From contig RPOR01000007.1 in the NCBI GenBank assembly GCA_003820645.1, positions 1 through 59,558 of the forward strand: a stretch of 59,558 nucleotides of DNA, in the 5' to 3' direction. The notes under the pieces are model-generated. The model did no database searches. It was not told the origin of the DNA and was given only the letters and a program-made list of their open reading frames with translations. Source of the stretch: Betaproteobacteria bacterium. GTDB taxonomy: Bacteria; Pseudomonadota; Gammaproteobacteria; Burkholderiales; SG8-41. Position numbers and translations under genes: made by a program. Shown here piece by piece: positions 1 to 59,558 of this stretch. The first letter of the stretch is position 1. Each line of letters begins with the position of its first letter.

Positions 1-105
1 AGCGGGCGCAGCGGAGGCTGCGTGCTGGGCGCGGGCGGCGCCGACCACCCCGAGCGCGGACAACGTCGCCAGTACGGCGCGGCGTCTCGGCAGGAACACG
101 TTCAT
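1..105 (-). CDS. 5' end (partial, runs off window) of a Tat-exported protein, probably AttH/lipocalin-like (carotenoid 1,2-hydratase-like) partner of the adjacent ABC system
   Basis: Manual translation from ATG at 105 gives MNVFLPRRRAVLATLSALGVVGAARAQHA: twin-arginine motif, hydrophobic core, A-x-A site. Lies 16 nt downstream of the permease stop. Product inferred only from typical gene context. Confidence 0.55.
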   Translation of the reverse strand, partial: MNVFLPRRRAVLATLSALGVVGAARAQHAASAAPA

Positions 106-121
106 GGACTCATTTCCCGCA

Positions 122-2632
122 TCACCAATCCTCACGTACCGCGCGCACCACGTCGTGCCGCATGACGAAGCGTGCGCTGATCGCGGCGGTCAGCGCGGCG
201 CACAGCACGATTCCGATTAACAATGCCGTCAATGCCGGCCAGGGCACGGCGAGTTCCATGCTCCAGTGAAAGGATTGCCGGTTGATCACCCGGATCAGGA
301 TCAGGCCGATTACGCTACCGGTCGCCAGACCGCATAAGGCGCCGATCAGGGCCGTCAATGCGCCTTCGCCGGCGAGCATGATGCCGATTTCGCGGCGCGT
401 CATGCCCAGATGACGCAACACGCCGAATTCACGTCGGCGGGCGAGCGCCTGGGCGCTGAACGCCAGGCTGACGCCAACCAGCCCGATCATGAGGGCCGCG
501 ATTTCCAGCGCCCAGGTGATGGCGAACGTGCGGTCGAAAATGGCGAGCGAGAGGCGGCGGATTTCGGCGGCGCTGGTGATTTCAACGGGGGCATCGCTGC
601 GCAGTGCCGCACGCAGATCACGCGCTGCAGCAGCAGGCGCTGCGCCCGGCGCCAGCCAGAGTGCCACATCATTGGCGAGGCGGTCGCCGGTGCGTGCCGT
701 GTATTCGCTGCGGTCCATGACGATGGCACCATTTTGTCGCGCATAGTCACGCCAGACGCCGGCTACCGTCCAAGGCTGAAGCGGATCGCCCACCGGCAGC
801 GTGACGACCTGACCGGGATGCATGCCATAGACATCGGCCACCAGTTCGCTGACCCAGATGGCCGGCGGCGCCCCGGGTGCGGGCAACATCGGTGCGCCGA
901 CCAGCGGCAGTGTGCGGCTGGCGTGTTGGGCATCCAGATCGCGCGCAATCAGCGTCACCGGTACGCGCCCGGGTGCCAGCAGCAGGGTCTGCGTGCGCAG
1001 GAACTCGGCGCGGGCGATACCCGGCAGGCTGGCAATGCGCTGCTGTTCCACTGGTCCGAGGTACGCAGTTTCACCACTCGCCGCTGCCCGCAGATACACA
1101 TCTGCGGGCAGCACGCGTACCAGCCAGTCGTCGAGCGATGTGCGGAACGACGTCACCATCAACAGCATGGCCACGACCAGACTGAAGCTGACGAGGATGG
1201 CGGAAATGCTGATGGCCGCGTGCCGCGGAGTGGCCTGCAGCTGGGCAAGCCCCAACGCATGCGGCATGGCTAGTCGCAGCCGGATACGCGCGAGCAGCAG
1301 CGTGGCGACCTGGGGCAACACCAATACCGATCCCAGCAGCAACAGTGCGATCGCAACATAGCCCGCCAGCGGCAGCCCCTGCACTGGCGGTAGCGATAGC
1401 AGTGCCGCGCCACCGGCGAGGGTCGCGAGGCCGGTTTTCACCGCCGTGCCTGACACGGGATCGTTTTCGGCGTCGCCGGCATGCAGTCCCTGTGCGGGAG
1501 GCCGGTGCGCGGCGGTCCATGCGGGCATCGCGGTTCCAGCCAGCGCAAAGCTGATACCGAGGCCGAGAAACGTGGCCAGTGTGCCGGGTTCCACCAGCAG
1601 ATCCGCCTGCAGCATGCGGAAGTAGCCGGCGCCGAGATCGACGCCGGCAATGGCCAGCACCTGCTGCGCCAGCACATAGCCAGCAGCAATGCCGATGGCT
1701 GCGCCGGCGAAGCCGATCAGTCCGCCCTCGGCGAGCAACAGTGCCAGCACGGTGCGGCGGGTGAGTCCCAGCGCGCGCAATAATGCAATTTGGGTGCGCC
1801 GCCGGAGGAGCGCCAGCACCTGGGTTGAGAACACCAGGAAGGCGCCGGTGAAGAGCGCGATCATTGCCAGCATATCGAGGTTCAGCCGATAGGCCCGCGT
1901 CAGGGCGACGCTGCGCTCGTTCTCGGCGTCAGGCGTCAGAGCATACACCCCCGGGGGCAGCAGCGACTGCAGTGCGCGCTGCACGGTGCGCGGATCGGCA
2001 CCGGGCTGGAGCCGGATGTCGATGCGATTCAATTGTCCGATGCGGTCAAAGCGCCATTGTGCAGCCGCAATGTCCATGACGCCGAGCTGCTGCCGGTAGG
2101 CACCGTCCGCGAGTATGCCGCTGACGCGCAGCCGTACCGTGGCCGTACCGACCTGGAAATCCAGCCGGTCACCGGCGGCCACGCCCAGTGCGCGGGCGGC
2201 GGCAGCGGAAAGCCGAATGGCATCGGCATCGAACAGGTCGGCTGCAGGCCCGGTGCCGCCGGCGACCAGCGCCGGCTGCAGCTGCCAGGCGCGCAGCGCA
2301 TCGAGGCCCACGACTTTCAGCGATTCATTGCCGCTGCTGCGCGATGCCGTCAGTTCCAGTACCGGGCTCGCCAGTGCGATACCGGGCAGGGTGGCAATGC
2401 GCGGGTACAGCGATTCATCGAACCCCGCCCGCGGGCCGCGCACGACGAGATCTGCCGCGCCGGCAAGCTGCAATGCAGCACGCCGGAATTCTGCCGCCGC
2501 GCTGGCGTTGATCAGATGCACGGCAACACCGAGCGCAATGCCCGCAGCGATGGCCAGGGCCGCCAGCAGCGTGCGGCCCGGTGTTGCGCGTAGCGGCCCG
2601 CTGACCAGCGCCTGCCAGGCGGCACCGATCAT
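122..2632 (-). CDS. ABC transporter permease, double FtsX/MacB-type (AttF/G-like)
   Basis: 836 aa with two repeats of TM + periplasmic domain + 3 TM; RRRTQIALLRALG and RRREFGVLRHLG motifs; C-terminal VRAVREDW. Confidence 0.85.
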   Translation of the reverse strand: MIGAAWQALVSGPLRATPGRTLLAALAIAAGIALGVAVHLINASAAAEFRRAALQLAGAADLVVRGPRAGFDESLYPRIATLPGIALASPVLELTASRSSGNESLKVVGLDALRAWQLQPALVAGGTGPAADLFDADAIRLSAAAARALGVAAGDRLDFQVGTATVRLRVSGILADGAYRQQLGVMDIAAAQWRFDRIGQLNRIDIRLQPGADPRTVQRALQSLLPPGVYALTPDAENERSVALTRAYRLNLDMLAMIALFTGAFLVFSTQVLALLRRRTQIALLRALGLTRRTVLALLLAEGGLIGFAGAAIGIAAGYVLAQQVLAIAGVDLGAGYFRMLQADLLVEPGTLATFLGLGISFALAGTAMPAWTAAHRPPAQGLHAGDAENDPVSGTAVKTGLATLAGGAALLSLPPVQGLPLAGYVAIALLLLGSVLVLPQVATLLLARIRLRLAMPHALGLAQLQATPRHAAISISAILVSFSLVVAMLLMVTSFRTSLDDWLVRVLPADVYLRAAASGETAYLGPVEQQRIASLPGIARAEFLRTQTLLLAPGRVPVTLIARDLDAQHASRTLPLVGAPMLPAPGAPPAIWVSELVADVYGMHPGQVVTLPVGDPLQPWTVAGVWRDYARQNGAIVMDRSEYTARTGDRLANDVALWLAPGAAPAAAARDLRAALRSDAPVEITSAAEIRRLSLAIFDRTFAITWALEIAALMIGLVGVSLAFSAQALARRREFGVLRHLGMTRREIGIMLAGEGALTALIGALCGLATGSVIGLILIRVINRQSFHWSMELAVPWPALTALLIGIVLCAALTAAISARFVMRHDVVRAVREDW

Positions 2633-3294
2633 GACGGACGTAACTCGCCTCCCGCCAACCGGTATACGCGGTCGGCGGTTGCTGCCGCCGCGGTGGAATG
2701 CGTCACCAGGATGCCCATGCTGCGGCGAACCTTGATCTGTTCGCGCAGCAATGCCAGCACCATACCGGCACTCGCGGCGTCGAGATTGCCGGTCGGCTCG
2801 TCGGCCAGCACCAATCGCGGCTCGTGAGCGAGCGCCCGGGCCACTGCGACCCGCTGGGATTCGCCGCCGGACAGCGTACCGGGAAACCGGTGAATCATGG
2901 CGGCGAGGCCGACCGCGGTCAGCACGGCATGGGCACGCTGCTGTGCCGCATTGTGCTGCACGCCATTGAGTTTCAGCGACAGCGCGGCATTGTCGAGCAC
3001 CGTGAGATGGGGCAACAGCAGGAAGGCCTGGAATACAAAGCCCATATCGCGACGCCTGAGGCGCGTCCGTGCGTCGTCGTCGAGCCCGGTCAGTTCCTGT
3101 CCAGCCAAGGTGACCGTGCCGGCGTCGGGCAAATCCAGACCGGCGATCAGGTTAAGCAGCGTGGATTTTCCGGAGCCAGATTCACCGATGATGGCGACAT
3201 AGTCGCCGGGGACCAGTTCGAGGTTGACGTCCTGCAGGATGCACTGCTCGCCTGCACTGCGATACGTTTTCTGCAACCGGGAGATGTTCAGCAT
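2629..3294 (-). CDS. ABC transporter ATP-binding protein (LolD/MacB family)
   Basis: Walker A GESGSGKS, signature LSGGE, Walker B LADEPTGNLD, H-loop VTH; ATGA overlap with the permease. Confidence 0.92.
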   Translation of the reverse strand: MLNISRLQKTYRSAGEQCILQDVNLELVPGDYVAIIGESGSGKSTLLNLIAGLDLPDAGTVTLAGQELTGLDDDARTRLRRRDMGFVFQAFLLLPHLTVLDNAALSLKLNGVQHNAAQQRAHAVLTAVGLAAMIHRFPGTLSGGESQRVAVARALAHEPRLVLADEPTGNLDAASAGMVLALLREQIKVRRSMGILVTHSTAAAATADRVYRLAGGELRPS

Positions 3295-3585
3295 GGCAGA
3301 CGCATTATTTCATGCGGGCTGCGGCGAGGGTGATGTTGGTGCCGATTCGGCAAGGGCAGCACTGCGCAACGAACACGGAGTCCGGGCAAGCCGATGGCGT
3401 TCGTTCCCGAGCGTAACGCGACACGCGGCAAAAGGGCATGCGTGATGCGGTGCGCATTGTCATGAACAAGGCGGCCGGATTCACGGCCACGGCACCGGCC
3501 GTGCAGGCCGGGACGGCGTTGCGCCGACTGGCCAGTGGTATCATGGCAGACGATGGCTATGTTTGAGTAAACAGGAGAAAATTAA

Positions 3586-4566
3586 TTGAAATCAATAGGT
3601 TATAAAGTATCGCCGGTGCTGATCGGGACACTGGCCGCACTCGTGAGCTGGCCGGTTGGCGCACAGAACTACCCGGCCAAGCCGGTACGCATGATCATTC
3701 CGTTTTCAGCGGGCGGCGCTGCTGATGTGCCGGGCCGCATCATCATGCAGAAACTCGGCGAAGCGCTGCGTCAGCAAATCGTGGTCGAGAATCGTCCCGG
3801 TGCGGGCTCCACGATCGGCGCCGATGTGGCGGCCAAGTCCGCCCCCGATGGTTACACCATATTCATGATCAGCAATACGCATTTTGTCAGCGCGGCATTG
3901 CACAAGAAACTGGCCTATGACTCGCTGCACGACTTCACCCCGGTGACCCAAATCACCAGTGCGCCGAATGTGCTGGTGGTGCATCCGTCGCTGCCGGTGA
4001 AATCGGTGAAGGAGTTGATTGCGCTCGCGAAGGCGAGGCCCGGCCAGATCGATTACGCATCTTCGGGCAATGGCAGCACCCAGCATCTGACCGGTGCGTT
4101 GTTTGCCAGCATGGCTGGCATCAACATGACCCACATTCCCTATCGCGGCAGCGGCCCGGTGACTTCCGATCTGCTGGGCGGGCAGGTGATGGTGGCTTTT
4201 CCCGGCATTGCCGGCATGCTGCCGCATATCCGGGCGGGGAAACTGCGTGCGCTGGGCGTGACCGGAGTGAAGCGCTCTCCCGAACTGCCCGATGTACCTA
4301 CGGTTGCGGAGGCCGGAGTCAAGGGTTACGAAATGGTGGCCTGGTTCGGGGTGGCCGCGCCGAAGGGATTGTCACGAAATATTCAAATGAAACTCCACGG
4401 CGATCTGCTGCGCGTGTTGAAGACACCGGAAATGAGCCGCAGCCTGCAAAAAGTCGGGCAGGAGCCGGCGTGGCAGGACACGCCGGAGAAATTCTTCGAA
4501 TTCATGACGGTCGAAGCCGCCAAATGGGCCAAAGTGGTCAAAGCCAGCGGGGCGGTGATCGATTAG
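3586..4566 (+). CDS. Bug/TctC tripartite tricarboxylate transporter substrate-binding protein
   Basis: Signal peptide then YPAKPVRMIIPFSAGG, VENRPGAG, APDGYT, HIPYRG motifs; TTG start after CAGGAG. Confidence 0.9.
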   Translation: MKSIGYKVSPVLIGTLAALVSWPVGAQNYPAKPVRMIIPFSAGGAADVPGRIIMQKLGEALRQQIVVENRPGAGSTIGADVAAKSAPDGYTIFMISNTHFVSAALHKKLAYDSLHDFTPVTQITSAPNVLVVHPSLPVKSVKELIALAKARPGQIDYASSGNGSTQHLTGALFASMAGINMTHIPYRGSGPVTSDLLGGQVMVAFPGIAGMLPHIRAGKLRALGVTGVKRSPELPDVPTVAEAGVKGYEMVAWFGVAAPKGLSRNIQMKLHGDLLRVLKTPEMSRSLQKVGQEPAWQDTPEKFFEFMTVEAAKWAKVVKASGAVID

Positions 4567-4596
4567 CATTGCACCGCAGCATCGTCATGACATCCG

Positions 4597-4625
4597 AAAC
4601 ACCGCCTGCGGGCGGTGTTTTTTTT
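4597..4625 (+). terminator. Intrinsic terminator
   Basis: AAACACCGCC-TGCG-GGCGGTGTTT hairpin followed by a T run. Confidence 0.85.
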
Positions 4626-4693
4626 GCCGTGTTTCCGGCCAAATTGTTACCATGCCGGCGGTAACTCGAATAACAGCCCAGGAGGAGCAGAAA

Positions 4694-5671
4694 ATGAAGT
4701 GTGCATCATTAATTAGCGTGAGCGCAGTACTCGTGGCCGGTGGCGTCATCAGCGCATCCGCAGCGCTTGCCCAGTCCTACCCCGAGCGGCCGATCCGAAT
4801 GCTCATCCCGTTTGCCGCAGGAGGCGCTACGGACGTGCCGGCGCGGATCGCCACCGCCAAGCTGGCCGAGCGACTGGGTCAGCAGATTGTGGTCGATAAC
4901 CGACCTGGCCAGGGCGGTGCTCTGGGTACTGCGGTGGCGGCTAAGGCCGAGCCCGACGGCTATACCGTACTGATGACGGCGACGCCTTTTGTGCTGAGCC
5001 CGCATATTTACAAGAAACTGTCCTATGACCCGCTGAAGGATTTTGTACCGGTGACACAGTTTGGCGCAGCGCCCAACGTGCTGGTGGTACATCCGTCGCT
5101 CGGGGCAAAATCGGTCAAGGATGTGATTGCGCTGGCGAAAAGCCAGCCCGGCAAGCTCGACTGGGCATCATCGGGCACCGGTGGTTTTCAGCATCTCTCC
5201 GGCGAATTGTTCATGACGATGGCGGGCGTGAAGGTCACGCACATTTCCTACAAAGGCAGTGGTGCTGCCATCGCTGACATGCTCGGTGGCCAGGTGAAAA
5301 TCGGTTTTCCGGGCATCGCCATCGCGCTGTCCCACCATAATGCCGGACGGCTGCGGGCATTGGGTGTGACGACCGCAAAACGCTCGCCGCAGATGCCGGA
5401 CATCCCCAGCATCGCCGAAGCGGGCCTGACGGGATATGACGCGACGTTCTGGATGGGCTTGACGGTGCCGACCGGTACGCCGAAACCGATCATTGACAAG
5501 TTGCACAAGGAAACGACCGCGTTGTTGCAGTCGCAGGACATCATCAACGCGTTTCGCAAGGCGGGTACTGAGCCGGCGCCCTCCGATCCGCAGCAATTCC
5601 GCAAATTTATTGTTTCGGAGTACCAGAAATGGGGCAAGGTGATCCGCGAGGCGGGGATCAAGGCCAACTAG
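4694..5671 (+). CDS. Bug/TctC substrate-binding protein
   Basis: YPERPIRMLIPFAAGG, VDNRPGQG, EPDGYT motifs; start moved to ATG 4694 after GGAGGAG. Confidence 0.9.
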   Translation: MKCASLISVSAVLVAGGVISASAALAQSYPERPIRMLIPFAAGGATDVPARIATAKLAERLGQQIVVDNRPGQGGALGTAVAAKAEPDGYTVLMTATPFVLSPHIYKKLSYDPLKDFVPVTQFGAAPNVLVVHPSLGAKSVKDVIALAKSQPGKLDWASSGTGGFQHLSGELFMTMAGVKVTHISYKGSGAAIADMLGGQVKIGFPGIAIALSHHNAGRLRALGVTTAKRSPQMPDIPSIAEAGLTGYDATFWMGLTVPTGTPKPIIDKLHKETTALLQSQDIINAFRKAGTEPAPSDPQQFRKFIVSEYQKWGKVIREAGIKAN

Positions 5672-5687
5672 GCGTGCATCGCCGAAC

Positions 5688-5719
5688 AGACAACGCCGCC
5701 TCCGGGCGGCGTTGTCTTT
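5688..5719. terminator. Intrinsic terminator between convergent genes
   Basis: AGACAACGCCGCC-TCCG-GGCGGCGTTGTCT perfect 13-bp stem. Confidence 0.8.
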
Positions 5720-5731
5720 GATACGCGGTAT

Positions 5732-6613
5732 TTATGCAGCGCTCCGCTCCGGCCACATCGCTGCAAGGCCGTCGGCGTCAGTGGCCATGATGGTGGTGCG
5801 GATCATGTAGCGGGGCTGATCCATGGGCCAGGGCCGGCCCCGGTGCATGGTTGCACGGTTATCCCACATGATGACGTCGCCCGCCTGCCAGCGGTGTTGG
5901 TAGACATGCTCCGGCTGCGTGGCGAGGGTCGTCAGTTCAGCGATCAGTTGCAAAGCCTCCTCGCGCCCCATGCCGTCGATGCCGCAGGTATGCGAAGCGA
6001 TATACAGCGCATCGCGGCCGTTGACCGGGTTGCGCCAGCGCATGCGCCAGGATACGGGCGGCATCGTGGTACGCTCACGTTCGGAAGCGAGGTGGGGCGT
6101 AATCTTGCCGCGGGAGTGCGCATAGTCATGCCACGCATAGGCGGTATCGAGTTTTCGGCGGAGATCTTCGGGCAGCCGCTCCCAGGCCAGGCGCATGGAA
6201 GTGAATTCCGTTTCGCCGCCGGTTGTCGCGACCGTGCGGCCCGACAGCACGGAAGCCAGCGCCGGCGGAGTCTTGAAGCAGCTGTCGGTATGCCACAGCT
6301 GGTTCGCCCTGGCCCGCAGCTCTTCCTTATGCCCTGGCGGTACCAGCGTGCCATCGGGCTCGACGTTGGTCAGGATGCTGAACGGTGTCCCTTCACCGCG
6401 CGAAGCGGCTTTGGCGATTTCCAGCGGCCCGAACCGGCGCGAGAACGCAACCTGCAACTCATCGGTAATCGGCTGTTGACGGAACACCAGTACCGAATGT
6501 TCTTCAAAGGCGGCACGCACTTCTCCGTAAGCGTCGCTGCTCGCGGCAATGTCGGCCATGCCTGCACCACGCACTTCGGCGGCAAACCCGGGGCCCAGCG
6601 GTATCAGTTTCAT
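5732..6613 (-). CDS. TauD/TfdA family Fe(II)/2-oxoglutarate dioxygenase (TfdA-like)
   Basis: NQLWHTD (HxD), GGETEF, WDNRATMHRG (distal His), C-terminal RTT. Confidence 0.88.
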   Translation of the reverse strand: MKLIPLGPGFAAEVRGAGMADIAASSDAYGEVRAAFEEHSVLVFRQQPITDELQVAFSRRFGPLEIAKAASRGEGTPFSILTNVEPDGTLVPPGHKEELRARANQLWHTDSCFKTPPALASVLSGRTVATTGGETEFTSMRLAWERLPEDLRRKLDTAYAWHDYAHSRGKITPHLASERERTTMPPVSWRMRWRNPVNGRDALYIASHTCGIDGMGREEALQLIAELTTLATQPEHVYQHRWQAGDVIMWDNRATMHRGRPWPMDQPRYMIRTTIMATDADGLAAMWPERSAA

Positions 6614-7092
6614 CGGTGCTCTCCAGAAACGGCCTGTTGCGCACGGCCTTGCGCAAGGGATTCTACGCCAGGGCGCATGGCAAACTGCGCAGGGGTCACG
6701 ATATGGAACGGCAGAGGCGGGCGGCGCCGCGCGAGCGCCAGCAATGTCTGATCTCTGGTTACCAGATAATGGGCGTCGACGCCGGCGGCCAATTCGAGAA
6801 ATTTCTGGTCATCCGGGTCAGTGCATTTTGGCAGTGCGGCGGTGCGGCAGGCCTCCATCATGCGGGCAACCGTCCGGCATTGAACGATGCAGGCGGTCTG
6901 GCGCTCGACATCCAGCGCCCATTTCTGCAGCGGATAAGCGAGCACGCGCAGCAACTCGGATGTGCATGCGGCATTGATTACGATTTCGGCTTCACCGCAG
7001 GCGACCGCCGACCGCAGCGGTTTCACGCTGTGATCGTGAAATACCAGCCAGTCCAGCCAGACATTAGTGTCGAGTACCAACCGCAGCGGCAT
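6610..7092 (-). CDS. PIN-domain protein (putative toxin-like PIN family)
   Basis: LVLDTNVWLD, CTDPDDQKFLELA and LVTRDQTLL motifs; start set at ATG 7092; ATGA overlap with the dioxygenase. Confidence 0.82.
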   Translation of the reverse strand: MPLRLVLDTNVWLDWLVFHDHSVKPLRSAVACGEAEIVINAACTSELLRVLAYPLQKWALDVERQTACIVQCRTVARMMEACRTAALPKCTDPDDQKFLELAAGVDAHYLVTRDQTLLALARRRPPLPFHIVTPAQFAMRPGVESLAQGRAQQAVSGEHR

Positions 7093-7097
7093 GCCGG

Positions 7098-7538
7098 TCA
7101 GCCGGATCTTGCCACGGCCGGCTTGTGCGATTTCCACGTCGATGTCGCGCAGGCAATCATTTCACCTTGCTGATCGACAAGTTCTGCGCGCAGAAACGAA
7201 ATGCTGCGGCCATGGCGGATGAATTGTGCGGTGCAGGTCAGGCGCCCGGCTTTGGCTGCTTTCAGGTACTGCACCTTCATTTCCAGCGTCGCGCCAGCGC
7301 CGCTGGTACGGTGCAACAGATGGCCCATCGCGATGTCCAGCACGAAGGCACTGATGCCGCCGTGCAGTCCACCCTGTGGGTTGAACATGAAGTCCTTGAG
7401 GTCGAAGTCGATGCGGCATTCATTTTCGGTGTAGCTCAGTTCAAGACCAAACAGGCGGGCGAGGAAAAACTTGCCGAATTCCTGCTCGTAAGTGGCCAGC
7501 GCCTGTTCGAAGGCGTGGCGAGCGACTATTTCATCCAT
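7098..7538 (-). CDS. PaaI family thioesterase (hotdog fold)
   Basis: NPQGGLHGG...D motif, TLEMKVQYL. Confidence 0.88.
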   Translation of the reverse strand: MDEIVARHAFEQALATYEQEFGKFFLARLFGLELSYTENECRIDFDLKDFMFNPQGGLHGGISAFVLDIAMGHLLHRTSGAGATLEMKVQYLKAAKAGRLTCTAQFIRHGRSISFLRAELVDQQGEMIACATSTWKSHKPAVARSG

Positions 7539-7678
7539 GTGGTGTGGGCCGCGGCAGCTGAGAAAAACCGCAATGCTAACACTGCAGCATATTGCCGCTG
7601 CGTGGCAACCGGGCGATGCTTTGCTATATTGTCTGCGGCTGCTGCAGCAAGCTGCTGACGATTGCCGGAGGAGATGCC

Positions 7679-8689
7679 ATGCAGATCACAAAAAAACGGT
7701 CCAGCGCAGGTTGCTGGCAGGTCGGACTGTTCGCGCTGCTGCTCGCGGCGACGAGCGCCGGCGCACAACCGTCCACATGGAAACCCGAGCGGGTTGTCGA
7801 AATCATCGTCGGTACTGCGCCGGGTGCGGCGCCGGACAAGACCGCACGCGCGATACAGCGCCTGTGGCAGGAACGCGGCATATTCGACGGACCAGTGTCG
7901 GTGGTCAACAAGCCCGGTGGCGGCAATCTGATTGCCTGGACTTACCTCAATCAGCACGCCGGCAACGGGCATTACCAGATGATCGGCAATCTCAATGTCC
8001 TGATCAGCCGGGCCATCGGCCTCAGCCCATATGCGCACACGGATTACACATGGATTGCGACCCTGTTCGATGAGTTTTTTGCAATTTCGGTACGCGCGGA
8101 TTCTCCGCTGGCGAATGGCCGTGATCTGGTCGCGCGGCTGCAGCATGATGCGGGTGCGGTGGTCATCGGTGTGTCGACATCAATCGGCGGCGCCAATCAC
8201 CTGTCGGCGGCGCTTGCGCTGCAGCGCGCCGGCATCGATCCGCGCCGCGTCAAATTCGTCGCCTTCAAGGGCAGTGCGCAATCCGTGACCGCACTGCTCG
8301 GCGGCCACGTTGATGCGGTATCGACCGCAGTGTCGGCCGTGGTGCCGTTGATGCGCAGCGGGCAGCTGCGGACCATCACCGTGTCGTCGCCGCAGCGCCT
8401 GGGCGGACCACTGGCGACCGTGCCGACATGGCTGGAGCAGGGCGTCCAAGGCACCATGACCAATTTTCGCGCAGTGATTGCCCCGAAGGGGACGGATGCG
8501 GCCGCCGTAAGATTCTGGGAACATCGCTACGCGCAACTCGCCAAGCAGGACGAATGGAAGAAGGATCTCGAGCGCAATCTGTGGGCAGAAAATTTTCTTG
8601 ATGCCGGGAAAACCGTCGCGGCGGTGACCGAATATGCCGCTGCGGTTGAAACACTGGTCGGCACGCTGGGATTGCGCAAGTCGCCCTGA
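7679..8689 (+). CDS. Bug/TctC substrate-binding protein (TctC-like subgroup)
   Basis: Signal peptide, WKPERVVEIIVGTAPG, VVNKPGGG, ALLGGHVD; start ATG 7679 after GGAGGAG. Confidence 0.85.
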   Translation: MQITKKRSSAGCWQVGLFALLLAATSAGAQPSTWKPERVVEIIVGTAPGAAPDKTARAIQRLWQERGIFDGPVSVVNKPGGGNLIAWTYLNQHAGNGHYQMIGNLNVLISRAIGLSPYAHTDYTWIATLFDEFFAISVRADSPLANGRDLVARLQHDAGAVVIGVSTSIGGANHLSAALALQRAGIDPRRVKFVAFKGSAQSVTALLGGHVDAVSTAVSAVVPLMRSGQLRTITVSSPQRLGGPLATVPTWLEQGVQGTMTNFRAVIAPKGTDAAAVRFWEHRYAQLAKQDEWKKDLERNLWAENFLDAGKTVAAVTEYAAAVETLVGTLGLRKSP

Positions 8690-8803
8690 CGGTAAGTACC
8701 GAAAGGATCCCCGTACGCGTGCTCTGCCGCGCGATAGGAATGTCCTTGTCGGGGGGGCAGCGGAGCGGTCGCCGCCGTCCACCCGGGTCGGCAGGGGCGG
8801 ACG

Positions 8804-10390
8804 CTAATGCTGGGGCAGACGGAACACCGATTTGTCCTGTTCGCTGAGCTGTGCCATCAACCCGGTTTCCCAGGCCAGATACTGTTTCATCGCCTCGCGA
8901 TTACCGGCGTGCCGGTCATGCACAAAGAACAGGTAGTCTATGCATTCGCGGTCGGCAGGAGTCTCCGGTGAAGATGCCGTCGGATTGCCGGCCTTGCTCC
9001 AGGCTGACATGCCGCCGTCGAGCAGGCGAACATCGATGATGCCCGTTTCCCGCAAGTCGGTTGCAGCGAGGCGCGCCACCGCAGCATCGTCGGCCACCAG
9101 TACCACCGGCGTCTGTGCACCCCGGACATCTTTGGCGACGCGTGGGCGTATGCTCCAGCTGCTGCCCGGGATATGGGCCTTGCGGTAACCCATGCTGGGA
9201 CCAACGTCCACAACCGTGCAGTCCTTCGTATCGAGCAGGGATTTCAATTCGGCGACGGAAATAACCGGCAACTCCGGCAATGGCGGCGTTGCTGCGGGCA
9301 CGCCGGCGAGCGGCGCCTTGACGCCACCCTCAAGTACATAGACCTCGCAGCCGAGTTGCTGCAGCCAGCTCGCGACCACCGGCGCACGGATATTTTCGCC
9401 GCCGTCGATCAGCACGATACGGGCATTGCGCACGCCCACCCACTGGTCGGTCGCCTGGATCAGCTGGCCACCGGGCGCATGCTGCGCACCCGGTATGCTG
9501 CCTGCGGCGAATTCCTCCGGAGTACGTACGTCGCACAGATAGGTGGTGCGGTCAGGCTGCTTGAACCAGGCCTCGACCTCTGCAGCCGGCACGCTGCGCA
9601 AATTGAAGCGCACCATCAGGGCCTGCGCCGCCTGTTGCTGTGCTGCGAGTGTCGCCGGATCGACAATCTCCGGATACTGGCGCGGCGAGCCGTACTCCAG
9701 CGGCAGATCCGCGAGGTACCAGCCCTGGGTGCCGTTTTCCAGCGCATATACCGGATTGGGTACGCCAAAATTGATCAGCGTCTGCGCGCCAAGTATCGAA
9801 CGTGTGCGCCCGGCACAATTGACGATGATCTTGGTTTTCGGACTCTTGACCATGCTGGCTACGCGATAGGGCAGTTCGGCATTGGGACAGCAGGTGCTGC
9901 CGGGAATGGTCATCTTGTGATGCTCGTGCACCGGGCGGCCGTCGAACAGCACGAAATCTTCGCCGGCTTCCCGCATTTTCACCAGATCCTGTGCGCTAAT
10001 GCGCGGCGTGTCGTAGGCGTGCTCGACCAGTTCGCCGAACAGTTTGCTCGGCACGTTGACCCCCTTGAACAATGCATAGCCCGCGGCCCTCCAGCCGCGC
10101 GTGCCACCGTCCAGCACGGCCAGGTCGGTATAACCCAGTGCAGCCAGACGGACGGCGGCACGCTGCGCGACGCCGGAGGCGCCGTCATCGCAGAGCACGA
10201 CCCGTGCGGACTTGCGCGGCACCAGCGGGGCGATGCCCAGCTCCAGGCGGCTGTAGGGAAGTGGTGTCGCAAACAGCAGATGGTCTTCGCCGAACTCGCC
10301 GTCCTCGCGAACGTCGAGCAGTGCAATTTCGCGGCCATCGTGCAGTGCATTTTGCAACTCGGCGGGAGCCAGCAAACGGGGTTGTGCCAT
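8804..10390 (-). CDS. Four-domain rhodanese-like sulfurtransferase
   Basis: Repeated rhodanese motifs (LLDVRE, FDGRP, LCDVRT, VVDV; LDGG/LENG/LEGG/LDGG); active-site-like loop NCAGRTRS. Confidence 0.85.
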   Translation of the reverse strand: MAQPRLLAPAELQNALHDGREIALLDVREDGEFGEDHLLFATPLPYSRLELGIAPLVPRKSARVVLCDDGASGVAQRAAVRLAALGYTDLAVLDGGTRGWRAAGYALFKGVNVPSKLFGELVEHAYDTPRISAQDLVKMREAGEDFVLFDGRPVHEHHKMTIPGSTCCPNAELPYRVASMVKSPKTKIIVNCAGRTRSILGAQTLINFGVPNPVYALENGTQGWYLADLPLEYGSPRQYPEIVDPATLAAQQQAAQALMVRFNLRSVPAAEVEAWFKQPDRTTYLCDVRTPEEFAAGSIPGAQHAPGGQLIQATDQWVGVRNARIVLIDGGENIRAPVVASWLQQLGCEVYVLEGGVKAPLAGVPAATPPLPELPVISVAELKSLLDTKDCTVVDVGPSMGYRKAHIPGSSWSIRPRVAKDVRGAQTPVVLVADDAAVARLAATDLRETGIIDVRLLDGGMSAWSKAGNPTASSPETPADRECIDYLFFVHDRHAGNREAMKQYLAWETGLMAQLSEQDKSVFRLPQH

Positions 10391-10448
10391 GCGTGCACCT
10401 CTCATCAACAAGGAGCCGCGATTATAGCCGCAGCGAAAGTGGCCGCGG

Positions 10449-11189
10449 TCATCGGATCAGCAGGGGCAGGCCGCTGATGATCAGGATCACCGCGACGAGG
10501 CGTTTGAAGGCGATGTCGTTCAGATTGGCATGAACGCGGTCGCCGATGAATATTCCCAGCGCCATCATCGGCAGCGCAATGGCGCAAGCCACCAGCACGT
10601 CACGGGTGAATTCGCCGGTCGCCACGTAGGCGCCGCCGCGCAGGATGCCCAGTCCGAACAGGATCGCAGCCACTGTCGCACGGAATACATCGCGGCTGTA
10701 CCTGAGTATGTCGAGGTAGATTGCGAAGAACATGCCGGCCATCGAGCCAAACATGGTGCCCACAAAACCGGCGAGGGTGCCGGCTGTCGGCATGATCGCA
10801 GCCATCGGCAGTTTCACTTTGCCCGGCGGCCGCCAGGTCGCGAGCAATGCGTAGCCTCCATAGCCGAGCACCACCCCGCCGAGGATCCTGGCCAGCGTGT
10901 TGGCGTCGAGAATTTTGAAAAAATACACGCCGATTGCCACGCCGAGTGCAGTCCACGGCAGGATGCGCCGCAGGTCGCGCCATGCGACATGACGGTAATC
11001 GGTGCGCAGGATGGCGGCCGAGGAAACCAATCCGAGAAGCGTCACCATCGGCACTACGGTTTTCAGTGATATCACCCACGCGAGCAGTGGCACGGTAATG
11101 CCGCCGAAGCCGGCGCTGCCGCGGATGGCATAGGAGATGACAATAATGAAACAGAAATACAGCAGTTCCGGGGTCGTCAGCGCATCCAC
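10449..11189 (-). CDS. TauE/SafE family sulfite exporter (TSUP)
   Basis: About 8 TM helices, IRGSAGFGG motif, FRAT motif. Confidence 0.8.
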   Translation of the reverse strand: MDALTTPELLYFCFIIVISYAIRGSAGFGGITVPLLAWVISLKTVVPMVTLLGLVSSAAILRTDYRHVAWRDLRRILPWTALGVAIGVYFFKILDANTLARILGGVVLGYGGYALLATWRPPGKVKLPMAAIMPTAGTLAGFVGTMFGSMAGMFFAIYLDILRYSRDVFRATVAAILFGLGILRGGAYVATGEFTRDVLVACAIALPMMALGIFIGDRVHANLNDIAFKRLVAVILIISGLPLLIR

Positions 11190-11221
11190 GGATCAGCAGG
11201 CGTGACGGCGCACTGCGCCGC

Positions 11222-12625
11222 TCATTTTTTTTCTTTGCCGGACAGTCCGCCGAGCAGTGCCGCTGTGGGCCGGGTGGTGCGGCCACGGATCGACGACAAT
11301 TTTTCGGTGGCTGGCTGGGACGATGCGGTTGCCGAAGGTTCGTAGGGTTTGCTGAAATCGAAACCATCGCTGGCGCGTTGCGGTTTCTGCACGGGGCGCG
11401 GCGTTGCCGGCGCGGTGCGGCGCGGCTCGCGCTTCGGTGCGTCATCGTGCGTCTCGCGGCGCGGACGCGACTCGCGGCCACGCTCGGGGGTGAAATTCTC
11501 GATCCCCTTTCGGGGTATCGCGCGCTTCAGCAGCTTTTCGATGTCGGCAAGCAGGCGTTCTTCATCCGGGCTGACCAGCGAAATCGCCTCCCCCGGCAGG
11601 CCGGCGCGGCCGGTACGGCCTATGCGATGCACATAGTCTTCGGGGGTATAGGGCAATTCGTAGTTAATGACAAATGGCAGTTCGACGATGTCGATGCCGC
11701 GGGCGGCAATGTCGGTGGCTACCAGCACCGTGGTGCGGCCCTCCTTGAAGTCAGCCAGCGCCAGTTCGCGTTCAGCCTGGGTGCGGTCGCTGTGGATGGC
11801 CGTGGCGTTGATACCGTCGCGTACCAGTTCGCGCGCGAGTTTGTTGCAATCGCGTTTCATGCGCAGGAATACCAGCACCTGCTTCATGTCACGGGAGCGG
11901 ATCAAGTGAGCCAGCAGCGCGCGCTTGCTGGCAGCCGGGGTTTCATAGACCTGATGTTCGACGAGATCGGCCGGCGCATTGCGCCGTGCCACTTCTATCA
12001 GCAGCGGGTTGCGCAACAGCTGATTGGCGAGCTTCTTGATTTCTTCCGAAAACGTGGCCGAAAACAACAGGCTCTGGCGCTGCGTCGGAATCAACGCGAG
12101 GATGCGCCGGATGTCGGGCAGGAACCCCATGTCGAGCATGCGGTCTGCCTCGTCGAGCACGAGGATTTCGACCTGGCCCAGCGAAACGCTTTTTTGCTGC
12201 ACATGGTCGAGCAGACGACCGGGTGTAGCCACCAGGATGTCGACGCCTTCACGCAGGGCTTTGGTCTGGGGCTGCATGTCGACGCCGCCATACACTACCG
12301 TCGAGCGCAGCTTCAGGTGTTTGCCGTAGCCGCGCACACTATCGCTGACCTGTGCCGCGAGTTCGCGTGTCGGTGTCAGGATCAGTGCGCGTACCGGATG
12401 CCGTGCCGGGGAAGGACTGGAATTGGCGTAGGGCGCAAGCAATTGCAGCATGGGCAACGTGAAACCGGCGGTTTTGCCGGTGCCGGTCTGGGCGCAGCCC
12501 ATGATGTCGCGGCGTTCCAGCACCGCCGGAATCGCCTTCGACTGGATCGGTGTTGGCTCGGTATAACCCTCGTCAGCAACCGCGCGCTGAAGTTCGGGTA
12601 TCAGATTGAGGTCGGCAAAGGACAT
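11222..12625 (-). CDS. rhlE: DEAD-box RNA helicase, RhlE-like
   Basis: Q motif [36 protein letters not shown]; start at MSFADL (12625). Confidence 0.88.
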
Positions 12626-12885
12626 GGCATTAACAGGAGATGTCGCGGACGGAACGGGAGGCAACCGGGGCAATCATGGCGCACAGCGCAGACGCGCAAG
12701 GCCGTTAGGCTGGATCGACGACGGAGCCGGGTGTGGAATTGGAACGGGGTAAATCACGCTGGCGGAGTATAGCGCGGACCGTGTTCCCCGGCCAGCCAGT
12801 GCCCGAAAACTTCCAAATATTCAAAAATCTGGTAAATTGTTGCGGCGCTTCAATCTGTGCCATTTCTGGATGAAAACCGCACGCG

Positions 12886-13503
12886 ATGGATAGCTATCAC
12901 CCGACATTGAGTGGCCCGGCAACAGCTTACCTGTTTCCGTTGATCCTGACGCTGGACACCCATGGTGTGCCGCATCGCTGGATCAGCTGGCAGCATGCCT
13001 GTTATTACTATGCCAAGGACCAGGTGGCGTGGAGCATGGGGAAGCAGGCGTTCACGGTGCATGGCGGAATGAACCGGATCACCGGGGAGCGCTCGATGAT
13101 CAGCGGGTCGAGCATCATCGCCATCAAGGGCAAGGCGATGGCGATGAAGTCGTTCAATCAGGTGCCGCCGCTGAACAATCGCGAACTGTTCCACCGCGAC
13201 CGCCAGATCTGCGCCTATTGCGCGCACAGTTTCTCCAGCGCACGCCTGACTCGAGACCACATTGTGCCATTTTCCAAAGGCGGCCGTGATACCTGGATGA
13301 ATGTGGTCACCGCATGTCGCCCCTGCAATGAGCGCAAAAGCGACCGCACGCCCGAGGGCGCCGGCATGGAACTGGTTTACCTGCCCTATGTACCGAACCG
13401 CGCCGAATATCTGATCCTCACCAACCGGCGCATCCTCGCCGACCAGATGGAATTTCTCGCGCAACACGTACCGGCTCAAAGCCGGTTGCACCAGCCACGG
13501 TAG
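12886..13503 (+). CDS. HNH endonuclease (McrA/HNH_5-like)
   Basis: CAYC...TRDHIVP..KGG.D.W.N...AC..CN..K motif. Confidence 0.88.
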   Translation: MDSYHPTLSGPATAYLFPLILTLDTHGVPHRWISWQHACYYYAKDQVAWSMGKQAFTVHGGMNRITGERSMISGSSIIAIKGKAMAMKSFNQVPPLNNRELFHRDRQICAYCAHSFSSARLTRDHIVPFSKGGRDTWMNVVTACRPCNERKSDRTPEGAGMELVYLPYVPNRAEYLILTNRRILADQMEFLAQHVPAQSRLHQPR

Positions 13504-13572
13504 AGTTCAGCGATCGTCGATGTGACTGCAGTGCCGATGCCGGTGCGTGGCGGTTGATTGCCCCAGACCGCG

Positions 13573-13987
13573 CTAACGTACTGCCGACCTCACTTGCTGA
13601 TCGCCCGCCGGACGTGCCGCGTCCTTGACAATCAGCCAGAGCAGCGCACCGTTGACCACGATAAATATGCTCTCGAGATAGAGCAGCGTGTCGACGATTA
13701 CATGCGCCGGTGAACAACAGCGATGCGTTTTGGAGACTGGCGCTGCGGGACCTGTCGCCGAGCAGCAGCCAGGCTATGGGCAGATTGGCCAGCACGACGA
13801 TGATCTCGATCGTCAGGAGATCGGCATTGACGATGCCCAGTGGTGGCCTTTGGGTAATGAAATGGAATCCGGCAAATACCGGAATGTTCGATGCGGCAAT
13901 GGAATATTGATCGACCGGTGGGAACAGGGTGATCAACAGCAGGTTGGCAACGCCGATGGCCAGCGCAATGCCTTGATTTCTGTTCAT
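13573..13987 (-). pseudogene. Frameshifted (internal deletion) membrane protein made of two internal repeats
   Basis: Frame 1 encodes MNRNQGIALAIGVANLLLITLFPP...GIVNADLLTIEIIVVLANLPIAWLLLGD then loses protein-like character after ...SLQNASLLFTG (~13706). A shifted frame from 13704 reads HVIVDTLLYLESIFIVVNGALLWLIVKD...stop 13573, matching the second half of repeat 1. Confidence 0.65.
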
Positions 13988-14306
13988 GGCCGGAAGTTAT
14001 TCTGTTCGTTGATCATTTTCACCATACCCGATTCCTCAACCGGCAGTCATGTATAACCTTTTGTTTTTAAAAATTAAATTAGTATTCGGCGGGACATTAG
14101 GGCGGGCAGAACGTCTGCAACGCGGTCACCGGCGTTTGGTGCAGCATCGACAGCGTCATCGGCAGAGTCGGGGTCAATTGATAGTGCGAATCGGTGCTGT
14201 TCAGTCGTTGCGGCAACCGGCGATGGTGTATCTCCGCGCGTCAGTGGCGAAGTTTGATATGATGCCCGCCATATTTTTCTAATTAATTGATTTTATTAAT
14301 ATTTCA

Positions 14307-15134
14307 ATGAAAGTTGATCTGCACAGCCACTCCACCTGCTCCGACGGTCTGCTCAGTCCGGTCGATCTCGTGGAACGTGCCGTGCAGCGTGGCGTCGACA
14401 TGCTGGCGCTGACGGATCACGACGAGCTTGCCGGTCTCGGTGCTGCGCATGCGGCGGCGGAACAGTGGGGGCTGCGGCTGATCGATGGCGTCGAGATTTC
14501 CGTGCAGTGGGAAGCCACGACGCTGCATATCGTCGGTCTTGGTATCGGTATCGCCCATGTGCCGCTGATCGAAGGATTGGCGGCAATCCGTACCGGTCGT
14601 GAACAGCGCGCGCAACGCATCGCGGAAAGTCTCACCGCGGCCGGCATTGCCGGCAGCCTCGAAGGCGCGCGCCGTTACGCGAAAAATCCGGAACTGGTCA
14701 GTCGTGCGCATTTCGCACGCTATCTGGTGGAGACCGGTCACGCGCGGGACACCAACGCGGTTTTCCGCAATTATCTGACGCCGGGGAAACCCGGTTATGT
14801 GTCGCACCAGTGGGCAGGGCTGGGCGATGCGTTGCACTGGATCAATGGCAGCGGCGGGGTGGCCGTGCTCGCCCATCCCGGCCGTTATCCGCTGAACCAG
14901 CAGCAATGCGAGCGTCTGCTCGGCGAATTCGTTGGTTTGGGCGGCGTGGCGGTAGAGGTTGTCACCGGTTCGCATGCACCGGACGAATTCGTGACTTGGG
15001 CGCGGTATGCGCGACGCTTCGGTCTGCGTGCATCCGCCGGTTCGGATTTTCATGGACCTGGCGAGGGTTACCGCGATGTGGGCAACGTGCCGGTGCTGCC
15101 TGCGGGCTGCGATCCGGTCTGGTCGGTGTTCTAG
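14307..15134 (+). CDS. yciV: PHP-domain phosphoesterase/nuclease YciV (TrpH/RNase AM family)
   Basis: DLHSHS..SDG, LTDHD, GVEIS, AHPGRY, GSDFHG; upstream of yciO and trpS. Confidence 0.85.
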   Translation: MKVDLHSHSTCSDGLLSPVDLVERAVQRGVDMLALTDHDELAGLGAAHAAAEQWGLRLIDGVEISVQWEATTLHIVGLGIGIAHVPLIEGLAAIRTGREQRAQRIAESLTAAGIAGSLEGARRYAKNPELVSRAHFARYLVETGHARDTNAVFRNYLTPGKPGYVSHQWAGLGDALHWINGSGGVAVLAHPGRYPLNQQQCERLLGEFVGLGGVAVEVVTGSHAPDEFVTWARYARRFGLRASAGSDFHGPGEGYRDVGNVPVLPAGCDPVWSVF

Positions 15135-15163
15135 CGCACTCCGCTCAGCCCGCCGCAACCAAC

Positions 15164-15787
15164 GTGTCACAGTTTTTTGCCATCCATCCGGAGAGTCCGC
15201 AGCCGCGCCTGATCAAGCGTGCTGCGGAAATCATCCGCAGCGGCGGCATCATCGTTTATCCGACGGATTCCTGTTATGCGTTCGGCTGCCACATTGGTGA
15301 CAAGGCGGCGATGGAGCGCATCCGTGTCATCCGCGGCATCGACGCCCGACATCACCTGACGCTGGTGTGCCGGGACCTGTCGGAACTGGCCACCTATGCG
15401 CGGGTGGACAATCAGCAGTTTCGATTGCTGCGGGCGGCAACGCCGGGCAGCTATGTGTTCATCCTCGAGGCTACCCGCGAATTGCCGAAGCGGCTGCAGC
15501 ATCCAAAACGGCGCACGATCGGCCTGCGCATCCCCGATCATCCAGTGGTGGATGCGCTGCTTGCCGAATTGGGCGAGCCGCTGCTGTCATCGACGCTGCT
15601 ATTGCCTGGCGATGTCCAGCCGCATACCGACGCGCAGGAAATCCGTGAACGGCTGGAGCGTCAGGTTGACCTGATACTCGATGGCGGGTCGTGCGGTGTC
15701 GAGCCGACTACGGTGGTTGATTTGACCGGGCCGGTACCGTTGGTGATTCGGGCGGGTAAGGGCAGCCTGGCGCCGCTGGGCCTGTAA
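15164..15787 (+). CDS. yciO: YciO (Sua5/YrdC/YciO family protein)
   Basis: GTG start giving MSQFFAIHPESPQPRLI; YPTDSCY, TIGLRIP, PTTVVDL. Confidence 0.88.
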   Translation: MSQFFAIHPESPQPRLIKRAAEIIRSGGIIVYPTDSCYAFGCHIGDKAAMERIRVIRGIDARHHLTLVCRDLSELATYARVDNQQFRLLRAATPGSYVFILEATRELPKRLQHPKRRTIGLRIPDHPVVDALLAELGEPLLSSTLLLPGDVQPHTDAQEIRERLERQVDLILDGGSCGVEPTTVVDLTGPVPLVIRAGKGSLAPLGL

Positions 15788-15986
15788 AAACTCAGCAAAT
15801 CAATTGCTTGCTGCGTAATGCAGGGCTTGGGCTAAAATCGGGGTCAGCATGGTGCGCTGGCATCGCTGCGCAATTGTCGTAACTATTTGTTTTTATTCAT
15901 TTTTTTCGGAAGTGGCCCGGCTGCGGAATTTGTATCCAGCGCCACGCGTCCTGCCGGCAACAACGTTGTAATTCCCGGACCCCTAC

Positions 15987-17189
15987 ATGTTTGAAAACCG
16001 CGTTTTATCCGGCATGCGCCCCACCGGCGCGCTGCACTTCGGCCACTACCATGGCGTGCTCAAAAACTGGATCAGGCTCCAGCATGAGCATCAATGCCTG
16101 TTCTTCGTGGCCGACTGGCATGCACTGACCACGCATTATGACGAGCCGGCGACCATCGAGAATCACGCTTGGGACATGGTGGTGGACTGGCTGGCCGCCG
16201 GTGTCGATCCGGCGCAGGCGGTGCTGTTCATCCAGTCGCGAGTGCCCGAGCACGCCGAATTGCACCTGCTGCTGTCGATGATCACGCCGTTGTCCTGGCT
16301 GGAGCGGGTGCCGACCTACAAGGACCAGCAGGAAAAACTCGTCGAGAAGGATCTGGCGACCTACGGATTTCTCGGGTATCCGCTGCTGCAAAGCGCCGAT
16401 ATCCTGATTTACCGCGCCAATCTGGTGCCGGTCGGCGAGGACCAGGTGCCTCATGTCGAAATCACCCGCGAAATCGCCCGGCGTTTTAATCATGTATTCG
16501 GTCGCGAACCGGGATTTGAGGCCAAGGCTGAAGCGGCCATCAAGAAACTGGGGGCGCGTCGCGGCAAGCTCTACCGCAAGCTGCGCACCGATTATCTGGA
16601 GCAAGGCGACGCGGGGGCGCTCGCCGCAGCGCGGGCGCTGCTTGAAGAAACGCAGAACCTGCCGCTGGGTGACCGTGAACGGTTGTTCGGTTACATCGAG
16701 GGTGGCGGCAAGGTCATCCTTACGGAACCGCAGGCGCTGCTGACCGCAGCCGCGAAAATGCCGGGGCTGGACGGGCAGAAAATGTCCAAGTCGTACAACA
16801 ACACGATTGCATTGCGCGAGAGCCCGGAGAATGTCGCGAAGAAGGTGAAAACCATGCCCACTGATCCGGCGCGCATCAAGCGCACGGATCCGGGAGATCC
16901 GGAAAAGTGCCCGGTGTGGCAATTGCACGTGGTGTATTCGGACGAGACGAAGAAACAATGGGTGCAGGAAGGCTGTCGCAGTGCAGGTATCGGCTGCCTC
17001 GAATGCAAACAGCCGGTGATCGACGCCATCATTGCCGAGCAGAAGCCGATGCGCGAGCGGGCCGAGCGCTACCTCGATGATCCGACGCTGGTGCGCAACA
17101 TCATTGCCGACGGCTGCGAAAAGGCGCGCAAGCTGGCGCAGGAGACGCTGCGCGACGTGCGCGAGGTGATGGGGCTCGACTACTCCTGA
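15987..17189 (+). CDS. trpS: Tryptophan--tRNA ligase
   Basis: SGMRPTG.LHFGH (HIGH), VPVGEDQ, KMSKS. Confidence 0.96.
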   Translation: MFENRVLSGMRPTGALHFGHYHGVLKNWIRLQHEHQCLFFVADWHALTTHYDEPATIENHAWDMVVDWLAAGVDPAQAVLFIQSRVPEHAELHLLLSMITPLSWLERVPTYKDQQEKLVEKDLATYGFLGYPLLQSADILIYRANLVPVGEDQVPHVEITREIARRFNHVFGREPGFEAKAEAAIKKLGARRGKLYRKLRTDYLEQGDAGALAAARALLEETQNLPLGDRERLFGYIEGGGKVILTEPQALLTAAAKMPGLDGQKMSKSYNNTIALRESPENVAKKVKTMPTDPARIKRTDPGDPEKCPVWQLHVVYSDETKKQWVQEGCRSAGIGCLECKQPVIDAIIAEQKPMRERAERYLDDPTLVRNIIADGCEKARKLAQETLRDVREVMGLDYS

Positions 17190-17199
17190 TCGCGGGTAG

Positions 17200-20100
17200 T
17201 CAGTGGAAATTCCGCGCCGTTGTCGCCAGTTGTCCCAGCAACTTGCTGTGATCGGTCAGTCGGTGCGCGATCAAGTGCACCACATCGCCTTCCTTTTGTA
17301 CCACGCCCTCGACACCGAGCAGGTTTGACTGCAGCAGTTCCCGGCGTTGCTGCTCGATCAGCTGCTGCCGGACCACGACGTTGATATAGCCCGTTTCGTC
17401 TTCCAGCGTGACGAACATTACGCCATGGGCCGTGCCGGGACGCTGGCGACAGGTTACGAGACCTGCAGCGCGGGCGTGACGGCCATTGGCAAGGGTGCGC
17501 AGATCGGCGGCATTGATCAAGCGCATGCGCTGCAGACGCGGTCGCAGCAAGGCGAGGGGGTGGCGGCCGAGAGTCAGCCCCAGACTGGCGTAATCGTTGA
17601 CGATGTCACTGGCTTCAGTGGGTGGAAACAACCCGGGCTGCAATGCGTTTGCCGGCATGTGCTGCAGCAAGTCTTCGTCATAGCGGATACCAGCCGCCGC
17701 CCAGTGTGCCAGCCGGCGATGGCCTGCCAGCGTGGCCAAGGCGCCGGCATCGGCCAGCTTGCGCAGAGCCGGGGCACTGAGCAGCGCACGTTGTGCCAGA
17801 TCCGCGGTATTGTCGAACGGCCGGGTCAGGCGTGCCGCCACGATGCGGTTGGCCGCCTGCTCGGAAAATCCCTTGATCAGTGCCAGACCCAGTCGCACGG
17901 CAGGCTGCTCCAAACCGGTTTCGAGGGTGCACGGCCAGGCGCTGTGGTTGACATCGACTGGCCGCACTGCAACGCCATGGCGGCGTGCATCCTGCACCAG
18001 TTGCGACGGTGTATAGAAGCCCAGAGGTTGTGCGTTCAGCATGCCGGCAAGGAACGCCGCGGGCTCATGGTGTTTCAGCCAGGCTGACACGTAAGCGAGC
18101 AGTGCAAAGCTGATCGAATGCGACTCCGGGAAACCGTATTCACCGAAGCCACAGATCTGCTGGTAAATCTGCTCGGCGAATTGCTGCGTGTAACCGCGTT
18201 CCTGCATACCCGCGATCAGGCGCGGATAAAAATGCTCCAGTCCGCCCTTGCGGCGCCATGCTGCCATCGATCGGCGCAACTGGTCGGCTTCGCCGGGCGT
18301 AAATCCGGCGGCGACGACGGCGAGCTGCATCACCTGCTCCTGGAAAATCGGCACTCCCAGTGTGCGTTCCAGCACATGCCTTATGCCCGGCGAGGGATAA
18401 TTGACGGCTTCGAGGCCACGGCGGCGGCGCAGATAGGGATGTACCATGCCGCCTTGTATCGGTCCCGGGCGGACGATGGCGATTTGCACGACCAGATCAT
18501 AAAACTCCGCGGGCTGCAGCCGTGGCAGCATCGACATCTGGGCGCGGGACTCGATCTGGAAGACGCCGATGGTGTCGGCGCGCCGGATCATGTCGTAGAC
18601 GGCGGGGTCATCACCACGGTCCAGGATATCCCGCATTGTCAGGGGTGTGCGGCACGTGTCATGGAGCAGATTGAGCGTGCCGCGGATCGCCGAGAGCATG
18701 CCCAGTGCCAGTACATCAACCTTGAGCAATCCCAGCGCTTCCAGATCGTCCTTGTCCCACTGGATGATCGATCGCTCCGGCATCGCGGCGTTTTCAACCG
18801 GCACCAGCCGCGCCAACGGTCCGCTGGCGATGACAAAACCGCCGACATGCTGGGACAGATGGCGCGGAAAGCCGACGATTTCCGTGGCCAGGCGGATTAC
18901 GCGTTGCATCACCGGGCTGTCGGCGTCGACGCCCGCGTCGCGCAGGCGCTCGGGCATGGCCCGCTGTCCGTCCCACCACATCATCGAGCGCGCCACGCGA
19001 TCAGTGATGGATTGCTCCAGGCCCAGCGCCTTGCCGATATCACGCAGTGCGCTGCGCGGACGGTAGGTGATGACCGTAGCCGCGAGGGCGGCACGGTCAC
19101 GTCCGTACTTGCCATAAATGTACTGGATCACTTCTTCACGGCGCTGATGTTCGAAGTCGACATCGATGTCCGGCGGTTCGTCGCGCTCGCGGGAAATGAA
19201 GCGTTCGAACAGCAGGTTCATGCGCGCAGGATCAACCTCGGTGATGCCCAGGCAGTAACACACTGCGGAATTGGCGGCCGAGCCGCGTCCCTGGCACAGG
19301 ATATGGTTGGCACGGGCATAGGCCACGATATCCTGCACCGTCAGGAAAAAATGTTCATAGCCGAGCTCGGCGATCAGTGCGAGTTCATGTTCCACCTGGC
19401 AGCGCACCACATCCGGGATGCCGTCAGGATAGCGCCGGTGCAGGCCGTCAATGGTCAATCGCCGCAAGTGACTGGTGGAGGTTTCTCCTTCCGGTACCAG
19501 CTCGCCCGGATATTCGTAACGCAGGCTGTCGAGTGAAAAATTGCAGCGTTCCGCAATGCGCAGGGTTTCGGTCAGCAGTGGTGCGGGATAGATTTGCGCC
19601 AGCCGCAGGCGTGAGCGCAAATGCCGCTCGGCATTGGCGTACAGCGCGTGGCCTGCTGCATGCACCGGTGTGTGCAGGCGTATCGCCGTCAGCGCATCCT
19701 GCAGCGGCTTGCGCGACCTTACGTGCATATGCACGTCACCGGCCGCAACCAGCGGCAGACCACAGGCATGTCCCAGCGCCTGCAAGTCATGCAATCGCGC
19801 GTGATCGTTTGTCCCGCGCAGCAGTTCAACGGCGATCCAGGCGCAGCCGCTGAAACGCTGCGCGACAAACCGTGCTGTTTCGGCATCAGCCGGATCGCCG
19901 TGCAGCAACAGCGCCAGGCAATGGTCGAGGTTGCATTGCAGGTCGGCACGGGTCAGGCGGTATGCGCCCTTGGCGGAGCGTCGGCGGCCGCGGCTGATCA
20001 GCATCGAGATGTGGCCGTAACTTTCGCGGTTGGTGGCGAGCAGGACCAATCGCAGCCGTTCATCGATCAACACCTCGGTGCCGATGATCAGTTTGAGGCC

Positions 20101-20286
20101 GCAGGCCTGCGCGGCGACATGGGCGCGCACGATGCCGGCCATCGAACACTCGTCGGTGAGGGCCAGTGCGTGGTAGCCCAGCGCATGCGCGCGCTGCACC
20201 AGTTCCTCGGGATGTGATGCGCCACGCAGAAAGGTGAAATTCGACAGGCAGTGCAGTTCAGCGTAATCGGGCAGAGCCATGGACAT
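17200..20286 (-). CDS. dnaE2: Error-prone DNA polymerase DnaE2 (ImuC)
   Basis: YAELHCLSNFTFLRGASHPEEL, GRGSAANS, catalytic PDIDVDF, C-terminal ARNFH (SRDFH-like). Confidence 0.95.
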   Translation of the reverse strand: MSMALPDYAELHCLSNFTFLRGASHPEELVQRAHALGYHALALTDECSMAGIVRAHVAAQACGLKLIIGTEVLIDERLRLVLLATNRESYGHISMLISRGRRRSAKGAYRLTRADLQCNLDHCLALLLHGDPADAETARFVAQRFSGCAWIAVELLRGTNDHARLHDLQALGHACGLPLVAAGDVHMHVRSRKPLQDALTAIRLHTPVHAAGHALYANAERHLRSRLRLAQIYPAPLLTETLRIAERCNFSLDSLRYEYPGELVPEGETSTSHLRRLTIDGLHRRYPDGIPDVVRCQVEHELALIAELGYEHFFLTVQDIVAYARANHILCQGRGSAANSAVCYCLGITEVDPARMNLLFERFISRERDEPPDIDVDFEHQRREEVIQYIYGKYGRDRAALAATVITYRPRSALRDIGKALGLEQSITDRVARSMMWWDGQRAMPERLRDAGVDADSPVMQRVIRLATEIVGFPRHLSQHVGGFVIASGPLARLVPVENAAMPERSIIQWDKDDLEALGLLKVDVLALGMLSAIRGTLNLLHDTCRTPLTMRDILDRGDDPAVYDMIRRADTIGVFQIESRAQMSMLPRLQPAEFYDLVVQIAIVRPGPIQGGMVHPYLRRRRGLEAVNYPSPGIRHVLERTLGVPIFQEQVMQLAVVAAGFTPGEADQLRRSMAAWRRKGGLEHFYPRLIAGMQERGYTQQFAEQIYQQICGFGEYGFPESHSISFALLAYVSAWLKHHEPAAFLAGMLNAQPLGFYTPSQLVQDARRHGVAVRPVDVNHSAWPCTLETGLEQPAVRLGLALIKGFSEQAANRIVAARLTRPFDNTADLAQRALLSAPALRKLADAGALATLAGHRRLAHWAAAGIRYDEDLLQHMPANALQPGLFPPTEASDIVNDYASLGLTLGRHPLALLRPRLQRMRLINAADLRTLANGRHARAAGLVTCRQRPGTAHGVMFVTLEDETGYINVVVRQQLIEQQRRELLQSNLLGVEGVVQKEGDVVHLIAHRLTDHSKLLGQLATTARNFH

Positions 20287-20295
20287 GCCGGAATT

Positions 20296-21735
20296 TCAGG
20301 AAAAAAATCCCTGCAGGAACCAGCGGGCGCGCATGCCATGCTCCCGGTATATCCACAGCAGCGCCTGCGCCTGGTTGCGGGCGATGAAGTAGTCGCGCAC
20401 CACTGCATGGTCGTCCCACCAGCCGGTTTCGATGCGTTCGGGGCCGGCGAGCAGCGTCAACGGTCCGTCGCAGTGGGGAACTGCGCCCTGTTCATGCAGG
20501 GCTCGCGGGCATTGCAGCAGCCACAGCGGGCGCTCGCCTGGTGCAGGTGATGCGGAAGGTGCCGTGCGCTCTTCCGGAGCGCACGCACGCCATGCCTGTT
20601 CCGGCCGGTGATCGGCAAACAATCGAAGACCGCAGATTGCGGCGGTGCCCAATCGTGCCTGCAGCTTTTCAAGCAGACGGATTCCGGCTTCGGTCCGGGT
20701 GCGGCTGTTGGGCAGCAATGGCTGATTTTCCGCAGCCAGCGCTTGCTGCTGTGTGCAGACCAGGCGGATCGCGGTGGCCGGCTGCGTCAGTTGCAGTGCC
20801 GCCAGGCGCTCGCGCAACAATGCCAGCAGGTGTTCCGGATCGCGACTGGCTGCAACCAGATTCAGGGCGAGGCGGGTGCGCTGGCGGCGCTCGTGGTAAA
20901 AAGTGAACTCTAGGCGCTGTGCTCCCTGACCGGTCGCTACCAGATGACCGCACATTTCCGCATACAGGCGCCGTGCGGCGAACAACAGGGCTGCGGCATG
21001 TTCTGCCGGTGCCGGCAATGTCAGCGTACTGCTGAAGATGCGGGGCGGCTTAAAAAGCGGGCGCGGATCAGGCAGTTTGCCCAGCGCACGGTCGATTTCG
21101 TCGAGCGCTTCCTGTCCCAGCCGCTGCGCCAGTCCGTCCCGGGGCAGCTGCCGGCAGTCGCCAATGGTGCGGCTGCCGAAACGCTCCAGCGCTAGCGCCG
21201 CTTCCGTGCTCTGCAATACCTGGACCGGCAGCCCGTTCAGCGCACGTGACAGGTTCTCCGGATGATCAAGGCATGCGCTGATTCCTGTCCGCACAAACCA
21301 CTGCGCGGCCAGCGGCGTGGGGGCGCATGCCATGCGGTAGGAGTAGCCCAGCTGCTGCAATCCATGACCGATTTTCGTGCGTATCGGAGCGATGCCGCCA
21401 AACAAAGCCAGCGAGCCGCCGATTTCCAACAACAGTTCTGCAGCGCCGGCGATGCTGACTTGCGAGGTGAACTGACAGGCCCAGGCAGCGATGCGCTCCA
21501 GCGCATGACACTCGGCCAGCGGGGCGCGGGGCATGATTTTGAGGTTTGCACACAGCGCCCAGGCCGATGCTGCCGTCATTCCGGGTCGTACACCACAGGC
21601 ATGCGCTGTCGCATCGCAGAGCAGCAGTCGTCCCTTGGTGGTTGCGTTTTCAGTGACTGCCAGCGGGCCTGAGATGCCGCCTCGGGCATGAACTTCCAGC
21701 GCGAGATGGGGTAAATGGAGGGCAAGCCAGAGCAT
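20296..21735 (-). CDS. imuB: ImuB, inactive Y-family polymerase-like scaffold
   Basis: GVRPGM, LLLEIGGSLALFGG, RPLWLL, GPERIETGWWD, RDYF; lies between imuA and dnaE2. Confidence 0.9.
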   Translation of the reverse strand: MLWLALHLPHLALEVHARGGISGPLAVTENATTKGRLLLCDATAHACGVRPGMTAASAWALCANLKIMPRAPLAECHALERIAAWACQFTSQVSIAGAAELLLEIGGSLALFGGIAPIRTKIGHGLQQLGYSYRMACAPTPLAAQWFVRTGISACLDHPENLSRALNGLPVQVLQSTEAALALERFGSRTIGDCRQLPRDGLAQRLGQEALDEIDRALGKLPDPRPLFKPPRIFSSTLTLPAPAEHAAALLFAARRLYAEMCGHLVATGQGAQRLEFTFYHERRQRTRLALNLVAASRDPEHLLALLRERLAALQLTQPATAIRLVCTQQQALAAENQPLLPNSRTRTEAGIRLLEKLQARLGTAAICGLRLFADHRPEQAWRACAPEERTAPSASPAPGERPLWLLQCPRALHEQGAVPHCDGPLTLLAGPERIETGWWDDHAVVRDYFIARNQAQALLWIYREHGMRARWFLQGFFS

Positions 21736-21771
21736 GGCACGGGCAACCGGGGGTACAGCCCGGACTGAAAA

Positions 21772-22473
21772 TCAGTGGGCAGTCTGCAGTCGTGATGCTG
21801 CGGTCGGCATCGGGAGCCATGGCGGTATGGACATTCGCCGGGTCAGCGCCCCATGCAGATCCAGTCTGACCGGCGGCGGAGTACCGCCGCCCCGGCGTTT
21901 CAGCACATTGATGACCGTATGGCCATCACTTTTGCCGACATGCAATCGCAAGGCAGCGGCAGGAAACGGCCGTGCTCCGCGCGAGCGGTACAGGATGGCC
22001 AGCGTGCCGTTGCGCTCGGCCGCGTGCTGCAGGCGCCGCAATGTGCGCTCCTGCGCCTGATTCAGCCATATCAATACGGCGCCGCACTGCCCCGAGTTGA
22101 GCAATTGCTCGCAGGCCCAGGCCTGTTCATCAGGGGATTCCGGGCGCAGCAGCAGCACCTGCTGCAATTGCACGCCGCGTGCGGCCAGTGCGGGTGCGTA
22201 GGGAACATAAGGCGGGGCAATCATCGCCAGCCAGCGCGCTTGCTGCGTCAGGCGCGCTGCCGCGGGCATTAGTAGCTGCAATTCGCCGATACCCGGACGT
22301 TCGACGTAAATTTCGGTCAACACTCCAACTGGCCAGACGCCGCCGGGCAGAGCCATATCAAGTTCGGCGTACCCTGTGGCTGGTCCGGACGCCAAAACAG
22401 CCGCGCAATCCCGACCACGCCAGACATTGGGGTTACTGAGGACAGCCTCCAGCGCTGGTGCGGCAACAGGCAT
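21772..22473 (-). CDS. imuA: ImuA (RecA/SulA-like translesion accessory protein)
   Basis: VWRG, TGYAELDMALPGGVWP, GIGELQLL, LRRLQHAA, LKRRG. Confidence 0.92.
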   Translation of the reverse strand: MPVAAPALEAVLSNPNVWRGRDCAAVLASGPATGYAELDMALPGGVWPVGVLTEIYVERPGIGELQLLMPAAARLTQQARWLAMIAPPYVPYAPALAARGVQLQQVLLLRPESPDEQAWACEQLLNSGQCGAVLIWLNQAQERTLRRLQHAAERNGTLAILYRSRGARPFPAAALRLHVGKSDGHTVINVLKRRGGGTPPPVRLDLHGALTRRMSIPPWLPMPTAASRLQTAH

Positions 22474-22477
22474 GACT

Positions 22478-23107
22478 TCACGACCATTTGCCGTTGCGGA
22501 TGACGCCGACTGCGATGCCCTCGATTTCCAGCGGTTCGCGCTTCAAATCGACGATAATGGGTTTGAAATCGGGGTTTTCCGCAATCAGTTCCACGGTATT
22601 GCGGGTACGCTGTATGCGTTTGACGGTTACTTCATCATGGAGTCGGGCGACGACAATCTGTCCGGACTTGAAATGCGGTGTGCGATGTACGGCCAGCAGG
22701 TCGCCTTCCAGGATGCCGGCATCGCGCATGCTCATGCCGCGCACCCTGAGCAGATAATCGGCCGCCGGCTCGAACAGTGCAGGGTCGATGCGGTAGCGCT
22801 GTTCGACGTTCTGCTCAGCCAGCATCGGACTGCCGGCGGCAACACGTCCGATAACCGGCAGGGTTGACTGCTGCTTCAGGCGGATGCCGCGCGAAGCGCC
22901 GGAAGTCATTGCGATGACGCCCTTGCGCTCAAGGGCACGCAAATGAGTTTCCGCCGCATTGGGGGAACTGAAGCCCATCGCGCTGCAGATTTCGGCGCGC
23001 GTGGGCGGAAATCCGGAGTCTTCGACATGCGCCTCGATCAGGCGCAGAATTTCCACCTGACGCGCAGTCAGGGGTTTGTGGTTTTCGGTGAGGTTTTCGT
23101 CGTCCAT
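22478..23107 (-). CDS. lexA: SOS repressor LexA
   Basis: [23 protein letters not shown] recognition helix, Ala-Gly cleavage site VAAG, catalytic GMSM and VTVK. Confidence 0.95.
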
Positions 23108-23109
23108 AA

Positions 23110-23125
23110 CTGTAATTATATACAG
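23110..23125. promoter_or_regulatory. E. coli-type SOS (LexA) box overlapping the lexA -10 element
   Basis: CTGTAATTATATACAG fits CTGT-N8-ACAG, within the extended palindrome ATAACTGTA-N6-TACAGTTAT; minus strand reads TTGCGG-16nt-TATAAT-7nt-ATG. Confidence 0.92.
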
Positions 23126-23251
23126 TTATCGGATCCCCGCAAGTGACCCGCAACGGGAAACTGCTTTGCGCAGCTTATTTTTATATTTAATCTATTGATT
23201 TTTATATATTTTTTTACTGCTGCGTGCAGTATCGCGAGCCCTGCGGATTAG

Positions 23252-23281
23252 TGGACGAAATCTCCGGATTCTTGTTATACT
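23252..23281 (+). promoter_or_regulatory. Putative sigma70 promoter of the rimP-nusA-infB operon
   Basis: TGGACG-18nt-TATACT with extended -10 (TGtTATACT). Confidence 0.55.
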
Positions 23282-23326
23282 TCAAAGTTCTGTGAAACAG
23301 ATTGGGCAGCACCACGGATGGGCGGG

Positions 23327-23352
23327 ATGGGCGATTCGCCCATTTTTTGTTT
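23327..23352 (+). terminator. Terminator-like hairpin in the rimP leader (possible attenuator)
   Basis: ATGGGCG-ATT-CGCCCAT followed by TTTTTGTTT, ending about 17 nt before the rimP ATG. Confidence 0.6.
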
Positions 23353-23368
23353 GTGGTGCTGATATTGC

Positions 23369-23797
23369 ATGGATTTGCAGGGTTTGCTCGAAAATACGCT
23401 GGCTGGCCTCGGCTATGAAATGGTGGATCTGGAGCGTTCCGCCAAAGGGGCGCTGTTGCGCGTGTTTATCGACAAGTCCGGTGGCATCAATGTTGATGAT
23501 TGTGCCCTGGTGAGCAATCACCTGAGCCGGTTGTTCGCGGTGGAGAACATCAGTTACGAGCGATTGGAAGTATCGTCGCCCGGGCTGGACCGGCCACTGC
23601 GTACCGCGGGTGATTTTGCGCGGTTTACCGGGCAAAAGGCACGACTGAAACTGCGCCTCCCGGTGGAAGGGCAGCGCAATTTTGTCGGCGTATTGCGTGA
23701 GGCTGAAGCGGGCAAAGTGGGTCTGGAAGTCGACGGGCAGGTGCTGTCGCTTGACTTGGGCAATGTGGATAAAGCGCGGCTGGTGCCGGTGCTTTGA
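23369..23797 (+). CDS. rimP: Ribosome maturation factor RimP
   Basis: [31 protein letters not shown]. Confidence 0.95.
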
Positions 23798-23810
23798 GCG
23801 GGAGACGGAA

Positions 23811-25295
23811 ATGGGTCGTGAAATTCTGTTGTTGGTTGACGCGCTGGCGCGCGAAAAGAACGTCGACAAGGAAATCGTGTTCGGCGCGCTCGAACTCGCC
23901 CTGGCTTCGGCGGCCAAGAAACGCTTTACCGAAGACGTGGATATCCGGGCTGCGGTGGACCGCGCCACTGGCGAATTTTCCTTTTTCCGCCGCTGGGAAG
24001 TGGTGAAAAACGAAGAAATTGAAATCCCTTCTCGCCAATACAAGCTGCATGAAGCGCAGGAAGAGAATCCGGACGCGCAACTCGGTGAATTCATCGAGGA
24101 GCCGCTGGAAGGTATGGACGTCGGCCGCATTGGTGCCCAGACGGCCAAGCAGGTGATCGTCCAGAAAATCCGCGATGCCGAGCGCGAGCAGATTCTCAAC
24201 GACTTCCTTGCCCGCAAGGAGCATCTGGTCACCGGGGTAATCAAGCGCATGGAGCGCGGCAACGCCATTGTCGAATCCGGCCGTCTCGAGGCGATGCTGC
24301 CGCGAGATCAGATGATTCCCAAGGAAAATCTCCGTCTCGGTGACCGCGTCCGCGCCTACGTCTGGAAAGTCGATCGCCTCGCGCGCGGCCCGCACCTGAT
24401 TCTGTCGCGCACAGCACCGGAATTTCTCGCCAAGCTGTTTGAGCTCGAAGTGCCGGAAATCGAAGAGGGGTTGCTCGAAATCAAGGGGGCAGCGCGTGAT
24501 CCCGGATCAAGGGCAAAGATCGCCGTGCATTCCAAGGATCCCCGTATCGATCCGATCGGCACTTGCGTCGGCATGCGCGGCTCGCGCGTACAGGCAGTGA
24601 CTGCCGAACTGGCGCAGGAGCGCGTGGACATTGTGCTGTGGAATCCGGACCCTGCGCAATTCGTCATTAATGCGCTCGCGCCGGCAGAAGTGAGCAGCAT
24701 CGTCGTCGACGAAGAGAAACACAGCATGGACATCGTGGTCGACGAGGAAAACCTCGCGCAGGCGATCGGCCGCAGCGGACAGAACGTCCGCCTGGCGGGC
24801 GAACTCACCGGCTGGGAACTGAATCTGATGACCGAGGTTGACGCGAAGAAAAAAAGCGAAGAAGAAACGTCACGCACGCGCGCCGAATTCATGGAAAAAC
24901 TCGATGTCGACGAAGAGGTCGCCGACATTCTGGTGCAGGAGGGCTTCACGACCCTGGAAGAGGTGGCTTATGTGCCGCTGACCGAAATGCTGGAGATGGA
25001 GGCTTTCGACGAGGCCACCGTCAACGAGCTGCGCAGCCGTGCCCGCAATGCGCTGCTGACACAGGCGATTGCCAGCGAGGAAAAAGTCGAGCATGACATC
25101 GAGGACCTGATGAAAGTCGAGGGCATGGACAATGACACGGCACGTCTGCTCGCCTCCAAAGGCATTGCCACCCAGGAAGATCTGGCCGACTACGCGGCCG
25201 ACGATCTCGTGGAGTTGACGGCGCTCGACTCCGAACGTGCAAAAACGCTGATCATGGCGGCACGCGCGCCGTGGTTCGCTGAAACCAACGCTTGA
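23811..25295 (+). CDS. nusA: Transcription termination/antitermination factor NusA
   Basis: [13 protein letters not shown]1 and KH domains ([24 protein letters not shown]), C-terminal acidic repeats; start ATG 23811. Confidence 0.97.
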
Positions 25296-25312
25296 CACTG
25301 CAAAAGTAATCG

Positions 25313-27865
25313 ATGCCACAGATCAAAATCAAAGAGTTTGCCCAGGAACTGGGCGTCCAGCCGGAACTGCTTCTTGAGCAGTTGCGAGCTGCCGGCGTAA
25401 AAAAAGCGCTGACCGGTGACGCGGCGCTGACTGAAAAAGACAAGACACAGCTTCTCGACTATCTGCGGGAGGCGCATGGCGGCAAGGAGAGCAAGCAGAA
25501 GATCACGCTGACCCGCCGGCAGACGACTGAAATCAAGAAGGCTGACGCCACCACTGGCAAAGCCCGGACGATTCAGGTCGAAGTGCGCAAGAAACGGGTG
25601 CTGGTCAAGCGCGATGCGGTTGAGCCGGAAAAAGCCGAGGAGCAGACGGCCAGGCCGGTGATCGACGCCGCAGAGCTCGCTGCCCGCGAAGCCGAGGCGA
25701 AACAGCAGGCCGAACTTGCTTCGCGACAAGCCGAGGATGCCGCGAAGAAGCAGGAAAAGCGAAAAAAATCCCAAGCCGCTGCGGAAAGCGCAGCCGAAGC
25801 CGCCTCGGCGAAGGAAGCGCCGATCGCTGCACCTCCTGGCACGGCTGCAGAAACTGCAGCAGCAGAGCCGGTGGTCGAGGGCACGATACACAAGCCTGCC
25901 GTACCTGCAGGCGATGCTGCCGGCAAGGCAAAAAAAGGCGCAAAGAAACCGGTCAAGCAGGTCGTCTGGCAGGATCCCACGGCACGCAAGCGCAGCATCA
26001 AGACGCGCGGTGATGCCTCGGGTGGTCTCGGCTGGCGTGACCGCAAGGTACATCGTACCTCTCACAAGCAGGATGGCGACCAGCAGCATGGCTTTACGGC
26101 GCCCACCGAACCCTTGGTGCGGGAGGTTCTGGTGCCGGAAACCATCACGGTCGGTGACCTTGCACACAAAATGGCAGTCAAGGCCGCCGAGGTCATCAAG
26201 ACACTGATGAAACTCGGCACGATGGCCACGATCAATCAGGTTCTCGATCAGGACACCGCAATCATCCTCGTCGAAGAGATGGGCCATGTTGCCAAGCGCG
26301 CAAAACTTGATGAACCCGATGCATTCCTTGTCGAGTCGGCGGGGCAGGTCGAGGCGGAGCCGCGCGCACCGGTGGTGACGGTGATGGGGCACGTTGACCA
26401 CGGCAAGACTTCATTGCTCGATTACATTCGCCGCACCCGCGTTGCCAGCGGCGAAGCCGGCGGGATTACGCAGCATATCGGTGCATATCACGTTGAAACG
26501 GCGCGCGGAATGATCACTTTCCTCGACACGCCGGGTCATGAGGCGTTCACCGCTATGCGGGCCCGTGGTGCGAAGGTAACCGATCTCGTGATTCTGGTGG
26601 TTGCGGCCGACGACGGCGTCATGCCGCAGACTGCGGAGGCGATCCATCATGCCAAGGCCGCGAAAGTCCCGATGATCGTCGCGCTCAACAAGATCGACAA
26701 ACCGGAAGCCAATCCGGAGCGCGTCAAGCAGGATCTCGCCGCGCGCGAAGTGGTTCCGGAAGAGTGGGGCGGCGACACGATGTTCGTCGAGGTATCGGCA
26801 ACGACTGGCCAGGGCATCGATAGCCTGCTCGAGCGGATTCTGCTGCAGGCCGAAGTGCTCGAACTGAAAGCACCGCGTGATGCACCGGCAAAAGGTATCG
26901 TCGTGGAATCCCGTCTTGACAAGGGCCGTGGTCCGGTGGCGACCATACTGGTGCAGTCAGGTACCCTGAAGCGTGGCGATATCGTTCTGGCGGGTGCGGT
27001 ATTCGGGCGCGTGCGCGCATTGCTGGACGAAACCGGGAAAACCATTGATTCCGCCGGGCCGTCCATCCCCGTGGAAGTGCTGGGTTTATCGGACGTGCCG
27101 GCGGCCGGTGCTGAAGTGATGGTACTTGGTGACGAACGCAAGGCACGGGAAATCGCGTTATTCCGCCAAGGCAAGTTCCGCGACGTGAAATTGGCCAAAC
27201 AGCAGGCGGCCAAGCTCGAGAACATCTTTGAACAGATGGGCGAGGGTGAGGTCAAAACGCTGTCGCTGATCATCAAGGCGGACGTCCAAGGTTCCTATGA
27301 GGGCCTGACGCATGCGCTTAGCAAGCTCTCGACTGACGAAGTGAAGGTCAATATCGTACATGCCGCGATCGGCGGCATCACCGAGTCTGACGTCAATCTC
27401 GCGCTTGCGTCCAAGGCGGTGATCATCGGCTTCAATACCCGTGCCGACAACATGGCGCGCAAGCTGGCCGAAGGCAACGGTGTTGATATCCGTTATTACA
27501 ACGTAATTTACGATGCCGTCGATGAAATCAAGGCGGCACTCACCGGTATGCTTTCGCCGGAACGCAAGGAAAACGCGATCGGTCTGGTGGAGATACGCCA
27601 GGTTTTCCGCATCTCGAAAATCGGCTCCGTTGCGGGGTGTTATGTGCTGGAAGGTCTGATCCGCCGCGGCTCGAAAGTCCGATTACTCCGCGACAATGTC
27701 GTTATCCACGAAGGCGAACTCGACTCATTGAAGCGCTTCAAGGACGATGTGCGCGAAGTGAAAGCCGGGTTCGAGTGCGGCTTGTCACTCAAAAACTTCA
27801 ATGACATCAAAGAAGGCGACCAGTTGGAAGTCTTCGAGGTCGTCGAAGTGGCAAGGACTTTATAG
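25313..27865 (+). CDS. infB: Translation initiation factor IF-2
   Basis: [35 protein letters not shown]. Confidence 0.98.
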
Positions 27866-27928
27866 CGCAGTTCCGGATGATGTTGGTCCGGACCGGCGCT
27901 CCGTCGCCGGCTGCAGATTGGGGGTACC

Positions 27929-28303
27929 ATGCCTAAAGATTTTCCCCGCGGACGGCGCATTGCCGATCAGATCCAGCGCGAGCTGTCCGACATCATCCGG
28001 CTTGAGATCAAGGATCCGCGCGTCGATCTTGTCACCATTACCGATGTCGAGGTGACGCAGGACAATGCCCACGCCAAGGTGTTTTTTACGGTGCTTGGAG
28101 AGCCGGTCCAGCAGGAGGCCGCCAGCAAAGCGCTCGAGCACGCCGCAGGATTCCTGCGCAGCACACTCGCGAAACGCATCAAATTGCGTACCGTTCCTCA
28201 GCTCCATTTTCACTACGATATTTCGGTCGAACGCGGCATGCGGCTCTCCCGGCTCATCGACGAGGCTGTCGCCGGAGATGCGGCGGAGAAAAAACGGCCG
28301 TGA
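27929..28303 (+). CDS. rbfA: Ribosome-binding factor A
   Basis: [32 protein letters not shown]. Confidence 0.95.
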
Positions 28304-29250
28304 CGGCAGCTGCCACCCGCGATGCGGTTGACGGCGTTCTGCTGCTGAACAAGCCGCGGGGCTTGACTTCGCAGCAGGCCGTGGTGCGGGCCAAGCGCCT
28401 GTTCTGGGCACGCAAGGCGGGCCACACCGGGACACTCGATCCACTGGCCGACGGCCTGCTGCCGATCGGATTCGGCGAGGCGACCAAGTTTTCGCAGTTT
28501 CTGCTTGACGCCGACAAGGGCTATCTTGCCACGTTGCGGTTGGGCACCGTCACCGCCACGGGCGATGCCGAGGGGGATGTCATCCAACAGAGGCCGGTGG
28601 CGGTGACGCTATCCCAGGTGACCGTGGCGTTGCAGGCTTTCGTCGGTCCATTGCAGCAAACGCCGCCGATGCACGCTGCCATCAAAGTGCGGGGCAAACC
28701 GCTGTATGCTTATGCGCGCGCCGGGGAAACCGTGGCCCGGGAGCCACGGCAAGTTACAATCAACAGCATACAATTAATTGATTTTATTGAGAAAACCTTA
28801 ACGCTGCGCATCTCCTGCAGCAAAGGGACTTATATCCGTGTACTGGCCGAGGACATCGGTGCTGCGCTGGGTTGTGGTGCCCACCTGACCGCATTGACGC
28901 GGGAGCAGGCGGGTGAATTCGCTCTGGCAGACGCCGTGTCGATCGATGACTTGGAAGGCATGGCCATGCCACAGCGGCGGGAACGACTGCAGCCACCGGA
29001 GACTTTCGCCTCCGGCCTGACACGTCTTGACGTTGCTGCGAACGATGAACGCCGGCTCATTTCCGGTCAGCGGGTCGATCTGGGACCGACTGCGATACCT
29101 GGACTGTGCCGGCTGTATGGGTCCGAGGGCGTATTTTTCGGCATCGGTGAGGTGAACGCGGGTTTGCTGGCAGCCCGTCGCTTGGTGAGCCAGCTGCAGG
29201 GCGAGGTTTCAGGCCAAAACGGCTTGAGTAATCCTGTAGTTACGGGGTAA
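28300..29250 (+). CDS. truB: tRNA pseudouridine(55) synthase
   Basis: [28 protein letters not shown]. Confidence 0.96.
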
Positions 29251-29253
29251 AAT
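29224..29253 (+). promoter_or_regulatory. Putative rpsO promoter inside the truB 3' end
   Basis: TTGAGT-18nt-TAAAAT followed by AACGCG; the truB stop TAA is the first half of the -10. Confidence 0.55.
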
Positions 29254-29280
29254 AACGCGTTTTTTCGTCGGAGATAGAAC

Positions 29281-29550
29281 ATGGCTGTAACCACTGCCCA
29301 GAAGGCACAAGTTTTGCAGGACTTTCAGCGTGCCAAGGGCGATACGGGCTCGCCGGAGGTCCAGGTCGCGCTGCTGACTGCGCGCATCACGGATCTGACC
29401 GAGCATTTCAAGGCGCATAACAAGGATCATCACTCCCGTCGCGGTTTGCTGAGGATGGTCAGTACGCGTCGTAAGCTGCTGGATTACCTGAAAAGAACCA
29501 AGGCCGAGCAGTACAAGGCGCTGATCGAGCGTCTTGGCCTTCGCAAGTAA
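29281..29550 (+). CDS. rpsO: 30S ribosomal protein S15
   Basis: [28 protein letters not shown]; 89 aa. Confidence 0.98.
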
Positions 29551-29661
29551 GCTCGCGCAATGCAGGCCAGCAATGGCGGCGTCCGTGAGCATTCCGCGCG
29601 GCGCATGGTGCGCAAGCCGATGCTGGGGGGCATCGGCTGCTGATCGTTATTGATCCTCCGG

Positions 29662-29690
29662 AAGACCGCGTGTGCGGTCTTTTTTGTTTT
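29662..29690 (+). terminator. Intrinsic terminator between rpsO and pnp
   Basis: AAGACCGC-GTGT-GCGGTCTT plus T tract. Confidence 0.8.
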
Positions 29691-29709
29691 TGAGAAAAGG
29701 AAAATCACT

Positions 29710-31824
29710 TTGGATCCGGTAAAGAAAACGTTGATGTGGGGTCGCCACCAGCTGACGCTGGAGACCGGCGAAATTGCGCGCCAGGCTTCCGGCGCCGTAG
29801 TCGTCACAATGGAAGACACGGTGGTTCTGGTCACCGTTGTCGGCGCGCGTAATGCGAAGCCGGGACAGGACTTCTTCCCGCTGACGGTGGATTATCAGGA
29901 ACGCACTTACGCCGCCGGCAAGATTCCCGGTGGGTTTTTCCGTCGCGAAGGTCGACCGTCAGAGAAGGAAATCCTGACCTGCCGCCTGATCGATCGCCCG
30001 ATACGCCCGCTGTTTCCCGAAGGTTTTTACAATGAAGTGCAGATCGTTGCCACGGTAATGTCTTCGAATAGCGAGATTGATGCCGACATCCCGGCCATGG
30101 TCGGTGCCTCGGCCGCGCTGGCGCTCTCGGGCATGCCGTTCGACGGGCCGATCGGGGCGGCGCGCGTGGGCTACAGCAACGGCCAGTACATCCTGAATCC
30201 GACTGCGACCGAACTGAAAACTTCGCAGCTGGATCTGGTCGTTGCTGGCACTCAGCACGCCGTGCTGATGGTGGAATCGGAAGCGCAGCAACTCTCCGAA
30301 GACGTCATGCTCGGTGCCGTGGTGTTCGGCCACGAGCAGTTGCAAACGGTTATCAACGCGATCAATGAAATGGTCGATGAAATCGGCGTTCCGGAATATA
30401 ACTGGGAGCCGCCGCAGAAAGATGAGCAACTCATCGCGCGTATGGCGCAAATCGCCGAGGCCGACCTGCGTCAGGCCTATCAAATCAAGCAGAAGCAGGC
30501 GCGTACCGTGCGCGTCAAGGAAATCAGCACAAAAGTGATCGCTGAATTGCTGCCGGCGGATGCATCGCCCGACCTGATCAATGCAGTGAAGGCGGAATTC
30601 GGAAATATCGAGGCAAAAATCGTCCGCAACCAGATCCTCGACGGCGAACCGCGCATCGACGGCCGCGATACGCGCACGGTGCGCCCGATCACCATTCGTA
30701 CCGGCGTGCTGCCGCGCACTCACGGCTCTGCGCTGTTCACCCGCGGCGAAACCCAGGCCATTGTGGTTGCGACGCTGGGCACTTCACGCGACGAGCAGAT
30801 TATCGATGCGCTGCAGGGCGAGTATCGTGACCGCTTCATGCTGCACTACAATTTCCCGCCGTATTCCACCGGTGAAACCGGACGCGTCGGTTCGCCTAAG
30901 CGTCGCGAAATCGGTCATGGACGTCTGGCCAAGCGCGCATTGGTCGCAGTGCTGCCATCAGCCGAAGAATTTGCTTATTCCATTCGTGTCGTTTCGGAAA
31001 TTACCGAATCCAACGGATCGAGCTCGATGGCCTCGGTCTGTGGCGGTTGCCTGGCACTGATGGATGCCGGCGTGCCGCTGAAGGCGCATGTCGCGGGTAT
31101 CGCCATGGGCCTGATCAAGGAAGGCAACCGGTTTGCGGTGCTGTCGGACATTCTCGGTGACGAGGATCATCTCGGCGACATGGACTTCAAGGTGGCAGGA
31201 ACCGAGAGCGGCGTAACGGCATTGCAAATGGACATCAAGATCACCGGCATCACCAAGGAGATTATGCATGCCGCGCTGGTCCAGGCCCGAGAAGGACGCC
31301 TGCACATTCTGGAGAAAATGCGCAGCACTATCGACACGCCGCGCGCAGAACTCTCGGCTTGGGCGCCGCGCATGATCACGATGAAAATCAAACCCGAGAA
31401 AATCCGCGATGTCATCGGCAAGGGCGGGGCGGTCATTCGGGCGATTACCGAGGAAACCGGCACCACCATCGACATCCAGGATGACGGCATGGTCACCATT
31501 GCCTGTGTGTCCTCGGAAGGCGGCGAAAACGCCCGCAAGCGCATCGAAGAACTGACGGCGGACGTCGAGGTCGGGCGGATTTACGAAGGTACCGTGCTCA
31601 AGCTGCTGGACTTTGGTGCGATCGTCAGCGTGCTGCCCGGACGCGACGGCCTGCTGCATATTTCGCAGATCGCCAATGAGCGCGTCAACAGCGTTGCCGA
31701 TCACCTCAAGGAAGGCCAGTCGGTGCGGGTAAAAGTACTCGAGGCCGATGAAAAGGGGCGTCTGCGCCTGTCGATGAAGGCGGTGGCTGCAGCTGCGGAA
31801 TCGCAGCCCGAGCAGGTTCAGTAA
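29710..31824 (+). CDS. pnp: Polyribonucleotide nucleotidyltransferase (PNPase)
   Basis: [39 protein letters not shown] and S1 domains; TTG start at 29710 after AAGGA. Confidence 0.97.
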
Positions 31825-31867
31825 CAAGCTCCGGGAGCCGGCGCCGGACGATCGGTGCGAGGCCATG

Positions 31868-31898
31868 AAAAAAAGGGGGGCTTTGCCCCCCTTTTTTT
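31868..31898. terminator. Bidirectional intrinsic terminator (pnp / dksA)
   Basis: A7-GGGGGGC-TTT-GCCCCCC-T7. Confidence 0.92.
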
Positions 31899-31926
31899 GT
31901 AGCTGCCGACGGCGGGTTCGAGGCTG

Positions 31927-32349
31927 TTACTTGGCGACCTGCCGTTCCCGCAACTCGTCAAGCGTCTTGCAGTCGATGCAGAGCGTAGCAGTCGGGCGTG
32001 CCTCCAGCCGCTTGAGGCCGATTTCCACTCCGCACGAATCGCAATACCCATAATCCTTGGCGGCAATACGGGCGATGGTTTCGTCGATTTTCTTGATCAG
32101 CTTGCGCTCACGATCGCGATTGCGCAACTCCAGCGACATGTCTGACTCCTGGCTGGCGCGGTCGTTGGGATCGGCGAATATGGTTGCTTCGTCCTGCATC
32201 GTGTGAACGGTGCGGTCAATGTCCTGGGACAGTTCCCGCTTCATTTCTTCGAGCATGGTGCGGAAATGCGCAAGTTGCCGCGCATTCATGTATTCCTCTT
32301 TGCCTTTGGGTTTGTAGGCAGGGAAATTCTTGAGTATTTCAGTGGCCAT
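31927..32349 (-). CDS. dksA: RNA polymerase-binding factor DksA
   Basis: ADPNDRASQE coiled-coil tip, CDSC...RLEARP...CIDC zinc finger; start may be 32349 or 32358. Confidence 0.95.
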   Translation of the reverse strand: MATEILKNFPAYKPKGKEEYMNARQLAHFRTMLEEMKRELSQDIDRTVHTMQDEATIFADPNDRASQESDMSLELRNRDRERKLIKKIDETIARIAAKDYGYCDSCGVEIGLKRLEARPTATLCIDCKTLDELRERQVAK

Positions 32350-32440
32350 AAAGATCATTATGCGCTTAAAAAAAGAGCTTTAATAACAGAATTCGATAGC
32401 CGTCGCAAGCAAACGGACTACCCCGGAAATGCGTGTGCAA

Positions 32441-32477
32441 TTGACGCTAACGTCAGGGGCGGAGTATATTACGCGCC
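32441..32477 (+). promoter_or_regulatory. Putative sigma70 promoter of the tRNA pair with GC-rich discriminator
   Basis: TTGACG-18nt-TATATT-ACGCGCC. Confidence 0.6.
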
Positions 32478-32518
32478 TTCAGTCCCAGCGGGAAAAGTCC
32501 CGGCATGCCCGCCCGTTT

Positions 32519-32595
32519 GTGCCCGTAGCTCAACCGGATAGAGCACCGGCCTTCTAAGCCGGGGGTTGTGGGTTCGAGTCCCGCCGGGCGCGCCA
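32519..32595 (+). tRNA. tRNA-Arg(TCT)
   Basis: Acceptor stem GTGCCCG/CGGGCGC, anticodon arm CCGGC-CTTCTAA-GCCGG, T-loop GGTTCGAGTCCC, encoded CCA. Confidence 0.96.
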
Positions 32596-32624
32596 GTAAA
32601 CAGCGCATTAGAGTTGGTTCCAGT

Positions 32625-32701
32625 GGTGGCTGTAGCTCAGTTGGTAGAGTCCTGGATTGTGATTCCAGTTGTCGTGGGTTCGAGTCCCATCAGCCACCCC
32701 A
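32625..32701 (+). tRNA. tRNA-His(GTG)
   Basis: G-1 plus GTGGCTG/CAGCCAC acceptor stem, anticodon arm CTGGA-TTGTGAT-TCCAG, GGTTCGAGTCCC, C73 and CCA. Confidence 0.97.
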
Positions 32702-32731
32702 CCTTGTTCCGGCCGAGCAGCAGGACATCGC

Positions 32732-33178
32732 CTATGCTCTGGTGCGAAGCGCCCGCTGCTGTTCGCGTTGCCATTCCTTGTCCTTTTCGGTGGCACGCTT
32801 GTCATGCTGTTTCTTGCCCTTGGCCAATCCGATCTCCAGCTTGATCTTGCCCTTGGCGTAATGCAGGTCCAATGGCACCAGGGTGTATCCGGCACGCTCC
32901 ACGCTGCCGATCAGTCGGCTGATTTCTTCGGCATGCAGCAGCAGCTTGCGGGTACGCACCGGATCGGGGAGGACATGCTTGGACGCTGTCGGCAGCGGGC
33001 TAATATGGCAGCCCATCAGGAACAGTTCAGAATTGCTGACAATGACATATGCCTCCTTGATTTGTGCCCGTCCGGCCCGGATGGCTTTTACCTCCCAGCC
33101 TTCCAGAGCGATACCCGCCTCATAGCGCTGTTCGATAAAATAGTCATGAAATGCCTTTTTGTTCTGAACGATACTCAT
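32732..33178 (-). CDS. smpB: SsrA-binding protein SmpB
   Basis: [36 protein letters not shown]. Confidence 0.97.
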
Positions 33179-33242
33179 TGCGTAACCAGATAATGACAAG
33201 TTGTATTTTAACCGGGCCGGCCGTGCCAGTGCGGTTTACCGC

Positions 33243-33677
33243 ATGAAGGTATCCCGCTCGGCCCTGTTGCCCTTCAGCGCGGAGCAAATGTTCAGCCTGG
33301 TCGACGATGTTGAGCGTTACCCCGCGTTTCTGCCTTGGTGCAGCGGCACTGCAGTGCCCAGACGCGACGCAGATACGACTTGCGCAACTCTGCACATCAA
33401 CTATCGCGGTATTCGCCAGAGTTTTTCAACCGAGAACCGCAAGCAGTTTCCGGTCCGGATGACCATGCATCTGGTCGAAGGCCCGTTCCGGTCGCTCGAC
33501 GGGGAATGGCGATTCACGCCACTGGGTGATGGCGCATGCAAAATTGATTTCCAACTGCAGTACGAGTTTTCCAGCAAATTGCTCGAAAAACTGGTGGGGC
33601 CTGTATTCGGGTACATAGCGAGTACCATGGTCGATGCGTTCCAGCAACGGGCAGAGCAGCTCTACCGCAACGTATGA
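33243..33677 (+). CDS. ratA: RatA/PasT (Coq10/START domain) protein
   Basis: MFSLVDDVERYPAFLPWC, GPFRSLDGEWRF; divergent from smpB. Confidence 0.9.
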   Translation: MKVSRSALLPFSAEQMFSLVDDVERYPAFLPWCSGTAVPRRDADTTCATLHINYRGIRQSFSTENRKQFPVRMTMHLVEGPFRSLDGEWRFTPLGDGACKIDFQLQYEFSSKLLEKLVGPVFGYIASTMVDAFQQRAEQLYRNV

Positions 33678-33690
33678 GGCCGGGTTGCTA

Positions 33691-33954
33691 GTGTCCGTGG
33701 TTTACGCGCTGCCCGGGCGGCCGATCGTGCGCGAGGTGGAGCTTCCCGACGGCGCAACGCTTGCGGTCGCCTTGCGGCGCTCCGGTTTGCTGCGCGAATT
33801 TCCGGAAATCGATCCGGCAGCTACGCCAGTCGGCGTATATGGACAGGTCATGCCGCCGGATACGATTTTGTGCCCCGGCGACCGCGTCGAGATCTACCGG
33901 CCGTTAGGGGCGGAACCGAAGGTGGCGCGCCGGAAACGCGCCAGCAAACGCTAA
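33691..33954 (+). CDS. rnfH: RnfH/RatB (PasI) ubiquitin-like protein
   Basis: VVYALP, VGVYG, GDRVEIYRPL..PK..RR.RA; exact start uncertain (TTG 33685 or GTG 33691). Confidence 0.88.
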   Translation: MSVVYALPGRPIVREVELPDGATLAVALRRSGLLREFPEIDPAATPVGVYGQVMPPDTILCPGDRVEIYRPLGAEPKVARRKRASKR

Positions 33955-33958
33955 ACGC

Positions 33959-34405
33959 TCATTTGCAGTTGGTATCCACTGCGCGCTGCGCCCGCGCTGC
34001 TTCCACGGCACGTTCAGCATCGTCAAGAAACACGAGTTCGCCGGTTTTGGGATCGGGTTTCGTGATCCTGCTGCCGGCCTGCAGGCCGCGCAGATAGGTT
34101 TGCGCGGCTTCACAGTTCTGCTTCCGGTCCGCGGCGTCGCGGGACTTTTCCTCGGTTTTCTTCGCCGTATCCTGTTGCTCGAGCTGGCGCTTGCGAAATT
34201 CGGCATCCCGCTCGGTCAATGACTTTTGCGGAGCAGCCGAAGCAGCGCCCGGATTGTTGCGGATACCGGTGGCTTCCGCCCTGGTCCCCGGTGGGCAGGC
34301 AGTCGCAAACTCGACACGGCCACCGGCACCGATGCATTTCATGATCTGGGCATGCGCCGCAGCCGGCAAGGCTATCAGGGCAAGGATGACAAAAACGTTT
34401 CTCAT
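33959..34405 (-). CDS. DUF4124-like exported protein
   Basis: Signal peptide [17 protein letters not shown]...CP, coiled coil, C-terminal Cys pair. Confidence 0.75.
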
Positions 34406-34553
34406 GATCAGGGCCTGGTCAATGTGAATAATGAACCCATACCAATGCTGGTGCACGGCTTGAATGCGAGGCATCGCGCCTTACTTGATTTTGCAACTGC
34501 CCAGAAAATAGCCAGTTTGCGTGTCGCAGTCAATGTAACAACGCCACAGTCAG

Positions 34554-34588
34554 TTTACCGTTTACGGCTCAGCGCCTATAATCCGCGC
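34554..34588 (+). promoter_or_regulatory. Putative guaB promoter
   Basis: TTTACC-17nt-TATAAT-CCGCGC (GC-rich discriminator). Confidence 0.6.
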
Positions 34589-34606
34589 TTTGCGAGGGAC
34601 GCCTCC

Positions 34607-36073
34607 ATGCGTGTGGTGCAAAAAGCCCTGACTTTCGACGATGTTCTGCTGATTCCGGCGCATTCGGCGATCCTGCCAAGGGAAGTCAGCCTCAAGACCA
34701 AGCTTACCCGTGGCATTTCCCTGAATATACCGCTGCTGTCGGCGGCCATGGACACCGTGACCGAGGCCCGTCTGGCCATCGCCATTGCTCAGGAAGGCGG
34801 CATTGGCATCGTGCACAAGAACATGACCCCCAAGGCGCAGGCCGTCGAAGTTACCAAGGTCAAGCGTTTCGAGAGCGGCATTGTCAAGGACCCGATCACG
34901 ATCACCAAGGACATGACCGTCAGGGATGTCCTGGCATTGACGCAGCAGTACCACATTTCCGGACTGCCGGTGATCGAGCCTGACGGCAAAGTCGTCGGCA
35001 TAGTCACCAACCGCGACCTGCGCTTCGAGAGCAAGCTCAACCAGCCGGTCAAGAACATCATGACGCCCCGGGCCAAGCTGATCACGGTCCGGGAGGGCTC
35101 AAGCCGGGAAGAAGCCCGGATGCTGATGCACAAGCACCGCCTGGAGCGAGTGCTGGTGGTCAACAAGAACTTCGAATTGCGTGGCCTGGTGACGGTCAAG
35201 GATATCCTGAAATCCTCCGAACATCCCAACGCCTGCAAGGACAGGCTGGGGCGTCTGCGCGTCGGTGCAGCGGTCGGGGTCGGCGAGGGCACGGAGGAAC
35301 GCGCTGAAGCGCTGGTCGAGGCCGGCGTCGACGTCATCATCGTGGATACCGCGCACGGACATTCCGAGGGGGTGCTGAGACGCGTGCGCTGGCTGAAGCG
35401 CACCTACCCGAAACTGCAGGTCATCGGCGGCAATATCGCGACCGCCACGGCGGCGAAAGCGCTGGTCGATCACGGCGCCGATGGTGTCAAAGTCGGTATC
35501 GGCCCGGGATCGATCTGCACCACCCGTGTGGTCGCCGGCATCGGCGTGCCGCAGATCTCTGCCGTGGCCAATGTGGCCAAAGCGCTGCAGAAGACCGATG
35601 TGCCACTGATCGCCGACGGCGGTATCCGCTACTCCGGCGACATCGCCAAGGCGATTGCTGCCGGCGCACATACCGTCATGGTCGGCAGCCTGTTTGCCGG
35701 CACCGAAGAATCACCCGGTGAAATCGAACTGTTCCAGGGCCGCTCCTATAAATCCTATCGCGGCATGGGGTCCCTTGGCGCCATGCAGCAAGGCTCCGCC
35801 GACCGCTATTTCCAGGAACTTGACGAACTGGATACCGAGAAACTGGTGCCCGAAGGCGTCGAAGGCCGCGTTCCTTACAAGGGCGGCGTGGCACCGCTGA
35901 TCCACCAGCTGATGGGCGGCCTGCGCGCGAGCATGGGTTACATGGGCTGCGGCACCATCGACGCCGTCCGGCGTGATGCGGAATTCGTCGAAATTACGAC
36001 GGCTGGCGTGCGTGAATCGCATGTGCATGATGTGCAGATCGTCAAGGAAGCGCCGAATTACCGCGTGGAATAA
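34607..36073 (+). CDS. guaB: IMP dehydrogenase
   Basis: [21 protein letters not shown] pair, [17 protein letters not shown]; start ATG 34607. Confidence 0.97.
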
Positions 36074-36125
36074 TCCGTTCGCCGGCGCAATCCGCCCCGG
36101 CGCCTGAAAACCAGCCCGTCCGGTC

Positions 36126-37697
36126 GTGCACGTGCATCACGAAAAAATCCTGATTCTTGATTTCGGCTCGCAATACACCCAGTTGATTGCGCGCCGGGTG
36201 CGCGAGCTGCATGTCTACTGTGAACTGCACCCGCATGATGTCACCGATGACTTCATCCGTGTGTTCAAGCCGAGCGGCGTGATCCTCTCCGGCGGGCCCG
36301 CCTCGGTATGGGAAGAGAGCACGCCGCGTGCTCCTGCACTCGTTTACAGCCTGGGCGTGCCGGTCCTCGGCATCTGCTACGGCATGCAGACCATGGCGGA
36401 GCAGCTGGGCGGCAAAGTCGAAATGGGCAAGGTTCGCGAATTCGGTTATGCCGAGGTGCGTGCCCGCGGCCACACCGCACTGCTGAATGACCTCCAGGAC
36501 CGGACGACCGCCGACGGTCACGGCATGCTCGACGTGTGGATGAGCCACGGCGACAAGGTCATCGAGATGCCGCAGGGCTTCAAGCTGATGGCCAGCAACG
36601 CGACGTGTCCGATCGCCGGCATGGCGGATGAGGCGCGCCGGTTCTACGGCGTGCAGTTCCACCCCGAGGTCACGCATACTCTGCAGGGCAAGGCACTGAT
36701 CGAGCGCTTTGTGCTGGGCATCTGCGGGCTCTCCGGCGACTGGAGCATGCCCAACTACGTCGAAGAGGCCGTTGCCCGGATCCGGGGCGATGTCGGGGAT
36801 GAGGAGGTCGTGCTTGGCCTCTCGGGTGGTGTTGATTCCTCGGTGGCCGCGGCGCTGATCCATCGAGCCATCGGCAAGCAGCTGACTTGCGTCTTCGTCG
36901 ACAATGGCCTGTTGCGGCTGAATGAAGCCGAACAGGTCATGGCAACTTTCGCCCGCAGCCTCGGCGTCAAAGTCGTGCACGTCGACGCCCGCGACCAGTT
37001 CATGGGGCACCTCGCCGGAGTTGCCGACCCGGAGCAGAAACGCAAGATCATCGGCCGTGAGTTCATCGAGGTCTTTCAGGCGGAATCCGCAAAACTGCCC
37101 AAAGTGAAATGGCTGGCGCAGGGCACCATCTATCCTGATGTCATCGAATCGGCGGGTGCCAAGACCAAGAAGGCGCACACCATCAAGTCGCACCATAACG
37201 TCGGTGGGCTGCCCGATACGCTGCATCTGAAACTGCTCGAGCCGCTGCGTGAACTGTTCAAGGACGAAGTGCGCGAACTGGGGCTGGCACTGGGTTTGCC
37301 GCATGACATGGTGTTTCGCCATCCTTTCCCGGGCCCGGGACTCGGTGTGCGCATCCTCGGCGAGGTCAGGGCGGACTATGCGGATCTGCTGCGCGACGCT
37401 GATGCCATTTTTATTGACGAACTGCGCGCTTCCGGCTGGTATGAAAAGACCGCGCAGGCCTTTGCCGTGTTCCTGCCCGTGAAGTCGGTGGGAGTCATGG
37501 GTGACGGCCGTACCTACGAATACGTGGTCGCACTGCGTGCCGTGCAGACTACGGATTTCATGACGGCGCACTGGGCGGAACTGCCGTACAGCCTGCTGGC
37601 TAAAGTGTCAAACCGCATCATCAACGAAGTGCGCGGCATCAACCGCGTGGTCTACGACATCTCGGGGAAGCCGCCGGCGACGATCGAGTGGGAATGA
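36126..37697 (+). CDS. guaA: GMP synthase (glutamine-hydrolysing)
   Basis: [39 protein letters not shown]. Confidence 0.97.
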
Positions 37698-37794
37698 CCG
37701 CGGCGCAGTTCGCGGCGAATGAGGCAGATTTGTCCGACTGGCGCTGTTCCCGTGCGGCGACTGCCCGTATAATCAGGCGCTTTTTATCCTCCCC

Positions 37795-38697
37795 ATGTGG
37801 TTCAAGAACATTGTGGTCTACCGCCTGCCTGCGGAGATGGCCGTTGCAGCCGACGATCTCGAGCGCAAGCTCGCGAACCAGCCACTGCAGCCCTGCGGCG
37901 GTTTCCAAATGGAAAGCCGGGGCTGGATTCGTCCGCAGGACGATGATTTGTTCCTCTACCAGCAGAACGGTCAGTATCTGCTGGCGCTGGGCGTGGAGCA
38001 GAAACTGCTGCCCGCTTCAGTGATCCGCCAGCAAGCGCGGGACCGGGCTGCGGAGATCGCGCACCAGCAGGCTCACCCGGTTGGCCGCAAGCAGATGCGC
38101 GACATCAAGGACCAGGTAACGAACGAGTTGTTGCCGCGGGCACTCGCGCGCCGGCGGACCACCCATGGGTGGATCGATGCCGCTCGTGGCTGGCTGGTGG
38201 TGGAGGCTGCCGGCGATGCCAAAGCCGAGGAGTTCATGGAAGCACTGCGTCATGCCGATGACGGCATGCAAGCCCTGCGACTGGAGGCGCAACGTTCGCC
38301 GGCTGCAGCCATGTCGGAATGGCTGGTGCGCGGCGAGGCGCCCGGCGTTTTCGACATCGATCAGGACCTTGAGCTGCGCTCTGCCGACGCCAGCAAGGCC
38401 ACGGTCCGCTATGCGCGCCACAACCTCGAGGGACGGGAGATCCGCGATCACATCGCTGCCGGCAAGACCGTGGTGCGACTCGGGCTCACGTGGAACGACA
38501 GGATTTCATTCGTGCTGACCGAGCAACTGCAGGTCCGGCGTCTGACTTTTCTCAACATTCTCAAGCGCGAATCGGATGCCGAAGTCGACGACGACCAGGA
38601 GCAGTTCGAAATTGATTTTGCGCTGATGACAGGCGAGCTCTCGCTGATGCTTGCTGATCTGGTCAAGGCACTTGGCGGCGAGCGAGCGCAAGAATGA
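37795..38697 (+). CDS. rdgC: Recombination-associated protein RdgC
   Basis: MWFKN..VYRL, EQKLLPASVI, LLPRA, DFALMTGEL. Confidence 0.93.
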   Translation: MWFKNIVVYRLPAEMAVAADDLERKLANQPLQPCGGFQMESRGWIRPQDDDLFLYQQNGQYLLALGVEQKLLPASVIRQQARDRAAEIAHQQAHPVGRKQMRDIKDQVTNELLPRALARRRTTHGWIDAARGWLVVEAAGDAKAEEFMEALRHADDGMQALRLEAQRSPAAAMSEWLVRGEAPGVFDIDQDLELRSADASKATVRYARHNLEGREIRDHIAAGKTVVRLGLTWNDRISFVLTEQLQVRRLTFLNILKRESDAEVDDDQEQFEIDFALMTGELSLMLADLVKALGGERAQE

Positions 38698-39125
38698 ACC
38701 CCGGCATTACGCAGGCGCCAAAAGCCAAAACTGTGCATCGCATCGCCACTGAACGTGGTGCGGGCGCTCCGGCTTGCGCACCGGCAACCGCACAGGAGCA
38801 GGTGCGGCAGCAGGATGGATGCAGTTGATGTTATGGCAGTGCAGGAAGCAGGCGGAGCATTTCCCTCTTTACCACGCCGTAGCACTCACACACATGGGCT
38901 TCCAGGCTCGGAATCCGGGTCGACCCGCTGGCGGCAGATCGTGGTCGATGTTGTTGTTCGCACTGCATGAGAAAATGGCCGCGGCACAGTTGCACGGCAC
39001 AAGTCACTGTATAACTTGAGTAGAATCACCGGCCGTGTTTTGCACGATAGAGGCGATGGCACGACCTGGTCGCCATGGGGGATTTTAGCTGGGGAAGCCG
39101 AACAGGGCGCCTATAGGAAATTTCG

Positions 39126-39954
<829 letters not shown>

Positions 39955-40626
39955 GGGTTAAAATTAATATTGTAACGTAAGTTATTGATTTATATAATAA
40001 TAAATTGAATATTTCTCCGCGCATCTAAAGTTTAACTTCGCGCCACCGCCCAGGCCAATCCAAAGCCAGTCTATGCATCCCTTTGGGACGTCACGCCATC
40101 TAGTCAAGACCGGCGTTGGACGGCCTCAGAACAGCTTGTTCGGCGCTGCTTGCCCGATCGGAAGGATGTCCGGGGTCATTGACCGCTTGCTGTGCAAATT
40201 CTGCCTGCCGCTTGTCGGGGCACTGCGGCGACCGGACCCGTGGAGCAACCGGCTTGGCGAGCATCCGGTGTCGACCGCATGTGCTGCTGTATCTGGCATC
40301 GGCAGTCCGGGTGCCGTTGCCACGGACAGGCCCGGGCGCATCGGCTGCAGCGCGCATGCGCAACAGGGATGATTGTCATCATGCCGTCGGCTGAACGCGG
40401 ATGGAAAATTCAACAGAAATAAAGAGTTAACTGTTGTGGGGCGGCTTCAATGCAACGCCACATGTCGTTTCTGCGGGGCCTGACGGTCCCTTTTTGCTGC
40501 GCAATAATCGTTTAAAAACAAATAGTTGTAATGTTTGCGCTCGATCATTGTGCGATGCGCCAAAATGGGCTAAATTGTGCGCCGCAATCGCTCATCAATC
40601 GGGCGCCCATTTAGAAAAGGCACTAC

Positions 40627-41367
40627 ATGCGACTCAAAGACAAAGTAGCGATCATCACTGGCGCGGGCAGGGGTATCGGGCAGGCGACAGCGATCAAATT
40701 TACCCGCGAAGGTGCCAAGGTCGTGGTCTGCGACATCAGGCAGGATTGGATCGACGAAACCGTAAAGCTCTGTCAGGAAGCGGGCGGCACGGCGATGGGG
40801 CAGATTGCCGATGTCCGGGACATGAAATCGCTGGAAGCACTGGTCAATGCCACCGTCGGCAAGTGGGGGCGCATCGATTGCCTGGTCAACAACGCCGGCA
40901 TCGTGGCCGACGCCCAACTGAAGAACATGACTGAAGACCAGTTCGACCGAGTCATCGAGATCAACCTGAAAGGTGTCTACAACTGCACCCGTGCGGTGGT
41001 CAACCAGATGATCGCGCAGCAATCCGGCGTGATCCTCAATTCATCCTCGATCGTTGGTCTCTACGGCAATTTCGGCCAGACCAACTATGCCGCCAGCAAG
41101 TTTGCCGTCATCGGCATGGTCAAGACCTGGGCACGTGAACTGGGGCGCAAGGGAATCCGTGCCAACGCCGTATGTCCGGGCTTCATTTCGACCCCGATCC
41201 TCGGTTCGATACCGGACAAGGTCATCCATGCACTGGAAGAGCGCGTGCCGATGGGCCGTCTCGGCAAACCCGAGGAAATTGCCAATACTTTTGCCTTCCT
41301 TGCTTCCGACGAAGCCAGCTATATCACCGGCGCTGTCCTCGAAGTCAGCGGCGGCCTGACGCTCTGA
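40627..41367 (+). CDS. Short-chain dehydrogenase/reductase, FabG/PhaB-like 3-oxoacyl reductase
   Basis: TGAGRGIG, NNAGI, GQTNYAASK; acidic residue after beta-2 (VCDI) suggests NAD(H) preference; not in a fab operon. Confidence 0.85.
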   Translation: MRLKDKVAIITGAGRGIGQATAIKFTREGAKVVVCDIRQDWIDETVKLCQEAGGTAMGQIADVRDMKSLEALVNATVGKWGRIDCLVNNAGIVADAQLKNMTEDQFDRVIEINLKGVYNCTRAVVNQMIAQQSGVILNSSSIVGLYGNFGQTNYAASKFAVIGMVKTWARELGRKGIRANAVCPGFISTPILGSIPDKVIHALEERVPMGRLGKPEEIANTFAFLASDEASYITGAVLEVSGGLTL

Positions 41368-41414
41368 CCGTCGGTGCCCGGTTATCGCCCGACACGCGGT
41401 CACACGCACGCGTG

Positions 41415-42455
41415 TCAGTTGAACAGCTGTTGAATGGTTGTGCGGCCGGGCGCCTGCACAACCCCTTTTTCGGTAATCAGCGCCGTCACCAATTCCGCCG
41501 GCGTGACATCGAACACCGGATTGGCAATATGGGCGCCGAGTGGCGCCCAGCGCAGGTCGCGATATCCCGCGACTTCACCGGAATCCCTTTCCTCGATCGG
41601 GATATCCCCGCCTGACGGCATGGTCAAATCGATCGTCGACAGCGGGCAGGCGACATAAAACGGTATGGCATGGCGTTTCGCCAATACCGCCATCATGTAA
41701 GTGCCGATTTTGTTGGCGACATCGCCGTTGGCCGCCACGCGGTCTGCACCGACGATGACGGCGTCGATGTGCCGGGCACCCATCACATAGCCCGCAGCGC
41801 TGTCGACGATCAGCGTTACCGGAATGCCATCCTGCTGCAGCTCCCAGACCGTGAGCCGCGCGCCCTGCAGGAATGGACGTGTCTCATTGGCAATGACTTC
41901 CATTTTCTTGCCGGCCAGTGCCGCGGATCGCACCACGCCCAGCGCCGTGCCATGGCCTGCGGTGGCCAGCGCGCCGGCATTGCAATGGGTCATGACGCGG
42001 GCGACATCGGGCAGCAGCGCCGCGCCATGTGCGCCCAGCGCGCGGTTGATGCGTACATCTTCTGCGGCGATTCGCTGTGCGGCATCGAGCAGCGTCACGG
42101 CGCGGTCCGCATTGCCGGAACCGCTGGACGCCTGGAGACGTTCGCGCATCCGTGCCAGCGCCCAGTGCAGGTTGACCGCGGTAGGGCGGCTGTTACCGAG
42201 CACCGCAAAGGCCTGGTGCATGCCCTCATCAAAGCCTGCCTGCGACTCGTGCCGCAGCCGCCGCGCTTCCAGCGCAATGCCGTAGGCCGCAGCGCAGCCG
42301 ATCGCCGGGGCGCCACGCACGACCAGATCGCGGATCGCTGCAGCAACGGCGGCGGCACTGTCGAAGCGCGGATACGTGCAGTGATCCGGCAACAGGCGCT
42401 GATCAAGCAGCTCCAGTGAGTCATCGATCCAGCGCAGAGTATGGAATGCGGCCAT
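41415..42455 (-). CDS. mtnA: S-methyl-5-thioribose-1-phosphate isomerase
   Basis: LLDQRLLP, VRGAPAIG, SRPTAVNL, THCNAGALAT, ETRPFLQGARLT, NKIGTY, NPVFDVTP. Confidence 0.93.
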   Translation of the reverse strand: MAAFHTLRWIDDSLELLDQRLLPDHCTYPRFDSAAAVAAAIRDLVVRGAPAIGCAAAYGIALEARRLRHESQAGFDEGMHQAFAVLGNSRPTAVNLHWALARMRERLQASSGSGNADRAVTLLDAAQRIAAEDVRINRALGAHGAALLPDVARVMTHCNAGALATAGHGTALGVVRSAALAGKKMEVIANETRPFLQGARLTVWELQQDGIPVTLIVDSAAGYVMGARHIDAVIVGADRVAANGDVANKIGTYMMAVLAKRHAIPFYVACPLSTIDLTMPSGGDIPIEERDSGEVAGYRDLRWAPLGAHIANPVFDVTPAELVTALITEKGVVQAPGRTTIQQLFN

Positions 42456-42459
42456 GATC

Positions 42460-43662
42460 TCAGTATGGAGCCGTAGCGGGCGGGGATGCGATGCCGGCAC
42501 GCACGCGCTGCTCGAAGCCGCCGTATTCCAGCTCGGCGCGCGCAATATGCTGTTCCGCTGCGGAACGGTAAGTCCCATGCGCGCTGGCGCGGGTCATGAT
42601 GTCGATATCGTGCAAATAAATTTCTGCGGCCACTGCCGCGTAATGATCGTTGACACCAAATGCGCAGAGACCGAATGCCGGGCTAACTGCAATGCGGGGT
42701 GCTGCATCAATCCGGCCGTCCGCGGCATGTCCCAGCGTACGGGCAAGGTAATCACGGTAGCGGCGGGCATAAGCCGCGACGTCGTCGTCGATCAGCGGCA
42801 CGCGCTTGGTGTAGATCGCATGCTGCGGTGTCGGTGGACCTTGCTGGGATATTTCGGCAAGGTCGGATCGTTGCGCATAGGCCAGCGTCGTCGGTGTGGT
42901 GACCACTTTCATCGCCAGCGGAAATCCGGCGGCGGCCGATACAGCGGCGCACAAGCCGGCGGTTACGGCGGGATCCGCCGGTACCGCCGTCTCCGTTGTT
43001 GCGACGGGTCGTGGTGCGCCATGGCGCTCGAGATAATCTTCAGCCAAACCGACCAGCCGCAGCAGATGGTCATGGGATGCGCGCGCGGTATGACCGAAGG
43101 CCACGACGCCATGGCATGCGAGGATCAGGCCGATGGTCCGCGCAGAAGCGTCGCGCTCAAACACGGCTTTGCAGGCACGCGCCAGCGCTGCGCCGGAATG
43201 GCGGTAGGGCACCACCGGCGCCCGATCGCCAAAAGCGGAGGCACACGCCGCCTCGCAATTGGCCACATTGGCAACGGCGAGCACGGCGTCGGCATGCGCA
43301 TGCTCGACGAAGGCGTACGGCAGCGCGGCGTGGAGCAGGGTTTCAATGGACGGTTTGGGCGCTGCCGGTTCGCGTTTGCAGCCATCGATGCGCCGCATCA
43401 GTGCCGCGTCCGGCAGCGTCGGGTCGTGCAGCAGCGTGCGCAGGGCGTCGAGGTCGAGCGCGGTGAAATGTTCCTCGCGCACCTCGGCCAGATTCGAGCC
43501 GGTGCCCTTGACGTACAGCGTATTGTCCACTTTCAGCGAGGTATTGCCGCCGCCGTACAACACCAGCGTCGGGTCGCTGCCGATCAGGCGCGATGTATAC
43601 GCGCGCAGGGCCAGCGCTGAAGGGCAGCTCTGCGCTGCAACGTCATCCCAGCGGGATTTCAA
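42460..43662 (-). CDS. Class II aldolase/adducin family protein, RhaD/YuxG-type aldolase domain without the C-terminal SDR domain
   Basis: MKSRW, YTSRLIG.DP.LVLYGGGNTS.K, VKGTG, PSIET..H, metal ligands HAH and HG, GPPTPQH..YTKR; TTG start at 43662. Confidence 0.82.
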   Translation of the reverse strand: MKSRWDDVAAQSCPSALALRAYTSRLIGSDPTLVLYGGGNTSLKVDNTLYVKGTGSNLAEVREEHFTALDLDALRTLLHDPTLPDAALMRRIDGCKREPAAPKPSIETLLHAALPYAFVEHAHADAVLAVANVANCEAACASAFGDRAPVVPYRHSGAALARACKAVFERDASARTIGLILACHGVVAFGHTARASHDHLLRLVGLAEDYLERHGAPRPVATTETAVPADPAVTAGLCAAVSAAAGFPLAMKVVTTPTTLAYAQRSDLAEISQQGPPTPQHAIYTKRVPLIDDDVAAYARRYRDYLARTLGHAADGRIDAAPRIAVSPAFGLCAFGVNDHYAAVAAEIYLHDIDIMTRASAHGTYRSAAEQHIARAELEYGGFEQRVRAGIASPPATAPY

Positions 43663-43708
43663 GATCGATTCTCGGTGGCGAGTGGCAGTCTCATTATAAT
43701 GGGCCGCT

Positions 43709-44143
43709 ATGCACATGCCCGGGAATTTCACCGTCCGCCTCGCGTCCTGGCGTGATGATCAGTCCGCCCTGCGGGACGTGCGGCGGGAAGTGTTCATCAT
43801 CGAACAGCAGGTGCCCGAGGCGCTGGAATGGGATGATGCCGATGCGATGTCGGTGCATGTGCTGGCGCTGGATGCGCGGGATCTGCCCATCGGTACCGGG
43901 CGGCTGCTGGCCGACGGCCAAATCGGGCGCATGGCCGTCGTGCGCGACTGGCGCCGTCACGGCGTCGGCAGCAGGATCCTGGATTTGCTGCTGACACTGG
44001 CTCGGCAGCGGGGTTTTTCGGCGGTACACCTGCATGCCCAGACCCATGCGCTGGGCTTTTACGCCAGACATGGTTTTGTCGTGCATGGTGAGACATTCAC
44101 CGAAGCCGGCATCCCGCACCGGCTGATGTCGCTCAGCTGGTGA
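43709..44143 (+). CDS. GNAT N-acetyltransferase (ElaA/YjcF-like)
   Basis: VRREVFIIEQ, IGRMAV, RRHGVG, HAQ..A..FY, EAGIPH. Confidence 0.88.
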   Translation: MHMPGNFTVRLASWRDDQSALRDVRREVFIIEQQVPEALEWDDADAMSVHVLALDARDLPIGTGRLLADGQIGRMAVVRDWRRHGVGSRILDLLLTLARQRGFSAVHLHAQTHALGFYARHGFVVHGETFTEAGIPHRLMSLSW

Positions 44144-44927
44144 CGGCGCGGGCCGTGCGTTCCAGGCGAAAGGCCCGGGCGTCTTCGCCCTGCAGCATGG
44201 CGTTGGGTCCGTAGCGTTTTTCGTGCACAAATACGTCGCCCGAGGTATGCACCAGCAGCAGCGTGGAACTGCGCGTGCCGTAATGCTCGCCGCTGATGAA
44301 TGGCGGTGACAACTCGCGTTCGCGCTGGGTCGGAATGCCGGTCGCGGGCAGTTGCGTATCCTCTGCCCATTGCTGGTCCGCGAGCAGCGCAAACAGCGTG
44401 GCGCTGATGGCGTCTGGATCATCGAGTTCACGCGTGGCGCCAACGGCCGCCATGCCCGCAGTCACTTTCGGCCACGGCGTGTCCAGCAAATGATTGCTCA
44501 AACCATGGCATCCAGGTGTCACTTCGACGACGCCATTGCCGCGGTTGGAATAGAAGTTCAGCGCGTCGAGATCGCCGGCGATCATGCTGAACGGATTGTA
44601 CTCGGCGCGGTTCGCCGCCGCTTTGCCGAAATACTCCGTCGCCGGCGCATCACTGATCAGGAACCTGCTGACCAGTTCGCCGCGGGAACGGGGCGCGGCT
44701 GCGCCGGGCGTGCCCTCGCGAAAATTGGTGATTGCGGCAAAACGACCATTGGTATTGAGGCCCATCCAGGTGCCGCCTTTTTCCAGGTCGCGGCCGGCAT
44801 AGATCTCCGGGTGGTCAGCCCAGAAGCCGGCAGGGGCGGCCGGGCGGTCATGGTGCTCGTCGCGATTGGCAGCGACCACCAGCGGGAAATAGCGATGCGC
44901 GCGGAAGCTGAGCAGGATCAGGCACAT
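44133..44927 (-). CDS. NRDE/TANGO2 family protein
   Basis: N-terminal MCLI, AANRDE, GRDL..GGTW, SRGELV, YGTRSST. Confidence 0.9.
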   Translation of the reverse strand: MCLILLSFRAHRYFPLVVAANRDEHHDRPAAPAGFWADHPEIYAGRDLEKGGTWMGLNTNGRFAAITNFREGTPGAAAPRSRGELVSRFLISDAPATEYFGKAAANRAEYNPFSMIAGDLDALNFYSNRGNGVVEVTPGCHGLSNHLLDTPWPKVTAGMAAVGATRELDDPDAISATLFALLADQQWAEDTQLPATGIPTQRERELSPPFISGEHYGTRSSTLLLVHTSGDVFVHEKRYGPNAMLQGEDARAFRLERTARAVTS

Positions 44928-44931
44928 GCCG

Positions 44932-45213
44932 TCATTCCGCGAAACATTCGGTATGCCGGGCACTGCCGGCCTGCAGCAAGGCGTTGATGCCGGAGCCGGC
45001 AACTGCTTCGGCGAGTGCCCATTCGAACCCGGACTCGTCGGCCACGTGTTCGTAGATTTCCATCCACAGCAGCGGTTCATTGCGCTTTTTCAGCACGCGC
45101 CCCTGGACGCCGGTGGCGGCGCGGACCGCTGCCAGCAATTTCTGCACGGCTGCCCCGCAGGCCGCAGTCTGGCCGGCATTGACGCGATAGTAAATATAAT
45201 AGGACCAGGCCAT
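44932..45213 (-). CDS. DUF4936-like small protein
   Basis: YYIYYRV, LWMEIYE, RHTECF; typical position between ygfZ and NRDE. Confidence 0.75.
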   Translation of the reverse strand: MAWSYYIYYRVNAGQTAACGAAVQKLLAAVRAATGVQGRVLKKRNEPLLWMEIYEHVADESGFEWALAEAVAGSGINALLQAGSARHTECFAE

Positions 45214-45227
45214 ATGCTGCGCATTCT

Positions 45228-46115
45228 TCAGTTTGTCGCGTAGGGCAGGGGCACTACCCTCAGCACCGGCCCCTGCAATGAGCCCAGATGATATTGCGTC
45301 GACTGCGCATTGGCCGTCTGCAGCACCGCCAGCACATCATGCTGGTTATCCGCGCCACGCGCACTGGCCACGATCCTGCCGCTGGCCTGGTCGCCGAGGT
45401 CGGCACAATAGAGCTTGTCCCCGGGCGCTGCCGCGGCCGCCAACTGCGCGCGATACATGCGCTGTTTCAGCTTGCCCAGATAATGGGTGCGCGCGACGAT
45501 TTCCTGACCGGGATAACAACCCTTGGTGTAACTCAGTCCGCCGATCAGATCGAGATTGACCATCTGCGGCACGAATTCTTCCTGCGTCGCCGGCAGGATG
45601 AAAGGAATGCCGGCAGCGATGTCCAGCTGCGCCCACGCGCCGGTGTCGTCGGCGGCGACGCCGGCCTGCGCGCGCGGCACGGTCAGCAGATAACGATCAA
45701 CCGGCAGGCGGATCACGCTGACGTCGCCGGCAACACTGACGCCATGCAAGCGCCCGGGCATGTTGCCGCCCAGGGCAGCAATCTGCTGCGGTGCGTCCGC
45801 ACCATGAATGCCGATCCCGGCATGGGCTGGCGTGATGTCGTCGACTTTCACTTTGGAGCGCAGGATATACATCGTCAGCCGCTTGCGGATGGCTTCCGCC
45901 AGCACCGAAGGCAACAGCATCGTGTAGCCGGCTTCATCGGCCCAGAGCAGGAACGTCGCCAGCAGCCGGCCTTTGGGTGTGCAATAGCCGCCATAGGTGC
46001 TGTTGCCGTGTTTCAGCGCGAGCACATCGCAGGTCAGCTGGGCATGAAGAAAGCCCTGTGCATCGACACCGGAAAAACGCAGCAGGGCAAATTGGGACAA
46101 AGCAACGGCGGTCAT
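45228..46115 (-). CDS. ygfZ: Folate-binding protein YgfZ (GcvT-like)
   Basis: G.DA..FL..QLT.D, PKGR, signature KGCYPGQE; start ATG 46115. Confidence 0.92.
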   Translation of the reverse strand: MTAVALSQFALLRFSGVDAQGFLHAQLTCDVLALKHGNSTYGGYCTPKGRLLATFLLWADEAGYTMLLPSVLAEAIRKRLTMYILRSKVKVDDITPAHAGIGIHGADAPQQIAALGGNMPGRLHGVSVAGDVSVIRLPVDRYLLTVPRAQAGVAADDTGAWAQLDIAAGIPFILPATQEEFVPQMVNLDLIGGLSYTKGCYPGQEIVARTHYLGKLKQRMYRAQLAAAAAPGDKLYCADLGDQASGRIVASARGADNQHDVLAVLQTANAQSTQYHLGSLQGPVLRVVPLPYATN

Positions 46116-46265
46116 GAAACGATTACCTGAAAAAATACAGCGTGACGAAAGGTGGATGATAGCGCTCTCTCCGGAAAATGTAAAAATATACAATAAAAAC
46201 AATATGTTATATCGTTCCCTGCGCGGGTTTGCATTCCACCGCTGAATGCGCTGCAATGACCGGCG

Positions 46266-46736
46266 ATGACCGCCCACCCGATGCCCACCCTGCAAGCGGT
46301 CGCCTTGCATCCGTCGCGCAGACTGGCGGCACTGCTGATTGCTGCGCATGCCGGGGCTGGCGCACTGCTGCTGTCGCTGCCAATTCCGGCCTGGGCCGTG
46401 GCCGGCGCGCTGTTGCCGGTGTTGGCGAGCGCCGTCTACTCCGTGTCGCACCATGCGCTGCTGCGCGGTCGCCGTGCGATTACGACCCTGGCCTTCAGCG
46501 ATCGCGAACGCGTCAGTGTTGGTTTGTGCGACGGCACCCGGCGCGCAGGACGTATCCTGGGTAGCAGCACGGTCGGTGCAACGCTGACCGTGCTCAATAT
46601 CGCATTCGAGGCCCGGCGCCTGCCGGTCCATGTCGTCTTGCTGGGTGACAGTCTCGATGCCGAGGATTTCCGCCGCCTCCGGGTCTGGTTGCGCTGGGCA
46701 CCGCGCGGCGGCACCGACGAACCGGCCGTGGAATAA
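46266..46736 (+). CDS. YgfX (CptA)-like membrane protein
   Basis: L.PSRRL, two TM helices, DSLDAEDFRRLRVWLRW; divergent from ygfZ. Confidence 0.75.
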   Translation: MTAHPMPTLQAVALHPSRRLAALLIAAHAGAGALLLSLPIPAWAVAGALLPVLASAVYSVSHHALLRGRRAITTLAFSDRERVSVGLCDGTRRAGRILGSSTVGATLTVLNIAFEARRLPVHVVLLGDSLDAEDFRRLRVWLRWAPRGGTDEPAVE

Positions 46737-46787
46737 ACCGCAATCGGGCTGCGGCCTTGCCGGCTGCAAATTTGCCGACCGCTCGCC

Positions 46788-48023
46788 TCAATGCCCGGAT
46801 TCTTCCGGCGGTTTTACCGCGCTGAACATTTTCAGCAACGTCAGGTCATAGATGATTTTCAACACACCGCAAATCACCAGTGGCCAGCCGAAGGCGCTCA
46901 GCGTCAGCAGCGCCCCGGCCAGCGACGGGCTCAATGCACTGGCGAGGCTGCGCGGTACGGCCGTCACGCTGGCCGCCGCAGGACGCTCGCCTGGCGACAC
47001 CACGGCCATCACGTACGAAGTGCGCGCCGGCACGTCCATCGATGACAGAGCGCTGCGCAGGAACAGGAACAGCAGCGCCAATTCCAGCGTCGGCATGAGC
47101 GGTACCAGGATCAGGAACACGTTGGCCGGCAGATGGGTGAAGACCATGGTGTTGATCAGGCCAAAGCGGGCGGCGACGCGGGCAGCGGCGAGATGCGAGA
47201 ACGCCGTCAGCAGCCCGGTCCAGAAAAAGATGGTGCCGGCTGCCGTTACCGAGAGTTCGAAGCGCTGGAACAGCCACAGCGCCAGCAACGACTGCACCGC
47301 GAAGCCGCCGGCAAAGGCATCGATGCTGAACAGCGCAGCCAGCGTGTAGACGATACGCCGCGACTTGCCGAGTGGCACCGGCTGCTCATGGTGTTCCGGT
47401 TCCAGCGCCGGCGACAACCGCCGGTACAGCATGAAACCGGCCATGCCGAGCGCCGCATATAACAGGAACATGGCCTGGATCGCGGCCAGCGGCGTCATCA
47501 TGCCGTGCGCGGCGAACAGGTCGGGCAGGCCCGCCGCCTGTGCGCCCAGCGCTGCGACCAGCGCGCCGATCAGGCTGTAGCGTGCGAACAGCGCAGTGCG
47601 CGACTGGGCAGGCGCGGCCCGCGTCAACAGTGTCTGTTCCAGCGGCGAGAACAGCGTGACATCGTTAGCTGCAGGATTCAGCGTGCCGATGGCGGCCACT
47701 ACCAGCAAGGGCCAGAACCCGGTCAGGGCGGGCATGGCGAGGCCGGTGACGATCATCAACAGGCTCGCGAACAGCAGCAGATGGCGGGTGGAATGACGGT
47801 GCGCGATGAACCCCACGCCGAGCGTCATCAGGCCCGAGCCGAGCAGTGTCGCAGTGACCAGCAGGCCGACCTGCAGGGCGCTGTAGCCCAGCAGTATCAG
47901 GTAGTAGGGCAGCAGCAGGCTGACAAACCCGTCGCCGAAGGCGCGTAGTGCCCGCGCAGCGAGCAGCGCTCGCGCATCGGGCAGCGTGCCCGGGGGCAGC
48001 ATGAAATCGCGAATGGCAACCAT
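46788..48023 (-). CDS. MFS transporter
   Basis: About 12 TM helices; ARALRAFGDG, DAFAGGF, MDVPARTSY; start 48023 or 48002. Confidence 0.85.
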   Translation of the reverse strand: MVAIRDFMLPPGTLPDARALLAARALRAFGDGFVSLLLPYYLILLGYSALQVGLLVTATLLGSGLMTLGVGFIAHRHSTRHLLLFASLLMIVTGLAMPALTGFWPLLVVAAIGTLNPAANDVTLFSPLEQTLLTRAAPAQSRTALFARYSLIGALVAALGAQAAGLPDLFAAHGMMTPLAAIQAMFLLYAALGMAGFMLYRRLSPALEPEHHEQPVPLGKSRRIVYTLAALFSIDAFAGGFAVQSLLALWLFQRFELSVTAAGTIFFWTGLLTAFSHLAAARVAARFGLINTMVFTHLPANVFLILVPLMPTLELALLFLFLRSALSSMDVPARTSYVMAVVSPGERPAAASVTAVPRSLASALSPSLAGALLTLSAFGWPLVICGVLKIIYDLTLLKMFSAVKPPEESGH

Positions 48024-48128
48024 GGGGATTGCCCGCGAGCGTAACAGGAAACACCCCGGGCAAAGCCCCCCGCGGCCTGCGTTATACTCCGCGCTCCCCC
48101 AGAATCCAGTCACCCGCACGGAGACCTC

Positions 48129-48824
48129 ATGATCGAGCTCTACAGCTGGGCCACACCGAATGGCCACAAGATTCATATCATGCTCGAGGAAACCGGCCTG
48201 CCGTACCGGGTCCACGGCGTAAATATCCGTACCGGCGACCAGTTCAAACCCGAGTTCCTGAAGATCAGCCCGAACAACCGGATCCCGGCGATTGTCGATC
48301 CCGACGGTCCCGGGGGCAAACCGCTGTCGCTGTTCGAATCCGGTGCGATCCTGCTCTATCTCGCAACGAAGTCGGGCAAATTTCTGCCCGATGATGAAGC
48401 GCAGCGCTGGACCTGCCTGCAATGGCTGATGTGGCAGATGGGCGGCGTCGGACCGATGTTCGGCCAAGCCAACCATTTCCGCCGCTATGCCAAGGACAAG
48501 ATCGAGTACGCCATCGAGCGTTATACCAACGAAGCCAATCGCCTGACGCATGTGCTCGACAAGCAGCTGGCACAGACCCGCTACGTTGCCGGCGACGAAT
48601 ACACGATTGCCGACATGGCGATATTCCCGTGGATGCGCAATGCCGACCAGCGCGGCATCGACATGAAGGAGTATCCCAATGCGCAGCGCTGGTTCGACGC
48701 CATCAATGCCCGTCCGGCAGTGCAACGTGCGCTGCAGGTGCTGTCCAGCGAGTCGAACAGCAATCCGGTCGACGACAAAGCCCGCGATGTGATGTTCGGC
48801 AAGACCCAGTTCCAGAAACGCTGA
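48129..48824 (+). CDS. Glutathione S-transferase, YfcG/YghU (Nu) class
   Basis: TPNGHK, ISPNNRIPAI, FESGAILLYL, GPMFGQ, YTIAD. Confidence 0.9.
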   Translation: MIELYSWATPNGHKIHIMLEETGLPYRVHGVNIRTGDQFKPEFLKISPNNRIPAIVDPDGPGGKPLSLFESGAILLYLATKSGKFLPDDEAQRWTCLQWLMWQMGGVGPMFGQANHFRRYAKDKIEYAIERYTNEANRLTHVLDKQLAQTRYVAGDEYTIADMAIFPWMRNADQRGIDMKEYPNAQRWFDAINARPAVQRALQVLSSESNSNPVDDKARDVMFGKTQFQKR

Positions 48825-48861
48825 CCATACCCTTCGCGGCTATTCCCAAGGCACACCCGAA

Positions 48862-50037
48862 TTGAATGCGGAAAAAAAGAACGTCGCGCTGCTGTGTTCG
48901 ACGCAGGCACTGCTGTTTACCAACAACACCATCCTGATTTCCATCAACGGTCTCGCCGGTTTTGCGTTGGCTGACGACAAATCGCTGGCGACGCTGCCGG
49001 TGACCGCCTACGTGATCGGGGCCGCGCTGACCACGCTGCCGGTGTCGCACCTGATGCGCCGGATCGGCCGCATCAACGGTTTTACCATCGGCACGCTGAT
49101 CGGCATTCTCGGTGCGCTGATTTGCGGCTACGCAGTCTATACCCACAATTTCTGGCTGCTCTGCGCCGGCACGCTGGTAATGGGTATCTACAACGCGTCG
49201 GGGCAGTATTACCGCTTTGCCGCCGCCGATGTCGCCAGCCCCGACTTCAAGAGCAAGGCAATTTCCCTGGTGCTGGCTGGAGGGCTGGTCGGCGGCGTGC
49301 TCGGTCCGCAGACCAGCAAAATCACCAAGGACATGCTGCCGGCTGAATTTCTCGGCAGCTATCTGACGCTGATCGGTTTCTGCGTGATCGCGTTGATTTT
49401 GCAGCGCCTGATGAGCATCCCGCGGCTGACTGCGGCCGAGCAAAGAGACCATGGCCGGCCGTTGCGCGTGATCGCCCGCCAGCCGGAATTTCTGGTGGCC
49501 GTGCTCTCCGGCATGGTCGGCTACGGCGTGATGAACCTGCTGATGACGGCGACACCTCTGGCGATGAAAGCCTGCGAGCACCCGTTCAGTGACACGGCGT
49601 TCGTGATCCAGTGGCATGTCGTCGCGATGTTCGCGCCGTCGTTCTTTACCGGTTCGCTGATCCGGCGCTTCGGCGTGCGCGCGGTCATGTTCACCGGCGT
49701 GCTGCTGAGCCTCGGCTGCGTCGCCATTGCCCTGTCGGGCGTCGAAGTCCTGCATTTCTGGGCGGCGCTGCTGCTGGTCGGCGTCGGCTGGAATTTCATG
49801 TATCTGGGCGGTACCACGCTGCTGACCGAAAGCCATACCGGGCCGGAAAAAGCGAAAGTGCAGGGGGCCAATGACATGGCGATATTCATCACCATGGCCG
49901 TCAGTTCGGCGTCCTCGGGCTGGCTGTTTTCGGCGCGCGGCTGGGAGATCATGAACTACGGCGCGGTGCCGTTTCTGGTGCTTACCGGGATCGCCATCCT
50001 GTTCTTCGGCAGGGACCGCCGCAGCGCCGTTGCCTGA
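48862..50037 (+). CDS. MFS transporter
   Basis: About 12 TM helices; YRFAAAD, IQWHVVAMFAPSFFTG, GVGWNF. Confidence 0.85.
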   Translation: MNAEKKNVALLCSTQALLFTNNTILISINGLAGFALADDKSLATLPVTAYVIGAALTTLPVSHLMRRIGRINGFTIGTLIGILGALICGYAVYTHNFWLLCAGTLVMGIYNASGQYYRFAAADVASPDFKSKAISLVLAGGLVGGVLGPQTSKITKDMLPAEFLGSYLTLIGFCVIALILQRLMSIPRLTAAEQRDHGRPLRVIARQPEFLVAVLSGMVGYGVMNLLMTATPLAMKACEHPFSDTAFVIQWHVVAMFAPSFFTGSLIRRFGVRAVMFTGVLLSLGCVAIALSGVEVLHFWAALLLVGVGWNFMYLGGTTLLTESHTGPEKAKVQGANDMAIFITMAVSSASSGWLFSARGWEIMNYGAVPFLVLTGIAILFFGRDRRSAVA

Positions 50038-50155
50038 CCCGGTTTTTGGCGTTTTGATGTAAAATTCCGGCCATCCGGGCAGAGCGGGATTCTCCACTTC
50101 CGCTTTGCCTTTGTTTTTTCATAAAAATCAACGTGTTCCGTAAGAGGAGTCTCTG

Positions 50156-51991
50156 ATGAACCAGCCAGCGACCAAGGCGCAAGTTGCGCCTGCCATGGAT
50201 AGTCCCTCATATGTCACGCATGCCAAGCTGAAAGCGTGGGTGGCCGAGGTGGCGCAAATGACCAAACCCGACCGCATCGTCTGGTGCGATGGTTCGCAGC
50301 AGGAATACGACCGCTTGTGCAACGAAATGGTCGCTTCCGGTACGCTGATCCGGCTCAATCAGGAAAAGCGCCCCGGCTGTTTCCTTGCCCGCTCGGACCC
50401 CGACGACGTTGCCCGCATGGAAGACCGCACCTTCGTCTGCAGCAAGAACAAGGAAGACGCCGGGCCCAACAACAACTGGGTCGCTCCCGAGGAAATGAAG
50501 GCGACCATGCGCAAGTTCTACGAGGGCTGCATGCGCGGGCGCACCATGTACGTGATCCCTTTCAGCATGGGGCCGCTGGGGTCGCCCATTGCACATATCG
50601 GTGTCGAACTGACCGACTCGCCCTACGTGGTGGTCAGCATGCGCATCATGACCCGCATCGGCCGCAAGGTGCTCGACGTGCTCAAGGACGGCACCTTTGT
50701 GCCATGCCTGCACTCGGTCGGCATGCCGCTCGGCCCCGGCCAGAAAGACATTCCGTGGCCGAGCAACAAGGAACACAAGTTCATCACCCATTTCCCCGAA
50801 GAAAGGCTGGTCTGGTCGTTCGGCAGCGGCTACGGCGGCAATGCGCTGCTTGGGAAGAAGTGCTTCGCGCTGCGCATCGCCTCGATCATGGCGAAAGAAC
50901 AGGGCTGGCTCGCTGAACACATGCTGATCCTCGGCATCCAGCCCCCGGTCGGCAAGAAACACTACATCGCGGCGGCCTTTCCCAGCGCCTGCGGCAAGAC
51001 CAATCTCGCGATGCTGATCCCGCCCAAGGCGCTGGAAGGCTGGAAAGTCACCACCATCGGCGAAGACATTGCCTGGATCAAGCCCGGCGCCGACGGCCGG
51101 CTGTATGCGATCAACCCGGAATCCGGTGCCTTTGGCGTCGCGCCCGGCACTTCCGAGGAAACCAATGCCAATTGCCTGGCGGCACTGAAAAGCAACACCA
51201 TTTTTACCAACGTCGCGATGACCGACGATGGCGACGTGTGGTGGGAGGGGCTCAGTAAGGAGCCGCCCCAGCACCTGATCGACTGGACCGGGCAGTCGTG
51301 GACGCCGGACAGCGGTCGCCTCGCGGCGCATCCGAATTCGCGTTTTACGGTCCACGCTTCGCAGATTCCGTCGATGGACCCGGACTGGGAGGACCCCGCC
51401 GGGGTGCCGATCAGCGCTTTCCTGTTTGGCGGCCGTCGGACGACTACCGTGCCGCTGGTCGCCGAAGCCAAGGACTGGCAGCACGGCGTATACCTGGCTG
51501 CGACCATGGCCTCGGAAACGACTGCAGCCATCGTCGGCAAAGTCGGCGTGGTGCGCCGCGATCCGTTCGCGATGCTGCCGTTCTGCGGCTACCACTTCGG
51601 GGATTACTTCAAGCACTGGCTGAATGTCGGCACCCGCATCAAGCAGGCGCCGAAAATTTTTGCCGTCAACTGGTTCCGTCGCGATACCAACGGCAAGTTC
51701 ATGTGGCCGGGTTTCGGTGACAACATGCGGGTGCTGAAATGGGTCGTCGAGCGTTGCGAAGGCAAGTCCGGTGCCACCGAAACCCCGATCGGCCATATGC
51801 CGCGTTACGAAGACATGGAATGGGCTGGCATGAACGGCTTTACCCGCGAAGCCTTCGACGAACTGACGCACGTCGACCACGATGCCTGGCGTGCCGAATA
51901 CAGGGATCATGAAGAACTGTTCGGCAAACTCAAGTCGCGCCTGCCCGTGGAAATGCATGCACAGCGGCAGGCACTGGAGAAAACGCTATAA
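50156..51991 (+). CDS. pckG: Phosphoenolpyruvate carboxykinase (GTP)
   Basis: [54 protein letters not shown]. Confidence 0.95.
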
Positions 51992-52020
51992 GCCGCCCGC
52001 TTGCAGATCCGGCTGCAACA

Positions 52021-52060
52021 ACGGCGACGGCGCTGATGCGCTGTCGCCGTTTTATTTTTT
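52021..52060 (+). terminator. Intrinsic terminator after pckG
   Basis: ACGGCGACGGCGC-TGAT-GCGCTGTCGCCGT then TTTATTTTTT. Confidence 0.85.
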
Positions 52061-52077
52061 ACTAAGGAGAAATGCCC

Positions 52078-52248
52078 ATGGCACAACCGAACTACGGGTT
52101 TGCAAAACGGCAACGGGAACTTGCCAAGAAGCAGAAGAAGGAAGAAAAGCGCCGGCGCAAGGAAGCCGAGAATGCGCCGCCAGGCGGAGATGGTGCGCCT
52201 GACCAGCCGGCTGCCGACCAGCAACAGAACGACGTGCCGCAACAATGA
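52078..52248 (+). CDS. Small Lys/Arg/Glu-rich protein (56 aa), absent from the supplied ORF track
   Basis: TAAGGAG RBS 8 nt before ATG; MAQPNYGFAKRQRELAKKQKKEEKRRRKEAENAPPGGDGAPDQPAADQQQNDVPQQ*. Confidence 0.75.
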   Translation: MAQPNYGFAKRQRELAKKQKKEEKRRRKEAENAPPGGDGAPDQPAADQQQNDVPQQ

Positions 52249-52372
52249 TGCAGGGTACGCCGCCGGGGATTGAGACACGGGGGCGCCGCTGGCGTCCTTT
52301 GTTTTTGGGACATCACCTTACCCCTGTGATGCTGCGCACTGCATTGGTCGATATCGAACCCGGGACCTACCC

Positions 52373-52714
52373 ATGCCTGCCTGGCTGATACCCGCGCTCA
52401 AGGCCGTTCTGCCGCATGTCGCAACCATTATTTCGACGGCGACGCCGGTGTTTACCAAAAAAAAGGATGATGCCGCTGCCAGTCAGAGTTTGTTGCTGCA
52501 GCAGCAGATCACGGAGCTGCAGGGGGCGGCATCCCAGAACGCGGCACATATCCGGAAACTGGCAGAGCAACTGCAGGAGACTGTCGCCGCGCTGGAACAG
52601 GCAGCGACTCTTGCCGACACCCGGCTGCGCCGCGCTTACCTGCTCTGTGTCGTTGCGACAGCCCTGTCCGCCGTCTCACTGGGGCTGGCGCTGTTCGTTA
52701 TTTTCGCGCCGTGA
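52373..52714 (+). CDS. Hypothetical membrane-anchored coiled-coil protein
   Basis: N-terminal amphipathic segment, Gln/Ala-rich coiled coil, C-terminal TM helix. Confidence 0.65.
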   Translation: MPAWLIPALKAVLPHVATIISTATPVFTKKKDDAAASQSLLLQQQITELQGAASQNAAHIRKLAEQLQETVAALEQAATLADTRLRRAYLLCVVATALSAVSLGLALFVIFAP

Positions 52715-52837
52715 GTCGGCCGGATCGACCACGCTGCTTGCCGGGAAAACGGCACGCTGTCTTGGCCGCTTGCGTTGCACCGTCCGGTCGGCAAGGCGGC
52801 AGGCGCCGTTAACGGAACGCGGCGGAGGTGACCGCGC

Positions 52838-54268
52838 TCAGCCCTTGATGCAGACCAGCGGCAGCAGGCGGACGACCTTGCCGGCGAGCCCGGCGTGGTC
52901 GGCGGCATCGACCACCGCGCTGACGTCCTTGTAGGCGAGCGGCGCTTCCTCCGCGACGCCGCGCGAGCTCGGGCTGCGGATCAGGATGCCGCGCGCCGCT
53001 AGGTCGTCGATCAGCGCGCGGCCGCGCCAGCGGCGCGTCGCTTCGTGGCGGCTCATCGCGCGTCCCGCGCCATGGCAGGCGGAGCCGAAAGCGCGTTCCT
53101 CTGTGCCCGCGGCACCGGCGAGCACATACGAAGCCGTGCCCATGCTGCCGCCGATCAGCACCGGCTGTCCGATCTTGGCGTACTCCGGCGGCAACTCGGC
53201 GTGGCCCGGCCCGAAGGCGCGCGTCGCGCCCTTGCGATGCACGAACAGCCGGCGCCTGCGGCCCTCGACCATGTGCGTCTCTTCCTTGCAGGTGTTGTGC
53301 GAGACGTCATAGAGCAGCGACAACTGCACGCCGGGAAACACTTCGGCAAAAGCCTGCCGCGCGAGGTGGGTGAGGATCTGCCGGTTGGCCAGTGCACAAT
53401 TGATGCCCGCGCGCATGGCACCGAGATAGCGCTGCCCAAGCGCCGACTGCAGCGGCGCGCAGGCGAGTTCGCGGTCGGGCAGGGTGATGCCCGCCGCCGG
53501 CGCCGCCACCACCATCTCGCGCAGGTAGTCGGTGCCGATCTGGTGACCCAGGCCGCGCGAGCCGCAATGGATGCTGACCACCACGTCGCCGGCGGCGAGG
53601 CCGTAGGCGCGGGCGGCGGGCTCGTCGAAGATTTCGCTGACTACCTGCACCTCGAGATAGTGGTTGCCCGAGCCCAGCGTGCCCATTTCGTCGCGCTGGC
53701 GCTGCTTCGCCTGCTCGGATACGGCCGCAGGGTCGGCACCGGCAGCGCAGCCGTGTTCCTCGATACGCGCGAGGTCGGCTTCGGTGCCGTAACCCTGCTG
53801 CACGGCCCAGCGCGCGCCGCCCTTCAGCATCGCCGCCATCCCGGCCGCGCTGAGACGGATTGCGCCGGTGCTGCCGAGGCCGGCGGGAATGCGCGCATAG
53901 AGCACGTCGGCCAGCCGCGCCTTGTGTGCTTCGAGGTCAGCGACGCCGAGGCCGGTATGCAGCGTGCGCACGCCGCAGGAGATGTCGAAGCCGACGCCGC
54001 CGGCCGACACCACGCCGCCATCTTCGGCTGCAAAGGCGGCGACGCCGCCGATCGGAAAGCCGTAACCCCAGTGCGCGTCGGGCATCGCATACGACGCGGC
54101 GACGATCCCCGGCAGGCTGGCGACGTTGGTCACCTGCTCGCGCACCTTGTCGTCCATGTCTGCGACCAGCTCGCGCGTGGCGAAGATCACGCCCGGCACG
54201 CGCATGCGACCCGTGGCGGGCAGCAGCCATTCGCAGGGGCCGCGCTGTTGCAGTCTGGAGAGATCCAT
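52838..54268 (-). CDS. rtcB: RtcB 3'-phosphate/5'-OH ligase, long archaeal/eukaryotic-like (archease-associated) type
   Basis: MPDAHWGYGFPIG, GFDISCG, GTLGSGNHYLE, IHCGSRGLG, DVSHN, HRKGATR, GGSMG, SACHGAGR, C-terminal IKG. Confidence 0.95.
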   Translation of the reverse strand: MDLSRLQQRGPCEWLLPATGRMRVPGVIFATRELVADMDDKVREQVTNVASLPGIVAASYAMPDAHWGYGFPIGGVAAFAAEDGGVVSAGGVGFDISCGVRTLHTGLGVADLEAHKARLADVLYARIPAGLGSTGAIRLSAAGMAAMLKGGARWAVQQGYGTEADLARIEEHGCAAGADPAAVSEQAKQRQRDEMGTLGSGNHYLEVQVVSEIFDEPAARAYGLAAGDVVVSIHCGSRGLGHQIGTDYLREMVVAAPAAGITLPDRELACAPLQSALGQRYLGAMRAGINCALANRQILTHLARQAFAEVFPGVQLSLLYDVSHNTCKEETHMVEGRRRRLFVHRKGATRAFGPGHAELPPEYAKIGQPVLIGGSMGTASYVLAGAAGTEERAFGSACHGAGRAMSRHEATRRWRGRALIDDLAARGILIRSPSSRGVAEEAPLAYKDVSAVVDAADHAGLAGKVVRLLPLVCIKG

Positions 54269-54313
54269 AATGGAAATTTTACGCAGCGATCGCAGGCCGG
54301 TTACTGATTCAGC

Positions 54314-54727
54314 TCAAACATCGACGACGCATTGTGCGATCCACAGGCCGTCCGGTCGCCGCTGCACCGCCAGTTCGCAGAATGAGGCGCCTTTGACTTC
54401 CGCCGCTGGCCGGTGGCGCACGACATCCACCGGCTCCCCCCAAGCCACGGCCTGCAGCCGGTGGCTTTCGATGCTTACGTCAAAGCGCGAAAACAGCATG
54501 TGGTGCGTTGCCATTTCATAGACCAGCGCGTTCAGCCAGTCCACCAGCAATATATCGTAGTCGGGCGCCGCGCACTCGATCCGGACCGCTTCGCGCGCCA
54601 TGACCTGCGCCGGATCGCAGATCGCGGCTGTCATTGCCGTCGCCGCACCGGCAAAGGCCTCGGCGAGCGTGGCACCGCTGCCGCGCACGCCGATATCGGC
54701 CTCGTGGGCGAAGGTTTCCCACTTCAT
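54314..54727 (-). CDS. Archease
   Basis: 137 aa; FAHEADIG (DHTAD-like), LLVDWLN.L.Y, EVKG, C-terminal VVDV; immediately upstream of rtcB. Confidence 0.92.
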   Translation of the reverse strand: MKWETFAHEADIGVRGSGATLAEAFAGAATAMTAAICDPAQVMAREAVRIECAAPDYDILLVDWLNALVYEMATHHMLFSRFDVSIESHRLQAVAWGEPVDVVRHRPAAEVKGASFCELAVQRRPDGLWIAQCVVDV

Positions 54728-56451
54728 CGCTTCGGCTTCGCCAGCAGGCGCCGCAACTCGGGCAGCGGCCGCGTGTTGAGCACGTCGGTAGCGGCGAGCC
54801 AGCCGCGCCGTGCCTGGCCGATGCCAAAGCGCAAGTTGGCATAGTCATCGCGGCTGTGGGCATCGGAGTTGATCGCGACCAGCACGCCTTCCTCTTTCGC
54901 CATCAGGCAGTGGGTGTCCAGCAGGTCCAGCCGCTCGGGGTGGGCGTTGAGTTCGAGGTAACAGCCGCGGCTCTTGGCGTGGCGGACGATGCGCAGCATG
55001 TCCGCGTCGTAGGGTTCGCGGCTCTCGATCAGGCGGCCCGTCGGGTGGGCCAGCAGGGTGAAGCAGGGGTGGTCCATCGCGCGCAGGATGCGCGCGGTCT
55101 GCTTGGCGCGGGGCAGGTCGAAGCGGCTGTGCACCGCACCGATGACCAGGTCGAGGCGGGCGAGCGCAGCGTCGGGCAGGTCGAGGCTGCCGTCTTCGAG
55201 GATGTCGACTTCGATGCCTTTCAGCACGACGAAGCCCGACAGCGTGGCATTGAGCACGTCGATGGCGTCGCACTGTTCGGCGAGCCGGCGGGGGTCGAGG
55301 CCATGGGTCATCGCCATGCGCCGCGAGTGCTCGGTGATCGCGATGTAGGACAGCCCCAGCGCCTGTGCGGCGAGCGCCATGTCCCGCAGGCTGTCGTGGC
55401 CGTCGGTGGCCCTGGTATGGACATGCAGGTCGCCGCGCAGGTCGGCGAGCTCGACCAGTTGCGGCAGGCGGTGCGCGCGCGCCGCTGCGATCTCGCCGCG
55501 GTCCTCGCGCAGTTCGGGGGCGATCCACGGCAGGCCGAGGGCACGGTAGACCGACGCTTCGCTGTCGCCGGCGATGCGCTGCCGACCGCGGAACACGCCG
55601 TATTCGTTGAGCTTGAGGCCGCGATCCTGGGCAAGGCGGCGGATCGCGATGTTGTGGGCCTTGGAGCCGGTGAAATAGCACAGCGCCGCGCCGTACGCGG
55701 CCGGCTCGACGACGCGCAGGTCGACCTGCAGGCCGCTCTTCAGCACCACGCTGCCACGCACCGGGCCGTGCGACAGCACCTCAGCGACCTCGTCGTAACC
55801 GACGAAGCGCGTCATGACATCGCTGTCGGCGTCGGCGACGACCAGGATGTCGAGGTCACCGACCGTCTCACGGCAGCGCCGGTAACTGCCGGCTATTTCG
55901 ACGCGTTCCACGCCGCGCGCACCCACGAGCCAGGCGACCAGCGAGTCGCCATACTGCGCGGCGGTGGCAAGCTTGACGCGGCGCGCCTTCGACAGGTGGG
56001 CTTCCACGGCCTGCAGGATGTTGGCCTCTGTCTTGGTGCCGAAGCCGGGCAGGGCGCGGATGCGTCCATCGCGCGCGGCGCGCGCCACCTGCTCCAGCGT
56101 CTGGACGTCGAGATCGTGCCACAGCATGCGCACGCGCTTGGGACCCAGCCCCGGTACGTGCAGCAGTTCGGTGATCGCCGGCGGCAGTGCGGCGTGCAGT
56201 TTCTCCAGCATGTTGCACTTGCCGGTGTCGACGATCTCGCGCATCTTGCCTGCCAGATCGTCGCCGATGCCCGGCAGCTCGGTCAGGTCCTCGCCGCGCT
56301 CGATCATCGCGCGCACCTCGCGCCGCAGTTCGCCGACGATGCGCGCGGCATTGCGGTAGGCACGGATGCGGAAGGGATTGGCCTGCTCGATTTCCAGCAG
56401 CTCGGCGATCTCGGTGAAGATCGCCGCAATGTCGGCGTTGTGGATGGGCAT
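54724..56451 (-). CDS. polX: Family X DNA polymerase with C-terminal PHP domain (PolX)
   Basis: NPFRIRAYR, HhH motifs, GSYRR..ETVGDLD and VDLR (three catalytic Asp), FTGSKAHN; PHP motifs DLHVHT, TEHS, GIEVD, AVHS, AHPTGR, NSDAH. Confidence 0.95.
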   Translation of the reverse strand: MPIHNADIAAIFTEIAELLEIEQANPFRIRAYRNAARIVGELRREVRAMIERGEDLTELPGIGDDLAGKMREIVDTGKCNMLEKLHAALPPAITELLHVPGLGPKRVRMLWHDLDVQTLEQVARAARDGRIRALPGFGTKTEANILQAVEAHLSKARRVKLATAAQYGDSLVAWLVGARGVERVEIAGSYRRCRETVGDLDILVVADADSDVMTRFVGYDEVAEVLSHGPVRGSVVLKSGLQVDLRVVEPAAYGAALCYFTGSKAHNIAIRRLAQDRGLKLNEYGVFRGRQRIAGDSEASVYRALGLPWIAPELREDRGEIAAARAHRLPQLVELADLRGDLHVHTRATDGHDSLRDMALAAQALGLSYIAITEHSRRMAMTHGLDPRRLAEQCDAIDVLNATLSGFVVLKGIEVDILEDGSLDLPDAALARLDLVIGAVHSRFDLPRAKQTARILRAMDHPCFTLLAHPTGRLIESREPYDADMLRIVRHAKSRGCYLELNAHPERLDLLDTHCLMAKEEGVLVAINSDAHSRDDYANLRFGIGQARRGWLAATDVLNTRPLPELRRLLAKPKR

Positions 56452-56728
56452 GTCAGCCCTGCCGCGGATCCGTCGGCATACGCATCTGGCAGCGCGCGGC
56501 AGCGTCGCCGGATGCTGCAGGTGCGGATCTGGATTCAGGTGTCATGATCGGTCGCCGGTATTCCGGGCAAAAAGGGTGGCCCTGCATTCTGGGGTGGGTC
56601 GCCTGATCTTGACGCTACGTCGCTTACCGGGGAACGTGAACCGCAAAGCAGCCAGTGGCGGTGGTCCTTTGCCAGCGCGCTTTGTTCGCGGGCGCGGCTG
56701 CCCAATGGTGGCGATGCTGGAGATATCC

Positions 56729-57055
56729 CTACCGATCAGCATGGGGCGTTTGCGCGCGCAGTTCGCGTAACTGCGTTTCCAGTTCCTGTATCCGCTCCAG
56801 CAGTGTAACCATCAGCGCCACTCCATACGGCTCGAGGTCGAAACTGATGCGGAGACGACAGGCCGTGCGGACGGTCAGCAGGCACTTTCCGCTGAACACC
56901 CACGGTGACGATTCCGGATCGATGGGCGTGACGGCGCCGTAATCGACGAGTTCGCGCAGTTCGGCTTCCGACAGGCCGGAGAGCTCCGCCAGTTCTGCCA
57001 ATGAGAACGCATGGTCCTCGGTCAGCCATTCCGGTTCAACATGTTCAGGGAGCAT
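56729..57055 (-). CDS. cbpM: Chaperone modulator CbpM (MerR-like HTH)
   Basis: [12 protein letters not shown]...L.ELVDYG, RL..SFDL...GVAL...LL.RI..LE; overlaps the cbpA stop. Confidence 0.82.
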
Positions 57056-57989
57056 GGTTCATCTCCTGTTGCAGGCGTGCGCGCGGATTGAAGGTCGATT
57101 CTTTCGCGAGTTGTTCAAACAACCCGCGCTCGACATCGGTGGCGGTGGCGGGCACCACAATCTGCGCAATGGCAAAAAGGTCGCCTTCCTTGCCATGGGG
57201 CCTGGGCAGGCCGCGCCCGGACAGCCGCAACTGCTGGCCGGCCTGGGTATGCGGCGGCACTTTCAGGCGCACCGTTCCACCCAGCGTGGGCACGTCGATG
57301 GTCGCGCCCAGCACCGCTTCCCACGGCGCCAGCGGCAGATCGAGATACAGGTCATGACCGCTCACCCGAAACACCGTATGTGGCTGCAGTTTGACCTGCA
57401 GGTACAGATCACCATCGCGCCCGCCGTTGAAGCCTTTGCCACCACGCCCGGCGAGGCGCAGGCGCTGCCCGTCGGTGGCGCCTTTGGGGATGCGCACCTT
57501 GAAACTGCGTGGCACTCGATGCAATTGCCCCTGTGCATCGCGTTCCGGCACGGTCAGATTCAGCTCGACTTCAGTGCCGCTATAGGCCTGCTCCAGCGAG
57601 ATTTGCGCTGTGACTTCGTAATCCTGTCCGGGCATGCGGATCGCTCCGCCGCCCGGTTGCCGACCTCCGGAGAAGCCTGCGAACAGATCCGCCAAGTCGG
57701 CATCGTCAAAGGCGAACTGAGAATCGCCATGCTGCGGACCCCAGCCCGGCGGCGGCTGGAAATCCTGCCCCGGCTGGTGACGACCGAGCTGGTCATAGGC
57801 GGCGCGCTTTTCCGGATTCTTCAGGGTCTCGTACGCCTCCGCAAGCGCCTTGAATTTTTCCTCGCCTTCCGGATCCTTGGACACGTCCGGATGGTATTTA
57901 TGAGCGAGTTTGCGGTAAGCCTTCTTGATATCCTCGGCGCTGGCACCGCGGTCCACACCGAGGATGTCGTAGTAGTCCTTGTATTTCAT
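57045..57989 (-). CDS. cbpA: CbpA-like class B J-domain protein (curved DNA-binding DnaJ homologue)
   Basis: MKYKDYY, HPD motif, no zinc finger, C-terminal domain PWEAVLG...FNPR. Confidence 0.88.
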
Positions 57990-58236
57990 CGACCTATTCC
58001 GGAAAGAGGGTAAGACAGGGTAAGACGAAAATTCGTTGAGAACCCGGATTCATGCAGTCACTTAACAGTCTACACGCATCGCACCGGGCGTTGATTCGCA
58101 ATCATGTGGCAATGGACGGCATTGTCCTGCGGCGCATGACGAAAGAATCTACGATTATCGACTATCATGCAGTCCTGACACCACTGCGCCATCCGGGCAC
58201 GTCTCATCGGCTTACGCTGGATGCTAAACCCCGTTC

Positions 58237-59475
58237 ATGTTCGATATCGCTGCCATTTGCCTGGTCATCACCGCGCTGCTGGCCTATGTTAACCACCGCT
58301 TTGTGGGCATGCCCACCACCATTGGCGTGATGGCTGCGGCACTGCTTTTTTCGCTGATGCTGGTCGGCCTGGATGCTCTGGGCCTTGCGTATGGCCTGCG
58401 CCAGTATGAGGAATCGCTGCTGCGTTCAATTGACTTTTCAGATGTCCTCATGCAGGGCATGCTGTCCTATCTGCTGTTTGCCGGTGCCTTGCATGTCGAT
58501 CTGAGCGAACTCAAAGCCTATCGGTGGCTGGTTGGCGGGCTGGCTGTGTGCGGGACGCTGTTGGCGACCGTTGTGGTCGCATATGGCATGTGGTTTGCGC
58601 TGCCGCTGGTGGGCCTGCATTTGCCGTTCATGTACTGCCTGTTGTTCGGTGCGCTGATCGCGCCCACCGATCCGATTGCAGTGATGGACATGCTCAAATC
58701 CGCCAAAGCGCCAAAAGAGCTCGAGATGGTTATTGCAGGGGAATCGCTGTTCAACGACGGCGTGGGCGTGGTGATTTTCTCGTTGCTGCTGGGCATGCTT
58801 ACCAGCGGCGTGGCGCCGACGCTGGAGCAGGGCGTCGATCGGCTGCTGCACGAAGCGGGCGGCGGGCTGCTGTTCGGGCTGCTACTGGGCTATTTGACGT
58901 TCCGCCTGCTGAAGAGCGTGGACAACTACCAAGTAGAAGTACTGCTGACGCTCGCTGCCGTCACTGGCGGCTACGCCCTGGCCAGCACGCTGCACTTATC
59001 CGGACCGCTGGCGATGGTGGTCGCGGGCCTGATCATTGGCAACCACGGCCGTGCGCTTGCCATGTCCGATACGACAAGGCGCAATCTGGACCTGTTCTGG
59101 CAATTAATCGACGAGATTTTGAACGCGATGCTGTTCGTGCTGATCGGTATGGAGGTGCTGCTGGTGGCGTTCTCGGTCAACGAACTGGTTGCTGCAAGCG
59201 TCGCTGTCGTGGTGACGCTGGTGGCACGCGTGCTCACGGTCGGCATGCCGGTGAAAGCACTTCATAAAGCCTTCAATTTGCCGAAAGGTTCATGGAAAGT
59301 ATTAACTTGGGGTGGTCTGCGTGGTGGCATTTCCGTCGCATTGGCGCTGTCACTGCCGGCTGGACCCGAGCGCGACACCGTGGTGGCGCTGACCTATGTC
59401 GTGGTGGTGTTCTCGATCCTGGTGCAGGGACTTTCCATGGGGCAGGTCACGCGCAGGGCGGTCGCATCGCGTTGA
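58237..59475 (+). CDS. CPA1 (NhaP-type) Na+/H+ antiporter
   Basis: LLFAGALH, PTDPIAV, GESLFNDG, WGGLRGGISVALAL. Confidence 0.9.
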   Translation: MFDIAAICLVITALLAYVNHRFVGMPTTIGVMAAALLFSLMLVGLDALGLAYGLRQYEESLLRSIDFSDVLMQGMLSYLLFAGALHVDLSELKAYRWLVGGLAVCGTLLATVVVAYGMWFALPLVGLHLPFMYCLLFGALIAPTDPIAVMDMLKSAKAPKELEMVIAGESLFNDGVGVVIFSLLLGMLTSGVAPTLEQGVDRLLHEAGGGLLFGLLLGYLTFRLLKSVDNYQVEVLLTLAAVTGGYALASTLHLSGPLAMVVAGLIIGNHGRALAMSDTTRRNLDLFWQLIDEILNAMLFVLIGMEVLLVAFSVNELVAASVAVVVTLVARVLTVGMPVKALHKAFNLPKGSWKVLTWGGLRGGISVALALSLPAGPERDTVVALTYVVVVFSILVQGLSMGQVTRRAVASR

Positions 59476-59529
59476 ACCCTGGCCACTGGCGGGTATCATA
59501 GGATCGTCGGTATCGAGAAGGAGGAGCCC

Positions 59530-59558
59530 ATGCATCGATTCATCTGGTGGCTGATCAT
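59530..59558 (+). CDS. 5' end of a CDS running off the window
   Basis: AAGGAGGAG RBS then ATG: MHRFIWWLI... Confidence 0.45.

Follow-up and report, generated by a model that had tools for sequence, protein, structure and literature searches.

The polX-archease-rtcB Locus

The window, by which we mean the whole stretch of 59,558 nucleotides that was analysed (contig RPOR01000007.1, assembly GCA_003820645.1, Betaproteobacteria bacterium), carries three co-oriented genes on its minus strand: polX (54724-56451), encoding a family X DNA polymerase of 575 aa with a C-terminal PHP domain; archease (54314-54727), encoding a 137-aa activator of RtcB-type ligases; and rtcB (52838-54268), encoding an archaeal/eukaryal-type 3'-phosphate/5'-hydroxyl ligase of 476 aa. 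The TGA stop codon of polX and the ATG start codon of archease share 4 nt as ATGA at 54724-54727 of the minus strand (TCAT on the plus strand), a putative signal of translational coupling. Archease and rtcB are separated by a 45-nt spacer (54269-54313, minus strand), in which no terminator-like site was found. Co-orientation, overlap and gap had all been described in the sequence-only reading and are borne out by the ORF coordinates and the sequence. An independent soil study yielded a DNA contig that takes in the 5' end of rtcB together with archease, polX, and cbpM (30 differences over 2972 nt); since it spans the same genes, the arrangement is no assembly artefact. Directly upstream of the trio lies a CbpA/CbpM-like chaperone pair.

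The region 5' of polX and 3' of the cbpM-like gene measures 277 nt (56452-56728, minus strand), and no sigma-70-like promoter was found in it on the minus strand. Within 350 nt upstream of polX no sigma-54-like site was detected at ≤2 mismatches, and the best match to an FNR-type box there had 4 mismatches; in the window, FNR-type matches at ≤1 mismatch lie at 3582, 24471, 48934, and 50118, none of them at the module. RNA-library contigs were found on rtcB and polX, none of which bridges a gene junction, and they may reflect DNA carry-over. Both this and the absence of a promoter or regulator site 5' of polX count against reading the trio as a co-expressed kit, the interpretation considered below.

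Protein Features and Missing Partners

PolX of the window matched NCBIfam NF006375 over residues 6-571 with 498.8 bits (cut-off 426). The domain models HHH_8, HHH_5, thumb, and PHP scored above their cut-offs, and the palm model reached 22.8 bits at a cut-off of 25. T. thermophilus PolX (3au2) matched the protein end to end (E 6.8e-141, residues 4-567). The palm aspartates D199 and D201 (GDLD) and D244 (VDLR), which we take to be the catalytic residues, align with ttPolX and are unchanged in 14 PolX sequences, and the nine PHP ligands (H343, H345, D350, H375, E414, H441, H469, D530, and H532) are likewise invariant in 14 PolX sequences. The alignments thus uphold the earlier statement that the Asp triad and the PHP metal ligands are intact. 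The segment YFTGS, which in Pol beta presumably holds the sugar-selecting Tyr-Phe, is kept in the alignment with 3au2. According to the available text of PMC6616362, the PHP domain has nine metal ligands and, in PolX, acts as a 3'-phosphatase and 3'-phosphodiesterase. In single metagenomic proteins PolX is fused to ribonucleotide reductase, NAD-ligase domains, or RecG, and PolX therefore tends toward joining with partners of DNA metabolism. One apparent RtcB-PolX fusion (P0004) was rejected as a frameshift read-through without the CHGAGR motif.

RtcB covered the complete profile PF01139 (positions 1-426 of 426, 562 bits) and matched RtcB of P. horikoshii (1uc2/4dwq, E 2.5e-150) and TTHA1785 of T. 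thermophilus (2epg, E 5.6e-149); with the E. coli-type model NF007153 it scored 158 bits, far under the cut-off of 407. Residues D64, C98, H203, H234, H324, and H399, the last in SACHGAGR, do not vary among 14 RtcB sequences and align with the P. horikoshii motifs. Presumably the Asp, Cys, and His residues are metal ligands and the His of CHGAGR is guanylylated; that these residues are intact had been noted from the window and agrees with the alignment. Archease matched PF01951 over positions 1-136 of 136 (130.1 bits) and P. horikoshii archease 4n2p over residues 2-137 (E 7.3e-24), and it reached 106.5 bits with the NCBIfam equivalog NF001617, under the cut-off of 126.

The window's rtcB is the only RtcB detected in the assembly (1 match), which is 91.7% complete and defines the scope of all partner searches. 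In this assembly no match was found to RtcA (PF01137), RtcR (PF06956), Ku (PF02735), the ATP-dependent ligase domain (PF01068), or TROVE/Ro60, so that the absence of rtcA, rtcR, Ro60, and Ku, first noted for the window, extends to the whole assembly.

Recurrence of the Linkage in Other Genomes

The trio belongs to a recurrent linkage whose usual order is archease-rtcB-polX. Of 400 genomes scored from the window's class, 88 have archease, 60 have PolX above the cut-off, and 45 have both, the window's genome included. In the 44 other genomes with both, the two genes lay less than 2 kb apart in 13, 5-22 kb apart in 5, far apart on one contig in 5, and on different contigs in 21; the 26 of 44 with separate contigs or large distances count against the kit reading. 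The 13 close pairs span 11 family codes with differing flanking genes; 11 are co-oriented as archease-rtcB-polX, one is divergent, and one convergent. By tblastn, rtcB was located between archease and polX in close pairs, with gaps of ~5-180 nt between rtcB and polX. Adjacency of polX and archease, seen in 13 of these 44 genomes, is more than chance. The presence of the two genes is also correlated: apart from the window's genome, archease occurs in 44 of 59 genomes with PolX and in 43 of 340 without it, counts in which relatives are not independent. The 15 genomes with PolX only include one flagged as unpublished (G077).

In a set outside the class, rtcB lay within 4.5 kb of polX at 8 of 80 named PolX loci, six of them labelled Gammaproteobacteria or Ectothiorhodospiraceae, one a Methylovirgula MAG, and one an Acidobacteriota-labelled MAG. 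Archease was present in 18 of the 251 alphaproteobacterial genomes searched, and in 3 of these 18 polX was found within 2.5 kb of archease-rtcB. A PolX adjacency limited to this lineage or its close relatives would have spoken against the sequence-only reading; it is instead spread over at least 11 families of the class, Alphaproteobacteria, and one Acidobacteriota-labelled contig. A point against the kit reading comes from the named collection: the five PolX genes there that are most closely related to the window's (69-76% identity) have no rtcB within 4.5 kb, and archease is encoded anywhere in just two of the five genomes.

On the PolX tree the linked state amounts to 13 changes, at least 10 of them forced by well-supported branches; linked loci were over-sampled by design in the PolX and RtcB trees, which again weighs against the kit reading. 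Resolution of the RtcB tree was poor as well, with 4 of 39 branches starred. Linked rows make up 18 of the 23 in one gammaproteobacterial PolX clade, and the linkage is also found in a different PolX clade with the window and the loci L126 and L006. As the adjacency persists across families, classes, and several gene orders, a real functional link of PolX to RtcB and archease is likely on these comparative grounds.

Acquisition of the Block

A block of 4.5 kb (52247-56749, no strand assigned), consisting of a gene for 113 aa and the trio, is present in the window and missing in the congener G001. There the counterparts of window positions 50059-52246 and 56750-57990 lie 131 bp apart, leaving an empty site between PEPCK and cbpM. 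The G+C content of the block is 0.66-0.71, 5-10 points above that of the flanks (0.57-0.64), and archease was found in none of the 24 congeners searched. Because of the empty site, the lack of archease in these congeners, and the raised G+C, the block looks newly acquired by this genome. The order polX-archease-rtcB is shared by the metagenome contig L126 (241.8 kb), with 75/74/78% identity; polX ends and archease starts at 4001 of that contig, overlapping as in the window, and its RtcB is the sister of the window's RtcB (SH-aLRT 95).

Neighbors and FNR-Type Boxes at Other Copies

Recurrent neighbors of the trio elsewhere are Hsp20, Usp, Host_attach/baeRF12, PCMT, and Lon-like and FtsH-like proteases, along with ribonucleotide reductase (Ribonuc_red_lgC), NAPRTase with isochorismatase, and NAD-salvage genes. 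In this genome, Host_attach and LonB-like genes lie on a contig other than that of the trio. Three of 24 loci (L006, L083, and L097), each with polX and archease divergent, have a perfect TTGAT-N4-ATCAA box 76-120 nt 5' of archease; 200 shuffles per locus gave no perfect FNR-type box. The near-palindrome TTGAC-N4-GTCAA is present in L033 and, less well, in L014. In all, 21 of the 24 loci have no perfect box. Together, the neighbors in other genomes point to a possible shared control by stress or low oxygen.

Interpretation of the Locus

The explanation we prefer, and to which we give about an even chance, is that the trio forms an operon-like cassette, acquired horizontally, which provides stressed or non-growing cells with a co-expressed kit to deal with broken ends of nucleic acids. 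It is favored because the proteins are full-length with invariant catalytic residues, the genes are packed with a 4-nt overlap and a 45-nt spacing, PolX and archease co-occur, and linked copies in other genomes vary in order and context; the acquisition of the block by this genome adds to these observations, as do the stress-type neighbors at other copies and the chaperone pair upstream of the trio here. We infer that the trio is co-transcribed and serves in a stress setting, and that its enzymes have the roles of their characterized homologues. Archease would load RtcB with GMP, allowing it to turn over repeatedly, and RtcB would reseal breaks carrying a 3'-phosphate or 2',3'-cyclic phosphate and a 5'-OH, in RNA certainly and in DNA possibly. 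The PHP domain of PolX would remove 3'-blocking groups from DNA, the polymerase core would fill the short gap, and a housekeeping ligase would then seal. What ties the genes together would be common control and a common type of damage, namely 3'-phosphate ends, and a physical complex would not be required. The recurrence in many unrelated bacteria suggests that repair of DNA and RNA breaks may be switched on together. Nevertheless, PolX and RtcB are alternatives at a 3'-phosphate end, which either loses its phosphate or is ligated directly, and chemical cooperation is therefore not self-evident, which counts against the kit.

In a direct pathway for DNA breaks, broadly that of the sequence-only reading, RtcB and archease would seal or GMP-cap DNA 3'-phosphate ends or the 2',3'-cyclic phosphate ends of embedded ribonucleotides and PolX-PHP would trim, de-block, or extend them, so that no ATP- or NAD-dependent end-joining ligase would be needed. 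We regard it as fairly unlikely, even though the operon is tight, the linkage recurs in several orders, PolX is fused to DNA-metabolism domains in the metagenomic proteins, and PolX, with neither Ku nor an ATP-dependent ligase domain in the assembly, has no NHEJ partner. The window's RtcB is of the P. horikoshii/human type, the known substrates of which are RNAs; the only apparent RtcB-PolX fusion proved to be a read-through; and the neighbors elsewhere are chaperones, proteases, and dormancy-type genes, not DNA repair genes. RtcB can cap a DNA 3'-phosphate and human Pol beta can extend the cap (available text of PMC4381079), and this in vitro work with the E. coli enzyme is the sole basis of an RtcB-PolX mechanism on DNA. 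Quite unlikely is a dedicated archease-RtcB-PolX pathway for DNA breaks with a 5'-OH and a 3'-phosphate or 2',3'-cyclic phosphate, including those at embedded ribonucleotides, with RtcB sealing or GMP-capping ends in vivo and PolX-PHP trimming, de-capping, or extending them; if true, it would be the first natural evidence of RtcB as a DNA repair ligase and a third bacterial end-joining chemistry beside LigA and LigD.

The boxes and neighbors at other copies could also mean that the trio is a module of a maintenance island under FNR/Crp-family control, with RtcB re-ligating tRNA or rRNA at entry into or exit from dormancy and PolX merely sharing the switch, a setting that we take to resemble the mycobacterial DosR regulon. 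The perfect boxes, unmatched in the shuffles, the near-palindromes, and the stress-type neighbors all fit; however, the window's polX has no such box upstream, most loci have no perfect box, and Host_attach and LonB-like genes lie apart from the trio here, and we consider a regulon of this kind rather improbable. Very unlikely, in our view, is a neutral linkage, inherited from an ancestral gammaproteobacterial arrangement and sometimes moved as a block, with PolX and RtcB having no functional tie. The largely linked gammaproteobacterial clade would fit a single ancestor, the PolX genes most closely related to the window's are unlinked, and most genomes with both genes keep them distant or on separate contigs, yet the linkage outlasts altered order, orientation, and flanking genes, reappears in a different PolX clade, in Alphaproteobacteria, and on the Acidobacteriota-labelled contig, coincides with strongly correlated gene presence, and was gained by this genome as a whole block. 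That PolX acts on RNA, its PHP domain healing 2',3'-cyclic phosphate or 3'-phosphate ends and its core adding nucleotides to damaged RNA before ligation by RtcB, as modelled on healing-and-sealing RNA repair systems, seems highly improbable. No bacterial PolX is known to us to act on RNA, the window's enzyme is a canonical PolX that matches 3au2 end to end and keeps YFTGS, and removal of the 3'-phosphate would destroy the substrate of RtcB. The tight co-orientation with an RNA ligase and its activator, and the phosphatase and phosphodiesterase activities of PHP domains (available text of PMC6616362), would agree with this idea.

Comparison with Known Systems

On paper, the co-expressed kit resembles Ku-LigD NHEJ, where a ligase for dirty breaks is encoded together with a repair polymerase and a phosphoesterase that cleans 3' ends, and which is in use in non-growing cells. 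In contrast, the window's assembly has no match to Ku or an ATP-dependent ligase domain, the three proteins are separate rather than fused, and the ligase chemistry is inverted, the 3'-phosphate being activated by GMP and the 5'-OH serving as acceptor. With the enterobacterial Rtc system (rtcBA under RtcR and sigma-54, in Salmonella with Rsr/Y RNA) the locus shares an RtcB that is presumably stress-induced and reseals 3'-P/5'-OH ends, whereas the assembly has no matches to RtcA, RtcR, or TROVE/Ro60, no sigma-54-like site lies upstream, archease is present, and RtcB is of the archaeal and not the E. coli type.

Domain order, Asp triad, and PHP ligands of the window's PolX are those of bacterial PolX-PHP enzymes (ttPolX 3au2 and B. 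subtilis PolX), and it is canonical in the sense of the main text of Prostova et al., 2022 (PMC9226535). That main text names LigD, ZapA, MutS2, a stand-alone PHP protein, an ATP-dependent ligase, and a Mut7-C RNase as PolX neighbors; the words RtcB and archease are absent from it, and its Table S3 may list them. RtcB and PolX are not mentioned together in any paper of the searchable literature. Biochemically, an RtcB and an X-family polymerase are known to be connected only through the study of Chauleau, Das, and Shuman (2015, PMC4381079), in which, according to its available text, E. coli RtcB caps and splices DNA 3'-phosphate ends in vitro and human Pol beta extends the DNA3'pp5'G cap by one templated step; in that text the genes of the two enzymes are not linked, and "operon" appears solely in a reference title.

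Also close to the window's trio is the archease-RtcB operon for tRNA splicing and RNA repair (Desai et al., 2014, PMC3973293; Desai et al., 2015, PMC4604427, as far as their available text goes), in which archease likewise lies directly upstream of an archaeal/eukaryal-type RtcB. The window's RtcB very closely matches the P. horikoshii enzyme used there (E 2.5e-150), and its archease is close to 4n2p. Different from that operon, the window's host is a bacterium in which the block looks recently acquired, and a full-length PolX-PHP is added to the pair, upstream with a 4-nt overlap here and mostly 3' of rtcB elsewhere.

The trio and its immediate surroundings

Three genes lie on the minus strand of the window: polX (54724–56451; 575 aa; NCBIfam equivalog match of 498.8 bits, cut-off 426), archease (54314–54727; 137 aa; PF01951, 130 bits) and rtcB (52838–54268; 476 aa; PF01139, 562 bits). 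Judged by these family scans, the identity of PolX, archease and RtcB is beyond doubt. PolX residues 4–567 aligned with the Thermus thermophilus PolX 3au2 (E 6.8e-141), RtcB with that of Pyrococcus horikoshii (E 2.5e-150) and also with T. thermophilus TTHA1785, and archease with P. horikoshii archease (E 7.3e-24). The sequence-only reading had described three co-oriented genes with an ATGA overlap and a 45-nt spacer between archease and rtcB, and this was borne out by the ORF coordinates and a strand read: TCAT stands on the plus strand at 54724–54727, so that the TGA stop of polX overlaps the ATG of archease on the coding strand. Its claim of intact catalytic motifs also stood. Among 14 aligned PolX sequences from linked loci, that is, loci with polX near archease-rtcB, the PolX Asp triad (D199, D201, D244) and nine PHP ligands were invariant, as were, among 14 aligned RtcB sequences from such loci, the RtcB ligands D64, C98, H203, H234 and H324 and H399 in SACHGAGR; we take the functional roles of these residues to be those described in the literature on solved homologues.

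Upstream of polX and on the same strand, a MerR_2/CbpM-like gene (56729–57055, minus) is separated from it by 277 nt and is preceded by a gene for a CbpA-like DnaJ protein (57045–57989, minus). This CbpA/CbpM-like pair (56729–57989, minus) may be a source of read-through transcription into the trio and is the sole hint of trio control in the window; pattern scans detected neither a terminator-like site within the trio nor a sigma-70-like one before polX. In two metatranscriptome runs, which covered small shares of the stretch, contigs fell on rtcB and on polX, and none bridged a gene junction. Downstream of rtcB the genes are convergent, a 113-aa ORF being followed by GTP-dependent PEPCK. The sole match of an Rfam scan of 51900–57100, CcsR1, was rejected, as it was sub-threshold (20.2 vs. 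65.3 bits) and lay on the PEPCK terminator hairpin.

The assembly, which is 91.7% complete, contains one RtcB. RtcA, RtcR, TROVE/Ro60, Ku and an ATP-dependent ligase domain were absent from it, so that the lack of rtcA, rtcR, Ro60 and Ku noticed in the window holds across the whole assembly; for LigD, also reported as missing, the statement extends to the ATP-dependent ligase domain.

Evidence that the trio was acquired

Archease was found in none of 24 congeners. When 30 congeners were searched at the DNA level with the 8.1-kb region, PEPCK was recovered in 28, and the only match to the trio was a 67%-identical polX at a different site in one of them (G004). In another congener, G001, PEPCK and cbpM are 131 bp apart, which makes window positions 52247–56749 extra. 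G+C was 0.66–0.71 across the trio vs. 0.57–0.64 in the flanks. Near-identical sequence was present in metagenomes of 10 studies, and a 2972-nt contig from an independent soil run covers the region from the 5′ end of rtcB to cbpM with 30 differences; because it spans the same arrangement, an assembly artefact is excluded.

The 113-aa ORF between PEPCK and rtcB (52373–52714, plus) falls within the stretch absent from the empty site of G001. It had no Pfam or NCBIfam match; its N-terminus is conserved, its middle coiled-coil-like and its C-terminus hydrophobic, and proteins 65–70% identical to it occur in congeners at different loci.

Recurrence of the linkage

We scored 400 genomes of the window genome's class (one more was drawn and was unscorable). 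Archease was detected in 88 and PolX above the cut-off in 60, and a scripted count over the reported places gave 45 genomes with both, the window's included. In 13 of the 44 others archease and polX were less than 2 kb apart; they were 5–22 kb apart in five, distant on the same contig in another five and on separate contigs in 21. As confirmed by tblastn in the fetched regions, rtcB sits between archease and polX. Eleven of the 13 close cases were co-oriented in the order archease-rtcB-polX with an rtcB-polX gap of about 5–180 nt, while one genome (G330) was divergent and one (G352) convergent. These 13 cases span 11 family codes, so the adjacency of PolX is not confined to this lineage; such confinement was the outcome that the sequence-only reading had named as counting against its proposal. 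Flanks varied by family and included, for example, MoeA, Asn synthase, a FadL-type porin, GGDEF proteins and 5′-nucleotidase. Archease was present in 44/59 other PolX-bearing genomes vs. 43/340 PolX-less ones, a comparison given without a p-value because relatives are not independent; PolX without archease occurred in 15 genomes, among them G077, which carries an unpublished flag.

In one class genome, G280, rtcB is truncated at a contig start and polX at a contig end, which fits an adjacency split by assembly. A similar adjacency across a contig break in G371 was rejected, since an FtsH-like gene comes after rtcB there.

The window's exact gene order is not unique. On a 241.8-kb metagenome contig (L126) polX, archease and rtcB occur in this order with the identical overlap and are 75, 74, and 78% identical to those of the window. 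The RtcB of this contig is the sister of the window RtcB (SH-aLRT 95), followed by that of G027, a genome of the same taxonomic order, in which the trio has the divergent form. A FastTree phylogeny was built from 94 PolX sequences, a set deliberately enriched in linked loci; on it the linked state must change 13 times, and well-supported branches force at least 10 of these changes. One gammaproteobacterial PolX clade was mostly linked (18/23). The window PolX lay outside it and grouped with unlinked sequences labelled Sulfuricella and Nitrosomonas; just two of the five genomes of that type had archease, both on other contigs.

Named genome contigs from many phyla were scanned with the PolX alignment, and among the best 80 of 583 relatives rtcB lay within 4.5 kb of PolX in eight; 10 of the 80 loci had less than 1.5 kb of upstream DNA, so that side could not be judged. 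Six of the linked loci among these best 80 were labelled Gammaproteobacteria or Ectothiorhodospiraceae (one is, to judge by its length, the contig of class genome G147), one, in a Methylovirgula MAG, was divergent, and one, in an Acidobacteriota-labelled MAG, had a 2-kb gap. Within the class of the Methylovirgula genome archease was found in 18/251 genomes, and in three of these 18, Methylovirgula included, polX was within 2.5 kb of archease-rtcB, convergent or divergent.

Neighbours and upstream boxes at other loci

Several genes recurred beside the trio at the compared loci: a LonB/LonC-like protease (L006, L012 and L126, where it is divergent), an FtsH-like protease (L010, L025), Hsp20 (L012, L020, L024), Host_attach/baeRF12 (L012, L021, L022), PCMT (L021, L024), the ribonucleotide reductase Ribonuc_red_lgC (L008, L021), Usp with a DinB-family protein (L008) and NAPRTase (L008, L011, L019, L023), with an isochorismatase-family gene adjoining in L011 and L023. 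A phosphoribosyltransferase also belongs, with NAPRTase and isochorismatase, to these recurrent stress/dormancy-type neighbours. In the window's own genome, Host_attach/baeRF12 and LonB-like genes, which flank the trio elsewhere, are on a separate contig, C61 (5333–5764 and 14055–14450, 8 kb apart). The gammaproteobacterial locus L022 carries near the trio an archaeal-type S-adenosylmethionine synthetase (17823–19022, minus; PF01941, E 1.3e-160).

A search for exact palindromes and 8-mers upstream of 24 loci yielded an FNR-type box, in three loci, as the only shared motif; 8-mer counts were not above shuffles, and convincing matches to sigma-54 and CIRCE patterns were absent. Perfect boxes lay 76–120 nt upstream of archease in these three loci, each of which has the divergent arrangement. 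The motif TTGAT-N4-ATCAA (FNR/Crp-family type), perfect or near-perfect, was located 120 nt upstream of archease in L006, 99 nt in L097 and 76 and 118 nt in L083, in the intergenic region shared by the divergent polX and archease-rtcB. TTGAC-N4-GTCAA occurred 97 nt upstream of archease in L033.

Apparent fusions and PolX fragments

A search for longer proteins turned up a 1062-aa RtcB+PolX protein, which was rejected as a fusion and attributed to a frameshift or read-through: the RtcB frame is lost after SYVLAG, the CHGAGR motif is missing, and an Arg/Pro-rich stretch leads into PolX. It is only one more rtcB-polX adjacency. Long open frames in G243 and G231 were also discarded, rtcB and polX being in different frames. 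Three metagenomic proteins join PolX to an adenosylcobalamin-dependent ribonucleotide reductase (P0005, 1184 aa), NAD-dependent DNA ligase domains (P0006, 1283 aa) or RecG helicase domains (P0008, 1308 aa); all three are single-member entries and may be read-through artefacts.

In locus L125 the ORF that directly follows rtcB and occupies the polX position (3522–4568, plus) has only the PolX N-terminal HHH_8 and HHH_5, without palm, thumb or PHP. Class genomes gave many matches to PolX positions ~5–150 in open frames of ~200–530 aa, most ~300, some of them near archease (G194, G330).

Possible function of the trio

RtcB is a known RNA ligase. Reasoning from the activities of the homologues, we give an even chance to the trio being a co-expressed end-repair kit, in which archease-activated RtcB would reseal breaks with 3′-phosphate or cyclic phosphate and 5′-OH ends, and PolX-PHP would de-block 3′ ends and fill DNA gaps. 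What the sequences show is that the enzymes are intact, that their genes are tightly packed and recurrently linked, and that the trio was transferred as a block. Joining or capping of DNA 3′-phosphate ends by RtcB is, to our knowledge, so far a test-tube curiosity. The direct DNA pathway of the sequence-only reading, with RtcB acting on DNA ends together with PolX, is chemically possible and seems to us unlikely; in its favor, PMC4381079 reports that RtcB caps DNA 3′-phosphates and that Pol beta extends such a cap by one step.

Somewhat less probable again would be a low-oxygen or dormancy module of purely regulatory nature; the window module has neither an FNR-type box nor the recurrent stress-type neighbours next to the trio. 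Neutral linkage of polX with archease-rtcB appears improbable: the linkage of RtcB/archease with a DNA repair polymerase, a finding of comparative genomics only, persists through rearrangements in many families. Least of all would we expect PolX to act on RNA.

No paper naming both RtcB and PolX was found in the searchable literature, in which, unrelated papers aside, PMC4381079 alone pairs RtcB with an X-family polymerase; outside it, the work of Burroughs and Aravind (2016), whose subject is RNA repair systems, may describe the link. RtcB and archease are absent from the main text of the PolX neighbourhood survey PMC9226535, whose Table S3 may list them.

The linkage makes it testable whether RtcB takes part in DNA repair or whether RNA and DNA break repair are co-activated at growth stop. 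As far as we know, the cellular role of bacterial PolX is poorly defined outside NHEJ-bearing species, and with either outcome it would gain a concrete candidate partner. With the known archease-RtcB operon the trio shares its core, which is here extended by PolX.
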